Notes: generated by a model not told the origin, from the letters alone. A stretch of DNA of 64,000 nucleotides from Bispira polyomma (GCA_965649765.1 OZ287758.1:20894001-20958000); one strand, 5' to 3'. Counted from the stretch's first letter, positions 1 to 64,000 are shown. Translations and numbers: made by a program.

Positions 1-110
1 CAACGTGGCTACACCATTGGTTAATGGATTGGGTTGTTGTGCTTTTGAATGTGCCTAGCATCATTAAAACATGTTGAAAATGCCTAATAAAACACGATAC
101 AATACAAATA
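1..110 (+). mobile_element. 3' end relic of L2-clade LINE
   Basis: gttgtgcttttgaatgtgcctagcatcattaaaacatgttgaaaatg resembles the 3' UTR end of the L2 at 39517-39565 (gttgtgctttagaagatgcctagcatcaataaagcgcgttaaaaatc), followed by an A-rich tail. Confidence 0.6.
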
Positions 111-3100
111 AAGTCTATCTTATCTATAAAATTATCACTGTGATTCGTTTCTCGGTTTGAGTTTTCTGCATACAGCATAGAAGGCTGACAATGACCTTCT
201 TTCCATTAAGATGTCTCTTTTTTCAAGACTAAATAAATGAGGTGCCTATATCTATATGCATGCAAATCCAGTGGCTTAAGTGCATTAATTCGCCCTGTTT
301 TACAAGATTTGCAGGGTCTGGTTGTTCCAGGGTTTAGGCCACTCCATATATAACAGTCCAAATTTCCTTGTGTCTACTCCTCCGGGGAATTCATGAGACT
401 GCCACAGTCATAAACACTAGGCCCTTTAACCTCGAAGAGAAATTGAAGAAGATTCAAAATTGTAGTTGCATAAAGGCTGAAGCAGATTGCTGCAAAGTGA
501 GATTTCTTTGAGGTGTGTGTGTGTGTGTGTATAGCCTTGGTTATTTAATATGCAAAAGAATGGTACATATTCAATGCTCTAAAACGAAAATAATTCTACG
601 ACTGTGACTAGGCTTGCTATCTGATGTAGACATTAAGCAATGTGGTCATGTAAAAATTGACAACATCTCCTTATTTCTATTCATACCTTGTGCTAAATAC
701 TGGCATGCTTATCTCATACCACATATATATATATTCGGACTTACAACAGTAGCTATTACAACTATCATGAATAAGCATGATATGAATGTATAATGATGCC
801 ACAGTAAAAGATATGTATGTGGACATCTCTACTCTCGTGACAGTTAATATCGACACACAATTTGTGTTTGCTGAGAAATACCTATGGGCAGACACCTTCT
901 GACATGTATTTCTAGGTGAATAGAATTTAGGGAACAATCACATATAGATTATTTTACACACAAGCTTATATCGTATTATAAACGACAGGACTAATGTGAA
1001 ATGGCCTTAAAGTCAGAAACCCCACAGACAGAAGAGTAGGGAGGCGATGGTGTAGCTGTTTGCTATGCATTAGTTTAGAGTTCTCCATTGCTCAGGAGCT
1101 TTCCAGGAACTTGATTTACAACTCGACAAAGTAGAGCTCTCATAGCTTACAGAACCAACCAATCGTGAAGCCTCTATTTATCAACAGATTAATGACAAGG
1201 CTCACTATCGATTAATCGATTAATTATCCTCGGGGATTTTCTTCAGAAAGGGTGTTAAAAATACTTCAGGTATCTATGGCGATATAAAACAGGAGACGGA
1301 CATACACATTAATGTCTCTGTATACTGTAAGGATGGGGTCTGTATCAAGGCGTACTTTTTCTGGAAGAGGACAATATATTGGAACTGTATATTGGGTCTC
1401 CTGCAACTTTAAAGCCCTTATAAACATGCTAAACCTATGCAATCTGACCTTCAGTAATAGATTAATTTTGATAATTATATCTGTTGTCGTTATTTTAGTC
1501 ATTCTTAGTGATCTACTTTTTATAATTGACAAGATCATTGTTAGTTCTGCTGGCTTCAATGCCCGGTATTGAGATCTTTCCTTAGATACGTGCTAAGCTT
1601 ATTCCTTTGTGTTACCGTAAGAAAATCACATATCTGCAGGTTTTCATACTAAGGCAAGTATTTTGACAATACACATTTTGTTTTACTATAGCACTGTTAT
1701 GCGAATAAATACCATAATAAATTCAGTAAAATGATGCTATGTATGTCCATGTTAGTATAGTATATTGTATTATTATAAAATATGACTTAATTATTTACCA
1801 AAATACCAGCACTACTCATCCTAAAATTGGTTTGTAATTCACTCTCAGATCCATCTTATTTAGACACACAGCAGTATAATTTAATATGCAATTTAAAACT
1901 TTATCAGTAAATTACTGTTCAATGTTTTCGAACATCTACACCAGGACAATATATATTGGCATATTTGATGTATTCTGAGGCTGCAATCACCCTCAAGCTC
2001 TACAATCTAAGATAGATGAAATACATCTTTACAGTAAACTTATTTCAAACAATTTGCATGTTGAATCCAGCAAAGACAGCCTTTTTTTCAGAAACCAACT
2101 GCAGTAAGCTGATGATGAATCTGTAAACAATACATCCAATGTAGCAACCGCCGACAGCCTAGTCTGAAATTTGGAGATTCATTTGCAAGAAAACGGAAGC
2201 AGTGGTTCCATTCTTATGGTCTTGTTTCCCCTCTGGACAAAGCTGCAGTAATAAAGTTCTCGCCCCTCACTAATGACCGGACGGCACACACACAAACACA
2301 CAACTGCACAGTCTGGTCAATGGTCATTCCTTACTTAAACTCAAATAATAACTATTAGAGTTGTAATGTATCAAAGGTACAATTTAACAAAAAAGAAGAA
2401 ATATGCTTAAATATAAGCATGCCATGTCTGATATTTAGGTTATAGTGACATTTAGATTTATCCAACATGATAGCACTTCACCTATATCTGAAATTACATC
2501 CATATTCGGAACCCAAGAACATTATGAGAACTTTTCATAATAACAATAGTAACAAATAATGACCATTCACATATAGCGATAAGTTGAATGAACATCTATT
2601 TCCTACAATGCCTATAAAGTAAGCAACAGATGAACAGCTCCCATTCTAAAGCCTAAAGTGTTCCTAGTACAATAAGTAGTATAAGGTGAAGTTGACCTAC
2701 ATTGAGTTTACTCCCAGGGTAATCAGTCCTATATGGATTCACTACCCTGGGGATAAGGAACCTCAGTGCTGTGCTAATTGGGTAAATCAACGGCCATTAT
2801 GATCTGAGGCCAAGTTCTGGTAACAACAGAGTCTACCTTACATGCTAGCTGTGCTACTGGTGTGTGTATGTGTTAATTAGACTGATGAAAAGACTGACAC
2901 ATCATGGTGACCTCTGATCAAACAGTTAGTGTCCGCATAAAGAACAATTAACAGGAATAGTGTTATAATAACGCAAAAGGGTTGTAATATACAACAGGGT
3001 GTGTTATGGCTATATACATATGTGACATTAAACAATAAAAGAAAGCAACATCAACATAAAGGATGATATATCAGAGATATTGCCACTCAATGCACATGCA

Positions 3101-6100
3101 TGTATTTACAATCTATTTGCGTTTTAGATTGTATTTTTAGTTTAACAACTATTTGACATCTCTGAGCTATATCATATATGACAATCTTATAACTCTATAC
3201 TGTATAAAGTCTAAAATTATGATAATCTGAATTGCAAGTGTAAGTCCTTGCTATTGGATTGTTTGTTTAGAATGATTGACACTGGACAAAGCAGTACAAG
3301 CAGTGAGAATATAATATAAAACAAGTAGTGGTGCAGGGCAAGTAGTGTTGTGTAGTTTAAATCTCAATTAAAACTAATGTTAACTACTGAAGGGATCATA
3401 CAGATGGTGTATGCCACTAATTTATTAATGAAGGAATAGTACCTACTTCCCACTTCTACACACTCTCCCTGGTGGTGTTGTGACCTGGGAGCTTCCTTTT
3501 AAGCAGTCACTATGAGAGTCTTTATGACAACACCCAAGTATGAGATAAAAGGCTCTGAGATTCTTCTCCCCCTATTTATTCTGATACTGCATATAGCCCT
3601 CAATCTTACACACAGTTAAAATCCCTTTAGTAACCATGGTAATCCTTACAGCAAGGGGAAATCCCAGTCACGTGACACCATTTCCTCTTTAATAGAGCAG
3701 AGATGTGCTAAAAGCCTGTGTTCATTGAAATCACCGTCCTCCGGGAATATCTCTTATCAATGCTTGACTCGATAAACTATGTCACCCATTCTGTAAACAT
3801 TGATTGAAAGGTGTTAGAAGCACTTTATCTATTTGCAAAATGTTTAACTTTGGTGGAAATTCTCTCATTTGGTATGCACATTTATTGATTTACTTCTTGT
3901 AAAGAGACAAAAAAAAAAAAACTTAGTTAAAAAGTTTAGCTTTGGAGTTTTAGGTGTTCAATCAAAAATACGTGTCTTTATTTCAAGTTATGCACTGATT
4001 TAAGTCTCACTTTCACCCTAATTTAATGTAAATACAGTAAGTAATTGTAATGCACAATTTGCATTGAATAAAAAAAGACAGAATGCAAAAATACTTGTCT
4101 GACGAAAAGTTAATAACAAGAAGGTATCCAAAAATTAGGAAAAAAACAAAACACCACCAGTCATAGAATCCAAATGCTGGTTTCTAGTTTCCATAGCAAC
4201 TTTGAAGATGAATCTGAATAGATAAATGTTAGTATTGTGAAACTCCCAGCTGAGACCATCGGCACTCAGCAATTATGTAGGCTTAGAGTGAAATCCATTA
4301 GATGAAATTCACATATGACTTATGGGACACAACTAAAGTATAAAGCTGACAGTGACTTTTATACAATAAGTTAGAACAGCCTCACAATGGTAGAATGATG
4401 AACAGGAAATTACCAAAAAGAGAGAAAAAATGTGGACATTCTATGTAAAAAGAGTAAAAAGCCAGGTTGTCCCAATGCAAAACATGTCAATTTTGAGACA
4501 ACAGTGCCATTAAGTCAGTAAATGGGGACCCATTATTTTATTATGTCCTCCTAAGATGATACAACACACTCACTGGATTGTTTAGTCTAAATAGACCAAT
4601 CGACGGGAGGAATAGAGCCATTAAGTGGCCATTCCAAAGTATGGTACACGGACCAGCAAGGGTTTTGGCCATGTCCCACGTGACATCAACCTAAGCTTTA
4701 TAGTGTCTTTGGTGGACAATGTAAATAAATCCCAAACCATCAATTACCCTAGCCCAAATAACACCAACCCCCTAGATGTGGCAGTTGGTGGGAATCTACA
4801 GTAGGTATGGAATCAAATGGGTTTCTATTGAGTTCACAGCAGCACCCTTTATTGGTGTTTAAAATAGTAGATGGATACGTGTCTAGCTATCGTGTGATAC
4901 AATTATAATGGCCAGTTTTTATTTGAGGAATTTTGAAAATTTCATATATATTAAAATGGATGTACCTAATTTGAGGACTAGCCAGCCAAGCACTACAGAA
5001 CAGCCCTAACATTGCAAAGGAATATCTTAACATTGCAATAAATGGAAATAACTGCTTGGTATTCATGTGTGTACCTAAGAACTAGACTGGTGTATTGGAA
5101 GTAACATTGATAAAGGAACTAAGAGCCAGAGATAAACAATCATCTGGGCTGCTATGTAATAGTATTTTTAATGCACTGGGCTTGAACCCAATTTTCATTT
5201 GTTCTGAGTTGATGGTATACCCTACTCAACAACAGTGGTACATGACTGCAGTGGTTCCAAGTTCTGTCCTCCTCTGTGTTTACTGTTAGTGCCTGTAAAT
5301 TTGATATAATATGTCCTTTATGTGACTTATAATCTATTAAAAGATTAGAGCTGTTTCAAATATTACCCAAATAAATAAATGTTTGTAGTTTAATTTCAGG
5401 AGAATAAAAAAAAAATTATAGAAAATATACAACTTAATTGAAGACCTCTACATCTATATAATGAAAAGGCTTGAAATAAAAGAAAAGCTGAAGTGTATTA
5501 TTAATAGTAAAGAATGACTATATCTATATATTCTGTATCACCACACATTATTGACTGTATCAGTTTAAAGTGACTTATAAGCTCTCTGGTGGGCCCGGTG
5601 CATTGTTCCTGTTTTATATTTATTGTATGTTGATATACATACCACAATAATATATGATTTGTGGATTATTTCTAAGAAATACTCTTAAAAAATATATAAT
5701 TGTAGGTCTAAGTAATTATCCTAGTAAAGTTTTGAAGAACATATCACTTCCACATTGAACACCTAATGAGCCAAAACAAAGCAATGACCCATAACACTAT
5801 GTTACTAGGAGAATTTGCATTATCCATGCATTTTAGAAGGCCACATTAGTCCCTGTGATAAAGTGACTCCTCCACTCCCACAGAAAGGGGAGCCCACTGA
5901 CTAGATGACTGAAATACTCTAATACCAACTGCTGTTGATATTTGTCTGATATACATTTCTCATATTTGTCTGTATTGTTAGGATATGCAACTACTGCTGC
6001 CAAATGGCAATAATAAAGAATATATAACAAACTAGCCTTCTGATATGGAAGTACTCTCGAATGTGCCAGTTGGTAGCATATTACAACCAAGAGATGTCTG

Positions 6101-6668
6101 CAAAAGTTGAAACAACAGTCCACTTAAAATGTATTGACTGATCCTTCATGACCTAAGTTTCAAGAATATGTTAACAATAATTTTATTATGTACATAACCC
6201 GATCACTCCAGACCGATATTTCACCAGCTTAACTCAAAATTGTCCTTTTCCAAATGCCCTCTGCTATAATTCAAATCGTGGAGATATCTTACAGCATTAC
6301 AAAACCTTTATATATAACAGATATGTTGAGTGATTATGGTAGTTTTTAAGTACTACTTGGAGTTGAGAGAACAGATTAAAAATGTAGCTTGATCAGTTAG
6401 AATGTCACGAGAAATGCTATCATAATGAGATAACCTCAAAGACTTTTCAGGGCATTCAAGGCCAAATCTAGCCTAACTCGAGGCTTTGCAAAAAAAAGTT
6501 TACTTTGTATTAGAATATTTTTTTGAAAGGTACATGTTACTTTGCATCAATAACTCCTTTGAGTTTGTAGTTTGAATAGTAGATTTACTTATCCACTCCT
6601 AAAAACACAAGCCTGTTTGGTAATATAAGAATTATAACAGTAGATTATGTTAATCGTGTATTTCACAC

Positions 6669-6794
6669 AGCTAATAGAGACTTCATTATAGTTTGGTAAT
6701 TAATTAGAATATTTTTTGGTTTTAAATATTAGAGCTAATAGAGACTTCATTATTGTTTGGTAATTAATTAGAATATGTTTTGGTTTTAAATATT
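6669..6794. repeat. Tandem duplication, 2 x ~62 nt
   Basis: agctaatagagacttcattat...ggttttaaatatt at 6669-6730 and 6733-6794, near identical. Confidence 0.9.
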
Positions 6795-6799
6795 GTATC

Positions 6800-6880
6800 A
6801 TATTTTATTATATATTTTTAACATGCTTTAATTATGCGAGGCATCTAAAGTGCAACAGCCGGATCAATCAAGCTATTATC
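6800..6880 (-). mobile_element. 3' end relic of L2-clade LINE
   Basis: Reverse complement gctgttgcactttagatgcctcgcataattaaagcatgttaaaaata matches the same L2 3' terminus. Confidence 0.55.
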
Positions 6881-7095
6881 TGTCCTACAAACATAGTATA
6901 AAGAAAGATACAAACATCTTCTCTACTATAACCAGGGGATAAAAGTTATATGTGCTCCATAGAAAACCTTTACACAAATCACAGGTACCACTTGTGTTGG
7001 GGAACACTATGTGGCAAAAGTCAATAACCACTGAGATTTCTAAGTACCTGTGAAGGATTTTAAGGGGACGTCTCTAGACTATGTAGATAAATCCA

Positions 7096-7390
7096 AACTC
7101 AAACTATATCTGAAACTGCAGCCTAAGACTAGGCTCCGGTGAGGTCATTAAATCTACCAACTCTCTCTAAACCCAAACTATATCTGACACTGGCACCAAC
7201 GACAAGGCTATTGTGACATCATCAATCCTACCAACTATCCCTAAACTCAAGCTATATCTGAAATAGAGACTAAGACAAGGCTCTAGTGAAGTCATTAATT
7301 CTACCAACTATCTCTAAACCCAAACTATATCTATAACTGGAGCCCCGGCCACTATGCTCTGATGAGGTCGTTAATTCTGTCCATTATCTG
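7096..7390. repeat. Degenerate minisatellite, ~73 nt x 4
   Basis: Unit aaac(t/c)caaactatatctga...gg(c)tc..gtgaggtcattaa.tctaccaact.tctct recurs at about 7096, 7168, 7243 and 7316. Confidence 0.85.
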
Positions 7391-10300
7391 TAGCACACTG
7401 AGCTCTGGGAGAGGACAACCATCATGTGTGTGTCCTTATCCCTACTGACCAATAAAAACCACTCAAAATTGGGCTTATCTGCCAGAAAAGCCAATGATAA
7501 TGGACTAGATGGATCTGATAAGCAATGACTACAAATTACACCATGTTTATATAGAGAGTGGGCTTTCTTTAGTTGAAGAATATTTGGACTATTGAGTTAG
7601 CTTGAATTCATGACAAAAATATTAACTAGAAATCAATGGGCGATTATGTCAAAATTTAATAAAAATTATTTGTGTTGTAAATCATGTTTGAAAAAACAAC
7701 CAAACAGCTAAACAGCCTGCATTAATAAACACTTTGCTCAAAAATACCCTATTACATGAGTAATTGTTATTTTGATACACTTGTTGCATGTCATGAATAT
7801 GCATCTCACATTTTTATTGTAGCATATTATTAATATTATTATTGAAGCATTTTACATGGAACCTTATTGAAATGTATCATCCTGCAAGGCAAGGATGGTC
7901 CCTCAACAGTCTATGGTTGAACGGGGGATAGTCCGAGCACCAGACCATCTCCCCCTAGCTTGAACTCGGACTGGAGAGTCTCTTATCAGCGGAGCAACTT
8001 CCCAACCACTGGACAACATGAGACCATTTCTTAATCCTGTCTTCTATGTAATACAGACAAAAACCCTCAGCTTCTTTTTTTTTCTTATCCAACCACATAA
8101 AGGGAGATTTATGCCCAATGAAACATGTAGTAAACAGTAACAGCAGCTTATACTATGGTAAATGTCAAGTGTGTTCTTGATACAGAAATCGGATGCATTT
8201 TAACTGCCCCCCAAACAACCCCACTGGCTCCAGCATATAAATAACAGTGATTTCCCTCCCTTCACACAAAACTGAGAAAAGAACTTTCCTCCTTTTTTTC
8301 TGAAATAGTTTATTTATTTTTGTGTAATTCAATTATGGCATCATTACCCCTTTGGAGTTTTTTGTTATATTTTGTTGCTGTTTGCAATGACCGCCTTTTA
8401 TTTCCAGAGCAATGGGGGATTATGTTTGACCTTCCTTTTTATGAAGACAGATCTGCTGGCGCCATCTGGCGAATACTGGGCTATTTTGATCTGGGTTTTG
8501 GGGGGTTTGCCTTTAAAGTTATATAGTTCTCTAAGCTTAATGTCAGTATTTGTCATAAGTAAGGTGTGTGTATACCCACGTGGTGTATTGCCATCGATGG
8601 ATAAAGAATACAGAATTATCACATATGCAGTGTTATCATATTGGTTACTGCTTCAAATAAAGTAAGATATATAAGACAATGTTTAAAATATGAGATAAAG
8701 GTAGAAATATAATTATACAAAAAGGGCTTCTTGTAGCTGGATCCTAAACACAAAGTTAGACTTGCATAAATGACAATGCTAAAACTGTTGTCGATTAGTT
8801 TTGTATTTTGTAAGATGTGACATGTTTGGCCTAACCACTAAAATAAGCTTTTTGCAGCTATTACCACTCACACCAAGTTTATTAACTCTATTTTTAGGAA
8901 ATCATTCAATATCTGGATATTCGGGTTGAGATTTTTGTCTATACAAGTGGCAAAGAAAGGGAATTTACAATCTATTTAAAATCAGATATTATAAAGGGTT
9001 GAAGGGTGTACCAAACCATAACACAATTTTCATAATGTACTCACAAATGTTGTAGTCTAATGTACTCTTTACATTCAACACAATTGCAACATGATCACAA
9101 GTCCATTCGATTCAATTCTACTGTTTTGTATTCAAACTTGCAACATGTCATAGTTGTCAAAAGCTGGGGAAAGTCTTACATTGCGAATCAAAATAATTGT
9201 CTTCTTGTATATTTTGCTCAATTAAGTTTAGAATTTAATTCAGTTTAGTTTCTTTAATAATCTTTATGTATCAGATACCTGTTGTAATAATGCAACATCT
9301 GTATAGCAATGTCACCGTCTATATCCTGCACATGGTCATTAGGTTTAGTTGCCTGTAAAACTTCCAAACCAAATCTCTGCAGAACAGAAGAGTTCTGGGG
9401 TGTGAAAAGTACAGATAGATTGCCAAAGCTACCGTTTTTATGGGGCTATCACCATGGTAACTGAGCCAGTGTCTCAGCTTATTGTGCCCAAGGTGGAGTT
9501 TAAGTAGGATATTGGGGACATAACTCCAAGTCAAGCCACAGTAGTTGTAAAAGGCTTGCAAACTGAATTACTGGCACTGTTAGGTCTTAGTGCAGAGGTT
9601 TACCGAATGCATGGATGTTTTGAACTCATTTTATTAAATGTTATTTTTAACATATGTTCTGAAATCTCAATTAAAACCATCACGGATTGTTGTTGTTTTT
9701 TTCCAAATCAATATGCATGCATATAATATGGTTTAAGTATCACTGTGTGTCAAAATATTAAGGTTGAGGGTTTATATTATGTTTAGAATCCATCCAATGT
9801 GTCATAACGTCATACTGTACTCTGTACAAACGTTTGATATCCCTCAACAGGATTGGTTTGAGCTCCAAACTACTGTTTTTATTTCCTCTTCTATTGTGAC
9901 TTGTATACACATATTCTCCACATAGTCTAAGATTATTGGCATTTATTCGGTGTAACACCTTGGTTTAAGAAGCAAAGGACTTGGGTTCGCCCCAGTTTAC
10001 GAGTACTCGATAAGTTATACATACATTGTCATTTGGATGATTACTTGAAATGATCCATCCCAAGTGACAGCATAATAGTGTTTTGACCTGTGCCTTGAAT
10101 TGGGAGAAAAACAGTGACAGGCGCTCGTGGTCTGTACTTGTGTGATTAGGGAAAGGTTAATTAGTTCTTTGAATCAGATAAGACATAGGGGGTCAATGGG
10201 AGGAGTATAAATATGAATAGCAATATACTAAGTATGACACACACACACCACTAACACCAGATAAAAGTTTGACTCTTGGCTCTACCCAATAGTAATATGA

Positions 10301-11852
10301 AGCATTGCAAGAGCTGGCCCCAGTCATGTGGTAAATAAAGACTAATGCCATTGGCTTCAAACTTATATATGGCTAGCCAGTCTGCCAGTTAGTGTGGAAG
10401 AGTATTTATATGTAAAAGCACAGCAATTTAAAAGCTCTATGTAGAATCTGTGTTATAGAAAGCTTATGTCATGTGACTGGAGCTATGGTAAATTTCCTAC
10501 AACAAAGCCAGCATCGCACCACAGCTGTTTTGGGACTTAATTGGGACTAACTTTCTCTTCACTAAGTAGATGTATAACAGCAAAGACTGTGTAAGTGGAA
10601 ATATTTACTTGGAATTAAGGAATTTATTTTAGCTAGTTTTGCTATTCACCTGGAATAGATTTTTTTGCGGTTCTAAATATATGACATCACTTCAGGGAAA
10701 TGGTTGCCTCCTCACCTCCTCATTGATCATTGTATGCAAAGTAATAAAGCATGCATCACACGCACCCATTGACCCCTTTACCATAAAAAAAGGTCTACAG
10801 TGAAAATGTATTCTCAGTGCAAGTTTAAACAGTCATGTTTAACTTAAATGGCCCATAGTGAAAACTTATTCTAGAGTATCTCTCATAAATTGTGACATTT
10901 CCAAATTTGCAATTAAGACATGATATACAGCACAAATGTCTAAATGATAATGAGTGAACTAAACATAGCAACAGAATTAAGGCTATCCCTCTGTAATACA
11001 AATAGCTAATGTGATGGCTGAGAGAATAGATATCTATGTTTCTAGGCCAATATCCCAGGGATTTAATGATCCGAGTAGGCCTATTTCCAACAGCAGGAGA
11101 CGGTTCCCCCCCCCCCCCCCCCCCAAAAAAAAAAAAAAAAAAAAAAAAAAATTTAGCTCTCCGGGCCTCTAGCAGGTGACTGACCAGTTGCTATGAGCAG
11201 ACTGCCTCTTGGCAACAAGAAAATCCCCGTTGCCAAAGTCAGTAATTGAAATCACTGCATTAATCCAATCAAAATGTCACCCGTGACGTCATAGTCTCGT
11301 TTTCGTTGTCTCGAGGGTACTGAGAAAAAATTGTGTTGAAAGAATATTTAATACTGGCCCAATTTTACCTCAGTTTTGTTTGCACTGCTTGTCTTTTGTG
11401 CTGTTTTAGATCAATAGATTTTTCAAAGGCAGGCCTCTTGTATTCTGGGAGTTGCCAGGGAAAGGAAGTTAAGGCACTAAAGCTACCTACAACATCAAAA
11501 CGTAAGGCTCGGGACTGAAATTAAAAAAGATTTTTTTTGTTTTAATTTGAAGAAAATACATTTTTGGAACAGTCTTGTGAAAGCCATTGAAATATAAACA
11601 AATTTACTCTTTCACAGCATCTTTGCAAAATATATCAGTAAATATATTTATAATTACTAATTTCTAGTTTTCTAATTCTAAATTTTTAAGGTAATTTTGT
11701 GCAAACCAATATGTCAGGGTAGTGTCAGTTACTGGTGCTGGCTGCCTATAGTTTGGCATAAAGAGAGAGTTATAAGTGAAAACCATATAAAGGTAGATAC
11801 GCTTGAATTGAGTTGGGCTTCTTGGGTTCATTGGGCTTCCTACAGCTAATTT

Positions 11853-12063
11853 AGCCCCAGTCACCCTGCAATTATGAGTTGCTAACGATCATCGGAGGCC
11901 TACAAGTCATGATAGTATGCTAGAGGTCTGTTGTAATCTTTAATTGTCTTGTGAAAATCGTGGAAGGGATTTAATGTTTGTTGGTGATCTTTTGTAGGAT
12001 GTGCGACCACGATTTGCTGTTTACAAGTGATCTTTGTCACGACTGAAGTGTGTGACTGGGGCT
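11853..12063. mobile_element. MITE with 12-bp TIRs (PIF/Harbinger-like termini)
   Basis: agccccagtcac at 11853 and its exact reverse complement gtgactggggct ending at 12063; interior richer in CpG than the flanks. Confidence 0.6.
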
Positions 12064-12697
12064 TTTGGTCATGTGATAACGACCAGTTTCAATTGTGGAA
12101 GAAACTACTGTACCATGAAGTAGATCAATGCACTAAGTAAACATTTGAATGCTATCCAATACATTACCTATACTTGAGTTGAGCCTGAGTTAGAAGTGAT
12201 TGTTAAACGTTTAGTTTAGTTTGGGTTCCATGCATAATTTGCAGGAGATTAAGAAAGCTGATCTAATCACTGGTACATTGTGGTGGATTCCTGTGACCAA
12301 AGGATCAGCATGTGGTAATATGCTGTGTGTGCTAGTATAGTGAATATGTCGTACGCCAAGAGTTGCTATGTAAACAGTGGAATCCAACCAGGACAATTGC
12401 ACCAACGGGTTTGAATGGATCAGGTAGACATCATTTAGTCAAATATTGTGAAACTTTACTAAGGTTTTCGTGTATTAAAGTATCTTTTGGTACTATAATA
12501 GGAACTACAGCTAATGTATATATATTAAGAATACAATGTTTAATGTTCAAATCTATTCATTATCTAAATACATGCTGAAATTCAGTGCTTGTAATTTGAG
12601 AATTTACAGCCTCATTAAAACCAGAAATAAGAAATATAAATTACTTGATAAACTTTAATACTCTTTATGAATGCTATTGAAAGGTCCTCAAAGGAGA

Positions 12698-12767
12698 GGT
12701 TGGCTTACCCTCACCAAATTCTATAAACTTGGTTAGCTTACCCTCACCAAGTTCCATAAACTTGGTT
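12698..12767. repeat. Tandem duplication, 2 x 33 nt
   Basis: ggtt(g/a)gcttaccctcaccaa(a/g)ttc(t/c)ataaactt occurs twice. Confidence 0.9.
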
Positions 12768-14784
12768 GTACAAGGGCAAATAAAACTACTAAAAATAAAT
12801 CGCTGTACCTGATCAACCAACCTGTTTATTTAAAGAAGTGGCAGACAGCATCAACAGACATGTCTCTCTTCATTCAACATCCAGAACTCCAAACCTCCAG
12901 TTCGTGATCAATGATGTAAGTATATAATAAAATGTCTTCACAAAGGGATGGGTCACGTCCAGACTACACAATGACGTAATCTGGTGGCATTCTTAGTGGG
13001 TCTTCACCTGAGAGAGGTTTTTAAAGAATGCCAATTATGTCTTCACTACAATAAATTGATGGAATTACTGCTTGTTTCTTTATTTAGTAAATAAAGAAAG
13101 GCTCATGATTTAACTTTTGATCTTGGCTGATAGAAATTTTAATATTTCTAATTTTCTCTTTTCACTGAATTAGAAAAATTATAGTGAAACTCAATTCGAG
13201 TGGATGTTTTTAGGAATTGTTAATTAGTGCAACCTTCTGACAGCTAGCGTTGCCATATTGAAGTCAATGTCCCATTTTGCAGGGAGCAGATGAACTGCTG
13301 TATGTATTGAAGGAACATGAACTAATGACAATGCCAAATCTTACATACATTCTCATTTAACTGGCCCGATTGTTGTATAGAAGTGGGTCTCAGTGACCTA
13401 ATGGTGATAACTGTGCACTTTATTATCGCAAGCCTCTCACCTCTGAGGACAATGGGTGTGACTTCCACGGCTTTCTGAATATGAAACAGTATATTTATCA
13501 CTTCATTTTGCAAATATATAGACATTCCCATCTCCAATGTATTTTGTTGTTGTTTTTTTGAAGGGGGGGGGGGGGAGGTTGTTGGCAGCAGACTTTCTGA
13601 AGGTCGATGGTTTGCAGTTCAAAAAAAGCTTGACCAATTACCAGGCCCTTCTTTTCACCATTAATACACTGTCCCTCATGATACAGTTTATGAAACTGAT
13701 TGAAAAATTTCTCTTTTTCCAAATTTCTATAAAATCAGCCTAATTAGCAACTGCTACAGTGTTTATCCATGACATTACGTACAACCAGTGCATACTGACA
13801 TAGCACTCAGTGATATACTGAGAGTTTAGTCACTGTTCAGAATATTCCTAGACGCTTGTTTGTCAATGATCTTAAATTGACAAATATATAGCTTTGTTTA
13901 CAGGAAAGACATATACAATATAAATACATATTTGAGTTTCTTGCTGAAAGCTCTATGAAATGAATGGTAACAATATCTGGGTGATTACTATTGATAAAAA
14001 ACACATAGTTACACATTTAAGAATTTAAGTTTAAGCCTGAGTTTAAGTTTCAGGCTTGACAATGACTCTGGGCCCAGAATAATGCCAGCTGTTAGCTGAC
14101 TTTTCTGCCCCTACTACTTTCCCATTGCTTCTGTAATAGAGCTGCCAGAAAACTTGTCAGGGAGTATTGATTGTTGCAAAGTTATTGCCAGCAGGTCATT
14201 AGAGAAACAAATAGCCCACTCTGACACCTTGGTGGTTTATTGTAGAAATCAAAAAAAGTATCAGAATAGTGGCAGGTGTGATCTGTGGAGTGTTTTGAGA
14301 GACTCCAGAGTGGAAGCCAGGAACTGTTTTCTCCAAACATCTCAGGCCTAACTCAGCCCCAAAGCTTAATCCCAATGTCTCCTGATCTTGGGTTAGAGGG
14401 AAGAATATATAAAATCTGACGGTATATTTGAATTGAGTGCTGGAAGCTCTATTAAAATAAATGGTTGCAAGTGTTGGATTATTTCATCTAGGCAAATTAC
14501 CTATTATCTTCAATTGAGGGTTAAGTCTCCGGGTTGTAGCTTGTATTTTATTCAAAACTATAGGTCCTGTGTAACTCCAATTTAAAGTCCACATATCTCT
14601 GGCTAGAGGGACGGTCAGTTAAACCTGAGTGCATATTTGAATTCAGTGCTGAAAGCAATAGTCACATATACAGATTAACCCCATATCCAAGGACTTCCAC
14701 AGAGTCATCATTTGAGGTTTAGTTTAAGATTGTCTTTACAAGATGAAACAGGTATATCATAAGAAAAGACTCTGACTGGCAGAA

Positions 14785-15010
14785 GTTTAGTTTAGATGTT
14801 ACATGGCTTTCGATAGTTTTGTGTTATGTCACATGACCGGCAAGTCACAAGTGGCGAAAATCAGGACAGGGTAGTTGTTCAAGGATTTCTGCTCAGTCAG
14901 CAGCCTTCAGCAGGTCTAGTGCCAACTTTCCGACATGCATGCCCTGTCAGAGATTTGAACCCACAACTACAGGAGTGGAAGCCAAGTGTGTCAGAACTAC
15001 ATCACTGAGG
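14785..15010 (-). mobile_element. tRNA-derived SINE copy (diverged)
   Basis: Box B-like ggttcaaatctc on the minus strand; body similar to the SINE at 51960-52220. Confidence 0.55.
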
Positions 15011-18000
15011 ACCCCTGACTGTGAGGAGGGACATCTCTGTTGGTGGCCGTGGTAGCCTAGTTATTGGAAGCGTCTGCTTTAACACCACCAGCATTTCATG
15101 TCCGAGGACAAAATACCAAGACTGCTTCCTTTATGGAGGCAAAGCTGGGCAGGTACTAGTAACATAACTAGTTTGACGTTTCATCTCTTGACATAAAGTG
15201 CACATATATTTCATATAAAAAAACAAATTCAAACTCAATGTATATTACATTACAAGTTCAAATACTGCCTTTGTGTAACTCTATCAAAATTCATTCAGGC
15301 AGCAAATGCTGAAGCCAGAAGAAATGGTCTGCAAAACTAAAACATCAAGCAGTGGGTGTATTTAGAGGAAATACTTCGGGTTATGTGAAGCATAACACAA
15401 CTATACTGATCTTTCACATTTACTAATGTGAAGACACAACCACACGATGTATTAGACTTCTCCATAAATTCCACCCAATTGTACACATAGGGTCACAGGG
15501 CCACATATAAGCAATTTGTTTCACAGTTTCACCCACCAGGGTTCCTCATATCAAAAAGAACCAGTAGCATCGTAAGAATCTTTTATGTTTTACAACCAAA
15601 TGATGACAGATTACAGTACCTGGTAATCACTGAACTTCTGACAACAAGAACAGCAATCTCATTCCTGACCAAACTTACCTCCCTCCTCTCTCCTTAAAGT
15701 TCCTGTACACTAGAGCGAGACAAGTAAATGTTTTTGAAAATAATCTGTGGACAAATTTTTACATCCTATGCATGACCGGTGCACCCATTTGCAGCTGGGT
15801 ATTTGTGCTACTCAATATTTTATATAATAGTAAGTGAATTAGGGTAATTATGTATTCACATACACAGAATTATTAATTGTGTGTAAAAGTAATGAAATGA
15901 CTCGCCTTGACAGTACACTAGCTACAACTCGCCAGACTTGCATATGTGTATGCACACATGTATATGCAAGAAAAGCTTTTAAAGCTAATAATATGACATA
16001 AACTTATCGCATACATTGTGTAACAGTGGAAACTCTTCTAACGTTTGCATCTGTGCTAGCAATTTTCGATGCATTTGTAATGTAAGAAAACTAACATGTA
16101 CATTGGTATTTGCCTTTTGTGCCTGCATTTGCACATTCCTATTTGATTTGATGGAAGTTACCACAAATGAGTTCTTCTTTCTTAAAACATGCGATTAAAA
16201 ACAAGCCCTCATACACAGCTTAAAATTTCCACAAACTCCTCCATAAATACATAATGTGAGTGGTAATCTCAATTTTTCTTAGTGACCTATACTATCGCCT
16301 CTCAGTTTAGCGTATCGCAATGCCAAGTGACTTTTGGGACTAAAAGTGCACAGTGACTAGAATTGGTTTAATTAGTATAAAAATCTTGAAAATCATTAAA
16401 CGGCCAAATGTGCACATATGTGAACATATGCATGAACACGGTGGTGAGATTTAATACTCGCACTAGTGTGCAAACTCCTTTACATATATTCATGCCCCCC
16501 GTCCTTCTCACTCCAACACATGTGTACAGCTGTGATTCCTCCCCAGGATAAATGATCCAGGAAGGTAGGGAGGCTTCACTAAACACAGCTATTATCTCCA
16601 TTCAGTGAACAGAGCATGGAGTTACCTACACATTGATAGATGCTCAAAGCCTCTATATATAAGTCATGCTTTTTCTCAGCACCCAGTAAGTGTAGTGTGT
16701 AAGGAAACAACAGAAGTCCTGGTTTTAGTTTTATGTAGGTGATATTTAACATACATTCAAGTGTCATTCACAAGCGGCTTAATATAACATTATTGTTATT
16801 GCCAATTGTCCAATAAAAAATGTTTAAATCACATTAAAGTATCATTCAGTTAAAATTACAAAATCAATGGTGAAAAACCTGAATATATCCTTATTATTAA
16901 GTATTCTTAATTACAACCTTTTCACAGAGAAAAGTTTCAAAAGTTTGGGAGTCGTTTCAACCATTTTCTTTTACAGCAATATCTAACTATTTATTGCAAC
17001 TGTACCTGCAACTTTAAGTGTAAGACAATCCCCAATTTACAATAAAATCAAAAAAGAAAAACTAACCCCATCCTATGTAACTGTTTAGTAATGTAATACC
17101 TTTATCATCTATGTTTAGGTTTTACTATTGATCTAAGATACTCTTTCAATAAATATCATTTTCACTTTTGTTTTACAGTTAAACGCAAGGCAGAAACCGA
17201 ATTAGTTGTACAAATATACAATGCTGTACAGATAGTGTATATTTACCACAGAAAGCAGATATTGTTAATACAGCTAAGTTTACACATGCTAACTGATGGA
17301 TAACTTAAATCTGTTCTATGGTTTAGCATTCTCTAACCTTAAACTTAAGTTAAGACTCATCCTAAGCTTGGTGAATGTTTTTTGGAATAAATATAATAAC
17401 CTCTACTTGGTACTCTTCATTTAATGGAGATTTCAATACTATAGTCAGATTTTAGTTATATCTTCCCTGTGGGCAGCTATATAGAGCTGCCATTTGAGCT
17501 TAAGTGAAGCTTGGAAAGTTTACTGCCAAAGATCAATTGGCATTCTTGCAGTACATGAAGAGATGGGTGGTTTGTTCCCTAATCCTGAGCAGTCTGTTCT
17601 CCATTGTTTATGTAAGATGTAATACATTCCACTGATAGACTCACAACTCAAACCAATACACAAGCAAGACTTCAAATAAATAGAAAACGGATTGTGGCTT
17701 TAGTTCAGGGTGCATATTTATAGCCTTAAACCAAAACTAAATTAAAAAATAAATCTGTTCTGTAGTATTGTTGTTTACAGTAAAGATATCTAAAATCTGA
17801 TTACACATTCGAGTTCCTGGCTGATTAAAATTATTGGTCACATGTCTAGGTTGTTCCCAACAATTTGGAAACCTATTAATTGTGGTATTTGGGTTTAAGT
17901 ATGAGCTTTTAATAATATCGTTCCTGTGACCAGATTCTCCAGAAAAAAAAAATCCCAACGACAATCTAATGTTCCCCTATCTCTTGCTACAGTGAAGTTG

Positions 18001-21000
18001 ATCAAAATCTGACTGCATATTTGAATTCAGAACTGAAAGTCTAATTAACAAGACTGGTAAGAAGTGCAGGTTAGTTCGACATACGTGAGAATACACTTGA
18101 TTTGAGTCTGAGTTTGAGTTTTTTGGTTTTGCAGAATCCGATCCGTCTCTATAGCAATGTGCTGTAAGTATCCTTTGTTGTGGTAGAAGCTGTTGGTATG
18201 TGTTTTATAGATGTTACAGAACATGTCAGTCAAGGTATGTGTTCTATGGAATGCCAAAGACCTTTCTGTCACTTCTGTCTGTGAATACACTTTGGCTACC
18301 CAAAATTGAATTTCTATATTTGGTTGTTTTTTTGCCCATCAAATTTGTAATTCATTAAGGCCACTATAATACATTGAAGTAGCTCAACTACATTTCCAGG
18401 AAAGATACAAAGATTTATCAGAGCAAGTTAAATATGCTTTAAAAAGTGAAGGAGATTTTCAGCTGTATCTTTTGTGAAGATTTGATGTATGGATGTAAAT
18501 AGCCTCACCAACTGACTGAGATACACATAATTTTGGGGGATGTCACCCTAAAGACATACACAATTTGAAAATGAACCAACATCAACCAACAAAAATGAAG
18601 GTCTGATTTTTTTAATAAATGACACATGAGTTGTCTTACCATAAGAAATACAAATTGAAAAGGAACATACAAAATGGACCAATGGTTTTAAGGCCAGCAG
18701 TCCAAAGGTAGTCTACCTGTGGTAATTCATTATTCGCTCCTGTTTCTGTAAACAAACTGTGATTATAGACAAACAATAATGACTACAGTAAAATGATCTA
18801 TTGGGTTGTCTGGAATGTGGTGGATTTACCACTAACAGTACACCACCTCAAAAAGTGACTTTGGGTAAGTCAGCTACTGTACACTCAGCAATGAATTAAG
18901 GCATTGTCTTTTCCAGGGGCACTTGGTATCCAAATATTGATTAAATTTATACATTTCTAAACTTAAAGCAAGTGTCCCACACATAAGTGACAAACATGCA
19001 CGACCGTGTTGCAACAACTTGTTTGCAATTGTTTCTTGAACAAACCTGACAAAATGGACCTTCCAACGCCATCATTAAGATAGTATGGCGACAACCAGGA
19101 GACACATGTGGGACAGTCATGAAACCACAGTTAAAAAGTATTGAGACAAAGATAGGACAACCGTATGGCAAAGCTCTTTTATGTCTTCCGCTTTTCACCT
19201 ACTTTAATTTTGGCCACAATAGAATATATAGAAATAGAAAGACAATGACAGCGACTTCAAAGACAAAATGAGACAAAGAGGAGACAATAAGGTGATTGTA
19301 TCTTCAGTGTCTCTTCAAGTTCTGCGTCGTAATAGGGGGCGTTTACTTGAGACAACAAAGAGACAACAGAGAGACACCAAAAGGGATCGAGGAGAGACAT
19401 CAAGGAGCCAATAGAGAAACTCTTTGCAACATTTCATGTTACCGATTGTCACAAAGCAAAGTTTAGAAATCTTGTCACCAGGCCCCTTTTAGAAATCTGT
19501 GTTATCCTACGTTAAAAAGTAAAATTTATACAATAAAATTTATTATTAGAAAAAATAAACAACTATGAATACATTTAATTCTACTTATATTGTCAGTAAA
19601 AACATAAAATTAATAATTGTGTCATTTTTTATCTCCAACGAGACTGATGGTAAAATCAGCAGTGTCCTTGTTATCATATAAGGAGCACTCACTATATGTT
19701 CAAAATTAAATTCTGTCACAATTTCTCAAATATTGGAGTAAAAAATTCGGTAAAATCATTTGTTTTTAAAATGATTTTATGTTAAATTTGATATCTTAGT
19801 TGAAGTCTCCAGAGTATAGAAATAACCTGGGGATTCGCACAGGGATTCCCGTATAAAACCACCATTTATTGCATCTACTGCAAAAGTTTATTTATTTTTA
19901 TCTAAATTTCGCAATACTAGCTGCACAGCACTGGACATTCCAGTTATACAGATTGAACGCACTATTATCATACTGTAAAGGTAATGCAATCCTTCTGTAC
20001 ATTTAGAATAAGTACAACAAAAGCAATAAATGAGCTATGTTTTTAAATGACTCGCCCTTTGTATTATTTGAAAAAGGCCTGCTGTTTAACAGTGATAGTT
20101 GTGCTTACCAGTCCATACCCTATGTGTTCTGTATCTAAACATTGTGCAATGATTTCCTTCTAACGCACAATGACCATATTTGAGAGAGTTTATGTCTGCC
20201 TTCCAGAGAAAAACTTTAGCGAAGAATGTAGATAACAAACGTGCAGGTATTGGGGCTGGTAAGCATAGAAAATAGCAAGGAGAACGTTAAAGTGTAAGCC
20301 GCCCGTTTTAACTGTAACTGAAAGAGAAAAACAACATAAGAAAACACATTTGTGGCCAATCTTTTTCTCTATTTTGGTTCTATAGAAATGCATTTTATAA
20401 GCAGCAATTGTAATTGAAAACACAGATATGAAAAGATTCACATAAAAACGTGACCTCCACAGTCTAATGAAAATCTTCTCAAGTTTGCAACTGTTACATA
20501 AGATCTTTTTCATAGAAAATGTCAACAACCCCGCCATAAGTAGTAAAAATACCGATAAATGTAGAAAGGCGCCATTAATTGATATTTTTATTTCTATGCT
20601 TTTTGCAGCAATTATTCCTCTAATTATTTTTGACTTTCCAAAGTGTTGTTCAAAACTATTGATGAATGCTCTGAAATTTAAAAGAAGTAGGAAATATAGC
20701 TTTGGCTCGGTGTGAGAAGAGATCAAGGAGATCCACAAACCTGCTCACGTTCTTAGAAATGCATTTGATCTTTTAATTTCCTGGTTTCATTAAGCATTAC
20801 ATGTGTATACACTAGTGCTCCGACATTTACATTTTTTTCCTATCTAAGATAAATTTACCTAAGCTCTTTCTGTTCTTAGCAGGCAAACTATTCTCCATAT
20901 AATTTATTTCAATAAGGACCATATCAAAAATAATCTTAATAAATTATGTCTTGTATAAACTATCCTGCTGATAATGTTGCCATGGTATATTTGTAGTTTC

Positions 21001-23334
21001 AGAACTATTTAGCTACTTTACTTCATATATGTAGTTTTAAATTATATTTTTCATCCATCAGCAATCCAATATATTTATATCTTATAAAGGAGACATATCT
21101 TAAGGTTTTAAAACTATCAACTATTCATATTTGTATTCTAATTTATATTTCAGCCCAGTCATTTATCTTTGTCTGGTATTAAAAACACTGATTAACATTT
21201 AAATGACTGCCTATGTACAGCCAATCAACAGCAGTGACTGCCATATACACCACTGAGGTCAAAGTCTTAAGATTTATCATTTGTCAATGATCTCAAGGTT
21301 CTTTAGTCTGCCACTAGTAATAAGATCTAATGACTGAAGATACTGTTATTTGAAGTGGCCAGTCAAGTCACTGTGGGTCCGTCTATACCTGGGAGCCGCA
21401 GTCGTGTACCTTTCAAATCGAGTGTGCTACGCACAAGGTCCCTAGTCACCAACTGGATGACAAATCCAACACCAATGCATACCTATCATTGCTAAATGTG
21501 TACTGATAACATTGGTACTTTTCGACATATTACTTAAATTGCTGCCTTAATTGAAAAATACACTATTGCTATTGTATTGCATTATGGATTTATAACGTAA
21601 ATAATTGATTCTAAAGTGTGACAGCACAGTAGATCTACCAAGGGATTGTCTGAAAAACATAAATAAGTTGTAAGAAAAATTTGCCACATAACCTGACACT
21701 AAATTAAATGTAAAGTCATTGAATTTAAAATATCAGTTAAACAGAGTTAGGACTGCATCTGCTTCATGTAGTGAACTGCATCAAAAACCCTGGGTAAGTA
21801 TTTGAAATAATTTTTGGGGGCTAAAAATCCCAAGACACGGAAACACAGACAGAAACGTCAAGACTTACTAGCATTTAAAGCCAGGTATAGAGTTTGAAGC
21901 AAAATGATCTGTATGTAGTCCTTGTCACCAGTGCACGTTCTTTGTCCTCAGTGTCAGAATATCCTTGAAAAGTCCAACAGTGTGATGGCGGTGTTAGATG
22001 ATCACCAATTATACAAAAGTTAATTGTTTGTTGTCAGCGGTAAAATCAGCACTTCAAATAACCTGAGATCGGCACATGTCTTTACACAGTGGTCATTATT
22101 TAGTTCAGTTTAATAACTACTGGTATTTGTCAAGACAGAAATTTATCAAGACAGAATTTGACCATCAATTTTTTGAAATTCAAGTTCCCGAATGCATACT
22201 AGTGTATATTTGTCTGATGTATGGGAATATGATCAGCTTTCCCCTAAAACATCCTGTATTTCTTGTCAGTGTCAGATTTAATCCGGAGAAAACAACACTA
22301 CAGGGAATCGTCCCCAGTATATTAATTGTGAAGGCTGATAGTCATTCCTCGGGGGAGCAACTCTAGCATCATTATCCTGATTTAATGATTTCACTCTATT
22401 TACAGACGACTACACAGTACAAGCCTGCTTCTCTCCATCTGTGTCTGTATTCTGTATTCCACACACTGGTCACTGTTTCTCCTCACGATTTTAATTTCAC
22501 ACTTGTCAAGCATGGGTTGCTATTTTCTGCACCTCAAGTGATGAAGTCACCCCCTGTTGTCAAAGTTCACAGCATTAAACAAACAAGAATGCACACATGA
22601 TATTTACAGCAAAAAGAAGTGTTAAATATTTTCACTTTATAAAACATGTAACAATCAAGTCATTGATTTTAATACTGTGTATGAACAAAAAATCTTGACA
22701 AAAAAACCCCCCATTTTTCCCCAATTTTCGCCCACTGCTATGAAACAGTTTTTCCCCTTCTCTTTCACCAACTGTGCAGGTTTGTGTTATTGACTCCCAA
22801 GCCAAAAACTTTCCATGGAGGTAAATTAGCAAAGCAGCGGTGATCCTTCAAATACGTCAAGATAGGCCAAGCTGGGCGTAAATAGGAGAAGCTTCGTAAG
22901 AGGCAGGATTAGTGTCTTCTGCTGGAAGCAGACGACTTTTTGCAGTGCTTGAAAGGTCACCTTTGGTTTTTTTATGGTTTGGGTTGTCTTTTTTCATAAA
23001 TTCTTTATCCGTCCTATTTACTACAACCTTGGTGCTACAGTTTTTAGAAGTTAATTGAAGCAAATACAAGGACATTTAAATGTTTTCAACGAAATGCATA
23101 TGAATAATCAATGAAAGAACAATAATTTTGGCCAACAGAATGCTTGTTCCAATGTTACATTGTTGTTCATTGGCATTCCAATGTCTTTGCAAAACTAAAT
23201 AATCTCTTCAACAATGACATTGATCAGTTTATCAAGTTTAAGGTACACAACAAAAGCAACTGTGTAGTTCGTTCGTCAACTTGACTAGGGAGAAACCATT
23301 TGATTTAACCTTTTGTATACCCAGGCTTAATTAA

Positions 23335-23545
23335 CATTTTTGTTTAACGTCGCTTGTAACACATTGTACAGGTCACATCATGACAGTCAATTTTAGTGCT
23401 GAAGGAAGCTGGTGTCTACTGGTTGGTCAAGCTTCTACACTGTAAACCAGCAACCATGGACAAGTTACTGGCAATTTTTCCACTAAAAGCACCAGCCAAG
23501 ATTTGAACCAGGATCATAGAGGTGGGGAGCTAGTGTGTTAGCACT
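23335..23545 (-). mobile_element. tRNA-derived SINE copy (diverged); a plus-strand SINE head follows at about 23547
   Basis: tttgtttaacgtc tail, gtcaagcttctacactgtaaaccagc body and gatttgaacc box B; similar to 51960-52220. Confidence 0.55.
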
Positions 23546-24110
23546 GGGGTCGTGGTGGACTAGGGATTATAACGGTTAGTTTAAATATCACTAGCCTCTC
23601 ATCCACTGCGTTTTTCATTTGGGAAAGTTCACTTGCTGTTGTACTTGTTGTGTATAAGAAAGTGATGTAACCTCTCCTCCAATTTATTTTAAATGTTAAA
23701 TTCATAAGGTCCAGTTAGAATGTAACCAATGTTTAATGTTTGGCCTTTTGACACAAAATGCACACAACTTAGATGTAACAAAAGCATTTAAACGAAATAT
23801 GTATGGAGTTATTATTGGCAAGTGGTGACATATATGATGCTAATTGGGCAGAGTTTAAAAAATAAACTAGTAATAAGACAACAAATAAATCTGTTAGATT
23901 TCTAGCCTTCCCACTACAAAAACGTTTTATGATCTACCAAATGGTTTGCTCATATAAAATATGACCAGAAAAACCTTGCTAACCTTGCATGTGTTGTAGT
24001 AAAGGTTTAGACATGGGATGCTCTATTATGGCTGTAAACCTGGGTTTATGATCTTGTCTGACAATTAGTAGGTGATGCTACTTAATGGGAAACTGAATCT
24101 CAAACAAAAA

Positions 24111-24158
24111 CCTCTCACCACAATCTCTCACCACAATCTCTCACCACAATCTCTCACA
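24111..24158. repeat. 13-nt tandem repeat (acaatctctcacc) x ~3.5
   Basis: Directly visible. Confidence 0.9.
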
Positions 24159-27100
24159 AGAGATGCCTTCAAAGAATGTTTAACAAGAAGCAGCAGCTCT
24201 GCCACTTCACTGAGGTGGGGAGGACCTTCTGAAATTATGATAGTTAGTTTTAGATATTTTTATGTTTAGAAATTTTTATATTTGTATTTTTTATTGCTTT
24301 GATATATGACACTCTGTAAACAATAATACTTTTAGATTACATCACAATGGTAAAAAATTAATTTTCGGTTATTTCACTTTTAGATAATGACTTTAGCCGT
24401 TGTAACCATGATTTTCTATTACAATTTTTGCCTTTTAACTTGTTCCTGAGAATCAAAAATAACAACACTGTCAGTGTCGCATGTTGAAAGTAAATAAATG
24501 AAACAAATATGTAACTTTTATTTTAATTGTCACACATTTGGTTCCCGAAACCTTTATCTTTCATTGAAAGATTGATGTTGACCGGTTATGGTTGCAATAA
24601 TCTTTTCTTTGTTTAAAACAATTTTAGTTTTACTTATTACATGACTGATGGGATGGAGCTGTTCCACTGTACGCACAGTGGAATATGTATTTCTTTATTA
24701 CTGTTGACATGACACTACTTAGTTCCCCTGTAAAGACATTAATCATTGTCAAAGTTTTGTAATCCCCAATCTTAGATCTATGGCTGTCTTCTTATAAGAA
24801 ACTCACATTTCAGTTATCTTGACCTTTGACATGGCTGTCAGAACCTTTTATTTCAGATTTCATCCCAGGAAGTTAATATTTCTTAAATATTTGTGAGGTG
24901 TCGATGTTCAATTTTTTGTAATTTGATAAATGATCTTAAAGGTTTGAATGTTTTTAATATGCATGTATAAAGTCTTGTATTTTAACTGCTATTGGTTGTA
25001 AACACTAATTGTGTGTTCTAGTCTATTTAGAACTTTGGACCTGGATAAAATACCTTGGGTTTTAATAGATTCCACTCTATTTGCCAGTATCTAGTATAAT
25101 CAAAACTTGTGTAAATTTGGAAGTGATATTTGATCGCATATTTGTAAAAGGACATAATCGTACAAGATTTGGAGTGCTTCTGTTTTAAATGTGACCTTTG
25201 CAATGATGTGATAGACACTAAGTTACAAAGCTAAAATTCAACACAGGTTAATTCCCAGTTTTGTCTAACCTGGCCAATCATGTAATCATTGGATTTTTGC
25301 TCCAGTAATGCTTAATTGTTTTCCGTATGATTACAATAGCAATGTTCAAGCGAACAAACCGTTTGACGTAAGACTCAACCTGTAGTGACAGGAATGTGCT
25401 TTCGACTGACTGAAAAAAGTAAGCTGGTTTACTTAATCATAGCTTCTTCGAGACAAGTAAACAAGAGAAGAGAGCAGAAGAGGCTTCCTTGTATTGAGCT
25501 GTAGTGATTGATAGCCAAGGGCTGGAGGTCTTATATCATTCACACTCACATTAGCACCTCTCTACTCCTTTACAAGCTCATCATTATGCAGAGGCAGATA
25601 GGTAATGGCTTCTGGTGGTGGCCTATTGCTGACAGAGTGTTCACACAGTGAAAACAAACTACAAAAAACAACTTACAGTATATGTCCAAATTTACAATTA
25701 ATTATAAAGATATAGTGTTGGTTGAACATCTGTAGTATATTATACAAAATTTAGTGAGAGATATACAGAATAAAATCCCAAATCTTTATCGTTGGCTCCC
25801 TTTTTAAGGTCATTGTCTATCTCACCTCACTTTTGAATGTGTACACATTTGTGTAGGCCAATCTGGTGCAGTTTGGGGTAATCAATGATTGGTTTTATGA
25901 AGTTTAGGAATTTTTATTATTATGTAATGACATAATTTTAGTGTAACTTGTGTACAAATATATATATTGATACACAATAATAAAAATTATCTAATTGATA
26001 ATTGATTTTTCCTGATATGTTTCCAAAATTGTAATACTATTGAACACTTTTATAGATGTGTGGGGTCCACTAAACCCACTTCTATTGTTCCATTTCTGTC
26101 AAATCAGTGCATTTCTAATAATTAAGTTAAAATTGGTACATCAAAATCATTAAATAAAATTATATTTACATAGACTTCTATCACTTTACGTTTATTTATA
26201 TTTATAAATGGTGTATGTGTATTTGACAATTCAGATGATGAACTTTGATCAATACTTAAAAGTACAACTTGTTTCTATCACCTTAGATTTTAGAAGTTTT
26301 AGTCAGAGAATTGCCTTTGACTCAGACAATTATTTTTTAAACTCCTGATTCCATCCATTCCTCTACGCATATATCTGGCTGTCGTGATATGAAACGTAGT
26401 GTTTGACATTTTAAATATAATATTGACTGTATTTTGAATGCTTATTTCAACTTTAAATTATAGTGAGTCATATTTGCCAGTTACTTTCTATTCATATGCT
26501 AAGCCATCTAAATACAATAACAGGATTGTATGATATCACTTGATGTCTAAAACAAAACAATGGTAATGTTTTACATCTATATTCTAATTCTTGATTTTTT
26601 GGTTGAACTGATTTGGTTCCCTAAACATGTTATCTCCAAAAAATCTGATTGGCTGAGACTAACAAAATTGGAATAACTGCATTCTAACACTGTTTGTAAA
26701 TATGACCCCTGTATTGTTTTTCTGTGCCTTGATTAAGAATACATGTCGAGTGATCCAGTATGTCAAGAGGATGACCTTACAGTGATAGATGGTAGTAATA
26801 ACTTAGTAATAGATTACCTACCAAGGTCAATTTAAATTACAGGCAAAACCGTCAAAAAATGTCTTGAGAAAACCTGATACCAATTCAACTCAGGTCTCAA
26901 GTCTTTGGAGACATTGGCGTGATTACAATAAATTACAGTGTTAATATGAAAAGTTTTCAGAAATATAACTTTACACAAAAAAGGAAATCCAATGCAATAG
27001 TATATAATTAGTATATCACAGAGCGGGTGTATATTTAGCTAACACAAAAGTCAACAATAGGGTCTGGATAAAGTTCTCTAGATTATTGTAATATCCAGGA

Positions 27101-30100
27101 CCTTCACTCAGTGTACGTGCCTTGCAATGCAAACCATACATGGAGAGTAGGCAGCCCTCCAATCCGGGGTGTTTAACTGCTATGCAGAATACTGGGCCGG
27201 CAAAACTAGCATCCTTCAAGGTTCTGCTGACATAACATTTAATAAGAGTGGCGTTCTATACAATACAATCTGATCAAACCCTATTAGATACCCAAAGATA
27301 ACGTGTTACTATAAAGTGTCTGTAGCTTGTAACTGACATAGAAGGCTGATAAACAGCATCAAACAATTTGATTGATTGCTTTTGTTAAGAATTTCAATTT
27401 TTACATCACATTTAGTTGGCCCATGTGAAGTGTATCATTGTTTTAAATGACTCTTCCTTGCTTAGTTATTTAAGTTAAGGATATCATAAAATTTGTACTA
27501 GTCCAATGCAGCCCTGAAACCATTCCAAGCACTAATATTATTTTCTGGTGTATCATATCAAGATTTATAACCAGTTGAGTTGAGTGCCAGGCGTTTTTTG
27601 TGACTGCTAGATTGAATCAGAAGGTTAAGCTTTACCCTGGAGCTGACTGTGACAGTTTGGCCCTGTCCAGGGACTTACAACACGTTTATAAAACCCATAT
27701 ATCAATTAGGACAGAATCTGACACTGTATTAGCCTCATAATGTGCTCAAATATATATTTACTACACTGATTGAGATGTATGACAGAAACGCTCAGAATGT
27801 ACCCAGAAATGGCAAATATTTAACCATCAGGGCTTTAATTAATCCTATAATTACAATGTGTGCTTTCAGTTAATATGAATTTATGATTCTAAGTGATTGT
27901 CTGAGGTGCATATTTTGTCAACTGTTACAGTAATTGGGGAGTAAACTGGATTTTATGGGGACTTCAAGCTGACAAGCAACCAAAGTGTCAAAATCCAAGA
28001 ATGTAATTTAATTTAGCTGACGCAAGACTGAAATAATAAAACAAATAAGTAAAGGAAGAAACTGGATCAAAGACAGTGGGTTTTGCTTTTAAAATTATTT
28101 AGAAATATAGGAAATTAGGGAATTAAGTAGTGTAACAAATATATGGAACATACTTTTAAGCATTTTATTTTGAAATGTTGTGCTTGCTCCATATGAGAAC
28201 AATGACAGATTTTTTTAAAAGGTGTAATTCCAAATTGAACTTAAAATACAACTTAACCATATTATATCCGTATCACATCATAAATTTTTCTCAGTAGAGA
28301 TATTCACTGTAGTTCAAATGTTTGGACACTAATCTTTGAACATGGGTCTGAAAACTAGTTCCAACGAGAAGTGATCAAATATCACGAAGCAGTAAATTGT
28401 GTAAACCTTGACCATGGCCCCTTTGGATGTAATAACCAGAAGCACTATCTATAATATTAATACACAACAGTGTCTAAAGGGTTGTAGGCGTCTTCCTAAG
28501 GCCGCCTGGTTGTGATGGAACCTTGTACTCTAACATGGTGTTATTTTCTGTTTTATGTTTCTTAGCAAAAGTCACCCTTTATATTTCTGCTGCTGTGCTA
28601 CGTCACATCAATGTCATTATTAAATAGAGATGACGTCAATTTACCAAATCAAATACATTATCTTGATGTCACAAAAAGTTAGGTTTAAGCCACCCTTCAA
28701 ATTTAAGCCTGTGACATGAACAGCTTGTAGTCTAAAAATAACTTGTCACCGTGGAAAAAGTGACAGTTTACAGGGAAAATGCCAGGATATTGTTGCATAC
28801 ATGTCAGTGTTTAATAGAGAACAAGAGTTGTCATTTAAAAAGACACAGGAACACAGTGTGAAATACACTAGCGTTGATATGGTCACTCACCAATCCATGA
28901 ATGCCACATAATGTCTAAGATGGCATCACTCTTTTTAAAGATTCCTGCACCCTGTTTAGAATGAAAACAATATCCTGATGGAAAAAACACTATCAAAGAA
29001 ATCCAGAACAGCAAATCAAATAGATGTGACAGCACAAACATGGGCGATAATTGAGTAATAGTGGGAAAACAGTGCAGCTACACAGGTCAAGTATTCCCGA
29101 TATGTGTGAGATCTAAAGGGCGTATGTTAGAGACTGAGTGGCTGAGGTGTTATGTCCTTCTGAATGGGAAAGAACTGGGGAAGATGATGAATTGTTGTCA
29201 GCTGCTTGTATCTCTGCAATACTATCTATTATTTGTGTAGGCAGATCTGCATGTTTAGGTTTTCATCAAAAACTTGGAATTTAATTTTTTTTAAATACTT
29301 CATTTCCAGTAATGATTATTTTTTCAGTAACATATGACACCTATGGTTCAGTTGAGGCATTTGAATCAGTATTGGTACATTTATTGTATTTAAGGGATAC
29401 ATTCACAAAAAAATGGTCTTTCATCTAAATGGTGTCAGATGTGATAGTGGAGGCTTTTTGAAAAGGAGTAATCAGTTTGAATTAGATTATGACCTGTTGA
29501 TAACAAGGCAGATTTGGGAAAGCACACCTAAGTTTGTACAGTCAGAGTTCAGCCTAAAGCTCTAAGATAACAGGCCAAGTGCTCTTCTTTATAAAATGTC
29601 TCTTTTTACCCATGTACAAGAGTGGTATTCATAGAAACTATGCTTTTGCTTTTAATACATAATATGAGTATTTAAGTGAAACCATTTTACACAGATATGG
29701 TTTGGTCATACATTAGTGTTCCCTGGTTTATGGCTTTGGGAGGTCCTCTGAGCAATCCCTGTTAAAATGATGCAATGGTGGTTCCCTAGGCTCTAATGAT
29801 TAGGGAGCTGGTCGAATGATCAGTGATTCAACTACTGGTAAGGTTAAAATGGTTCTAACATCCTTCAGTGGACACCCCATGGCCTACTGGTGATTACCAG
29901 TGGTATGTTATTGGACTAGGCCTGGTCGGAGAACAAGCTCCCTGGAGGATGTAAATGCTCCAATATAAAAAAAGAATTATTTAAGTAATATCCTTGGACA
30001 TATATATGGACACACCAATGCTAAAGTTGCTGGAGTAGCCCTTTTTATACAGAACAAGTGCTTCAGATGATGTACTCTCATCAATCTGTCACGGTTAGTT

Positions 30101-32985
30101 TAAAGTAGTAATAAAAATGATAGTATAATGTAGATTTTAGAACATTTATTGCCGCTTTCTCCTTTGACTATTTCCTTAATTTTCATCATTTTGCATTTCC
30201 AACATTTTATGAACTGGATTTATTCGTACAAATCATTTTTGAGATTGCAAGTAACTTAACCCGAATCAAGGCAAGCAAGAGGTCTCTATTAACCTGGTAA
30301 CTGTCCAAGACAGCCATTAAATACTAAGATATTTGTTATTACAAAACTTCTGAAAAAAATCACTACATAATTATAGACAAACATTACATTATCCAATACA
30401 TAATTTCAGGGCTGACCATTACAAAATTGCCTGCCATTTCCTGTATTAATGATGACATATGGTTTATGCTGTTCTTTTTCCAATAGTATGCAACTGTTAC
30501 CGTCAGTTAAATATCAGAGAATTATCAATGTAATCAGTAGTCCTGATGATCAATGAGTGTGGATGCCATAGAAAAGATTTGCTGTATTTCCCGCATATAA
30601 ACTGTGAATTGTGGAGATCCGACTGTGTAATTAGCACTGCATTCTGGAGAATCCAGAGGTGCTCTTCACAAAAAAAATCTCAGTCTTAACTTAGTTTTAA
30701 ACATCAAATTTTGTTTAACACAATTAAGACTGTCATGTGTTAGTCCTTATGTTAAGAACTCTGTTAACACTAAGCTATAATGACACTAGGACTAAGACAA
30801 AAATCCTAAATTGTTTGGCCAAAAAGTGTTTTCTTATAGAAAGGTTGTGTAACTATCTCAGACATAATTTCAAAGCTTTGTAATTATGTCAGACTTAATC
30901 TCAAAGCGCTGTAACTATGTGAGACTTCATCTTGACGCTTTTATTGCTGGGTATTATAAGGTATAAATAATGAACAGTTGTAAGGACATGAGTTCATTAC
31001 TAAAACACTTATCAAAGGATGATAAAGTGTCTAAACTAATTATTTCCATTTTAACTATTGTAAACTCCAGATGTGATACTGGTATGTTCTGTTGTAGGCA
31101 GATACTTGGGAACTTTGGAGAATGACAAATAGGTTCCACAAGTTCGGTTGTGATTTATTGTATGCTGATCACAGATGTATTGTTTGGGAGTAAAGAGAAG
31201 ACTGCATTCCACCACATTATGTACACCAACGTCAAGACGCACAATACAAATATGTTATATGTAAGTCCATAAAGATTAAATCTACCCTAGAATATGTCAT
31301 TTGTAATCAAATATAATGAACAATTTATTTTAGTCAAAGAAGACGAGGATCCACTTATTACAATTCGACTAAAATGTTTCTATTTCTACCAACACATAGT
31401 ACCTCATTTGTCTCAATGCTTCACCCAGTTTCTTGTTTTTAGATGTCTTTAATAGAGTACACTTCGTTTGTTCACACATTTACTAATAGATTGTTCACAC
31501 ATTACTAATAGATTGCTGTGAGAACTTCCAGTTAAGCTAAGGCTTTTCTACTGTGCAATGTCTGACACATATACTGATACATATTGACATTTGATAATCT
31601 GTATGGCTGGATCCATTAACACATATACTCATCCTGTTTTGGTTCTCCCAATAAAAAAGTTAAAAAGTAAATGATTTTAAGTGATACATTTGTCATACTA
31701 ACCGTGTCAATTAACTATTTTCAAAGCCAGAATTTTACCGAGAGGTTGCTAAAGGAGCTTTGGTTTCATTCCTTTATAATGTTCCCCTGACAACAAACAT
31801 ATCCTCCACATATACTCACCTTAAAGTCTCTGCCTATTGCGGGTAAGGTCCTCACACATCACTCTCCACACAATAACTGACTCTCCTCACAGCTTGAAAC
31901 ATGACAAACAATTACATGCCATCCATTTCAATAAACCGGGGTGTATATTACATCCACTCACACACATATACATCGATAGAAATATCTGTACCACTGTGTA
32001 TATACTTTCCCATGCTCCAAGCAAGATCTATCCATTGAAACTTCTTATCCAAGAAGTGTGTATTCACATTAAAATAAATGATTGCTATCACTTATGGTTT
32101 TTCAAAGTTTGATTTTTAAATTGCATGCAGGAATAATCTTCAGACTGCATAAATAACCAAGACTTATCTCAGCTGAAGCTAGATAGTAAGTGAACATATA
32201 CAAAAATATGAGTAAAAGCCTTCTAAACCTGTCCAAAGCAGCTGTCTGACCAAATAAAACTCTAGCCTAAATAGGGCCAACAAGTTAAGGTGCAAATAAT
32301 TCATGTTTGATTAATCAGTTCTGCTCTAACTCTTTTCACCATGCAGCTTTATCTCCAAGTGACTTTCAGACTTCTTGAACTGGACTATATTAGATGATGG
32401 TCCATTTTAATGTTCTCCAAATGTAAAATATTAAACAAAACTGGGCCGTAACAAGGTTAGTAAAAACATTCCAGAAAGGCATGTATCTGGCTGTTAACAA
32501 TGCCATTTTGACAGACGTATTACGTGTTACATAGGATATGTATACATTACTGTATTTTTTTTTTCCTTGAGTAATTGTATGCTGAAATAGCAAATGTACA
32601 ACAAAATTGGTTTGTGTAAACTTAAGGCTATCTAATTATCTTTATTTTGCATATTCGTGGTTGCTTATACCATAAATAGTGAAACCAAATAAAGGGATAT
32701 ATAGGCAGGTTTATTTAGTTGTACATTAGATTCTTTATATTATTGTTTATCCTACTAATTTTGAAAATATAAGATATCACCAGCAATACATTATACATTA
32801 AATATATTGTCAGTCAAATCACAAAATATTCTATAATTGTAAATTTTGACAGAAAAGACTAAATGGACTTTACATACATACGATCGACACAATAATTTAC
32901 CTTAAGTATATCAGTAAGCTTACACCAAAAACATTAATGCTTTATTACCAAGGACCAGTCTGTTATTCCTAGATTACCTTTGTTC

Positions 32986-33177
32986 ACAGCCGAATGAAAT
33001 GAGTTTGAGGTCAAGGTCATAAGATGGTAGTTTGACCTTGTGTGTGAGGTTTTGAAAGGTAAGAGGTCAGATGTGGTTTGGGATATTTATTTATAAATCT
33101 TTAGTTTATAAATGATTAGCTTCTATGTACAACTATACAGAAAATTTTAGATAAGAACTCAAATTTTAACACGCCAA
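32986..33177 (-). repeat. Terminal repeat B2
   Basis: acagccgaatgaaatgagtttgaggtcaaggtcataagatggtagtttgaccttgtgtgtga is identical to the sequence from 33903; ttttagataagaact.aaattttaaca.gccaa is also shared; B2 has about 95 extra internal nt. Confidence 0.9.
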
Positions 33178-33245
33178 TAAGCAAGTAAAGGGTTTAAAAA
33201 CCCAACACATAAGATAAAATATAAGAGTAAGGTAACTCATAAACA

Positions 33246-33535
33246 AAGCAACATGGTAAATATAACCAATGATGACTAAGAATAAAATGCTAGAAGCAAT
33301 ATGGTAAGTATAACCAATCATAGCTAAAAATAGGAAAATAAAGCAATATGGTAAATATAACCAATGATAACTACAAAATAAAATAACATGCTAGTACAGC
33401 AATATGGTAAATATAACCAGTGATAACTACAATTAAAATGCTACTGTAGCAATATGGTAAATATAACCAATCATAGCTAAACATAAAAGATAAAGCAATA
33501 TGGTAAAAAATAACCAATCATAGCTTAAACAATTT
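33246..33535. repeat. Minisatellite between A2 and B2, 6 units of 45-57 nt
   Basis: Conserved agcaatatggtaaatataaccaat core at about 33247, 33295, 33342, 33398, 33448 and 33494, with A-rich variable linkers. Confidence 0.9.
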
Positions 33536-33625
33536 AAAAGAATTAAAGCCCTAAGGCAAAGAAGTGAGTGTTAAACCCATAATCCTTAGATATACTACAA
33601 ATATGTACAAGGGAGGAGGGTTGGG

Positions 33626-33902
33626 AGATTTTTGATGTTGTTAGTTTGATTTCTGACTTAATAATGAGCTTATCATAGAAAGGGCGCAAAAGCGCTGGAG
33701 AGAGTAAGAAAGATTTGTCTTCTGACTTATCAGTGAGATTATAAGAAAGGCGGGAAACGCCGAGGAGAGTGGAGGTGTTATCTGAATGCAGCATTGGGGA
33801 GAGAAGTGATTGTGATAAGCAAGTAGTTTTGAAAATAGAAGTACAGTAAAGTATAGCATTTCCGTGGCTGACTAGCCATGCTACTTCGTGGCAGTGACGA
33901 AG
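33626..33902 (-). repeat. Internal repeat A2
   Basis: About 277-nt direct copy of 40316-40593 with about 9 substitutions. Confidence 0.95.
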
Positions 33903-34000
33903 ACAGCCGAATGAAATGAGTTTGAGGTCAAGGTCATAAGATGGTAGTTTGACCTTGTGTGTGAAAGTTTTAGATAAGAACTAAAATTTTAACATGCCAA
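33903..34000 (-). repeat. Internal repeat B1, directly fused to A2
   Basis: Copy of B2 that abuts A2 at gcagtgacgaag|acagccgaatg. Confidence 0.9.
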
Positions 34001-34007
34001 AGCCAAA

Positions 34008-34987
34008 CTAAAATTTGGAAGAGACAATAGAAGCAAAGGTGGTAGGGATGATAGAAGAAGCATGAGAAGTATTTTTTAAGTAAGTCCACACTGCATCTGA
34101 CTTCCAGCACCCATGTTTTTGTATGTGCTGGAGTTTTATGTTGGAATTAAAGGCTAAGGAGGCGCCAGAGCGCCTGAAACAATGAAAAGAATGACCTTCA
34201 GTGGGAATGTTTAGCTGATTAAGGATCAGTTTTAATATAGATCTTAACTTGTTGTCAGTTAAGCAAAGACCTGTGTTTGAAGGATTTGCTAAAAGAGGAT
34301 CCATGGGTCCAAGTGGATATTTTTGAAAAAGGGACTTTGCAGCCCTAACAGGACACAGCCAAGAATTGCTGATTGAAGGTAATTGTATGATATCAGGAGA
34401 AGTCCTAGCTTGATTTGTTTTGGACCATTTTAAAATTAAGTGAATACCAGGAGGAGCAAATAAGATATCTGGCCTTGTGAGATGTCTAGTGGGGTTAAAG
34501 GGGGTACCTGAAGAGGGGGTCAAATTTGATATTCGTAAGAAACCAAAAAAGACAAACAGAAAAGCTGTCCTAAATAACTCAGGATACTGAAGTTGCTCAC
34601 ATGCTTGAGAGATTTGTAGGAGCTGAGTTAAGTCAAAAACCCCTTTGACCTTGGATGTATACTTGGAAGTGATCTCTAAGGATCTGGTGTATAGAGGTAA
34701 TCTGGGATCATAAAGCCCAGTGTTCTGAATGTTCAGCACTTTGGTTTGGTGTCTTAATGCTGAGAGGTAATTTGTGACGACTTTGTGAGAAATTCCTGAT
34801 TGAGTCAAGAATTCAAAGAAAGCTATGATACTGTTGAAACTAAAAGTCTGTTTTAAGTCATAATAAACTGTGAAATTCAGAAACAATCGAAACTGGTTGT
34901 CATACTGTTTCTGTGTTCTTGGTCTGTGACTCTGTTCTAAACGTCTAAAGGCGTCTTGTACCAGTAAAGTGGCAGGTAAGGGAGTGT
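34008..34987 (-). CDS. Tyrosine recombinase of the Ngaro-like element (open frame, no own ATG)
   Basis: Catalytic motifs FFGFLRISNL (R), SKT (K), HCFRRSGAS (HxxR) and HGCWKSDAVWTY (W,Y); the frame stays open for 33 codons upstream of the TTG at 34886, back to an acceptor-like tttcag. Confidence 0.9.
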
Positions 34988-34993
34988 CTGAAA

Positions 34994-37584
34994 TTATATA
35001 TAACTGTCAAGGGTAAATAAGTCAATTGGGACGTCATACATGATGAAGTTGCCCGTAATAATATTTTTTACACAATCAGCATGATGCATTGATTCATACC
35101 ACCGAGATAACGCATCTGCGATTATATTGTCTTTACCTGGAATATAACTGATATTTAAGTCAATATTTTTGGTAGCACAGATTTGCCATATATTTCGGAG
35201 GCATAGCCCGAGATAATCATCTCTGGTTTTAGAAAACTGCACAACAGCCACCAGAGCCATGTTGTCAGATTGTATCTTAATTGTTTTGTTTTCCCAGTCA
35301 ACCTGTAATAAAATGCCATTATCTTGGTTTAAGTAGCTGTACTTGCAAGTACCATGGAACTGCTTTAGAAAAAGCAGGAACCACTGTAAGTCTTTATGAA
35401 ATTCACCGTTTAGAATGATAATTTTACGACTTGTAGACTGATGTAGTAAAGCAAGCATTCTGTTCATAAAAATCCGAGATGGTTTGATACAGCGATGTGT
35501 ATACAGTAGCTTGCCGAGTAATGACTGGTACTTCTGTTTCCGAACTTTCCCCAGGTATTTGAACTCCAGGCAAGTATTGTGAATTGAATTGAATTTTTCT
35601 TCATCTATACTGAGGGTTCCTTGTTGGATGTCTATAACAATGCCCATACATGTGACTCGCTTGCTGGGAGGTACTAACTTACTGGGGTTAATAGGAAGAC
35701 CTAAGTCTGTTAGTATTTGTTGTAAAGTTTCGTAGGCTAAGGTGGCCTTATCTTCGTGTTCTATGAGTAAAACATCGTCTATATAATTCATAACTGTGAA
35801 ACCTTTTTGTTTCATGATGTAAGTAGCACAATCTGAGGTCATCATAAAAGCAGCAGTACCATGAGTGAGACCAAAAGTCAAACTTAAGTCAATAAAACAC
35901 TGCTCTTTCCATATATAACCCAGCTTCAAACAGTCATAAAGATCTATTCTTAGGTTCCTAAATGCGTGCGCAACGTCCACCGTCCTATGTCCATAATTTT
36001 GTGAGTTATTTGGTCAATGGTGGGTAATTTCAAAGTGAAGTTGATTGTGTCGTACTTTGACTTAATGGTGCAGTCATTTACAGAGTAGCCTGCTGGGTGA
36101 GAAAGATTTAATATAAGACGGCACTTGTCAGTGTCTTTAGGTACAGTCAAAAGTGGAGAGCAGTGTATATCAGGGTGAAGGTCAGAAGTAGCTGAGCCCA
36201 CTAAGGTGCCTCGTTCGAGTTATGTGACAAAATATCTGTCCACAGCTTCTGGAAAAGTTCTTGCTGAGTAATGGTTCTTAACATTTTTGACTGTCAGTCT
36301 ATCTCTATCATACAATGAAATTGGAAAACCAAATTCAATATATTGTAATATGATGTTGTCAGGATATTCTGTCAGGTATTTCTTTCAATTTTCCACTTTG
36401 AGGTTACTCTTAAGTGGTATTCTGGCTTGTTTATAGTTGGGAAATCCAGAGTTCTTAACAATGTCTGCGATCTCAATGAGTTTTTCATAAGAATTTATAA
36501 GAACTTCTTGTCTGTCTGGGCCCACAAATTTAAAACTGTTCTGTCTGTGTGGTATGAAACCATAAGCTCTGTCCCTAGAAATAAGAAAGGATTCATGTTT
36601 GACATTGTCCACATTAGTGTCTGATGATTGAAGTGGTAAAATGTCATTAATCATGACGTCTTTATTATGCACAAATGTAGGTTTTTGAATAATAGAATCT
36701 TCATTGTGCACTAATATAGGTTTTTGTATCATAGAAGTTTCATTATGCACTAATGTAGGTTTTTGAATCATAGAAGTATCATTGTACACTAATATAGGTT
36801 TTTGAATCCTAGAAGTTTCATTATGCACTAATGTAAGTTTTTGAATCATAGAGGTTTCATTATGCACTAATATAGGTATTTGACTCATGACCTTGTCATT
36901 ATGCACTAGTGCATTACCTTGATTAATTTGATGCTCAAGGGGTAAGTGGGCTTGATGGTTACAATCTGAATTGCTCTGGTGTTGAAAATTTGATTTGCAA
37001 ATCTTGTCAATGATATCTGTATAATAGAAAGTTTGTCCAATTTTTGTGTGTGTATGTGCCACATTATGTTTTGCACGATTTTTTGACTGATTTAGTTGAG
37101 TGTGATGTAGTGTTGTGGCACAACTGGTGTTCACATAGGATAATGGCTATATGTGATCCAGTGTATAGGGGGTTTGTTGTAAGTACCACATATTTTGGCC
37201 ATAAGTCCATTTGTATACACCTGAAATACATGACTCATCATGACAAACGATATAGCAATGAGTTAGACAATCAGACCTAAAATTACTGGTGCTAATATAA
37301 ACATCTACTGTATGAAAGACAGCTGATGGTTTTTGACCATTATTATCACACTGAAAAGAGTTCATAACGTTCAATTTAACAGGCAATTCTTGCCTACATA
37401 AGTCATTAAGGGAAACACTGCCAGGTAATGCTTGAGATGTCTTACTGGCATCACTATAACTCAATTGAGTAATTGACTCGTTGAGTTGACAACTAAAATT
37501 ATTTATGAAATCATTCTTAAAACTGTTTTTCTTACAAATTTGCTTATTAGTACTACTGGTTAAATCACAACTTCCTGTCAGCAC
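34994..37584 (-). pseudogene. pol (RT + RNase H) of the Ngaro-like element, disrupted
   Basis: SPLLTVPK..RLILNLSHP.G.SVN, DVAHAFRNL, LTFGL, NYIDD, QSDN and PGKDNIIADALSR motifs are spread over four ORF pieces separated by stops, frameshifts and deletions. Confidence 0.9.
36650..36915 (-). repeat. In-frame 39-nt (13-aa) coding repeat x ~7 in the pol N-terminal region
   Basis: LVHNETSMIQKP(T/I) units in ORF 36385-37134. Confidence 0.9.
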
Positions 37585-37656
37585 ACAATGGTTAATAACG
37601 ACATCAGAAGTGGACTTAAGGTGAGTAGCTGTGGTGTCTGCTGGCAGTTTGCGTCC

Positions 37657-38264
37657 CTATTGAGGGGCGTTCGCGGGCGCATTTGGGCGTCCGTGTAACT
37701 TGAAACATTTTGACTCGGGGTGTGGGTTCATTCTCTTGTTGAGTCGGAAACAGTTGGCACAGATATGTCAGAATGTAATGTTATCGCCCTCATGATCTTT
37801 CTGGTGTTGGCAGTCAATTTTTGGTAACGCCTGCAATTCATTTCATTTTTGTTTGAAGATGAAGCAGAAAACGAACTGGTCGAAGGTGTGGTAGTACTGG
37901 ATATGAGGGCTTGAGAATAAGAAAGCTGATTCATATTCCATTTTGTGTCATTGATCCAACTCAAACAGCCCTCTTCAATACCATGCATATTACTGGCATA
38001 TGCTCCACGAGCGATCTCCCAAGAGATGTTGGAGGCATCTTTGAGGGTGTCTGCTAGTGAAATATCAGGATTCTTAACCTCAAGAGTATTTTGGATCTGG
38101 CCAGCAGCGAACTGTGAGACTGACAATTCATCAAAAGATACACACTTTTTGTTAACACCAGATAAGCAGGCCTCGTTCGGCCACCGCTTCATGGGGTCAG
38201 ATACACATAATTCAGAGGTATTATAGCGCCCAGATTTTCGCTTGGTAGTGAGCTTACCTTGAAT
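37657..38264 (-). pseudogene. gag C-terminal half of the Ngaro-like element
   Basis: IQGKLTTKRKSGRY..WPNE..FDELSVSQFAAG; after a frameshift near 37820 comes a Cys/His-rich tail (DCQHQKDH..HICANCF..HPESKC) with one in-frame stop. Confidence 0.75.
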
Positions 38265-39435
38265 GCTCTCATGCTCTCATGATATCAATCTTGCACTGGA
38301 CCGCAACGACACAGTGGCCCTCACCCTTCTGGATCTCTCAGCTGCATTCGACACTATTGATCATGTCCTGCTCTGCGACACTCTCAAGCAGTGGTTTGGT
38401 ATAAATGGCAGTGTCCTTAAATGGATCAGATCCTACCTTACTCTTAGGGCACAAAGAATTAAATTAGATGATCACCTATCATCTTCCATAAAACTTCCAT
38501 ATGGAGTACCCCAGGGATCCGTCCTTGGTCTACTTTTCACCCTTTATACACATCCTCTCAGCACTGTCATCAATAAACACAATATAAAACACCACATGTA
38601 TGCAGACGACATTCAAGTCTATTTCTCCCTCAATCCACAAAACGCAGATACTAACATAGACCTACTTGCAGACTGTCTGTCTGATGTCCAGGCGTGGATG
38701 AACTACTCCAAACTAAAGCTTAACCCTGACAAAACAGAATTCATCCTCATAGGAAACAAGAAAAACAGTGAACTCCTAAAATCTTTGTTTCCCATCTCCC
38801 TGCTGGGAAAAGACATACTACCTTCCGAAAATGCTAAAAACCTGGGTGTCACTTTTGATTCAGCTTTTTCGTTCGATACTTATGTTGCCAACATCTGTCA
38901 CTCCTGCTATTACCACATACGTGACATCAAAAGAATCAGAAACCACTTGTCGATGGACACAGCGATAACTGTGGCAAATGCCCTTGTAAGTAGCCGCCTC
39001 GACTACTGCAATTCTCTCTTGTACGAAGCAAATAAGTCAAACATTAAAAAGCTCCAGTCCATCCAAAACTACCTATGTAGGGTCATTTTTCGCCTGGGTT
39101 GTCGCACAGACGTCACTCCTTACCTCAAAAAATTACACTGGTTGCCCATTAAATCTCGAATTTTGTATAAAATTCACGTTACTACTTTTAAGGCTGTAAT
39201 CACTCAACAGCCACCCTACCTTGCCTCCCTTCTTTCCTTCAGTAACCGCAAGAGAGGCAACAGACTCTCTGTCACTTCGGTCAGACCAATCAGAAAGGTG
39301 GGTTTCAGAGCGTTCTCCACCGCAGCTCCACGGTTATGGAACAGTCTCCCAGTTGACCTCAGATCAGTTGACACACTTATCGGTTTTAGGAAAAAGCTTA
39401 AAACCTATCTTTTTAATCTTGCCTACCCACCTTAG
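38263..39435 (+). CDS. L2 reverse transcriptase, C-terminal 390 aa (truncated ORF2)
   Basis: LDLSAAFDTIDH, GVPQGSVLG, YADD, LKLNPDKTE, SRLDYCNSL, LHWLPI, WNSLP and FRKKLKTYLF; no stops; the P of GSVLGP is missing. Confidence 0.9.
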   Translation: MLSCSHDINLALDRNDTVALTLLDLSAAFDTIDHVLLCDTLKQWFGINGSVLKWIRSYLTLRAQRIKLDDHLSSSIKLPYGVPQGSVLGLLFTLYTHPLSTVINKHNIKHHMYADDIQVYFSLNPQNADTNIDLLADCLSDVQAWMNYSKLKLNPDKTEFILIGNKKNSELLKSLFPISLLGKDILPSENAKNLGVTFDSAFSFDTYVANICHSCYYHIRDIKRIRNHLSMDTAITVANALVSSRLDYCNSLLYEANKSNIKKLQSIQNYLCRVIFRLGCRTDVTPYLKKLHWLPIKSRILYKIHVTTFKAVITQQPPYLASLLSFSNRKRGNRLSVTSVRPIRKVGFRAFSTAAPRLWNSLPVDLRSVDTLIGFRKKLKTYLFNLAYPP

Positions 39436-39585
39436 CTTTCCTCGTGCACGCTCCCACTTCCTTCCTTACGACTCTGCAATTTCCATGGACTTAATGATTG
39501 GACTAATGATTCTGCTGTTGTGCTTTAGAAGATGCCTAGCATCAATAAAGCGCGTTAAAAATCTATAATCTAATCTAATCTAATC
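38265..39585 (+). mobile_element. 5'-truncated L2-clade LINE inserted into gag
   Basis: RT ORF followed by a ~130-nt 3' UTR and a (taatc)4 tail; removing 38265-39585 restores the gag frame (ACA|ATT CAA GGT AAG). Confidence 0.9.
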
Positions 39586-40158
39586 TGTGGCCCAGGCTTC
39601 ATATCTCGATAGTTGTTTGGAGACCTCGTTCTGTATGAGGGACGACTGCTTCAGCACTTCGGGAGTCGGGAGAATGGTATCTTTGAGAGCATGTTGAGTG
39701 GCTTCGTGATCATACCGGCTCTGTGAACTAGTGAGGTGACGTGAAGGAGAATCATGAGTCGCGAACGCGCTGGCAGTGTGATCTCTCTGACCGTCATGAA
39801 GTCCTAGTGAAGTGTGAGGATCTCGGGGTGCGTTATGAGGCGACACACGGTTGGTCTCTATCTTTCCAAATTTGAGATCTGAGACGTCTTCTTGTAGCTT
39901 GGAGACTGTAGATAACAGGGTTTCCATCATATTCTGCTGTGTGGAGTATGCCTCACGATAGAATTTTTCACTGCTAACTTGGCCACTTGCTTCAGAAACA
40001 CTGCTTTGATCATCACTATCAAAGCTAGGCTGGAGAAGATCATCATCTCTTGTGTCTGCGGTTCGTTTGCAGCGATTTCCTACTGGTCGTGTGTGGAAGA
40101 TTTCACATCTAGTACATGAGGCTGTTTCAATAGAGTTTTTCTTTTTTCCTCTACCCAT
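39586..40158 (-). CDS. gag N-terminal half (CCHC zinc-knuckle-like), interrupted by L2
   Basis: ATG at 40158 gives MGRGKKK..CTRCEIFHTRPVGNRC (Cx2Cx3Hx7C); 191 codons are open up to the LINE tail. Confidence 0.75.
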
Positions 40159-40315
40159 TTTTAAGTAATATCCACACAAATTAACTTAAAAGATGCACAA
40201 TATTATCCTCTGTGTGAAACTTGTTGTAATTTTGTAAAATAATAAACACTTAAGCAGGCAATTGGATTTTTAGTGATAATGTATAAAAATTTCCAATATG
40301 GCCGCTGATATCTTA

Positions 40316-40593
40316 AGATTTTTGATGTTGTTAGTTTGATTTCTGACTTAATAATGAGCTTATCATAGAAAGGACGCAAAAGCGCTGGAGAGAGTAAGAG
40401 AGATTTGTCTTCTGACTTATCAGTGAGAATATAAGAAAGGCGGGAAACGCCGAGGAGAGTGGAGGTGTTATCTGAATGCAACATTGGGGTGAGAAGTGAC
40501 TGTGATAAGCAAGTAGTTTTGAAAATAGAAATACAGTAAAGTATAGCATTTCCATGGCTGACTAGCCATGCTACTTCGTGGCAGTGACAAAGA
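40316..40593 (-). repeat. Terminal repeat A1 (5' end of the element)
   Basis: Direct copy of 33626-33902. Confidence 0.95.
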
Positions 40594-43034
40594 GAAGAAG
40601 AATGTGGACCGTGATCATACTGCTACACACATGGATGTCAAATATCAGGGATGTGCATGGATATAGGGACATTGATAGCTACAAGAAAATTAAAAGTAGA
40701 GTGCATACTTCCGCTAGGGTGCCAGTGTGCCAAAAGGTGACTGGATGCTTCCTTGGCTCAAGCCTAATCTTCCAATCAAATTGCATGTAAATCGCATTGT
40801 CTGACAAACAAAAAAAATAAGGTACGTGGTTGAAACCGTAAACTCCTCAGTGAAACCATAGTTTTATAGTGAGTACAGACGCTCACCAGTATGCTTCATA
40901 TTACAAAAGCCAACCAATAGCATGTATTGACGGATATATTTATATGCTGATGATGTCATGCTGTAGATATGTTGTTTCCCATGCAAATTTGAGTGTGGCT
41001 GAAAGCATTTATTGTAGCTACCTGTCTTAAACAATTAATGTCAATTTTAAAATTTATTCTCACCTTCGACCACAGAGTTATAACTTTGAGCTGAAAGCTT
41101 TATGTGGATTTTAACGTATATTCTTGATGCAAGGCATATTCTAAAATGCGACATCAACAAACCATCATTCCTAACACATAGGCCAATTGATCACCACGAG
41201 TAAGCAATTTCATGTTAACATCCAAAGATGTTATTACCAAATTATCATTATGGAGTCGAAGCGGGGACCTTCTGATCTCCAGACCAACTCCCTTCCACTA
41301 GGCCACGGCAACCATTATTATTCAGACAGAATCTGAAAAACTTCTAGCCAAAGAAATGTCATACTATGTTATGTATTAACTGATTGTATTGATAAATTCT
41401 ATGATGCATTCCATCCATAGTTGTCTCCCGTTTATCGGTTGATCTGTTTCTGTTCATCAATTTTAAGTTGTTGATTCTGTTTATCATTTAATCTAGCCCC
41501 TAAAATATATCCAAAAATCGCACAAAAGTAATACTCAGTGTCAGTTTGTTTTACTCTTTATTTTTGTGAAACTGCTAATATACAAGATCTGAGTATTAAG
41601 GTACATACCGAGCTGATGATACGATTAATACATTGACACACAGTAATACATTTAAATCAACTTACAGCTTGAAAAATAGGCTTTTTTGTCGAAACAGACA
41701 GACACTGTGACACAACAGTATGAAAGCTGTCTTTGCTTGAGGCTCATGTTTGCAGAAAGTATTATTTGTTTGGAAACTAATTCAAAATATGTATAAATTA
41801 TATTTATTATACATAATGTGCTCATATAAGTCACAGATTTTTCAATCTTTACAACAAGTAGACATGGAAAAAGTTTTTACTCATATGAGCACATTATGCT
41901 AAAATACATTCATATTTTGAACTAAAAATTCTAAATTGTATGAGGCTTTCTATCAAATATAAGTCTTAAGCGAAGCTATGCAAAAACTATTTTTGATTAA
42001 TCAACAAAATAATAGATTAAAGGTTACATTTGCTTAAGTTTTAGTTTAAATGTGTTAATATACACCTAAAACACAGCAAATGTAGAAATGTAGCTGGCAT
42101 ACAATTTATGCTTTACAATTTGTGTAATTTACTGAGACTAATTTGCGTACAAGACCCATTTGAATAGACATGCCATTGGTACCGGAAATAAAATTTTAGT
42201 GAATATATACATTAGTACTGTAGATTGGTCACTTATCAGAATTGTTAAAATAGATAATTGATTTGTGTGACATAAGTTACAATAAGTTTACTACAATACA
42301 TTGGAAATTATACTTATCTTACAATAACTCCCAGGCCTTTGGAGTTATTTGTCACAATCAGTTGAATATAAGAGGCTTGGGTGAACAAGCAAACTATATA
42401 CATGAGTGCATTGTTATCATAACTGGACTTTGTCTTGATTAAATGTTTTTTTACTTTTGAACTGTTCACAAAATTATCTGTTTGGATGGATTATTAAGAT
42501 AACACATTAATATCAAGATATTAGTGTAGCCATATTGTCATTATTTACCAATGCTGAAATATACAGAGCACAACGCTAAAAGCGCAACACTGATTAAGTG
42601 TGCGATGGATTTTACTGAAATCTGTATCAGATAAAAAACATAAGTTAAAGCCAAGGTGTACAAGGTGTAAAGGATTACGCAAGAGATCTTAAGGCAAGTG
42701 CTTTAATTTTACCTACTTCTCAGCATTTAAAATGCATTCAACACGCGCCATGAGCACGTCTATACAGCAAATGAGGAACCAAATAGCTAGGGATCGTTGC
42801 ACATATTCTAAAAAAATTGTCATATTTTTTATAGGAAAATCACAGGTACAAATCACAACTGAATAAATTATGTATTTAATACATAACAGATACTTCTCAA
42901 ATTATATGACATATGTACAATACAAAGGGGTTTGGAAAAGTGTTATTAACTGAACTGAAAGGTCTCATTTTTAGAACATGGTTCAGCAAAAAACGCCTTA
43001 AAGCATATCTCTAAATGGAGGTACGTAGCTACAT

Positions 43035-44370
43035 AATAATAATAATAATAATAATAGAAGCATTTATAAAGCGCAAAATTGATTAAAATCCTCTAATGCG
43101 CTGAATTTTAAAAAGGGATTGTCCGTTATTGAGCGAAGATCGTTACCAAGTGAGCGCCAACAGAGGAAGTAACTAAGGTGGGGGATATGCCAGTCTGATC
43201 AGGTGGGTCTTAAGCTGGCTTTGAAAACCTGATAGTGTCTGCTGGGCTCTGACATTTTGTGGCAACCTGTTCCATTCTGCCTGTGCAGTGACAGCAAAGC
43301 TGCGCCTTCCAATTTTTCGTTCAGGGCAAAATGAAACAGATAGTCTATTTCCCCTTGTGAGGCTGCTGTACTTGATTCAGGAATATAGGTACGGAGGTTG
43401 CGAATAGTTAATAGCCTTGAAAACTAGCAGGTTGTACTTGAAAAGGATGCGATGTTCAATGGGAAGCCAGTGGAGTTTTGAATGTAAGGGGTGACATGGC
43501 TGAATCTGCCAAGCCTGTAAACAATGCGAGAACATTTTGGACTCTCTGGAGTTTGGCAATATTCGCCTTACTGACCCCATAGTAAAGAGTTGCAGTAGTC
43601 CAAGCGACTACTGACCATAGCATTTGCCACAAGAACTTGCCACATGTTTCCTCTTAAGATGTTTTGCAGCAAGAATGTTGCTGTTCATGAATCCAGTCTC
43701 AGGATGCTTAGGTACACTCTTCCTCTTCATTAGGGCATGCTTGTCAAGGCAGGGTAGTAAAATGTTGATGGCTGAGAAGACTAGAGGTTTTGTGGGGACA
43801 TCAAATTAGGCCAGAACGAAGGATGGCTGACCTAAAGTCTAAGATATTTATTTTATGAATTCTCCGAAAGTTGACCAACTTACCAACTCTTTAACTGGAA
43901 TAGCAACAGTAAAGGTGATTGCCATGCGATCTGATAGACCACCTACAACTTTTGAGCAAACGGCTGGCGAAAGGGATTCCTGACGCACAAAACATCCAGG
44001 GTGTGGCCGTGAATGTGTGTAGGGGAATTAATCAGTTGAACAAAATTGTATTGTTTGAGAGTATCATTAAATTTTAGTGACCAGGCATCCTGTTTGTCCG
44101 AATGAAAATTTAAATCGCCCAACAGAATATTTTCAGAGCTTGATAAAGCAGCACCCTCAAGGAACAAACCTAGGTCATTCAGGAACTTGGCCTTTGAGAC
44201 ATCAGGTGGCCTGTACAACACATGGAAGACAACCTCCTGAACACTGCCGGTTATTGTCCAAACGGATACGTTTTCAAAGGTTTCAGAGCAGGACGGTGAC
44301 AGCGACTTAAAGCACAAATCTTCACAAATAAAGAAACCAACCCCACCACCCTTCTTGATGACGTGGGGTA
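43035..44370 (-). mobile_element. Decayed L2-clade LINE with a large internal deletion
   Basis: APE endonuclease motifs (GGGVGF, LYRPP, LGDLNFH, PTHIHGHTLD) join near 43640 directly to the ORF2 C-terminus (SSRLDYCNS, LHWLPIEHRI, LKTHL); (tat)n tail at 43035-43057. Confidence 0.85.
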
Positions 44371-45776
44371 CAAAAATGAAAAATTTCTAGGAAGTTGTTT
44401 GTTAAACAAAGGCTTGTAGTAGTGAAAGGTGAAATGTCAATCACAGCAGACAATAAATAGTGGCAAAAAAAATGTCAATCACATAGAACGATAAGTAGCC
44501 CAAAAGTCAGTATATAGACAGTAATGACTGTGTGAAGGCCAAAAATAAAATAAACTCAAAATAAAACATGACATAAACCATAAGCCATAAGATTCTAAGA
44601 TATACATACAACTATTCAAGTGCAATTGACCTGTAATTTAACATTTACAGTTTTTCCATGCTTTTGCAACATTCCAACGAAACTTATGTGACATATAGAG
44701 GCCTAAGATTTGATCTTTGTAACAAGTCTAAACAAAACGACACTAATCCCATTTTCAAGTATCAGTTTATACAGATAATACACAACTATGTACAATAACT
44801 AGCAATCTACAGTTTATCACAATTACACTTTAGTACATATATGTTTGTATTTACAAGCATTTGATCATATCCTATAGCCAAAATGACCAGAACTTTATTA
44901 GTCTCAGCCAATCAGATCCTTCAAAAAAATATTTTCAGTCAATCAAATTGCTGGATACAAAACTTTAACAATAAGAATTTTTGCAGAGTAATCATATAAA
45001 CACTGTCCTAGAGAACAAAAACATTCACAATCTGTGATGTCTTTGAAAATGTTTTCAATTAAAACAGATTAGATCTTCTTAAGATCTAAGATTTTTAATT
45101 AAACCAAGCAACTGATCGTTTGATAGCATACACATTTGAATGCTACTTCAACAACTTTTACAACCACAAAGTAAGATCTTTTTTCAAGTAAGTTTAAAAT
45201 GGATTACAAATAATGGACATTTATTCGATTGTGGATAGAAGAAGCATATCACACTACATATAACAGTCTTTATATCAATGTTTTAGTATGGTATTTTATC
45301 ACCTGTACTGTTCATAAGGTTCCATATCAGGTTGCTGGTAACCATACAACCATAATAACACTCTTTAGGTGCACAGTTAATATAACTGTTTACATAAGGT
45401 TATTATGAGTGCATTGTGGGCACATGCAAGCTTTCACTTAAACAGTGAAAGGGCTATGTAAATATGTCATACACTTGTAGTCAGTTAGTCAATCCAGAGT
45501 CACATTCCTCCAAATCTTTGACACAAGTTATAATACATTTTGCTCTGTCGTGTCATTGGTAGTATTACATCCAGGGCTCATTGCATATACTAACAGATTC
45601 TGCTAAAAGCAAGTATAAAATAAGATGCAAAAATATCAGGCAATATTTGACAAACAAAACTCCAGTGAGTTCTAATTTGTGTTTATAGAAGAAAAAATTC
45701 TTCCGTTTGCTGATGACACTAATGATTTCCTAGAATGAACTGGTTATGTACAGCTGATAGGTGAATCCAACACTTG

Positions 45777-45965
45777 TTATCCAAGAATGTAGGATAACCA
45801 GTATATGAGATTGAATGATAAGAATGCCAGTGGAAACAGTTTTCTGGAGAGCTTATCAATATGTCTCGCTTTCTGTCTACTTTCTGGATCACGGAATAAC
45901 TGGCTCTGGTCTGGAGGCTCTCTGGCAGTCTTATAATCTCTTCCATTGTGTGTCACTATGTTGAT
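45777..45965 (-). CDS. Channel terminal exon: end of M3-M4 loop and M4
   Basis: ttttag|ATC gives INIVTHNGRDYKTAREPPDQSQLFRDPESRQKARHIDKLSRKLFPLAFLSFNLIYWLSYILG*; IDxxSRxxFPxxFxxFNxxYW M4 motif. Confidence 0.92.
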   Translation of the reverse strand: MNIVTHNGRDYKTAREPPDQSQLFRDPESRQKARHIDKLSRKLFPLAFLSFNLIYWLSYILG

Positions 45966-46004
45966 CTAAAACAGTAAATAATAAGACACTATAATTGTGT
46001 ATTA

Positions 46005-46340
46005 GTTTTAGTTTAAAGCGGATTTTAACACATTGGTGTCATATCATGTAAGGGAGAGGGGAAGGACGGAGAAAGCCCGGTAGCATAGTGATTAACACAC
46101 TTTCCTGTCACCTCTGAGGTTTTGAAAACGACGTTAAAACCAAACAATCAATCATATCTTGTATGTAAGGCAGTTCACTGGTGAAGGAAATCAGAACTGA
46201 ATAGTTGTTCAATGTGTTTTGCTCAGCAAATCACCGGTCTTCAGAAAAGTCTTCTGCCAACTTGCTCACAAACATAGCCAAGATTCGAACCCACAACTAC
46301 AATGGTGGAAAGGAAGTGTGTAACCACTACACCACCACGA
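46005..46340 (-). mobile_element. tRNA-derived SINE with a short plus-strand SINE remnant nested at about 46073-46152
   Basis: gattcgaaccc box B and taaccactacaccac box A region on the minus strand; nested ggtagcatagtgattaa...gacgttaaaaccaaacaatcaatca. Confidence 0.55.
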
Positions 46341-49300
46341 ACCCTAATTGTGTATCAGATGCACAAAAATATATTCTAGAGACGAACCAAATTACTTGTA
46401 AACAAGAATTAAGACATTTAAATTGAATTTAATACAGAAGCCAGTGCTATTTTGTACGGAGAGGTATCGTATGTGAGCGAGGATCAGATTTACTGGTGGG
46501 TGCTGTGTGCAGATAAGAAAAAGGGGGTTAAAAATAACTTGTTTTGTTTAAATTTACATACCAAAACATCAAGACACAAACAACACAATGTCTTAGATTT
46601 CAGTATATTTTTTTCGTAAATTTTGAACTATTGATGAAAATCTTGTTTTACATATATACCATTTAGATAAAACGTGTAATGTGGATCTTTTACAATTTCA
46701 AATATTAGTAGCAGCGCTAAAATGTACTTAGTGTATGACTTCGTACTGCTCTTCATTTTATATTTAGCCCAGTATCTCTCTCCTTTTTGGGAATTTAAAA
46801 TGCTAATTTACTTCTTATTGATTGCATGAGTGTAGACATCTGTAGCAACTGTATATGATATCCGAGTATGTTTGTTGAACTTCAAAAACTTTGTTATTTA
46901 AGCGAATATATTGAATAAGCCCGGAAACAACAACAAAAAGTTAGGGGGTATATCATGCAGATAACATTAAAGTGGCCAATAAACCACATGCCAATAGAGT
47001 CTTATCTGTGCTGAGCTGGCAGATTCGGCCAAAAGTGTAACTGACAGAATCAATGGCAGTAATTTGGAGGTGATTGCCAGATCTATTACCAGTAAAAATA
47101 ACCTGTAAAATCATTTCTAAGACATAAAAGATGGAGAAAAAAGGGAGAGTTGTAATCTGTGAGGGTGCTGCAATAATTCACACTCTCGGCCTATTTAGTT
47201 GGAAAATTACTTGGATGCTGTTTATTGCACCCCAGTGTTATTAAATAATGGGCTCTGATGATTATGGTCCTCATAAAGCTGCCAGGTTACCTAAAAGTGA
47301 CTGTGGATAGTTAACTTTGATAAAAATACTGATAATTGATTATGTAACACACTGTAGTTTGCAGTATGGAGACTAACTGAATGAATAGTCTCATTTTTTT
47401 ATCTTTGAATGTTTACACTAATAAAATTACACGCCCCATACCAGATTACATAGATTTTTAGGGTCAACACTGTGTAAAAACTATCGCATAGGGAAGATTT
47501 TTAATAAATTGATTTCAAATATGATTTAGCAACATGTTTAAAGCTCCCGAAATCTTTGCAAGGAATTTAAGTTTAAGTATTTATCTATTAAGCTTAGTTT
47601 ATAAAAAATAATTATCAGATACAGTCTTGTTTTGATTCTTAAAAGGGCGCCGCCATCTTTAAAAAGGGTGCCACCATCTTAGAAATATTATGTAAGGCCT
47701 TCATGGATTAGTTTAAAGAAAATCGACCTATCCAAACTGAGGGGGTGTGAGAGTGCCTATGTATGCAGTGGTCATATCAACGTTAGTGCATTTTCACACG
47801 GTGCCCCTGTGTCTTTTTTAAAAGACAACCCTTGTTTTACATTTATATTGACTTTTATCCAAATATGGCCAATGATAATATTAAAAGTTTTGCAAAAAAA
47901 TTGATAAAATAAGGTTACTGAACTGAAAATATGTAGCACATACACATTTCCAAATCTATTGTAAATATGATTGTCTATCAATAGAGTACTGTGCTTTAGA
48001 TTGTTGGTGATATTTTCATTCTTTTATTTCTTTTTAAACCAGAACTAGATATGCATATCTAGAAAGACAGCATAGGCAGCTGAGGTAAATGACCTTTGGC
48101 CAAATGAAAGGTTCTACATGCTGTTTAAACATGCATGACACCATCCCCTGAAAATCCCTTGTCATGTCCCACACTTTTCTGTGTTTGGCATCCCTTTTTT
48201 ACTCAAACCCAACCCTATGTTTACAATGCATTTTTCATGAGCTTTCCTTTTAAGCTAATTTAGTTATTGGGTTTTGGCGTCACTCAATTTAAAAAAAAAA
48301 AAAAAGAAAAAAAAGCAAAAAAAAGCACAATGGTGTTCAAGTCATTTGGGAGGTAATTGCTAAACAGATTCAACATTGTTCTTTATTAAAACCGATCTCC
48401 ACCATGCAACATCGTCATAACAGAGTAATGTTTGCTTTCGTCACTGTCAGTGTAAAACTAATCCATCACTGACATTTAAATATAGATAAATTTAAATTTT
48501 ACAAGCTCACACATAATTAAGTATTTGACACTGAATATTGTAAGGGTTAAACGAGAGTCACCATCAATCTAGATTCAATTCAGATGCATTACATGCACTG
48601 CCAGCAAATAGTATATGATAAATGCTTTACTAAATCGTAATGTTAATTTACAGTCACTTAAATCTATTATGTTTTAAGTAGGTTTCAAAGAAGCTTGAGT
48701 TTCCATCAGTCTCAAAAGTATCAGACTTCTCACCTTTGTTGTTATCGAATCATAAGATGTACACAATGACTTCAGAATAACTTATTCTCTTATAAATAGT
48801 AGTCCACTCCTTAGTGGTATGCGTAGCTGCTTAGAAGAGTCATATGTGAGCAGGTATCGGGTACATTGCGTTACCCTTATATTCTTTAAGGTGACTAAAA
48901 CTCAGCAGACAAAGTAAATGATTTTAATAAAATTTGAATCTATTTGAGTTTTAAGTCGCATTCAACAGCTTTAGTCCTATTATAATGGAGTAGTGTGGGG
49001 GGGGGACCTGTGCTACTGTTAACAAACGACATACGGAAAATATCTTACAAACTTTCTCACACAAAAAAAATCTGTGGGATTCGATTCCCAGAGGTGATAT
49101 GCCAGTGATTTTAAAGCAGACGTTTATAACCGGGACCATAACCATAACCGCTATATGGGTACATTGTCACTACTCATATGTTATTTAAGGTGACTAAAAC
49201 TCAAAAATAATTTATTAATCTTAAATATATTTATTTATTCTTATATAACCAACAGGCCATGTTAGTAGTTATGCAAAACTTTTTTTGGAATTTTGAACAT

Positions 49301-50596
49301 GGATTTGGCAGTTGATTTAATATAAAGGAGACCCACACTTGAAGTGTCTATTCGAACCCTATAATTTGAAGTATTACACAGCTCACGTCTTTTCACCTTA
49401 AGTTACAGTTTCCTAACTACACCAGTGAAACTGTATGACGTCATATCCTGTTGAGAATCATTCATTGGCCCCCCTACAAACCCTAATCGGTAAAGTGGCA
49501 GTGAGGTCATTAACGAAATGAACACTTAAACTTTACCTTGTGCAAAACAATAAAAATTTGGCTGTGTGTTGGGCGAGGTGTGGGGGGGGGGGGGGAGGGG
49601 AGGCCATAATGGCATTTTACAAAGTTTTAGATATCCGAGATAAGTTTGCCATCTTCAATTTACAAAACCAATGGGGCAATAAAACTACATACTTCAGTGA
49701 ATATTTCATACCAACAATTTGGACCCAGGTGGGGTAGTGCTGCTGAAGTTCTGGGAAAATAGCTTCAGGAACGACAACATTTTTTAAAGATTAGAAGTAA
49801 AAATAAAATTTGGACTTTATCAAAGTAGAATACTAATAGACATTGGTTTCTTTAAAAGGTTGAAAGCTGAATAATGAATTAATTAATAATCCACGACATT
49901 TTACTGTGACATTTCACTTTTACAATCATGCTAAAATTCCCGATAAATCGTTGACAGGGATATATACGGTATAGTATACCATCAACATCTGCTAATGGAC
50001 AAATAATTGCACTCAAATAAGTTACAGCAAATAAGAACACATTATTATCTTGAACTAAATAAACAGAGAGTTAATTATTAATAATACTATTTTATTATAC
50101 ACTAAGATACACCCTACTCTGCTGGTAAAATATTTTATATCACACAGCGCCCATAGAAATAGATATGAAAACTGCATTAATTACAAAAATGCTTTTACAA
50201 AAAATACTTTGGAGCTGTTTTTATACATCCACTTACCCAAAGTATGAAAAATATTATGAGAATATTAATAATAAATATAAATCTTAATAATTTTTAGGGT
50301 ATTCTTACTACATGGTAATTTGAGGCCAATTCTGCCAGGTAACAAATCAATGCTTTCTTTGTTTACAATTTTCTTTAGCATGTACATATCAGCCAATGGG
50401 TCTATTTGCACTTGTTCTAGTTGACATAAGTAGTAAATAATTACAGTTAAATAAGTGTATAATAAAAGTACATTAAATTACATAACTCAAGAACATAAAT
50501 ATTTTCTCACAGTTAATGATGACTCCAATGTATATTGTGTTTTGTATACCCTACCTCTGAAGTTGTTATTTTTATTTATCAACATGGGTTTGTTAC

Positions 50597-50758
50597 CTGT
50601 TCTAATGCTATTTCTTCATCCCGAGGTGGCCCTCTCTTTCGGAATTCTCCTCTCCGACTGCTTTTAATCTCCTTTCGAGAATAAACATTGACCACAGCAA
50701 ATTCTAGTAGAGACGCAAAGACAAATATGAGGCAGACCGACATCCAAACATCAATAGC
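50597..50758 (-). CDS. Channel exon: M3 and start of the intracellular loop
   Basis: gtag|GCT...CAG|gtaac; AIDVWMSVCLIFVFASLLEFAVVNVYSRKEIKSSRRGEFRKRGPPRDEEIALEQ, 162 nt. Confidence 0.95.
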
Positions 50759-51048
50759 CTACAATACAGGAAGTTAATTAGATTGAAAGTACTGTGGTTG
50801 GTGACAAGTATTAGGCAGACAGACATTCAGACATCAATAGCCTACAAAACAGGAAGTTAATTAGATAGAAAGCGGGTGGTTGGTGACAAGTTTGAGGCAG
50901 ACAGACATCCAGACATCAATAGTCTACAATACAGAAAGTTAACTAGATAGAAAGTGCAGTGGTTGGTGACAGATATAAGACAGACTGACATTTAAACATC
51001 AATATCCTACAATACAGGATGAAAAATGCAGTAAAATATTAGGCAGAC
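50730..51048 (-). repeat. Acceptor-junction tandem array, ~83 nt x 4
   Basis: ggcagac.gacatcca.acatcaatagcctacaatacaggaagttaattagat.gaaag..ggttggtgaca at about 50731, 50814, 50897 and 50979; each unit is intron end + AG + first ~28 exon nt. Confidence 0.92.
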
Positions 51049-51066
51049 GTCTGTAACTTTATCTTA

Positions 51067-51707
51067 TATCCTGGTCACACCTACACGTTCTAGAGCTACG
51101 TTTGTGTCACGTTTTGTGAATTTAGGAAACGTTTTGAAACGTGGTAGGAAGTGAGGATCCCTTCTGTGATCGTTTCTTTACGTTTTCAGACGTTTTACGA
51201 TGGATGATATCGTTCCGGAAACGTCTCTGTTTCGTCTTTTTCGTGTAGTGTTTCAAACTGTTTGAAACACTACAGAAACAGCTCCCGTTTCTTCCCGTTT
51301 CTCAGTTCATCCCCGAACGTATCTGTAAGTAGCATAGACGTATCAGTAAGTAGCTATATGTAGTAGTAGATAGCGAGGAAGTCCCAGTAAGTAGTGAGAT
51401 CGTCTCCACTCGTTTACTAAGCAGCAGAACGAAGCAGAACGCTCCAGTAAGTAGCTGTACAGTAGCTACACCTAGTAGTAAGTAGTGATATCCTACCAGT
51501 AAAGGGCCCGTTTTTGCCCCGCTCTGTGTGTATAAGTACCAACATCATCACGAAAAGTCATGAAACGTCACAAAAACGTCACAAAACGTCACAATCGACT
51601 ACTCCTTTATGTAAATGACGTCACTTTGACACAGAACTACCACATTTTCACTGTATATTGATTGGGTATGTTGAGGGACATTAACACGTGTAGGTGTGAC
51701 CAGGCCA
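51067..51707. mobile_element. Non-autonomous DNA transposon (PIF/Harbinger-like MITE)
   Basis: Perfect 19-bp TIR cctggtcacacctacacgt (51070) / acgtgtaggtgtgaccagg (ends 51704); tta/taa flanks; CpG-rich interior with cgttt/aaacg and agtaagtag subrepeats. Confidence 0.8.
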
Positions 51708-51959
51708 TAAGTAACCCTTGGTAACGGTTTTTATATATGCCTATTTTGTACTCACCCATAACATTATATAATATAATTTAGCTACTGGTTCTATATGAAT
51801 TGACTGTACCTATACCTATATATACCTATATAAGAGATTATATGTTAGCTGAGCCCTGTTCCATACTTTATATATAAGAACTGCTGTGTACTGACACCAT
51901 TAATCCACATTATAATTATACCCACACCATACCTTTATACAAGAGTCTCAAGGTTTATG

Positions 51960-52220
51960 GAGCCGCGGTGGCCTAGTGGTTAGCAAGCATTTTGCTTCAC
52001 AATCACTGGTCTCTCACCTCTGGGCGGTGTGAGTGCGAATCCCGTCGATGCCTATGTGAGAAAGGTGGTAGTTGCTTACTGTGGGCTGCTGGTTTCAGTG
52101 CAGAACCTTGATCAACTGCATGCAGTGTTTCCTCCAGCTTTTCCAACTACCCGTCCCAATATAACCTAAACAGGTACTAGAGTGAACGTTAAATATCCAA
52201 ATTAAAAAAAAAAAAAAAAA
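51960..52220 (+). mobile_element. tRNA-derived SINE with poly(A) tail and 12-bp TSD
   Basis: Box A tggcctagtgg, box B-like gtgcgaatcc, A-tail 52204-52220, TSD tcaaggtttatg at 51948-51959 and 52221-52232. Confidence 0.85.
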
Positions 52221-52895
52221 TCAAGGTTTATGAAAAGGAGGGTGCTTTCTCTGGAGTGGAACTTTCTGTATGCAGATTGGTCTGATTTTACAGATTTATG
52301 TGCTAAGGTGGTCGGAAATTTGTTTTGAGACAGTTTTCTCAATGAGTTTAAAGACAAAGCTGAGCACAGTGGTCTATAAATTTTGTCGAGCCTTGATTTT
52401 TTCAGTAAGGGGGTAACATAAGCGGTTTTGAAAGAAGAGGGGAAAATACCACCCTGAAGTGAAAAATTTATAATATTAATAATAGTTGGGATAATGGCAA
52501 GGAATCTATCTTTGTAACCCAGAGATGGTGGGCAGAAATGAGACATTGTTGAAAACCAACGAATTTTTCAAATTTCTGTCCTAAAAATGTGAGGCAGTGA
52601 TTATTGGGCAAAGCTGTGGTTCTGATGTTAGATGGAGTAGTTTATTGAGTTTTAAAACTTTTATTAATCAGAGAGTCGTAATGCTCTCTCTTGGCCTTAG
52701 CCATCAACATATTAAAGTGGTTTGTGGCGATTTTGTAGTGCTTTCTGTCAAATGGCGCTTTGGTGTTGATCTTTATGTCGTTTGGCTTCCTTGATGGCTG
52801 AGTTGGTCCATTTTCTTTTCTTCTATGCAGCATGCCTGTTAATGCTGGAGGTATGATTATAGTGTACACTGAAGCTGTCATCGAACAATTTGTCA
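52221..52895 (-). mobile_element. Decayed L2-clade LINE fragment (linker and RT N-terminus)
   Basis: IINFSLQGGIFPSSFKTAYVTPLLKK..YRP and QSAYRKFHSRESTLL motifs with frameshifts. Confidence 0.8.
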
Positions 52896-52899
52896 ATGT

Positions 52900-53270
52900 A
52901 GTGCTGTTGACATTATGTTCATATAATAGACTCTAGGTAGCTCTGTTAATATATATATATAATCAATGTAAAAACAGATCATACCTTTATATAAGAGACC
53001 CTGGGTAACTGTATTAATAGATATAATCAATGTACAAACCATACCTTTATATAAGACACCCTGGATAACTGTGTTATTAGATATAATCAATGTATAAACA
53101 AACCATACCTTTATATATGACACCCTGGGGAACTGTATTAATATATATATATATAATCAATGTATAAACAAACCATACGTTGATATAAAACACCCTTGGT
53201 AGCTGTGTTAATAGTTAAAACGATGTATAAACACACCATACCTTGATATAAGACACCCTGGGTAACTGCG
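52900..53270 (-). repeat. Donor-junction tandem array, ~62-75 nt x 5-6 (older units continue at about 51720-51950)
   Basis: atataatcaatgtataaacaaaccatacctttatataagacaccctgggtaactg units are copies of CAG TTA CCC AGG GTG TCT TAT ATC AAG|gtatgg. Confidence 0.92.
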
Positions 53271-53471
53271 CCCTGGCCCCAGCACTCTGTGTAGTCATGG
53301 TGAGGACGGTGAGTAGACCTATGGTGACACGTGCTGGAATGGCGTCTACAGAGATCCAGAAAGCTACCCAGGAGAGGATGACAATGAGGACAGAGGGGAC
53401 GTAGAGCTGGATCATGTAATAACCAATGTCTCTCTTCAGGACAAACTTGATCTCCAAGCAAGGATAGGCAC
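53242..53471 (-). CDS. Channel exon: end of loop C, M1, M2 and M2-M3 linker
   Basis: attag|GT...AAG|gtatgg; (G)[76 protein letters not shown], 230 nt. Confidence 0.97.
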
Positions 53472-53740
53472 CTAATAGTAGACAATAGTGCTATACATAG
53501 TGAAGATAAGATGAATAGGAACAATTCTAGAATATACTGGACAGGGCATGGATAGGCAACTAATAGTATACAGCAGTTTATTAAAAATGGTGGAGACAAC
53601 ATAAATTAGAACACCTCTGGAATCCACTGAATATAGCAAGGGCAGGTACTTTAACGTATACAAGGGTGCTATACATAGAGGAGACAACATCAATTGGAAC
53701 AATTCTAGAATTCACAGGATAGGACCAGAATAGGCACAAT
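53458..53740 (-). repeat. Acceptor-junction tandem array, ~88-90 nt x 3+, diverged
   Basis: gca.ggataggca.ctaatagta.aca...gtgctatacatag.g.agacaacat.aattggaacaattctagaat at about 53458, 53546 and 53636, partial at about 53726. Confidence 0.8.
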
Positions 53741-54402
53741 GTACACAGTATGGCATGGATATTAATGCATGTAGTTGATATAACATGAATTTGACTAATA
53801 GTGTAACACTGTACAACATATCTGAAGAAATCTCACATAGGCTAGTGTGTATGTATATTGTCAAGTCAGATAAGATCTCAATAGGGGTGATAACAGATTA
53901 TAACTCTGCCTATTTCCATTTAACAAACTTAACAAAAAATGTAAATCAGAACGATTCTTTAGATAAATATTACTAACGTTAAAACTTAAGGATAACAGTA
54001 AACCATAATGATGTGATAATAAATATTGGGAGCCAACCGGACCCCAATAAGGGTCAAGTCATCATCCAAGTAAAGTCTGTCTTTACAAACATAGAACCAA
54101 TCTAACAAAGTTATCACCACATCCTTACAAACTATTTGCAGCAAGAAAATAAATAAACCTGTTATTTGTATCATTTAAAGGAGGAAAATACACAAGACAA
54201 CATTTTTTGATTTGGTAAAACGTAAAACACTTTCTCTGATATACCGTTTTTCCATATGATTCTTTCACTGCATACATAATGCACCATGACATTTATCCAG
54301 AAATTGAATTATCCTGAGATTAAGCTTACAGTAAAAATCAGCTGCTTTGGAGATCTGACTTAGGTATGTAGATAGATGAGGAATGCTATGAGAGACGTGT
54401 AC

Positions 54403-54534
54403 CTGTAGTGTAGTTCTGAGAGCAGTCTGTTTTACTGTGGTTCACCAATCTGAACTGTGGCAGTTCTAGGGTAGGGGCCTGTTCTACAGGGGACTCCAGC
54501 CACTTGTACACCACATCATCCATAGTGTAGCCAA
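54403..54534 (-). CDS. Channel exon: loops B/F and first loop C cysteine
   Basis: tttag|TT...G|gtacac; (F)GYTMDDVVYKWLESPVEQAPTLELPQFRLVNHSKTDCSQNYTT(G), 132 nt. Confidence 0.95.
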
Positions 54535-54564
54535 CTAAAGAGGGAACAAGAGTAGATTACATTA

Positions 54565-54800
54565 GGTTTGGCTTAATGTGACTGTCAGCAATATGTGTCA
54601 TGTCAGAAGGGGCAGTACACTGGTGAAGGAAATGAGAACAGGGTAGTTGGTCAAGGTTTCCATCTCTCCAAACCACTAGTCTTCAGAAAATCTATTACCA
54701 ACTTTCCCACATACATATGCCAGGGCCGTTATCCAAACCCATGATATGAGGTTGGAGGCGAATGTTACACCATATTATTATATTACACCACTGATGCTCT
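54565..54800 (-). mobile_element. tRNA-derived SINE copy (diverged)
   Basis: Shares acagggtagttggtcaagg..ccaactttcccacat body with the 14785-15010 and 46005-46340 copies. Confidence 0.5.
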
Positions 54801-55469
54801 CTATAGGGAAATGAAGTGAACATTCACATAATCAGTATTTGTATTGAATGTTTTATCGATGTATGGTTTCTCATGACCAAAAGGTTAAGGAGTTAGTTTG
54901 GTAATCAAAAGATTATCCGTTCTACTATCCATACTGCCATAAGCCATTGGCTACTGATGACGACCAATGATATGTTGTAGGATTATCCCTGCTTGGAGAA
55001 CAAATGCATAATACTATGGTACCCTCAATTTTTAGCTATATAAATACTTCAAAATAGTACCTATGTCTGGTATTCAAAGAGATAGTGAACCTTCTATTAA
55101 CTGCTCAAGTGTATCCAACAAATACCAATAACTGTAGCTCTCCTCAATAAAGCCTGATGCTAAAGATGAAGTCAATTTATTAACACCCCTAAAGTTATTT
55201 AGTCTGCTACTCGAGACAGGACCCAAAGACACCAGACCCCTATTTTCTGGAGCCATCTGAACCCAAATTATCATTGTTTCTAGGCCAAGGTGGCAAGTAA
55301 AGTAGCACCTGTTAACAGATCGATAATTGTGGGGGAAATACATTATACAAAGTAATAATACACCCTTTTACTGAATTGGACGTTTCAGTACTGTTATATG
55401 TACTGTTAAATGATACAGCATTGGGAATAAGTCGTAAATAAGGCCACACCAGTGTCAAAATCTACTTAC

Positions 55470-55552
55470 AGCTCTCAAACATCATAGGACACTCTTGAGT
55501 ATCCAGGGGGTATTTGTGGAGTTTCATGGGACAGCCAAGAACTGCTGTTATT
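55470..55552 (-). CDS. Channel Cys-loop exon
   Basis: tttcag|A...T|gtaagt, 83 nt; (K)ITAVLGCPMKLHKYPLDTQECPMMFES with the C-x13-C signature. Confidence 0.97.
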
Positions 55553-58500
55553 CTGAAAAAACACCGAGATACAATATTTTACACAGTTATTACATTATCA
55601 TATTACTTGTTGGCATCTCAGATAGATCAACTGTATGCAACAGAAATCATCAAGCCATGCTCGTAAGAAGTATAAGTATGTGATATTCGGAGACTTGATT
55701 TGTTAGCTTGATTTAGTGACGTTTTGTATTTGCTAACTGTGGAAAGAAAACGTTGAGCCCAGGCAGTAAAAAATAAAACACAATAAAAATAAAGCACTTT
55801 ATGGGCACTTTTAGTTATTTTTGTTGGTGATAAATTATGGATTGAATAATAATCCCCACATGTGGTATACAAGCAACAGTGGAGTTAAAAGTACTGCTTT
55901 GACAAAGGTTGTCTATAAAAATAAATAACATCTTCCTCCTGAACAAAGCTATTTAGCATAAAATGGTAGTTAGACATTCTCGTGCCAAAGAAGGACCACA
56001 ACAAAAAAATAAATCCTAAAAGCCTCTAACGAATCCTACTTTTAGCAGGAACCTCCCTATTTTTACTGCAGTCTACTGGCGATAAACAGCATGTTTTTGT
56101 CCCATGGAAGCTGTGTCTTTTAGTCCAGGGGGAACACATTAAACTAACATGTGCACTATCTTTATCGGTAAAAGATAGGCCTGCTGAACGAAAACGCTAT
56201 CATTTCTCTCAATCAGGCTTCACTAAATTGTTTTGACAAAGATGTAGAAGGGTCAATCTGATTGGCTGAGGTATTTGGGCAAGGCATTTCTGGTGGAGTA
56301 TATTTTGGTGTCTAGTTGTTTTTGTCTGGAGTTTCCCCCCTCACGTTTAGATAAACTAAAGAAGACATAACTCTTCCACCAACATTCTTCTGCATTGTAT
56401 ACCAAGGATAAATGTGAAATACATAGAGTTTGTGATGACTTTCTTTCTGTCAATTATAAACGAAAAATGTTTATTCTTCGGAAACATCTGGTGAAACTGA
56501 TGTCATAGTGCACTCCTCAGTGATATCATAATGTAAACAATTTAGTTTGGTCTATTTTTATGGTCACAACTTGTCCACAGATCAAATTATTGGGCCTAAT
56601 TCTGTCTTCTCTGCTCTTTGCTGCAGCTCTAATTATTCGTTGGAAAATTCTGCAATGCTTTTGGTATTATATTTACTGATGCATGATAAACTTCATTAAG
56701 ATGTCCATATCAATTATATACAAATTAAACATCAATCTCTTCGGTAAATAATGCAGTAAGCCTTACTCAATTTTATTTTGTACTACATCTCAGTTGACAA
56801 ACAGTCATACACAGGTTTGTGTTGTTGTATTAACACACTGGGAAATAATATGAAGACCATATAAAAAAATCCAAATACAAGAGAATCAAATTGTCTTTAT
56901 AGAAGACGTTCTTTGCAGCAGTAAAATTTCAAACAGGCTTAATTTCAATATTTTATACTTGAACATATTTATATATTTAATGTAACTAACTTATCGTGTA
57001 TAGTTCACCTGTGTCTTTTTACTATAGTGTGATAATAAAGCTAAGAGCCTTTTAGAAATGTAAGTAGATGTTCTCATTAGAGTTATGATTAGCCAAGCTA
57101 ATCCCCAAAAATTCTCAGTTTCACACAGTCTGAAAAGGAAGACCCTGGATGTCACTTTATCATTCCCCTTTACGTCATGTCTCACAGTCAAGAAAACCTC
57201 TATTACAGTAACTTACAGAAATAATGCCATGTTAGAATTCATCCTGTTCAGATTGGTAAAAGAAAATTTGAATAAAATCTTTAGCAATGCATATATGTTT
57301 TTGATTTGTTTTGTTAAAAAACAACCAGATGTTGTGTAGCCTTGGCTGTTTATGTTTCAGAGTTTTAATAGACTGAAATTAGTCAATGATGAATACATCA
57401 GGGGACACTTGGGCTTTGGAAATAATTTAATTGATTCAAATCTTGCAATAGTGGAAAAAACATGCTTTTAGTTGGTAACAAAAGATGAAGTTGGAAATGA
57501 TGTGGGATGATGTTAAGAGCATGTCACTTGATTACAATACGAGTGACAGTTTAATATTTTATATCATCCAGCAGCCATGTTTGGACACAATAACTAACTT
57601 ACTTCAGATTCTACTTGTGTCTGGGATGCAGTTGGCACTGAATTAATATCCATTTGATTGATGTGAGTCTAGATTATCTCTATGGTATTTGGATATAAGC
57701 GATATGATTTTGAAATGAGTAAAATTAAGGTTTGCTATTTCCAGCATCTTGTCATGAGACACAGTTACAAAACTGTGTGGGGTAAACGCCAAGTTAATGA
57801 CTACAATTCACCAAACTAAGTACAAATGTCAGAAGTCAAGGTTTGAGCTAACAGTGACACGCTGGTACAAACTTATGATGGTGTCTCTCTTGGTAATCTA
57901 ATTTCAAAACTTTCATAGTTTGATATCAATCCCATAATGTTATCATGCTACATGTATAATCAGGGGAAACAGCTAACCTTGCTTAATTACCATTCATTGT
58001 TGTTGCAGATGGGTAACCATATCTCTAAAGGTAGACAATATCGGACTGTTTGTGACAATGATGATACATCAAAAACATTTAAAGTGTAAGACATCCGATA
58101 TTCACTAAAATAATTCAATTAAGACACTTGAAATTTTGTAATTTTGATGTGGCCTTTTTTAACTGTGAGTTGTATTGGATAGATTACCTATTTTAATTAA
58201 GGGACCCATTGTTTTCATAAGATACTTTGAAACTAGTTTACATATTTCACAAGCCCAGTAAAGACCCTGGAATGTTAATACAATATGTGGGTGGACTGCT
58301 ATACTCTATCTTGCAGGTCGAATAGGAATTAATATCTCCAGGGGTGCATATTGGGGTGTCCCCAAAAATGTGGGTGTGGTTTAGTGCAAACAAATGTCAC
58401 CAGCCAAAATGATAGATAGGTTAGAGGATCCCTGGATTTAAATGCTATAAATAACTTACAGTTGCCAGACTAAAGAGAATCCCTTTGTATTGAACATACT

Positions 58501-59794
58501 TTAGATATACTACCAAGTTTATATTCAGCAATACTAAAATACTGACAGAACGATCAGCAAAGCATGTTCTGTGCTTAACGTTGTAATTGCTAATACATGT
58601 ATGTTAAAACATTCCTGAAAAAATCCTGTAACACACTTTGTTTGGTCTAAAAAAGCTTTGTCAGACTGCAAACTCCCTAAAACCGTCAAAAATACCTAAT
58701 TAATCTACCAGCACATACCAGGTGTAAGATCCCGAACACAACTAAACATTTTACATGATCTGGTATGTTGTGGCTTATTACACAAAATGCATCCAGGTTA
58801 CATTGAGGAAACTATGGATGAAAAGCAAGATATTATCCTAAAAAGCATGGATAAACTGACATAAGAAATCATATATATACAATCAAAATATAATTGTCTG
58901 TTTTGCGTCACATATCTTATTACCATCTAACCATATTCATCACACACTTAAAAATCTAAAAAATTTGTTTGAGATATAATTTGGAGAGGGGTGACACATT
59001 AAAGTATTAGTAACCTTAATCTCAATTGTGCTCATACAGGATGGATATTTTTTGGTGTGTGTGGCCTGATACCAAACAGGCCCCAAACATGTAATTCAAT
59101 GGGTTGGGTTTGTTTTAATCTGCATCATTCACCAAAATGTCTTTGTTATTTGTCACTGGATTTTGTAGTGCCCCCATGTAATACGGTAAGATAATAAAAG
59201 TTTGAATTGGTGATATCTTTGATAATTTCGTTTAAATTATAAGATTATATAAGTTGATTATTATAAGTTGTTTAATCTATATGACATAACAAGTTTATAA
59301 TTACTAAATATCTCTTATCAAAAATAAAATAAGCAATCAGATTTTGTAGATTTTTGTTGCTGTGTACTTATGTAACCGCAAAAATATCATATGCAGTAAT
59401 TTGGCCGGAATGGGTGATTGATGCTCTTTGATTATTGTATGATATCACTAAAAGTTTTGCAGTTTCTCCTTCAAGCCATTTATTTGGCATGTATGCCACT
59501 TGTTATTGCACAGTAAATGAATGAGGTCTTGTCTTGGTTTGGGGCATTTTAAGTCATAAATCCAGCCTCTAAACCTCCATATGTCTTCATCAGGCTACAC
59601 TGTTTTATCCATTATATATAACTGTCTTGTGTCCTTTCGGATGAAGTTGTCTTAATTTTTTTCTTCTTAGAATATTGATGTTCTGGAAGAACTTATTCCA
59701 CCACTGCTTCAGGATACACAGTTAAATGTTTCCATCATGTTTCTGACTTATGCTGAACGTATACAGAATCCTGATTTATTTAGGGTCTTTGAAT

Positions 59795-60423
59795 AATTGT
59801 ATTATATTGCATCTTGCATTTTTAACATGCTTTATTGATGTTAACTAATCGAGAAGTTAAAAAAAACCTAGCCTGGTCATAAGAATGGATGTGGGGTGTA
59901 CAGGGAGCATAAGCAAGTTTGCATAGATAAATTGAGGTTTCCTCATAGTGTTTCTGGTGATCTAAGCTCAACTGTGAGACAATTCGATAACATGGGAGTA
60001 AAAAGCTCTAGATCCAGTACTCTTGGTGGGTTTAACAGAGGAAACAGAGAGTAACTTTCTTATCTTTATGTTACTGAAGGAAAGACGAGCAGCAAGGTAG
60101 GAGGGTTTTGAATGTTGTGAAAAGGATTTTAAACATAATTCGATAATGCATGTAAAGTCAATGAAATTTAATGAGGTGTTGGGATACATCAGTTTGGATG
60201 ACCAGACAAAAAATGATGCTACATCGATAGTTTTGAATGCACTCTATATTATAAATGTAAAACTTTTTTAAAATTGCAGTTGTCAAGGTGTCTACTTGAA
60301 AGGGGATTGTCCACGGAAATAGCAATATCCAGTGACAAGTGATTTATGATAATTTAAGATAAATGTGATAGTAACTGGAGCAACATATGTTGTTGACGTA
60401 CCTGTCAAATGAGAAAACAGGGT
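59795..60423 (-). mobile_element. Old 5'-truncated L2 copy related to 38265-39585
   Basis: Degenerate FSFDRYVNNIC.SSYYHI..NHLSLDIAI, PSYLAARLSFSN..LSVSSVKP..GSRAF and the 3' end catcaataaagcatgttaaaaat. Confidence 0.75.
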
Positions 60424-61007
60424 CATACCACACTGTACTATTACTGTACGAGTATTTACTTAGACTGTTAGACACATACCACACTGCACTATTACTTTAT
60501 GAGTACTTACTTAGACGCATACCACACTGTACTATTACTCTATGAGTACTTACTTAGACACATACCACACTGTACTCTTACTGTATGGTTACTTACTTAG
60601 ACACATACCACACTGTACTATTACTCTATGAGTACTTAGACACACATTGTACCACTACTGTATGGGTACTTACTTAGACGCATACCGCACTGTACTGTTA
60701 CTGTATGAGTACTTACTTAGACACACACTGTACCACTACTGTATGGGTACTTACTTAGACACATACCACACTGTACTATTACTCTATGAGTACTTACTTA
60801 GACACACACTGTACCACTACTGTACCATTACGGTGTGGGTACTTACTTAGACACATACCACACTGTACTATTACTGTATGGGTACTTACTTAGAGACATC
60901 CCACACTGTACTATTACTGTATGAGTACTTACTTAGACAAATACCACTATTATACTGTTACTGTATGAATACTTACTTGGCCACATACCACACTGTACCA
61001 TTACTGT
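60424..61007 (-). repeat. Donor-junction tandem array, 43/38-nt units x ~13
   Basis: acacataccacactgtactattactgtatgagtacttacttag is a copy of AGT AAT GGT ACA GTG TGG TAT GTG GCC AA|gtaagtattcatac. Confidence 0.97.
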
Positions 61008-61215
61008 GTAGGAACATCAGTCTGTTAGGTGTGGTCACAGAGTGAAATGAAGCCTGTTTCTCATTCCGGAAGAACACATCGGGAGTCCAGATTTTTTTCC
61101 AGGCCCCATCCGCTAATTTGATCTTGGTGAAATTGGTGCCGTTGATGCTGAAGGGTTTAAACTTGAGTCGATGGTCCGTCCATCTCTGTCTGAGGTACAT
61201 ATTCAGTGAGTAGTC
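60977..61215 (-). CDS. Channel exon: loops D, A and E
   Basis: tatag|GAC...AA|gtaagt, 239 nt; DYSLNMYLRQRWTDHRL...IWTPDVFFRNEKQASFHSVTTPNRLMFLHSNGTVWYVA(K). Confidence 0.97.
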
Positions 61216-61332
61216 CTATAAGAAGAGTTAGTGCACACTGTATTTGTCTTTTCCATTGTACATATATTTTTATTCAATTCATTCTCAATATAATTATCTG
61301 TCTACCTTGAGCTACTATATATCAGCCCATAC

Positions 61333-61404
61333 CTGGAGATTGTTAATTGAGATGGATTCCAGCTGCTGTACATTCAGATCTACACGAAGGTGACAACTAG
61401 CAGT
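61333..61404 (-). CDS. Candidate beta1/loop 2 exon of the channel
   Basis: ctgtag|ACT...CAG|gtatgg, 72 nt, open and phase-0 compatible with the next exon; TASCHLRVDLNVQQLESISINNLQ only loosely fits the expected beta1 pattern. Confidence 0.45.
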
Positions 61405-64000
61405 CTACAGGGACAGACTGAACAATATTCAACACAATTACCAATAGGGGTTTCTACTTAAAACATATGATTTTGGCTAAGAACGATTTCAGCATTTTAA
61501 GATGGATGTGAATAAGTAGCAATTTGAGAATGTTAATAATGATGAAATTTGGCTAACGCTCGTTGATACAAATTAAGCTTACAGTGGGGATCAAAGTGGG
61601 AAGTGAAACATCATTTGTAAACATACAGAAAATGGTAGAGGTAATTGCCATAAATTTGTCACTATCTTGTATTTTCACCTGTATTGGGATCAGGGATCAC
61701 AACAAATTAAACATTAAGCAAATGCAATGAAACTAAATTGTGTTGAACTGGCTTTCACATAATATTGATATCTGTTATTTTTTAAAACTCACTTATTTAG
61801 ACTAGTCAAGGTAAAGACCTCATCAAAAAGTAACATTGGATCATGCGACAGTTCCTATGATGTCTCTAGATGTGCTCCACTAATGGAAAACTAAATTGAG
61901 TTGAGAAAATGATCACTTTAATCTCTTACTACTGAAAGATACAGATTTTCTTGTCTCTTTTTTTGCTCTTATCACTAAGACAATGTTTTGTATTAAAAAT
62001 GGATTGTAATAGAATGTATTTAAAGCCCAGGGATTTAGAATTTTTATTAATTAAAAAAGGGAAACAGAAATACAGCAGAAAAGTCACCAATACTCCAATG
62101 GGACTGGTTGTCCTCTATATTTAGACACTGGGAGGGTAAGTGAAGTCAAACAGGGACTTAATGTGTGATGTGATGTTTAGCAGTCAATGAACCTGGGTAG
62201 GGCCTGTGTGCTGTGTTAATGGTCACATCTCTCCTAGGACTGCCACTGACCTCCAAATAGGCCCTACTCTCCTCGGAGGGATATCAAGCTGACAACTGGC
62301 GGCTTTACAATTCCACCTTTTTTGTCTACTTTGGAAAAGAAGTAAGTAGGGGGAAATACTTATAAAATATTTAGTGTGACTTTCTTTGTTTTTGTATTTG
62401 TTTATTTCGTGGGGTCATTTTGTGGGAACTAGGTAGGCTTGTTTTAGAGAGATGTAAATGCTATTTGTTTATTTTGAGTCTCTTCTCAAGGTGTAAATAC
62501 ATATATTCTTTGAATATTTTTATCAAATGAAAGGAGATGTGTGTGTATCAGAAGGCACAATGAGATAATTTTCATTTACACAAAAATATTATTTATCTCT
62601 CAAATTGGGTAATTCTCTCTTTTTTTTCTTTTTACACAGATATGCTCTCAAAATAGTAAATTCCATTACCTTAACAAAAAAAAATTAATTATGCTTTCTC
62701 AAGAAAGAAAATAATTATTCATTTTACAGCATTACCAATAGGCAAATGATTTGTAAATGACAATATCCTGTAACACATTTCTAATAGATTAGTTTATGGG
62801 GGGTACTAAAACTCAGTAAGAGCCCCATCCACAGTCTGATAACTAACAGACATAGTTTGACCAATACCTTGCACTGGGGTCATCAAGGGACACTGTTTAT
62901 GCAGCTGTTCAAACAGAAAATGCCATTGGGGGAAATATTAGCCTGGCTCTGACTCAACGTCAATTCTTTAAATTTAATGTTGCCATAATTTATTTTTATA
63001 TAGATGCATGTAAAATATTACTTTGATATATTACAATCCAAGGGGCACGTTCTGTGGAAGGCAGAGTACTACAACATAACCTGTGCCATCATCCGTAGGC
63101 AATGACATGTTCATATCTTGGCTAAGTATGTAAATCAACTAAAGAATGTAGAATCATCAGATTCAATCAAACCGAGGACCTTGCCCGAACCAATCCAACT
63201 ATCCCAACCAGGAGTTTAACCTCCTGATCACCAGACCCACTTCGCAACCACTAGTCCGTGGGATTCCACCAATAAAATCCGCAAAAGACACGATATTAAA
63301 AAAACAACACATTTTTCAATAAAAATACCTTTGTGACTTAAAACATAGAGACTAAAACAATCTAATCCGACTCAGCGAGACAAATAAGAGATCATCAGCA
63401 TATAAAGCAATATTGGCTTCCATCAACCTTTTATGTCCATTTAGTCTAATAAAAAACAGGCAAATTGATTGTAGGTTCTCATTTGTTGAGGTCATTGTAC
63501 CCATATTGCATATTTACCTAGTTTGTATAAACTAATAAAGGAGAGTAAGAACGTCTGTGGATAAACATTTAGTGTTTCCTTACAAATTGGGAGTTTCTAT
63601 AAAAGGTCCACTGATGTATGATAAATTCTATCAATCTACACGAAGAAAAGTCCTGTAATAATCTCTATCTGTAACTGGTCAACTGCTAAATCATTCTAAT
63701 TGAGCTTGGATTCAGCATTTGAGATATGGACGTTTGCACAGTATTGTGTGACAGGATTACTGTTACAATTAGGAATTGTATTGCCTTAGGATTTGAAGAA
63801 AGACATATTGAAGAACTAATGTCCAATTAGGCTATCTCTTAAAGGCCGTCAGTGTGGGATATTCCTGAACCAATTAACATTGATGTATGACTTCTGAATT
63901 ACCTCCTTTATGAAAACCAATTGATTGTTGCAAAGCATAAACTGTAAACAGAATACATGAAAAAATACTTACATTTTAAAAGTTTGCTACATCATACAGT

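Follow-up and report, generated by a model that had tools for sequence, protein, structure and literature searches.

A Ngaro-like retrotransposon of Bispira polyomma predicted to express its tyrosine recombinase as a spliced Gag fusion

Layout and state of the element

The analysed stretch of Bispira polyomma DNA (64,000 nt, GCA_965649765.1 OZ287758.1:20894001-20958000, hereafter the window) carries on its minus strand a 7.6-kb element running from 40593 to 32986. Its genes lie on one strand in the order gag, reverse transcriptase/RNase H (RT/RNase H, pol) and tyrosine recombinase (YR), and are accompanied by split direct repeats of the form A1...B1-A2-B2, apart from a gap of ~92 nt in B1 and a spacer between A2 and B2. 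Repeat A1 (40316-40593, 278 nt) forms the 5' end and is 96.8% identical to its second copy A2 (33626-33903), while B1 (33903-34000) matches 33140-33177 (92%) and 32986-33047 (100%) within B2 (32986-33177), which forms the 3' end and whose middle part is about 92 nt longer than that of B1. A tandem repeat of ~48 nt (33231-33529) lies in the 450-nt spacer separating A2 and B2, all of these repeats being on the minus strand.

Judged from this repeat layout and from domain content, the element is a Ngaro-like retrotransposon. Ngaro elements, in the available portions of three sources, have split repeats A1...B1-A2-B2, gag, RT-RNase H and YR on one strand, internal repeats after YR, and no methyltransferase (PMC4157794, PMC8547959, PMC3783388). 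The window element shares all four traits, which bears out the class proposed in an earlier note on this DNA; its pol ends ~40 codons past the RNase H motif, and it encodes a tyrosine recombinase with HxxR and a catalytic Tyr instead of a DDE integrase. No match to the Dam methyltransferase was obtained for the window pol or for the intact pol of two relatives (L002 and L008), and no inverted repeat of the DIRS1-like kind was found at the element ends. PAT-like elements, in the part of their description available to us, likewise combine split direct repeats (in the echinoderm-form Pat1) with a Gag zinc finger but carry a methyltransferase (PMC4157794), and a PAT-like identity was rejected on the lack of this domain in the window pol and in the same two intact relatives. 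The Gag of the window does carry a Cx2Cx3Hx7C motif, which may or may not be equivalent to the zinc finger of Pat1. Searches of viral and prokaryote sequence collections found no relative, and a protein atlas search returned nothing above 0.81.

Relatives were collected with a profile of 60 YR proteins, by which 25 loci were fetched from metagenome contigs. Twenty-one of them cover the start of YR and four lack it; grouped at 80% identity the 21 loci form 17 families, and grouped at 60% they form 11. The gag gene is covered in six relative loci, four with a Gag containing a KSGR motif as in the window (L002, L004, L008 and L009) and two with another Gag type (L017 and L018).

The 5' part of gag (39583-40158, minus strand) comprises 192 open codons from an ATG at 40158, aligns with the Gag of the four KSGR-type relatives, and would form the main piece of a first exon. 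Its translation shows a putative zinc finger at the N-terminus (Cx2Cx3Hx7C, 40069-40116, minus strand) with identical spacing in all four. The earlier note had spoken of a zinc-knuckle Gag; the motif does not have the Cx2Cx4Hx4C spacing of the retroviral knuckle. The 3' part of gag (37657-38257, minus strand; 44% identity to Gag P0287) contains a frameshift between 37902 and 37812 and a stop at 37770, and ends in a TAG (37659-37657) that abuts the pol frame. The latter (34994-37656, minus strand) encodes RT and RNase H and is broken by stops at 37149, 36387 and 36222 and by a frameshift near 35980; its variable 5' part includes a 39-nt tandem repeat (13 codons, repeat family D1, 36625-36936, minus strand). 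The YR sequence downstream (34008-34987, minus strand), the predicted second exon, is open to its stop and carries R158, H275, R278 and Y309 (numbering from 35006).

The two parts of gag are separated by a 5'-truncated LINE of 1312 nt (38271-39582, plus strand; RVT_1 E 1e-21), presumably of the L2 clade, inserted antisense 13 nt upstream of the predicted donor described below. Contigs of three out of three public runs bypass it through a joint 39583 -> 38270 (depth 70, 728 and 857), which is uncertain by 2 nt; these contigs are DNA-like in behaviour and dominated by the LINE, whose depth is far above that of the host element. Among the 15 joints listed for these runs, none led to 34987. The joint preserves the gag frame together with three codons that had been omitted in the earlier note, and leaves 20 residues between a conserved IQ and the following Gly, the same number as in homologue P0288 by a count made by eye. 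Through it, the first exon is predicted to close with 13 nt (38258-38270, minus strand) whose end is in phase 1 by arithmetic.

This copy is inactivated by the LINE in gag and by the six stops and frameshifts elsewhere, and as it stands is unable to make the fusion protein considered here. At or beside three of the stops nearly all public-run contigs disagree with the window, so that these stops look private to this copy. All six breaks lie in the predicted intron, with none of them in an exon; this distribution was given no weight, as its chance was about 0.1 by a hand calculation and as the LINE itself sits in exon 1.

Start codon and splice sites of the recombinase frame

The YR frame extends from 35006 to 34008; on the upstream side a TGA closes it, six codons ahead of the codon of the predicted acceptor, in agreement with the few codons of the earlier note. 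It was also correct that no ATG precedes an internal Met: the only Met of the frame is codon 234, at 34304. Homologues of the window YR match Pfam PF00589, their profile matches Cre weakly (E 0.004), and the window protein itself matched no Pfam family. Production of the recombinase from a start of its own, by an internal promoter or reinitiation at a nearby ATG or non-AUG codon, would find candidates in the ATA and ATT codons that immediately precede the window acceptor and in the Met present near the YR start in 6 of 21 loci. Yet these six Met stand at unrelated positions, and the other 15 loci have none from the last stop to 15 codons past the acceptor. Moreover, the single window Met falls after R158 and K193, and the called N-termini of protein homologues are scattered. 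Because no Met is shared, we regard an own start as very unlikely; it would also leave without explanation the conserved splice-like signal that we describe now.

Directly before YR, the predicted 3' splice site (34988-35030, minus strand) ends in an AG at 34989-34988, which is in phase 1 of the YR frame and 6 nt past the pol stop, where the earlier note had placed it; YTRAY branch-point-like motifs occur 19 and 34 nt upstream. Taken by itself this acceptor is modest, with a score of 2.1, rank 31 of the 423 AG, and an out-of-frame AG lying 16 nt upstream, so the case must rest on the relatives. There, all 21 loci had a phase-1 YAG, preceded by a pyrimidine-rich run, no more than 15 nt from its expected position. 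A score of at least 3 was reached in phase 1 by 19 of 21 loci and in each other phase by none; under the same rule the figures for sliding windows were 27 of 441 within YR and 7 of 350 further upstream. The closest upstream AG is at least 15 nt away in all 21 loci against half of the control YAGs, although the choice of the best-scoring AG favours this result. Branch-point motifs are mildly enriched (9 of 21 loci versus 24%).

The donor had been put forward in the earlier note as a strong phase-1 site in gag. The predicted 5' splice site (38251-38260, minus strand), in the linker ahead of the KSGR motif, has its GT at 38257-38256, in phase 1 of the gag frame, and scores highest among the 334 GT of the element under a generic matrix whose values were entered from general knowledge. 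All four KSGR-type relatives have a phase-1 donor in the same linker, between a long helix and KSGR, with scores of 7.4 to 8.8 and ranks of 1 to 3 among all GT of the respective gag; one of the four has Arg in place of Gly at the donor and still keeps the GT. The background is 12 of 6047 gag and pol codons, or ~5 to 9% per linker by chance, for a cut-off of 7.4 that was chosen post hoc from the weakest of the four, these four hits being included in that count. For L017 and L018 the best phase-1 donor is found ~30 codons further on, which neither confirms nor contradicts the position, and other Gag homologues have Q, K, P or A followed by G in the linker (by eye, uncontrolled). The donor, resting on four relatives and this copy, is less firmly pinned than the acceptor.

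Could both sites be mere by-products of protein conservation (Q-G-K at the donor, S-D at the acceptor) and of an A+T-rich spacer, with no splicing at all? Gln-Gly-Lys codons alone can create a donor, the region before YR is T-rich, and the scoring matrices are generic. However, the YAG is invariant although the residues encoded at the acceptor differ among loci (G, D or E, preceded by S, T, A, P, V, L or I), which argues that nucleotides rather than amino acids are held, and the same T-rich region yields good acceptors in 0 of 21 loci in the other two phases. As the recombinase would moreover have no way to start, we find this explanation hardly credible. In sequence comparison, it is the relatives that show the donor and acceptor pair to lie beyond chance, which this copy alone would not do.

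A further possibility, of which the earlier note had offered the frameshift form as an alternative, is that ribosomes cross from pol into YR by frameshift or readthrough and produce a Gag-Pol-YR protein. The YR frame overlaps the end of pol in L008, L017 and L018 as it does in the window, and it follows a single in-frame stop in L012, L014 and L016; three single-member proteins carry RT and YR in one frame, and in fungal Ngaro elements, according to part of the source, YR can be in frame with RT-RH or shifted (PMC3783388). Nevertheless, the passage is impossible in 6 of the 12 relatives with a locatable pol end, which have 1 to 8 stops of the YR frame in the 75 to 312 nt from the pol stop to the acceptor. 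In addition, the offset from the pol to the YR frame is 0 in five, 1 in four and 2 in three of these 12 relatives, and the phase-1 acceptor is kept in all. With intervening stops and all three offsets, frameshift or readthrough from pol is close to refuted as a general rule, and highly improbable as the explanation here.

The spliced reading, for its part, requires the two sites to agree in phase. Both are in phase 1, so that removal of the predicted intron 34988-38257 (3270 nt) joins gag and YR in frame, as had been claimed. The LINE-free product would have 522 codons; the length of ~519 given in the earlier note did not stand, the LINE boundary used there being off by 9 nt, that is, three codons.

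Annotated joins, competing donors and the expression of pol

Fusions of a similar kind are already present among annotated proteins. A goldfish (Carassius) protein, XP_026138202.1, found among long YR homologues, joins a proline-rich N-terminal half to YR. A search with this protein gave 151 proteins. In 17 of them a Gag with QIL[TASP] at its end leads into the start of YR, while four join from pol and seven run in from other sequence. In four proteins Gag is unspliced and Gly follows at the join point, which is what a phase-1 splice predicts. Ten matches were looked up, and nine are named RefSeq models (Danio, Triplophysa, Chanodichthys, Alosa, Mytilus, Haliotis, Ylistrum), those of molluscs joining after a related RKQI-type motif. 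These joins are gene-model predictions from a more distant YR branch, and a fusion used as query biases towards fusions. The models, annotated as 'uncharacterized' or 'proline-rich' (XP_026138202.1, XP_073768545.1, XP_063404516.1), resemble the window in having a Gag-like N-half attached to YR at a constant point, but differ in YR branch, in the Gag junction motif, and in being annotated as host genes. The fish models matched HeH/LEM weakly, with E values (0.002 and 0.1) that did not reach the cut-off. For the clade of the window itself, no annotated fusion came out of protein searches with either its YR or the Gag alignment, nearly all the matches resembling intron-less calls. A count of residue pairs in YR homologues (28 of 35) was set aside, since it lacked a control and covered misplaced positions.

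The same models bear on the main open rival, in which the acceptor is real and the donor is another one, either in the RNase H region at 35136, giving a 149-nt intron and a Pol-YR protein, or in a short leader exon with its own ATG. The site at 35136 is in phase 1 and scores 8.1 in the window, no strong linker donor is present in L017 and L018, and four RefSeq-type models join pol to YR. Against this, the Gly codon concerned is GGT in just 7 of 13 sequences, the six relatives with the GT score 2.4 to 5.7, and a splice from there would delete the conserved AD.LS motif of RNase H. The best phase-1 donor in the 5' part of the window gag scores 4.6. Joins from gag outnumber joins from pol by 17 to 4, albeit with a biased query. 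A different donor is, in our estimate, unlikely.

Taken together, the acceptors of 21/21 loci, the donors of 4/4 KSGR-type relatives, the lack of a shared start codon and the RefSeq joins support the spliced Gag(N)-YR reading; conservation of donor, acceptor and phase, which the earlier note had proposed to look for in other family copies, was seen here in distant relatives. We infer, with a probability of about 0.8, that the family makes its recombinase from a spliced mRNA in which the first half of gag is joined to the YR frame.

The expression of pol appears to follow another route. In five of six relatives gag and pol share a frame and are separated by a single TGA, in place of which the window has a TAG, and in the sixth, L009, the two frames overlap, with a slippery run and a downstream hairpin. 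No shared acceptor was found before RT, the best phase-1 site scoring 1.4 to 3.7 in six relatives, nor any shared structure after the gag stop (z from +1.2 to -2.1). From this layout, pol is likely made by stop readthrough or frameshift. The window itself has two phase-1 acceptor-like sites before RT, with scores of 6.6 and 5.5.

A proposed mechanism and its significance

Under the spliced Gag(N)-YR reading, one transcript starting from repeat A1 would have two fates. The unspliced RNA would serve as genome and as message for Gag and Gag-Pol, whereas the spliced RNA would be without pol and without the conserved C-terminal half of gag, a loss of 3270 nt in this copy. Its 522-codon product would consist of the zinc finger and helical N-half of Gag followed by the entire recombinase. 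The Gag half might bring the recombinase to the Gag particle or to DNA, and the rate of splicing might set the amount of recombinase.

Splicing of genomic RNA in order to reach a 3' gene that is cut off from the first start codon is known from the env mRNA of retroviruses and the pol mRNA of foamy viruses. In retroviruses the unspliced RNA stays the genome, and the upstream exon is non-coding or contributes few codons; here, in contrast, ~196 Gag codons would be retained, and it is the integration enzyme that the 3' gene encodes. In Ty1/copia elements splicing of the genomic RNA sets protein ratios, and the splice of copia yields Gag alone, its integrase coming from a Gag-Pol polyprotein. In the window element splicing would yield the integrase equivalent, and a protease that could process a polyprotein is missing. 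The absence of a protease from such elements is stated in the part of the literature that describes them (PMC3783388). As a polyprotein could then not be cut, splicing would offer an alternative route to a separate recombinase with a Gag handle.

In Ngaro elements as described in part of the literature, YR is treated as a separate, overlapping or frameshifted ORF with no mention of a translation route (PMC4157794, PMC8547959, PMC3783388). The element of the window differs from this description in that we predict YR to form the second exon of a Gag fusion, and in having a spacer of 450 nt between A2 and B2. The available portions of PMC7192593, PMC9341512, PMC4157794, PMC6681497, PMC9210276, PMC3783388, PMC5633606, PMC8547959, PMC3950715, PMC3266345 and PMC9940879 do not describe any element that splices its gag to its YR. 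What we describe is a known kind of element with a widely shared, probably undescribed route of recombinase expression. The account of Goodwin and Poulter from 2004 may mention introns in certain YR elements, and the proposal could then be less novel.

Beyond the family sampled here, we lean slightly towards a more general view, in which animal Ngaro-type elements, from marine invertebrates to fish, make YR mainly as a spliced chimera with a Gag N-half acting as packaging or DNA-targeting module (a zinc finger here, a HeH/LEM-like fold in fish) and Pol by readthrough or frameshift, many of the products standing in RefSeq as uncharacterised host genes.

The way in which the third ORF of YR retrotransposons is translated is left unexplained in the literature passages covered. 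If the present reading is true, work on Ngaro recombinases should use the Gag-fused form and not the bare ORF, and the N-half of Gag would become a candidate determinant of target choice and of enzyme loading into particles. An integration enzyme would join the list of retroelement proteins made by splicing, and, like retroviruses, these elements would need to export an RNA that still holds its intron and to copy it. Finally, a set of 'uncharacterised' genes of fish and molluscs would be reclassified as products of such elements.

Repeats and the LINE insertion

Two tandem repeats lie inside the Ngaro-like element, one of them in the 5' part of pol (window 36625-36936), where a 39-nt unit is repeated in frame, and the other, with a unit of about 48 nt, between the A2 and B2 repeats (33231-33529). 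The L2-like LINE fragment inserted in gag (38271-39582) still has about 390 codons open in one frame. It finishes with a short tail of tandem units, and in the three public runs it is much commoner than its host element. Short, diverged matches to it were also observed elsewhere in the window (59947-60392, 43586-43631 and 22-81).

Other acceptor-like sites

An out-of-frame AG (35004-35005), 16 nt before the predicted YR acceptor, has a better pyrimidine run; splicing there would run directly into a stop. Two phase-1 acceptor-like sites are present in the 5' part of pol, at 37308 (score 5.5) and 37017 (score 6.6), through either of which the same gag donor could yield a Gag(N)-Pol product. Neither has a counterpart in the six relatives compared.

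A weak HeH/LEM or thymopoietin-like match was observed in the Gag N-half of three annotated fish/mussel models joining it to YR (P0004, P0130, P0210).

The gag-pol boundary

In the window and five related metagenomic loci, pol lies in the same frame as gag, divided from it by one stop, TAG in the window (37657-37659) and TGA in L002 (1122), L004 (1562), L008 (1317), L017 (1194) and L018 (1991). This layout of a single stop within a common frame suggests readthrough as the route from gag to pol; no structure common to the relatives was found downstream of the gag stop. In a further relative, L009, pol overlaps gag in the -1 frame (1040-1129), and the overlap, a slippery A-rich heptamer and a hairpin downstream of the heptamer (z -1.97) together form a candidate -1 frameshift signal.
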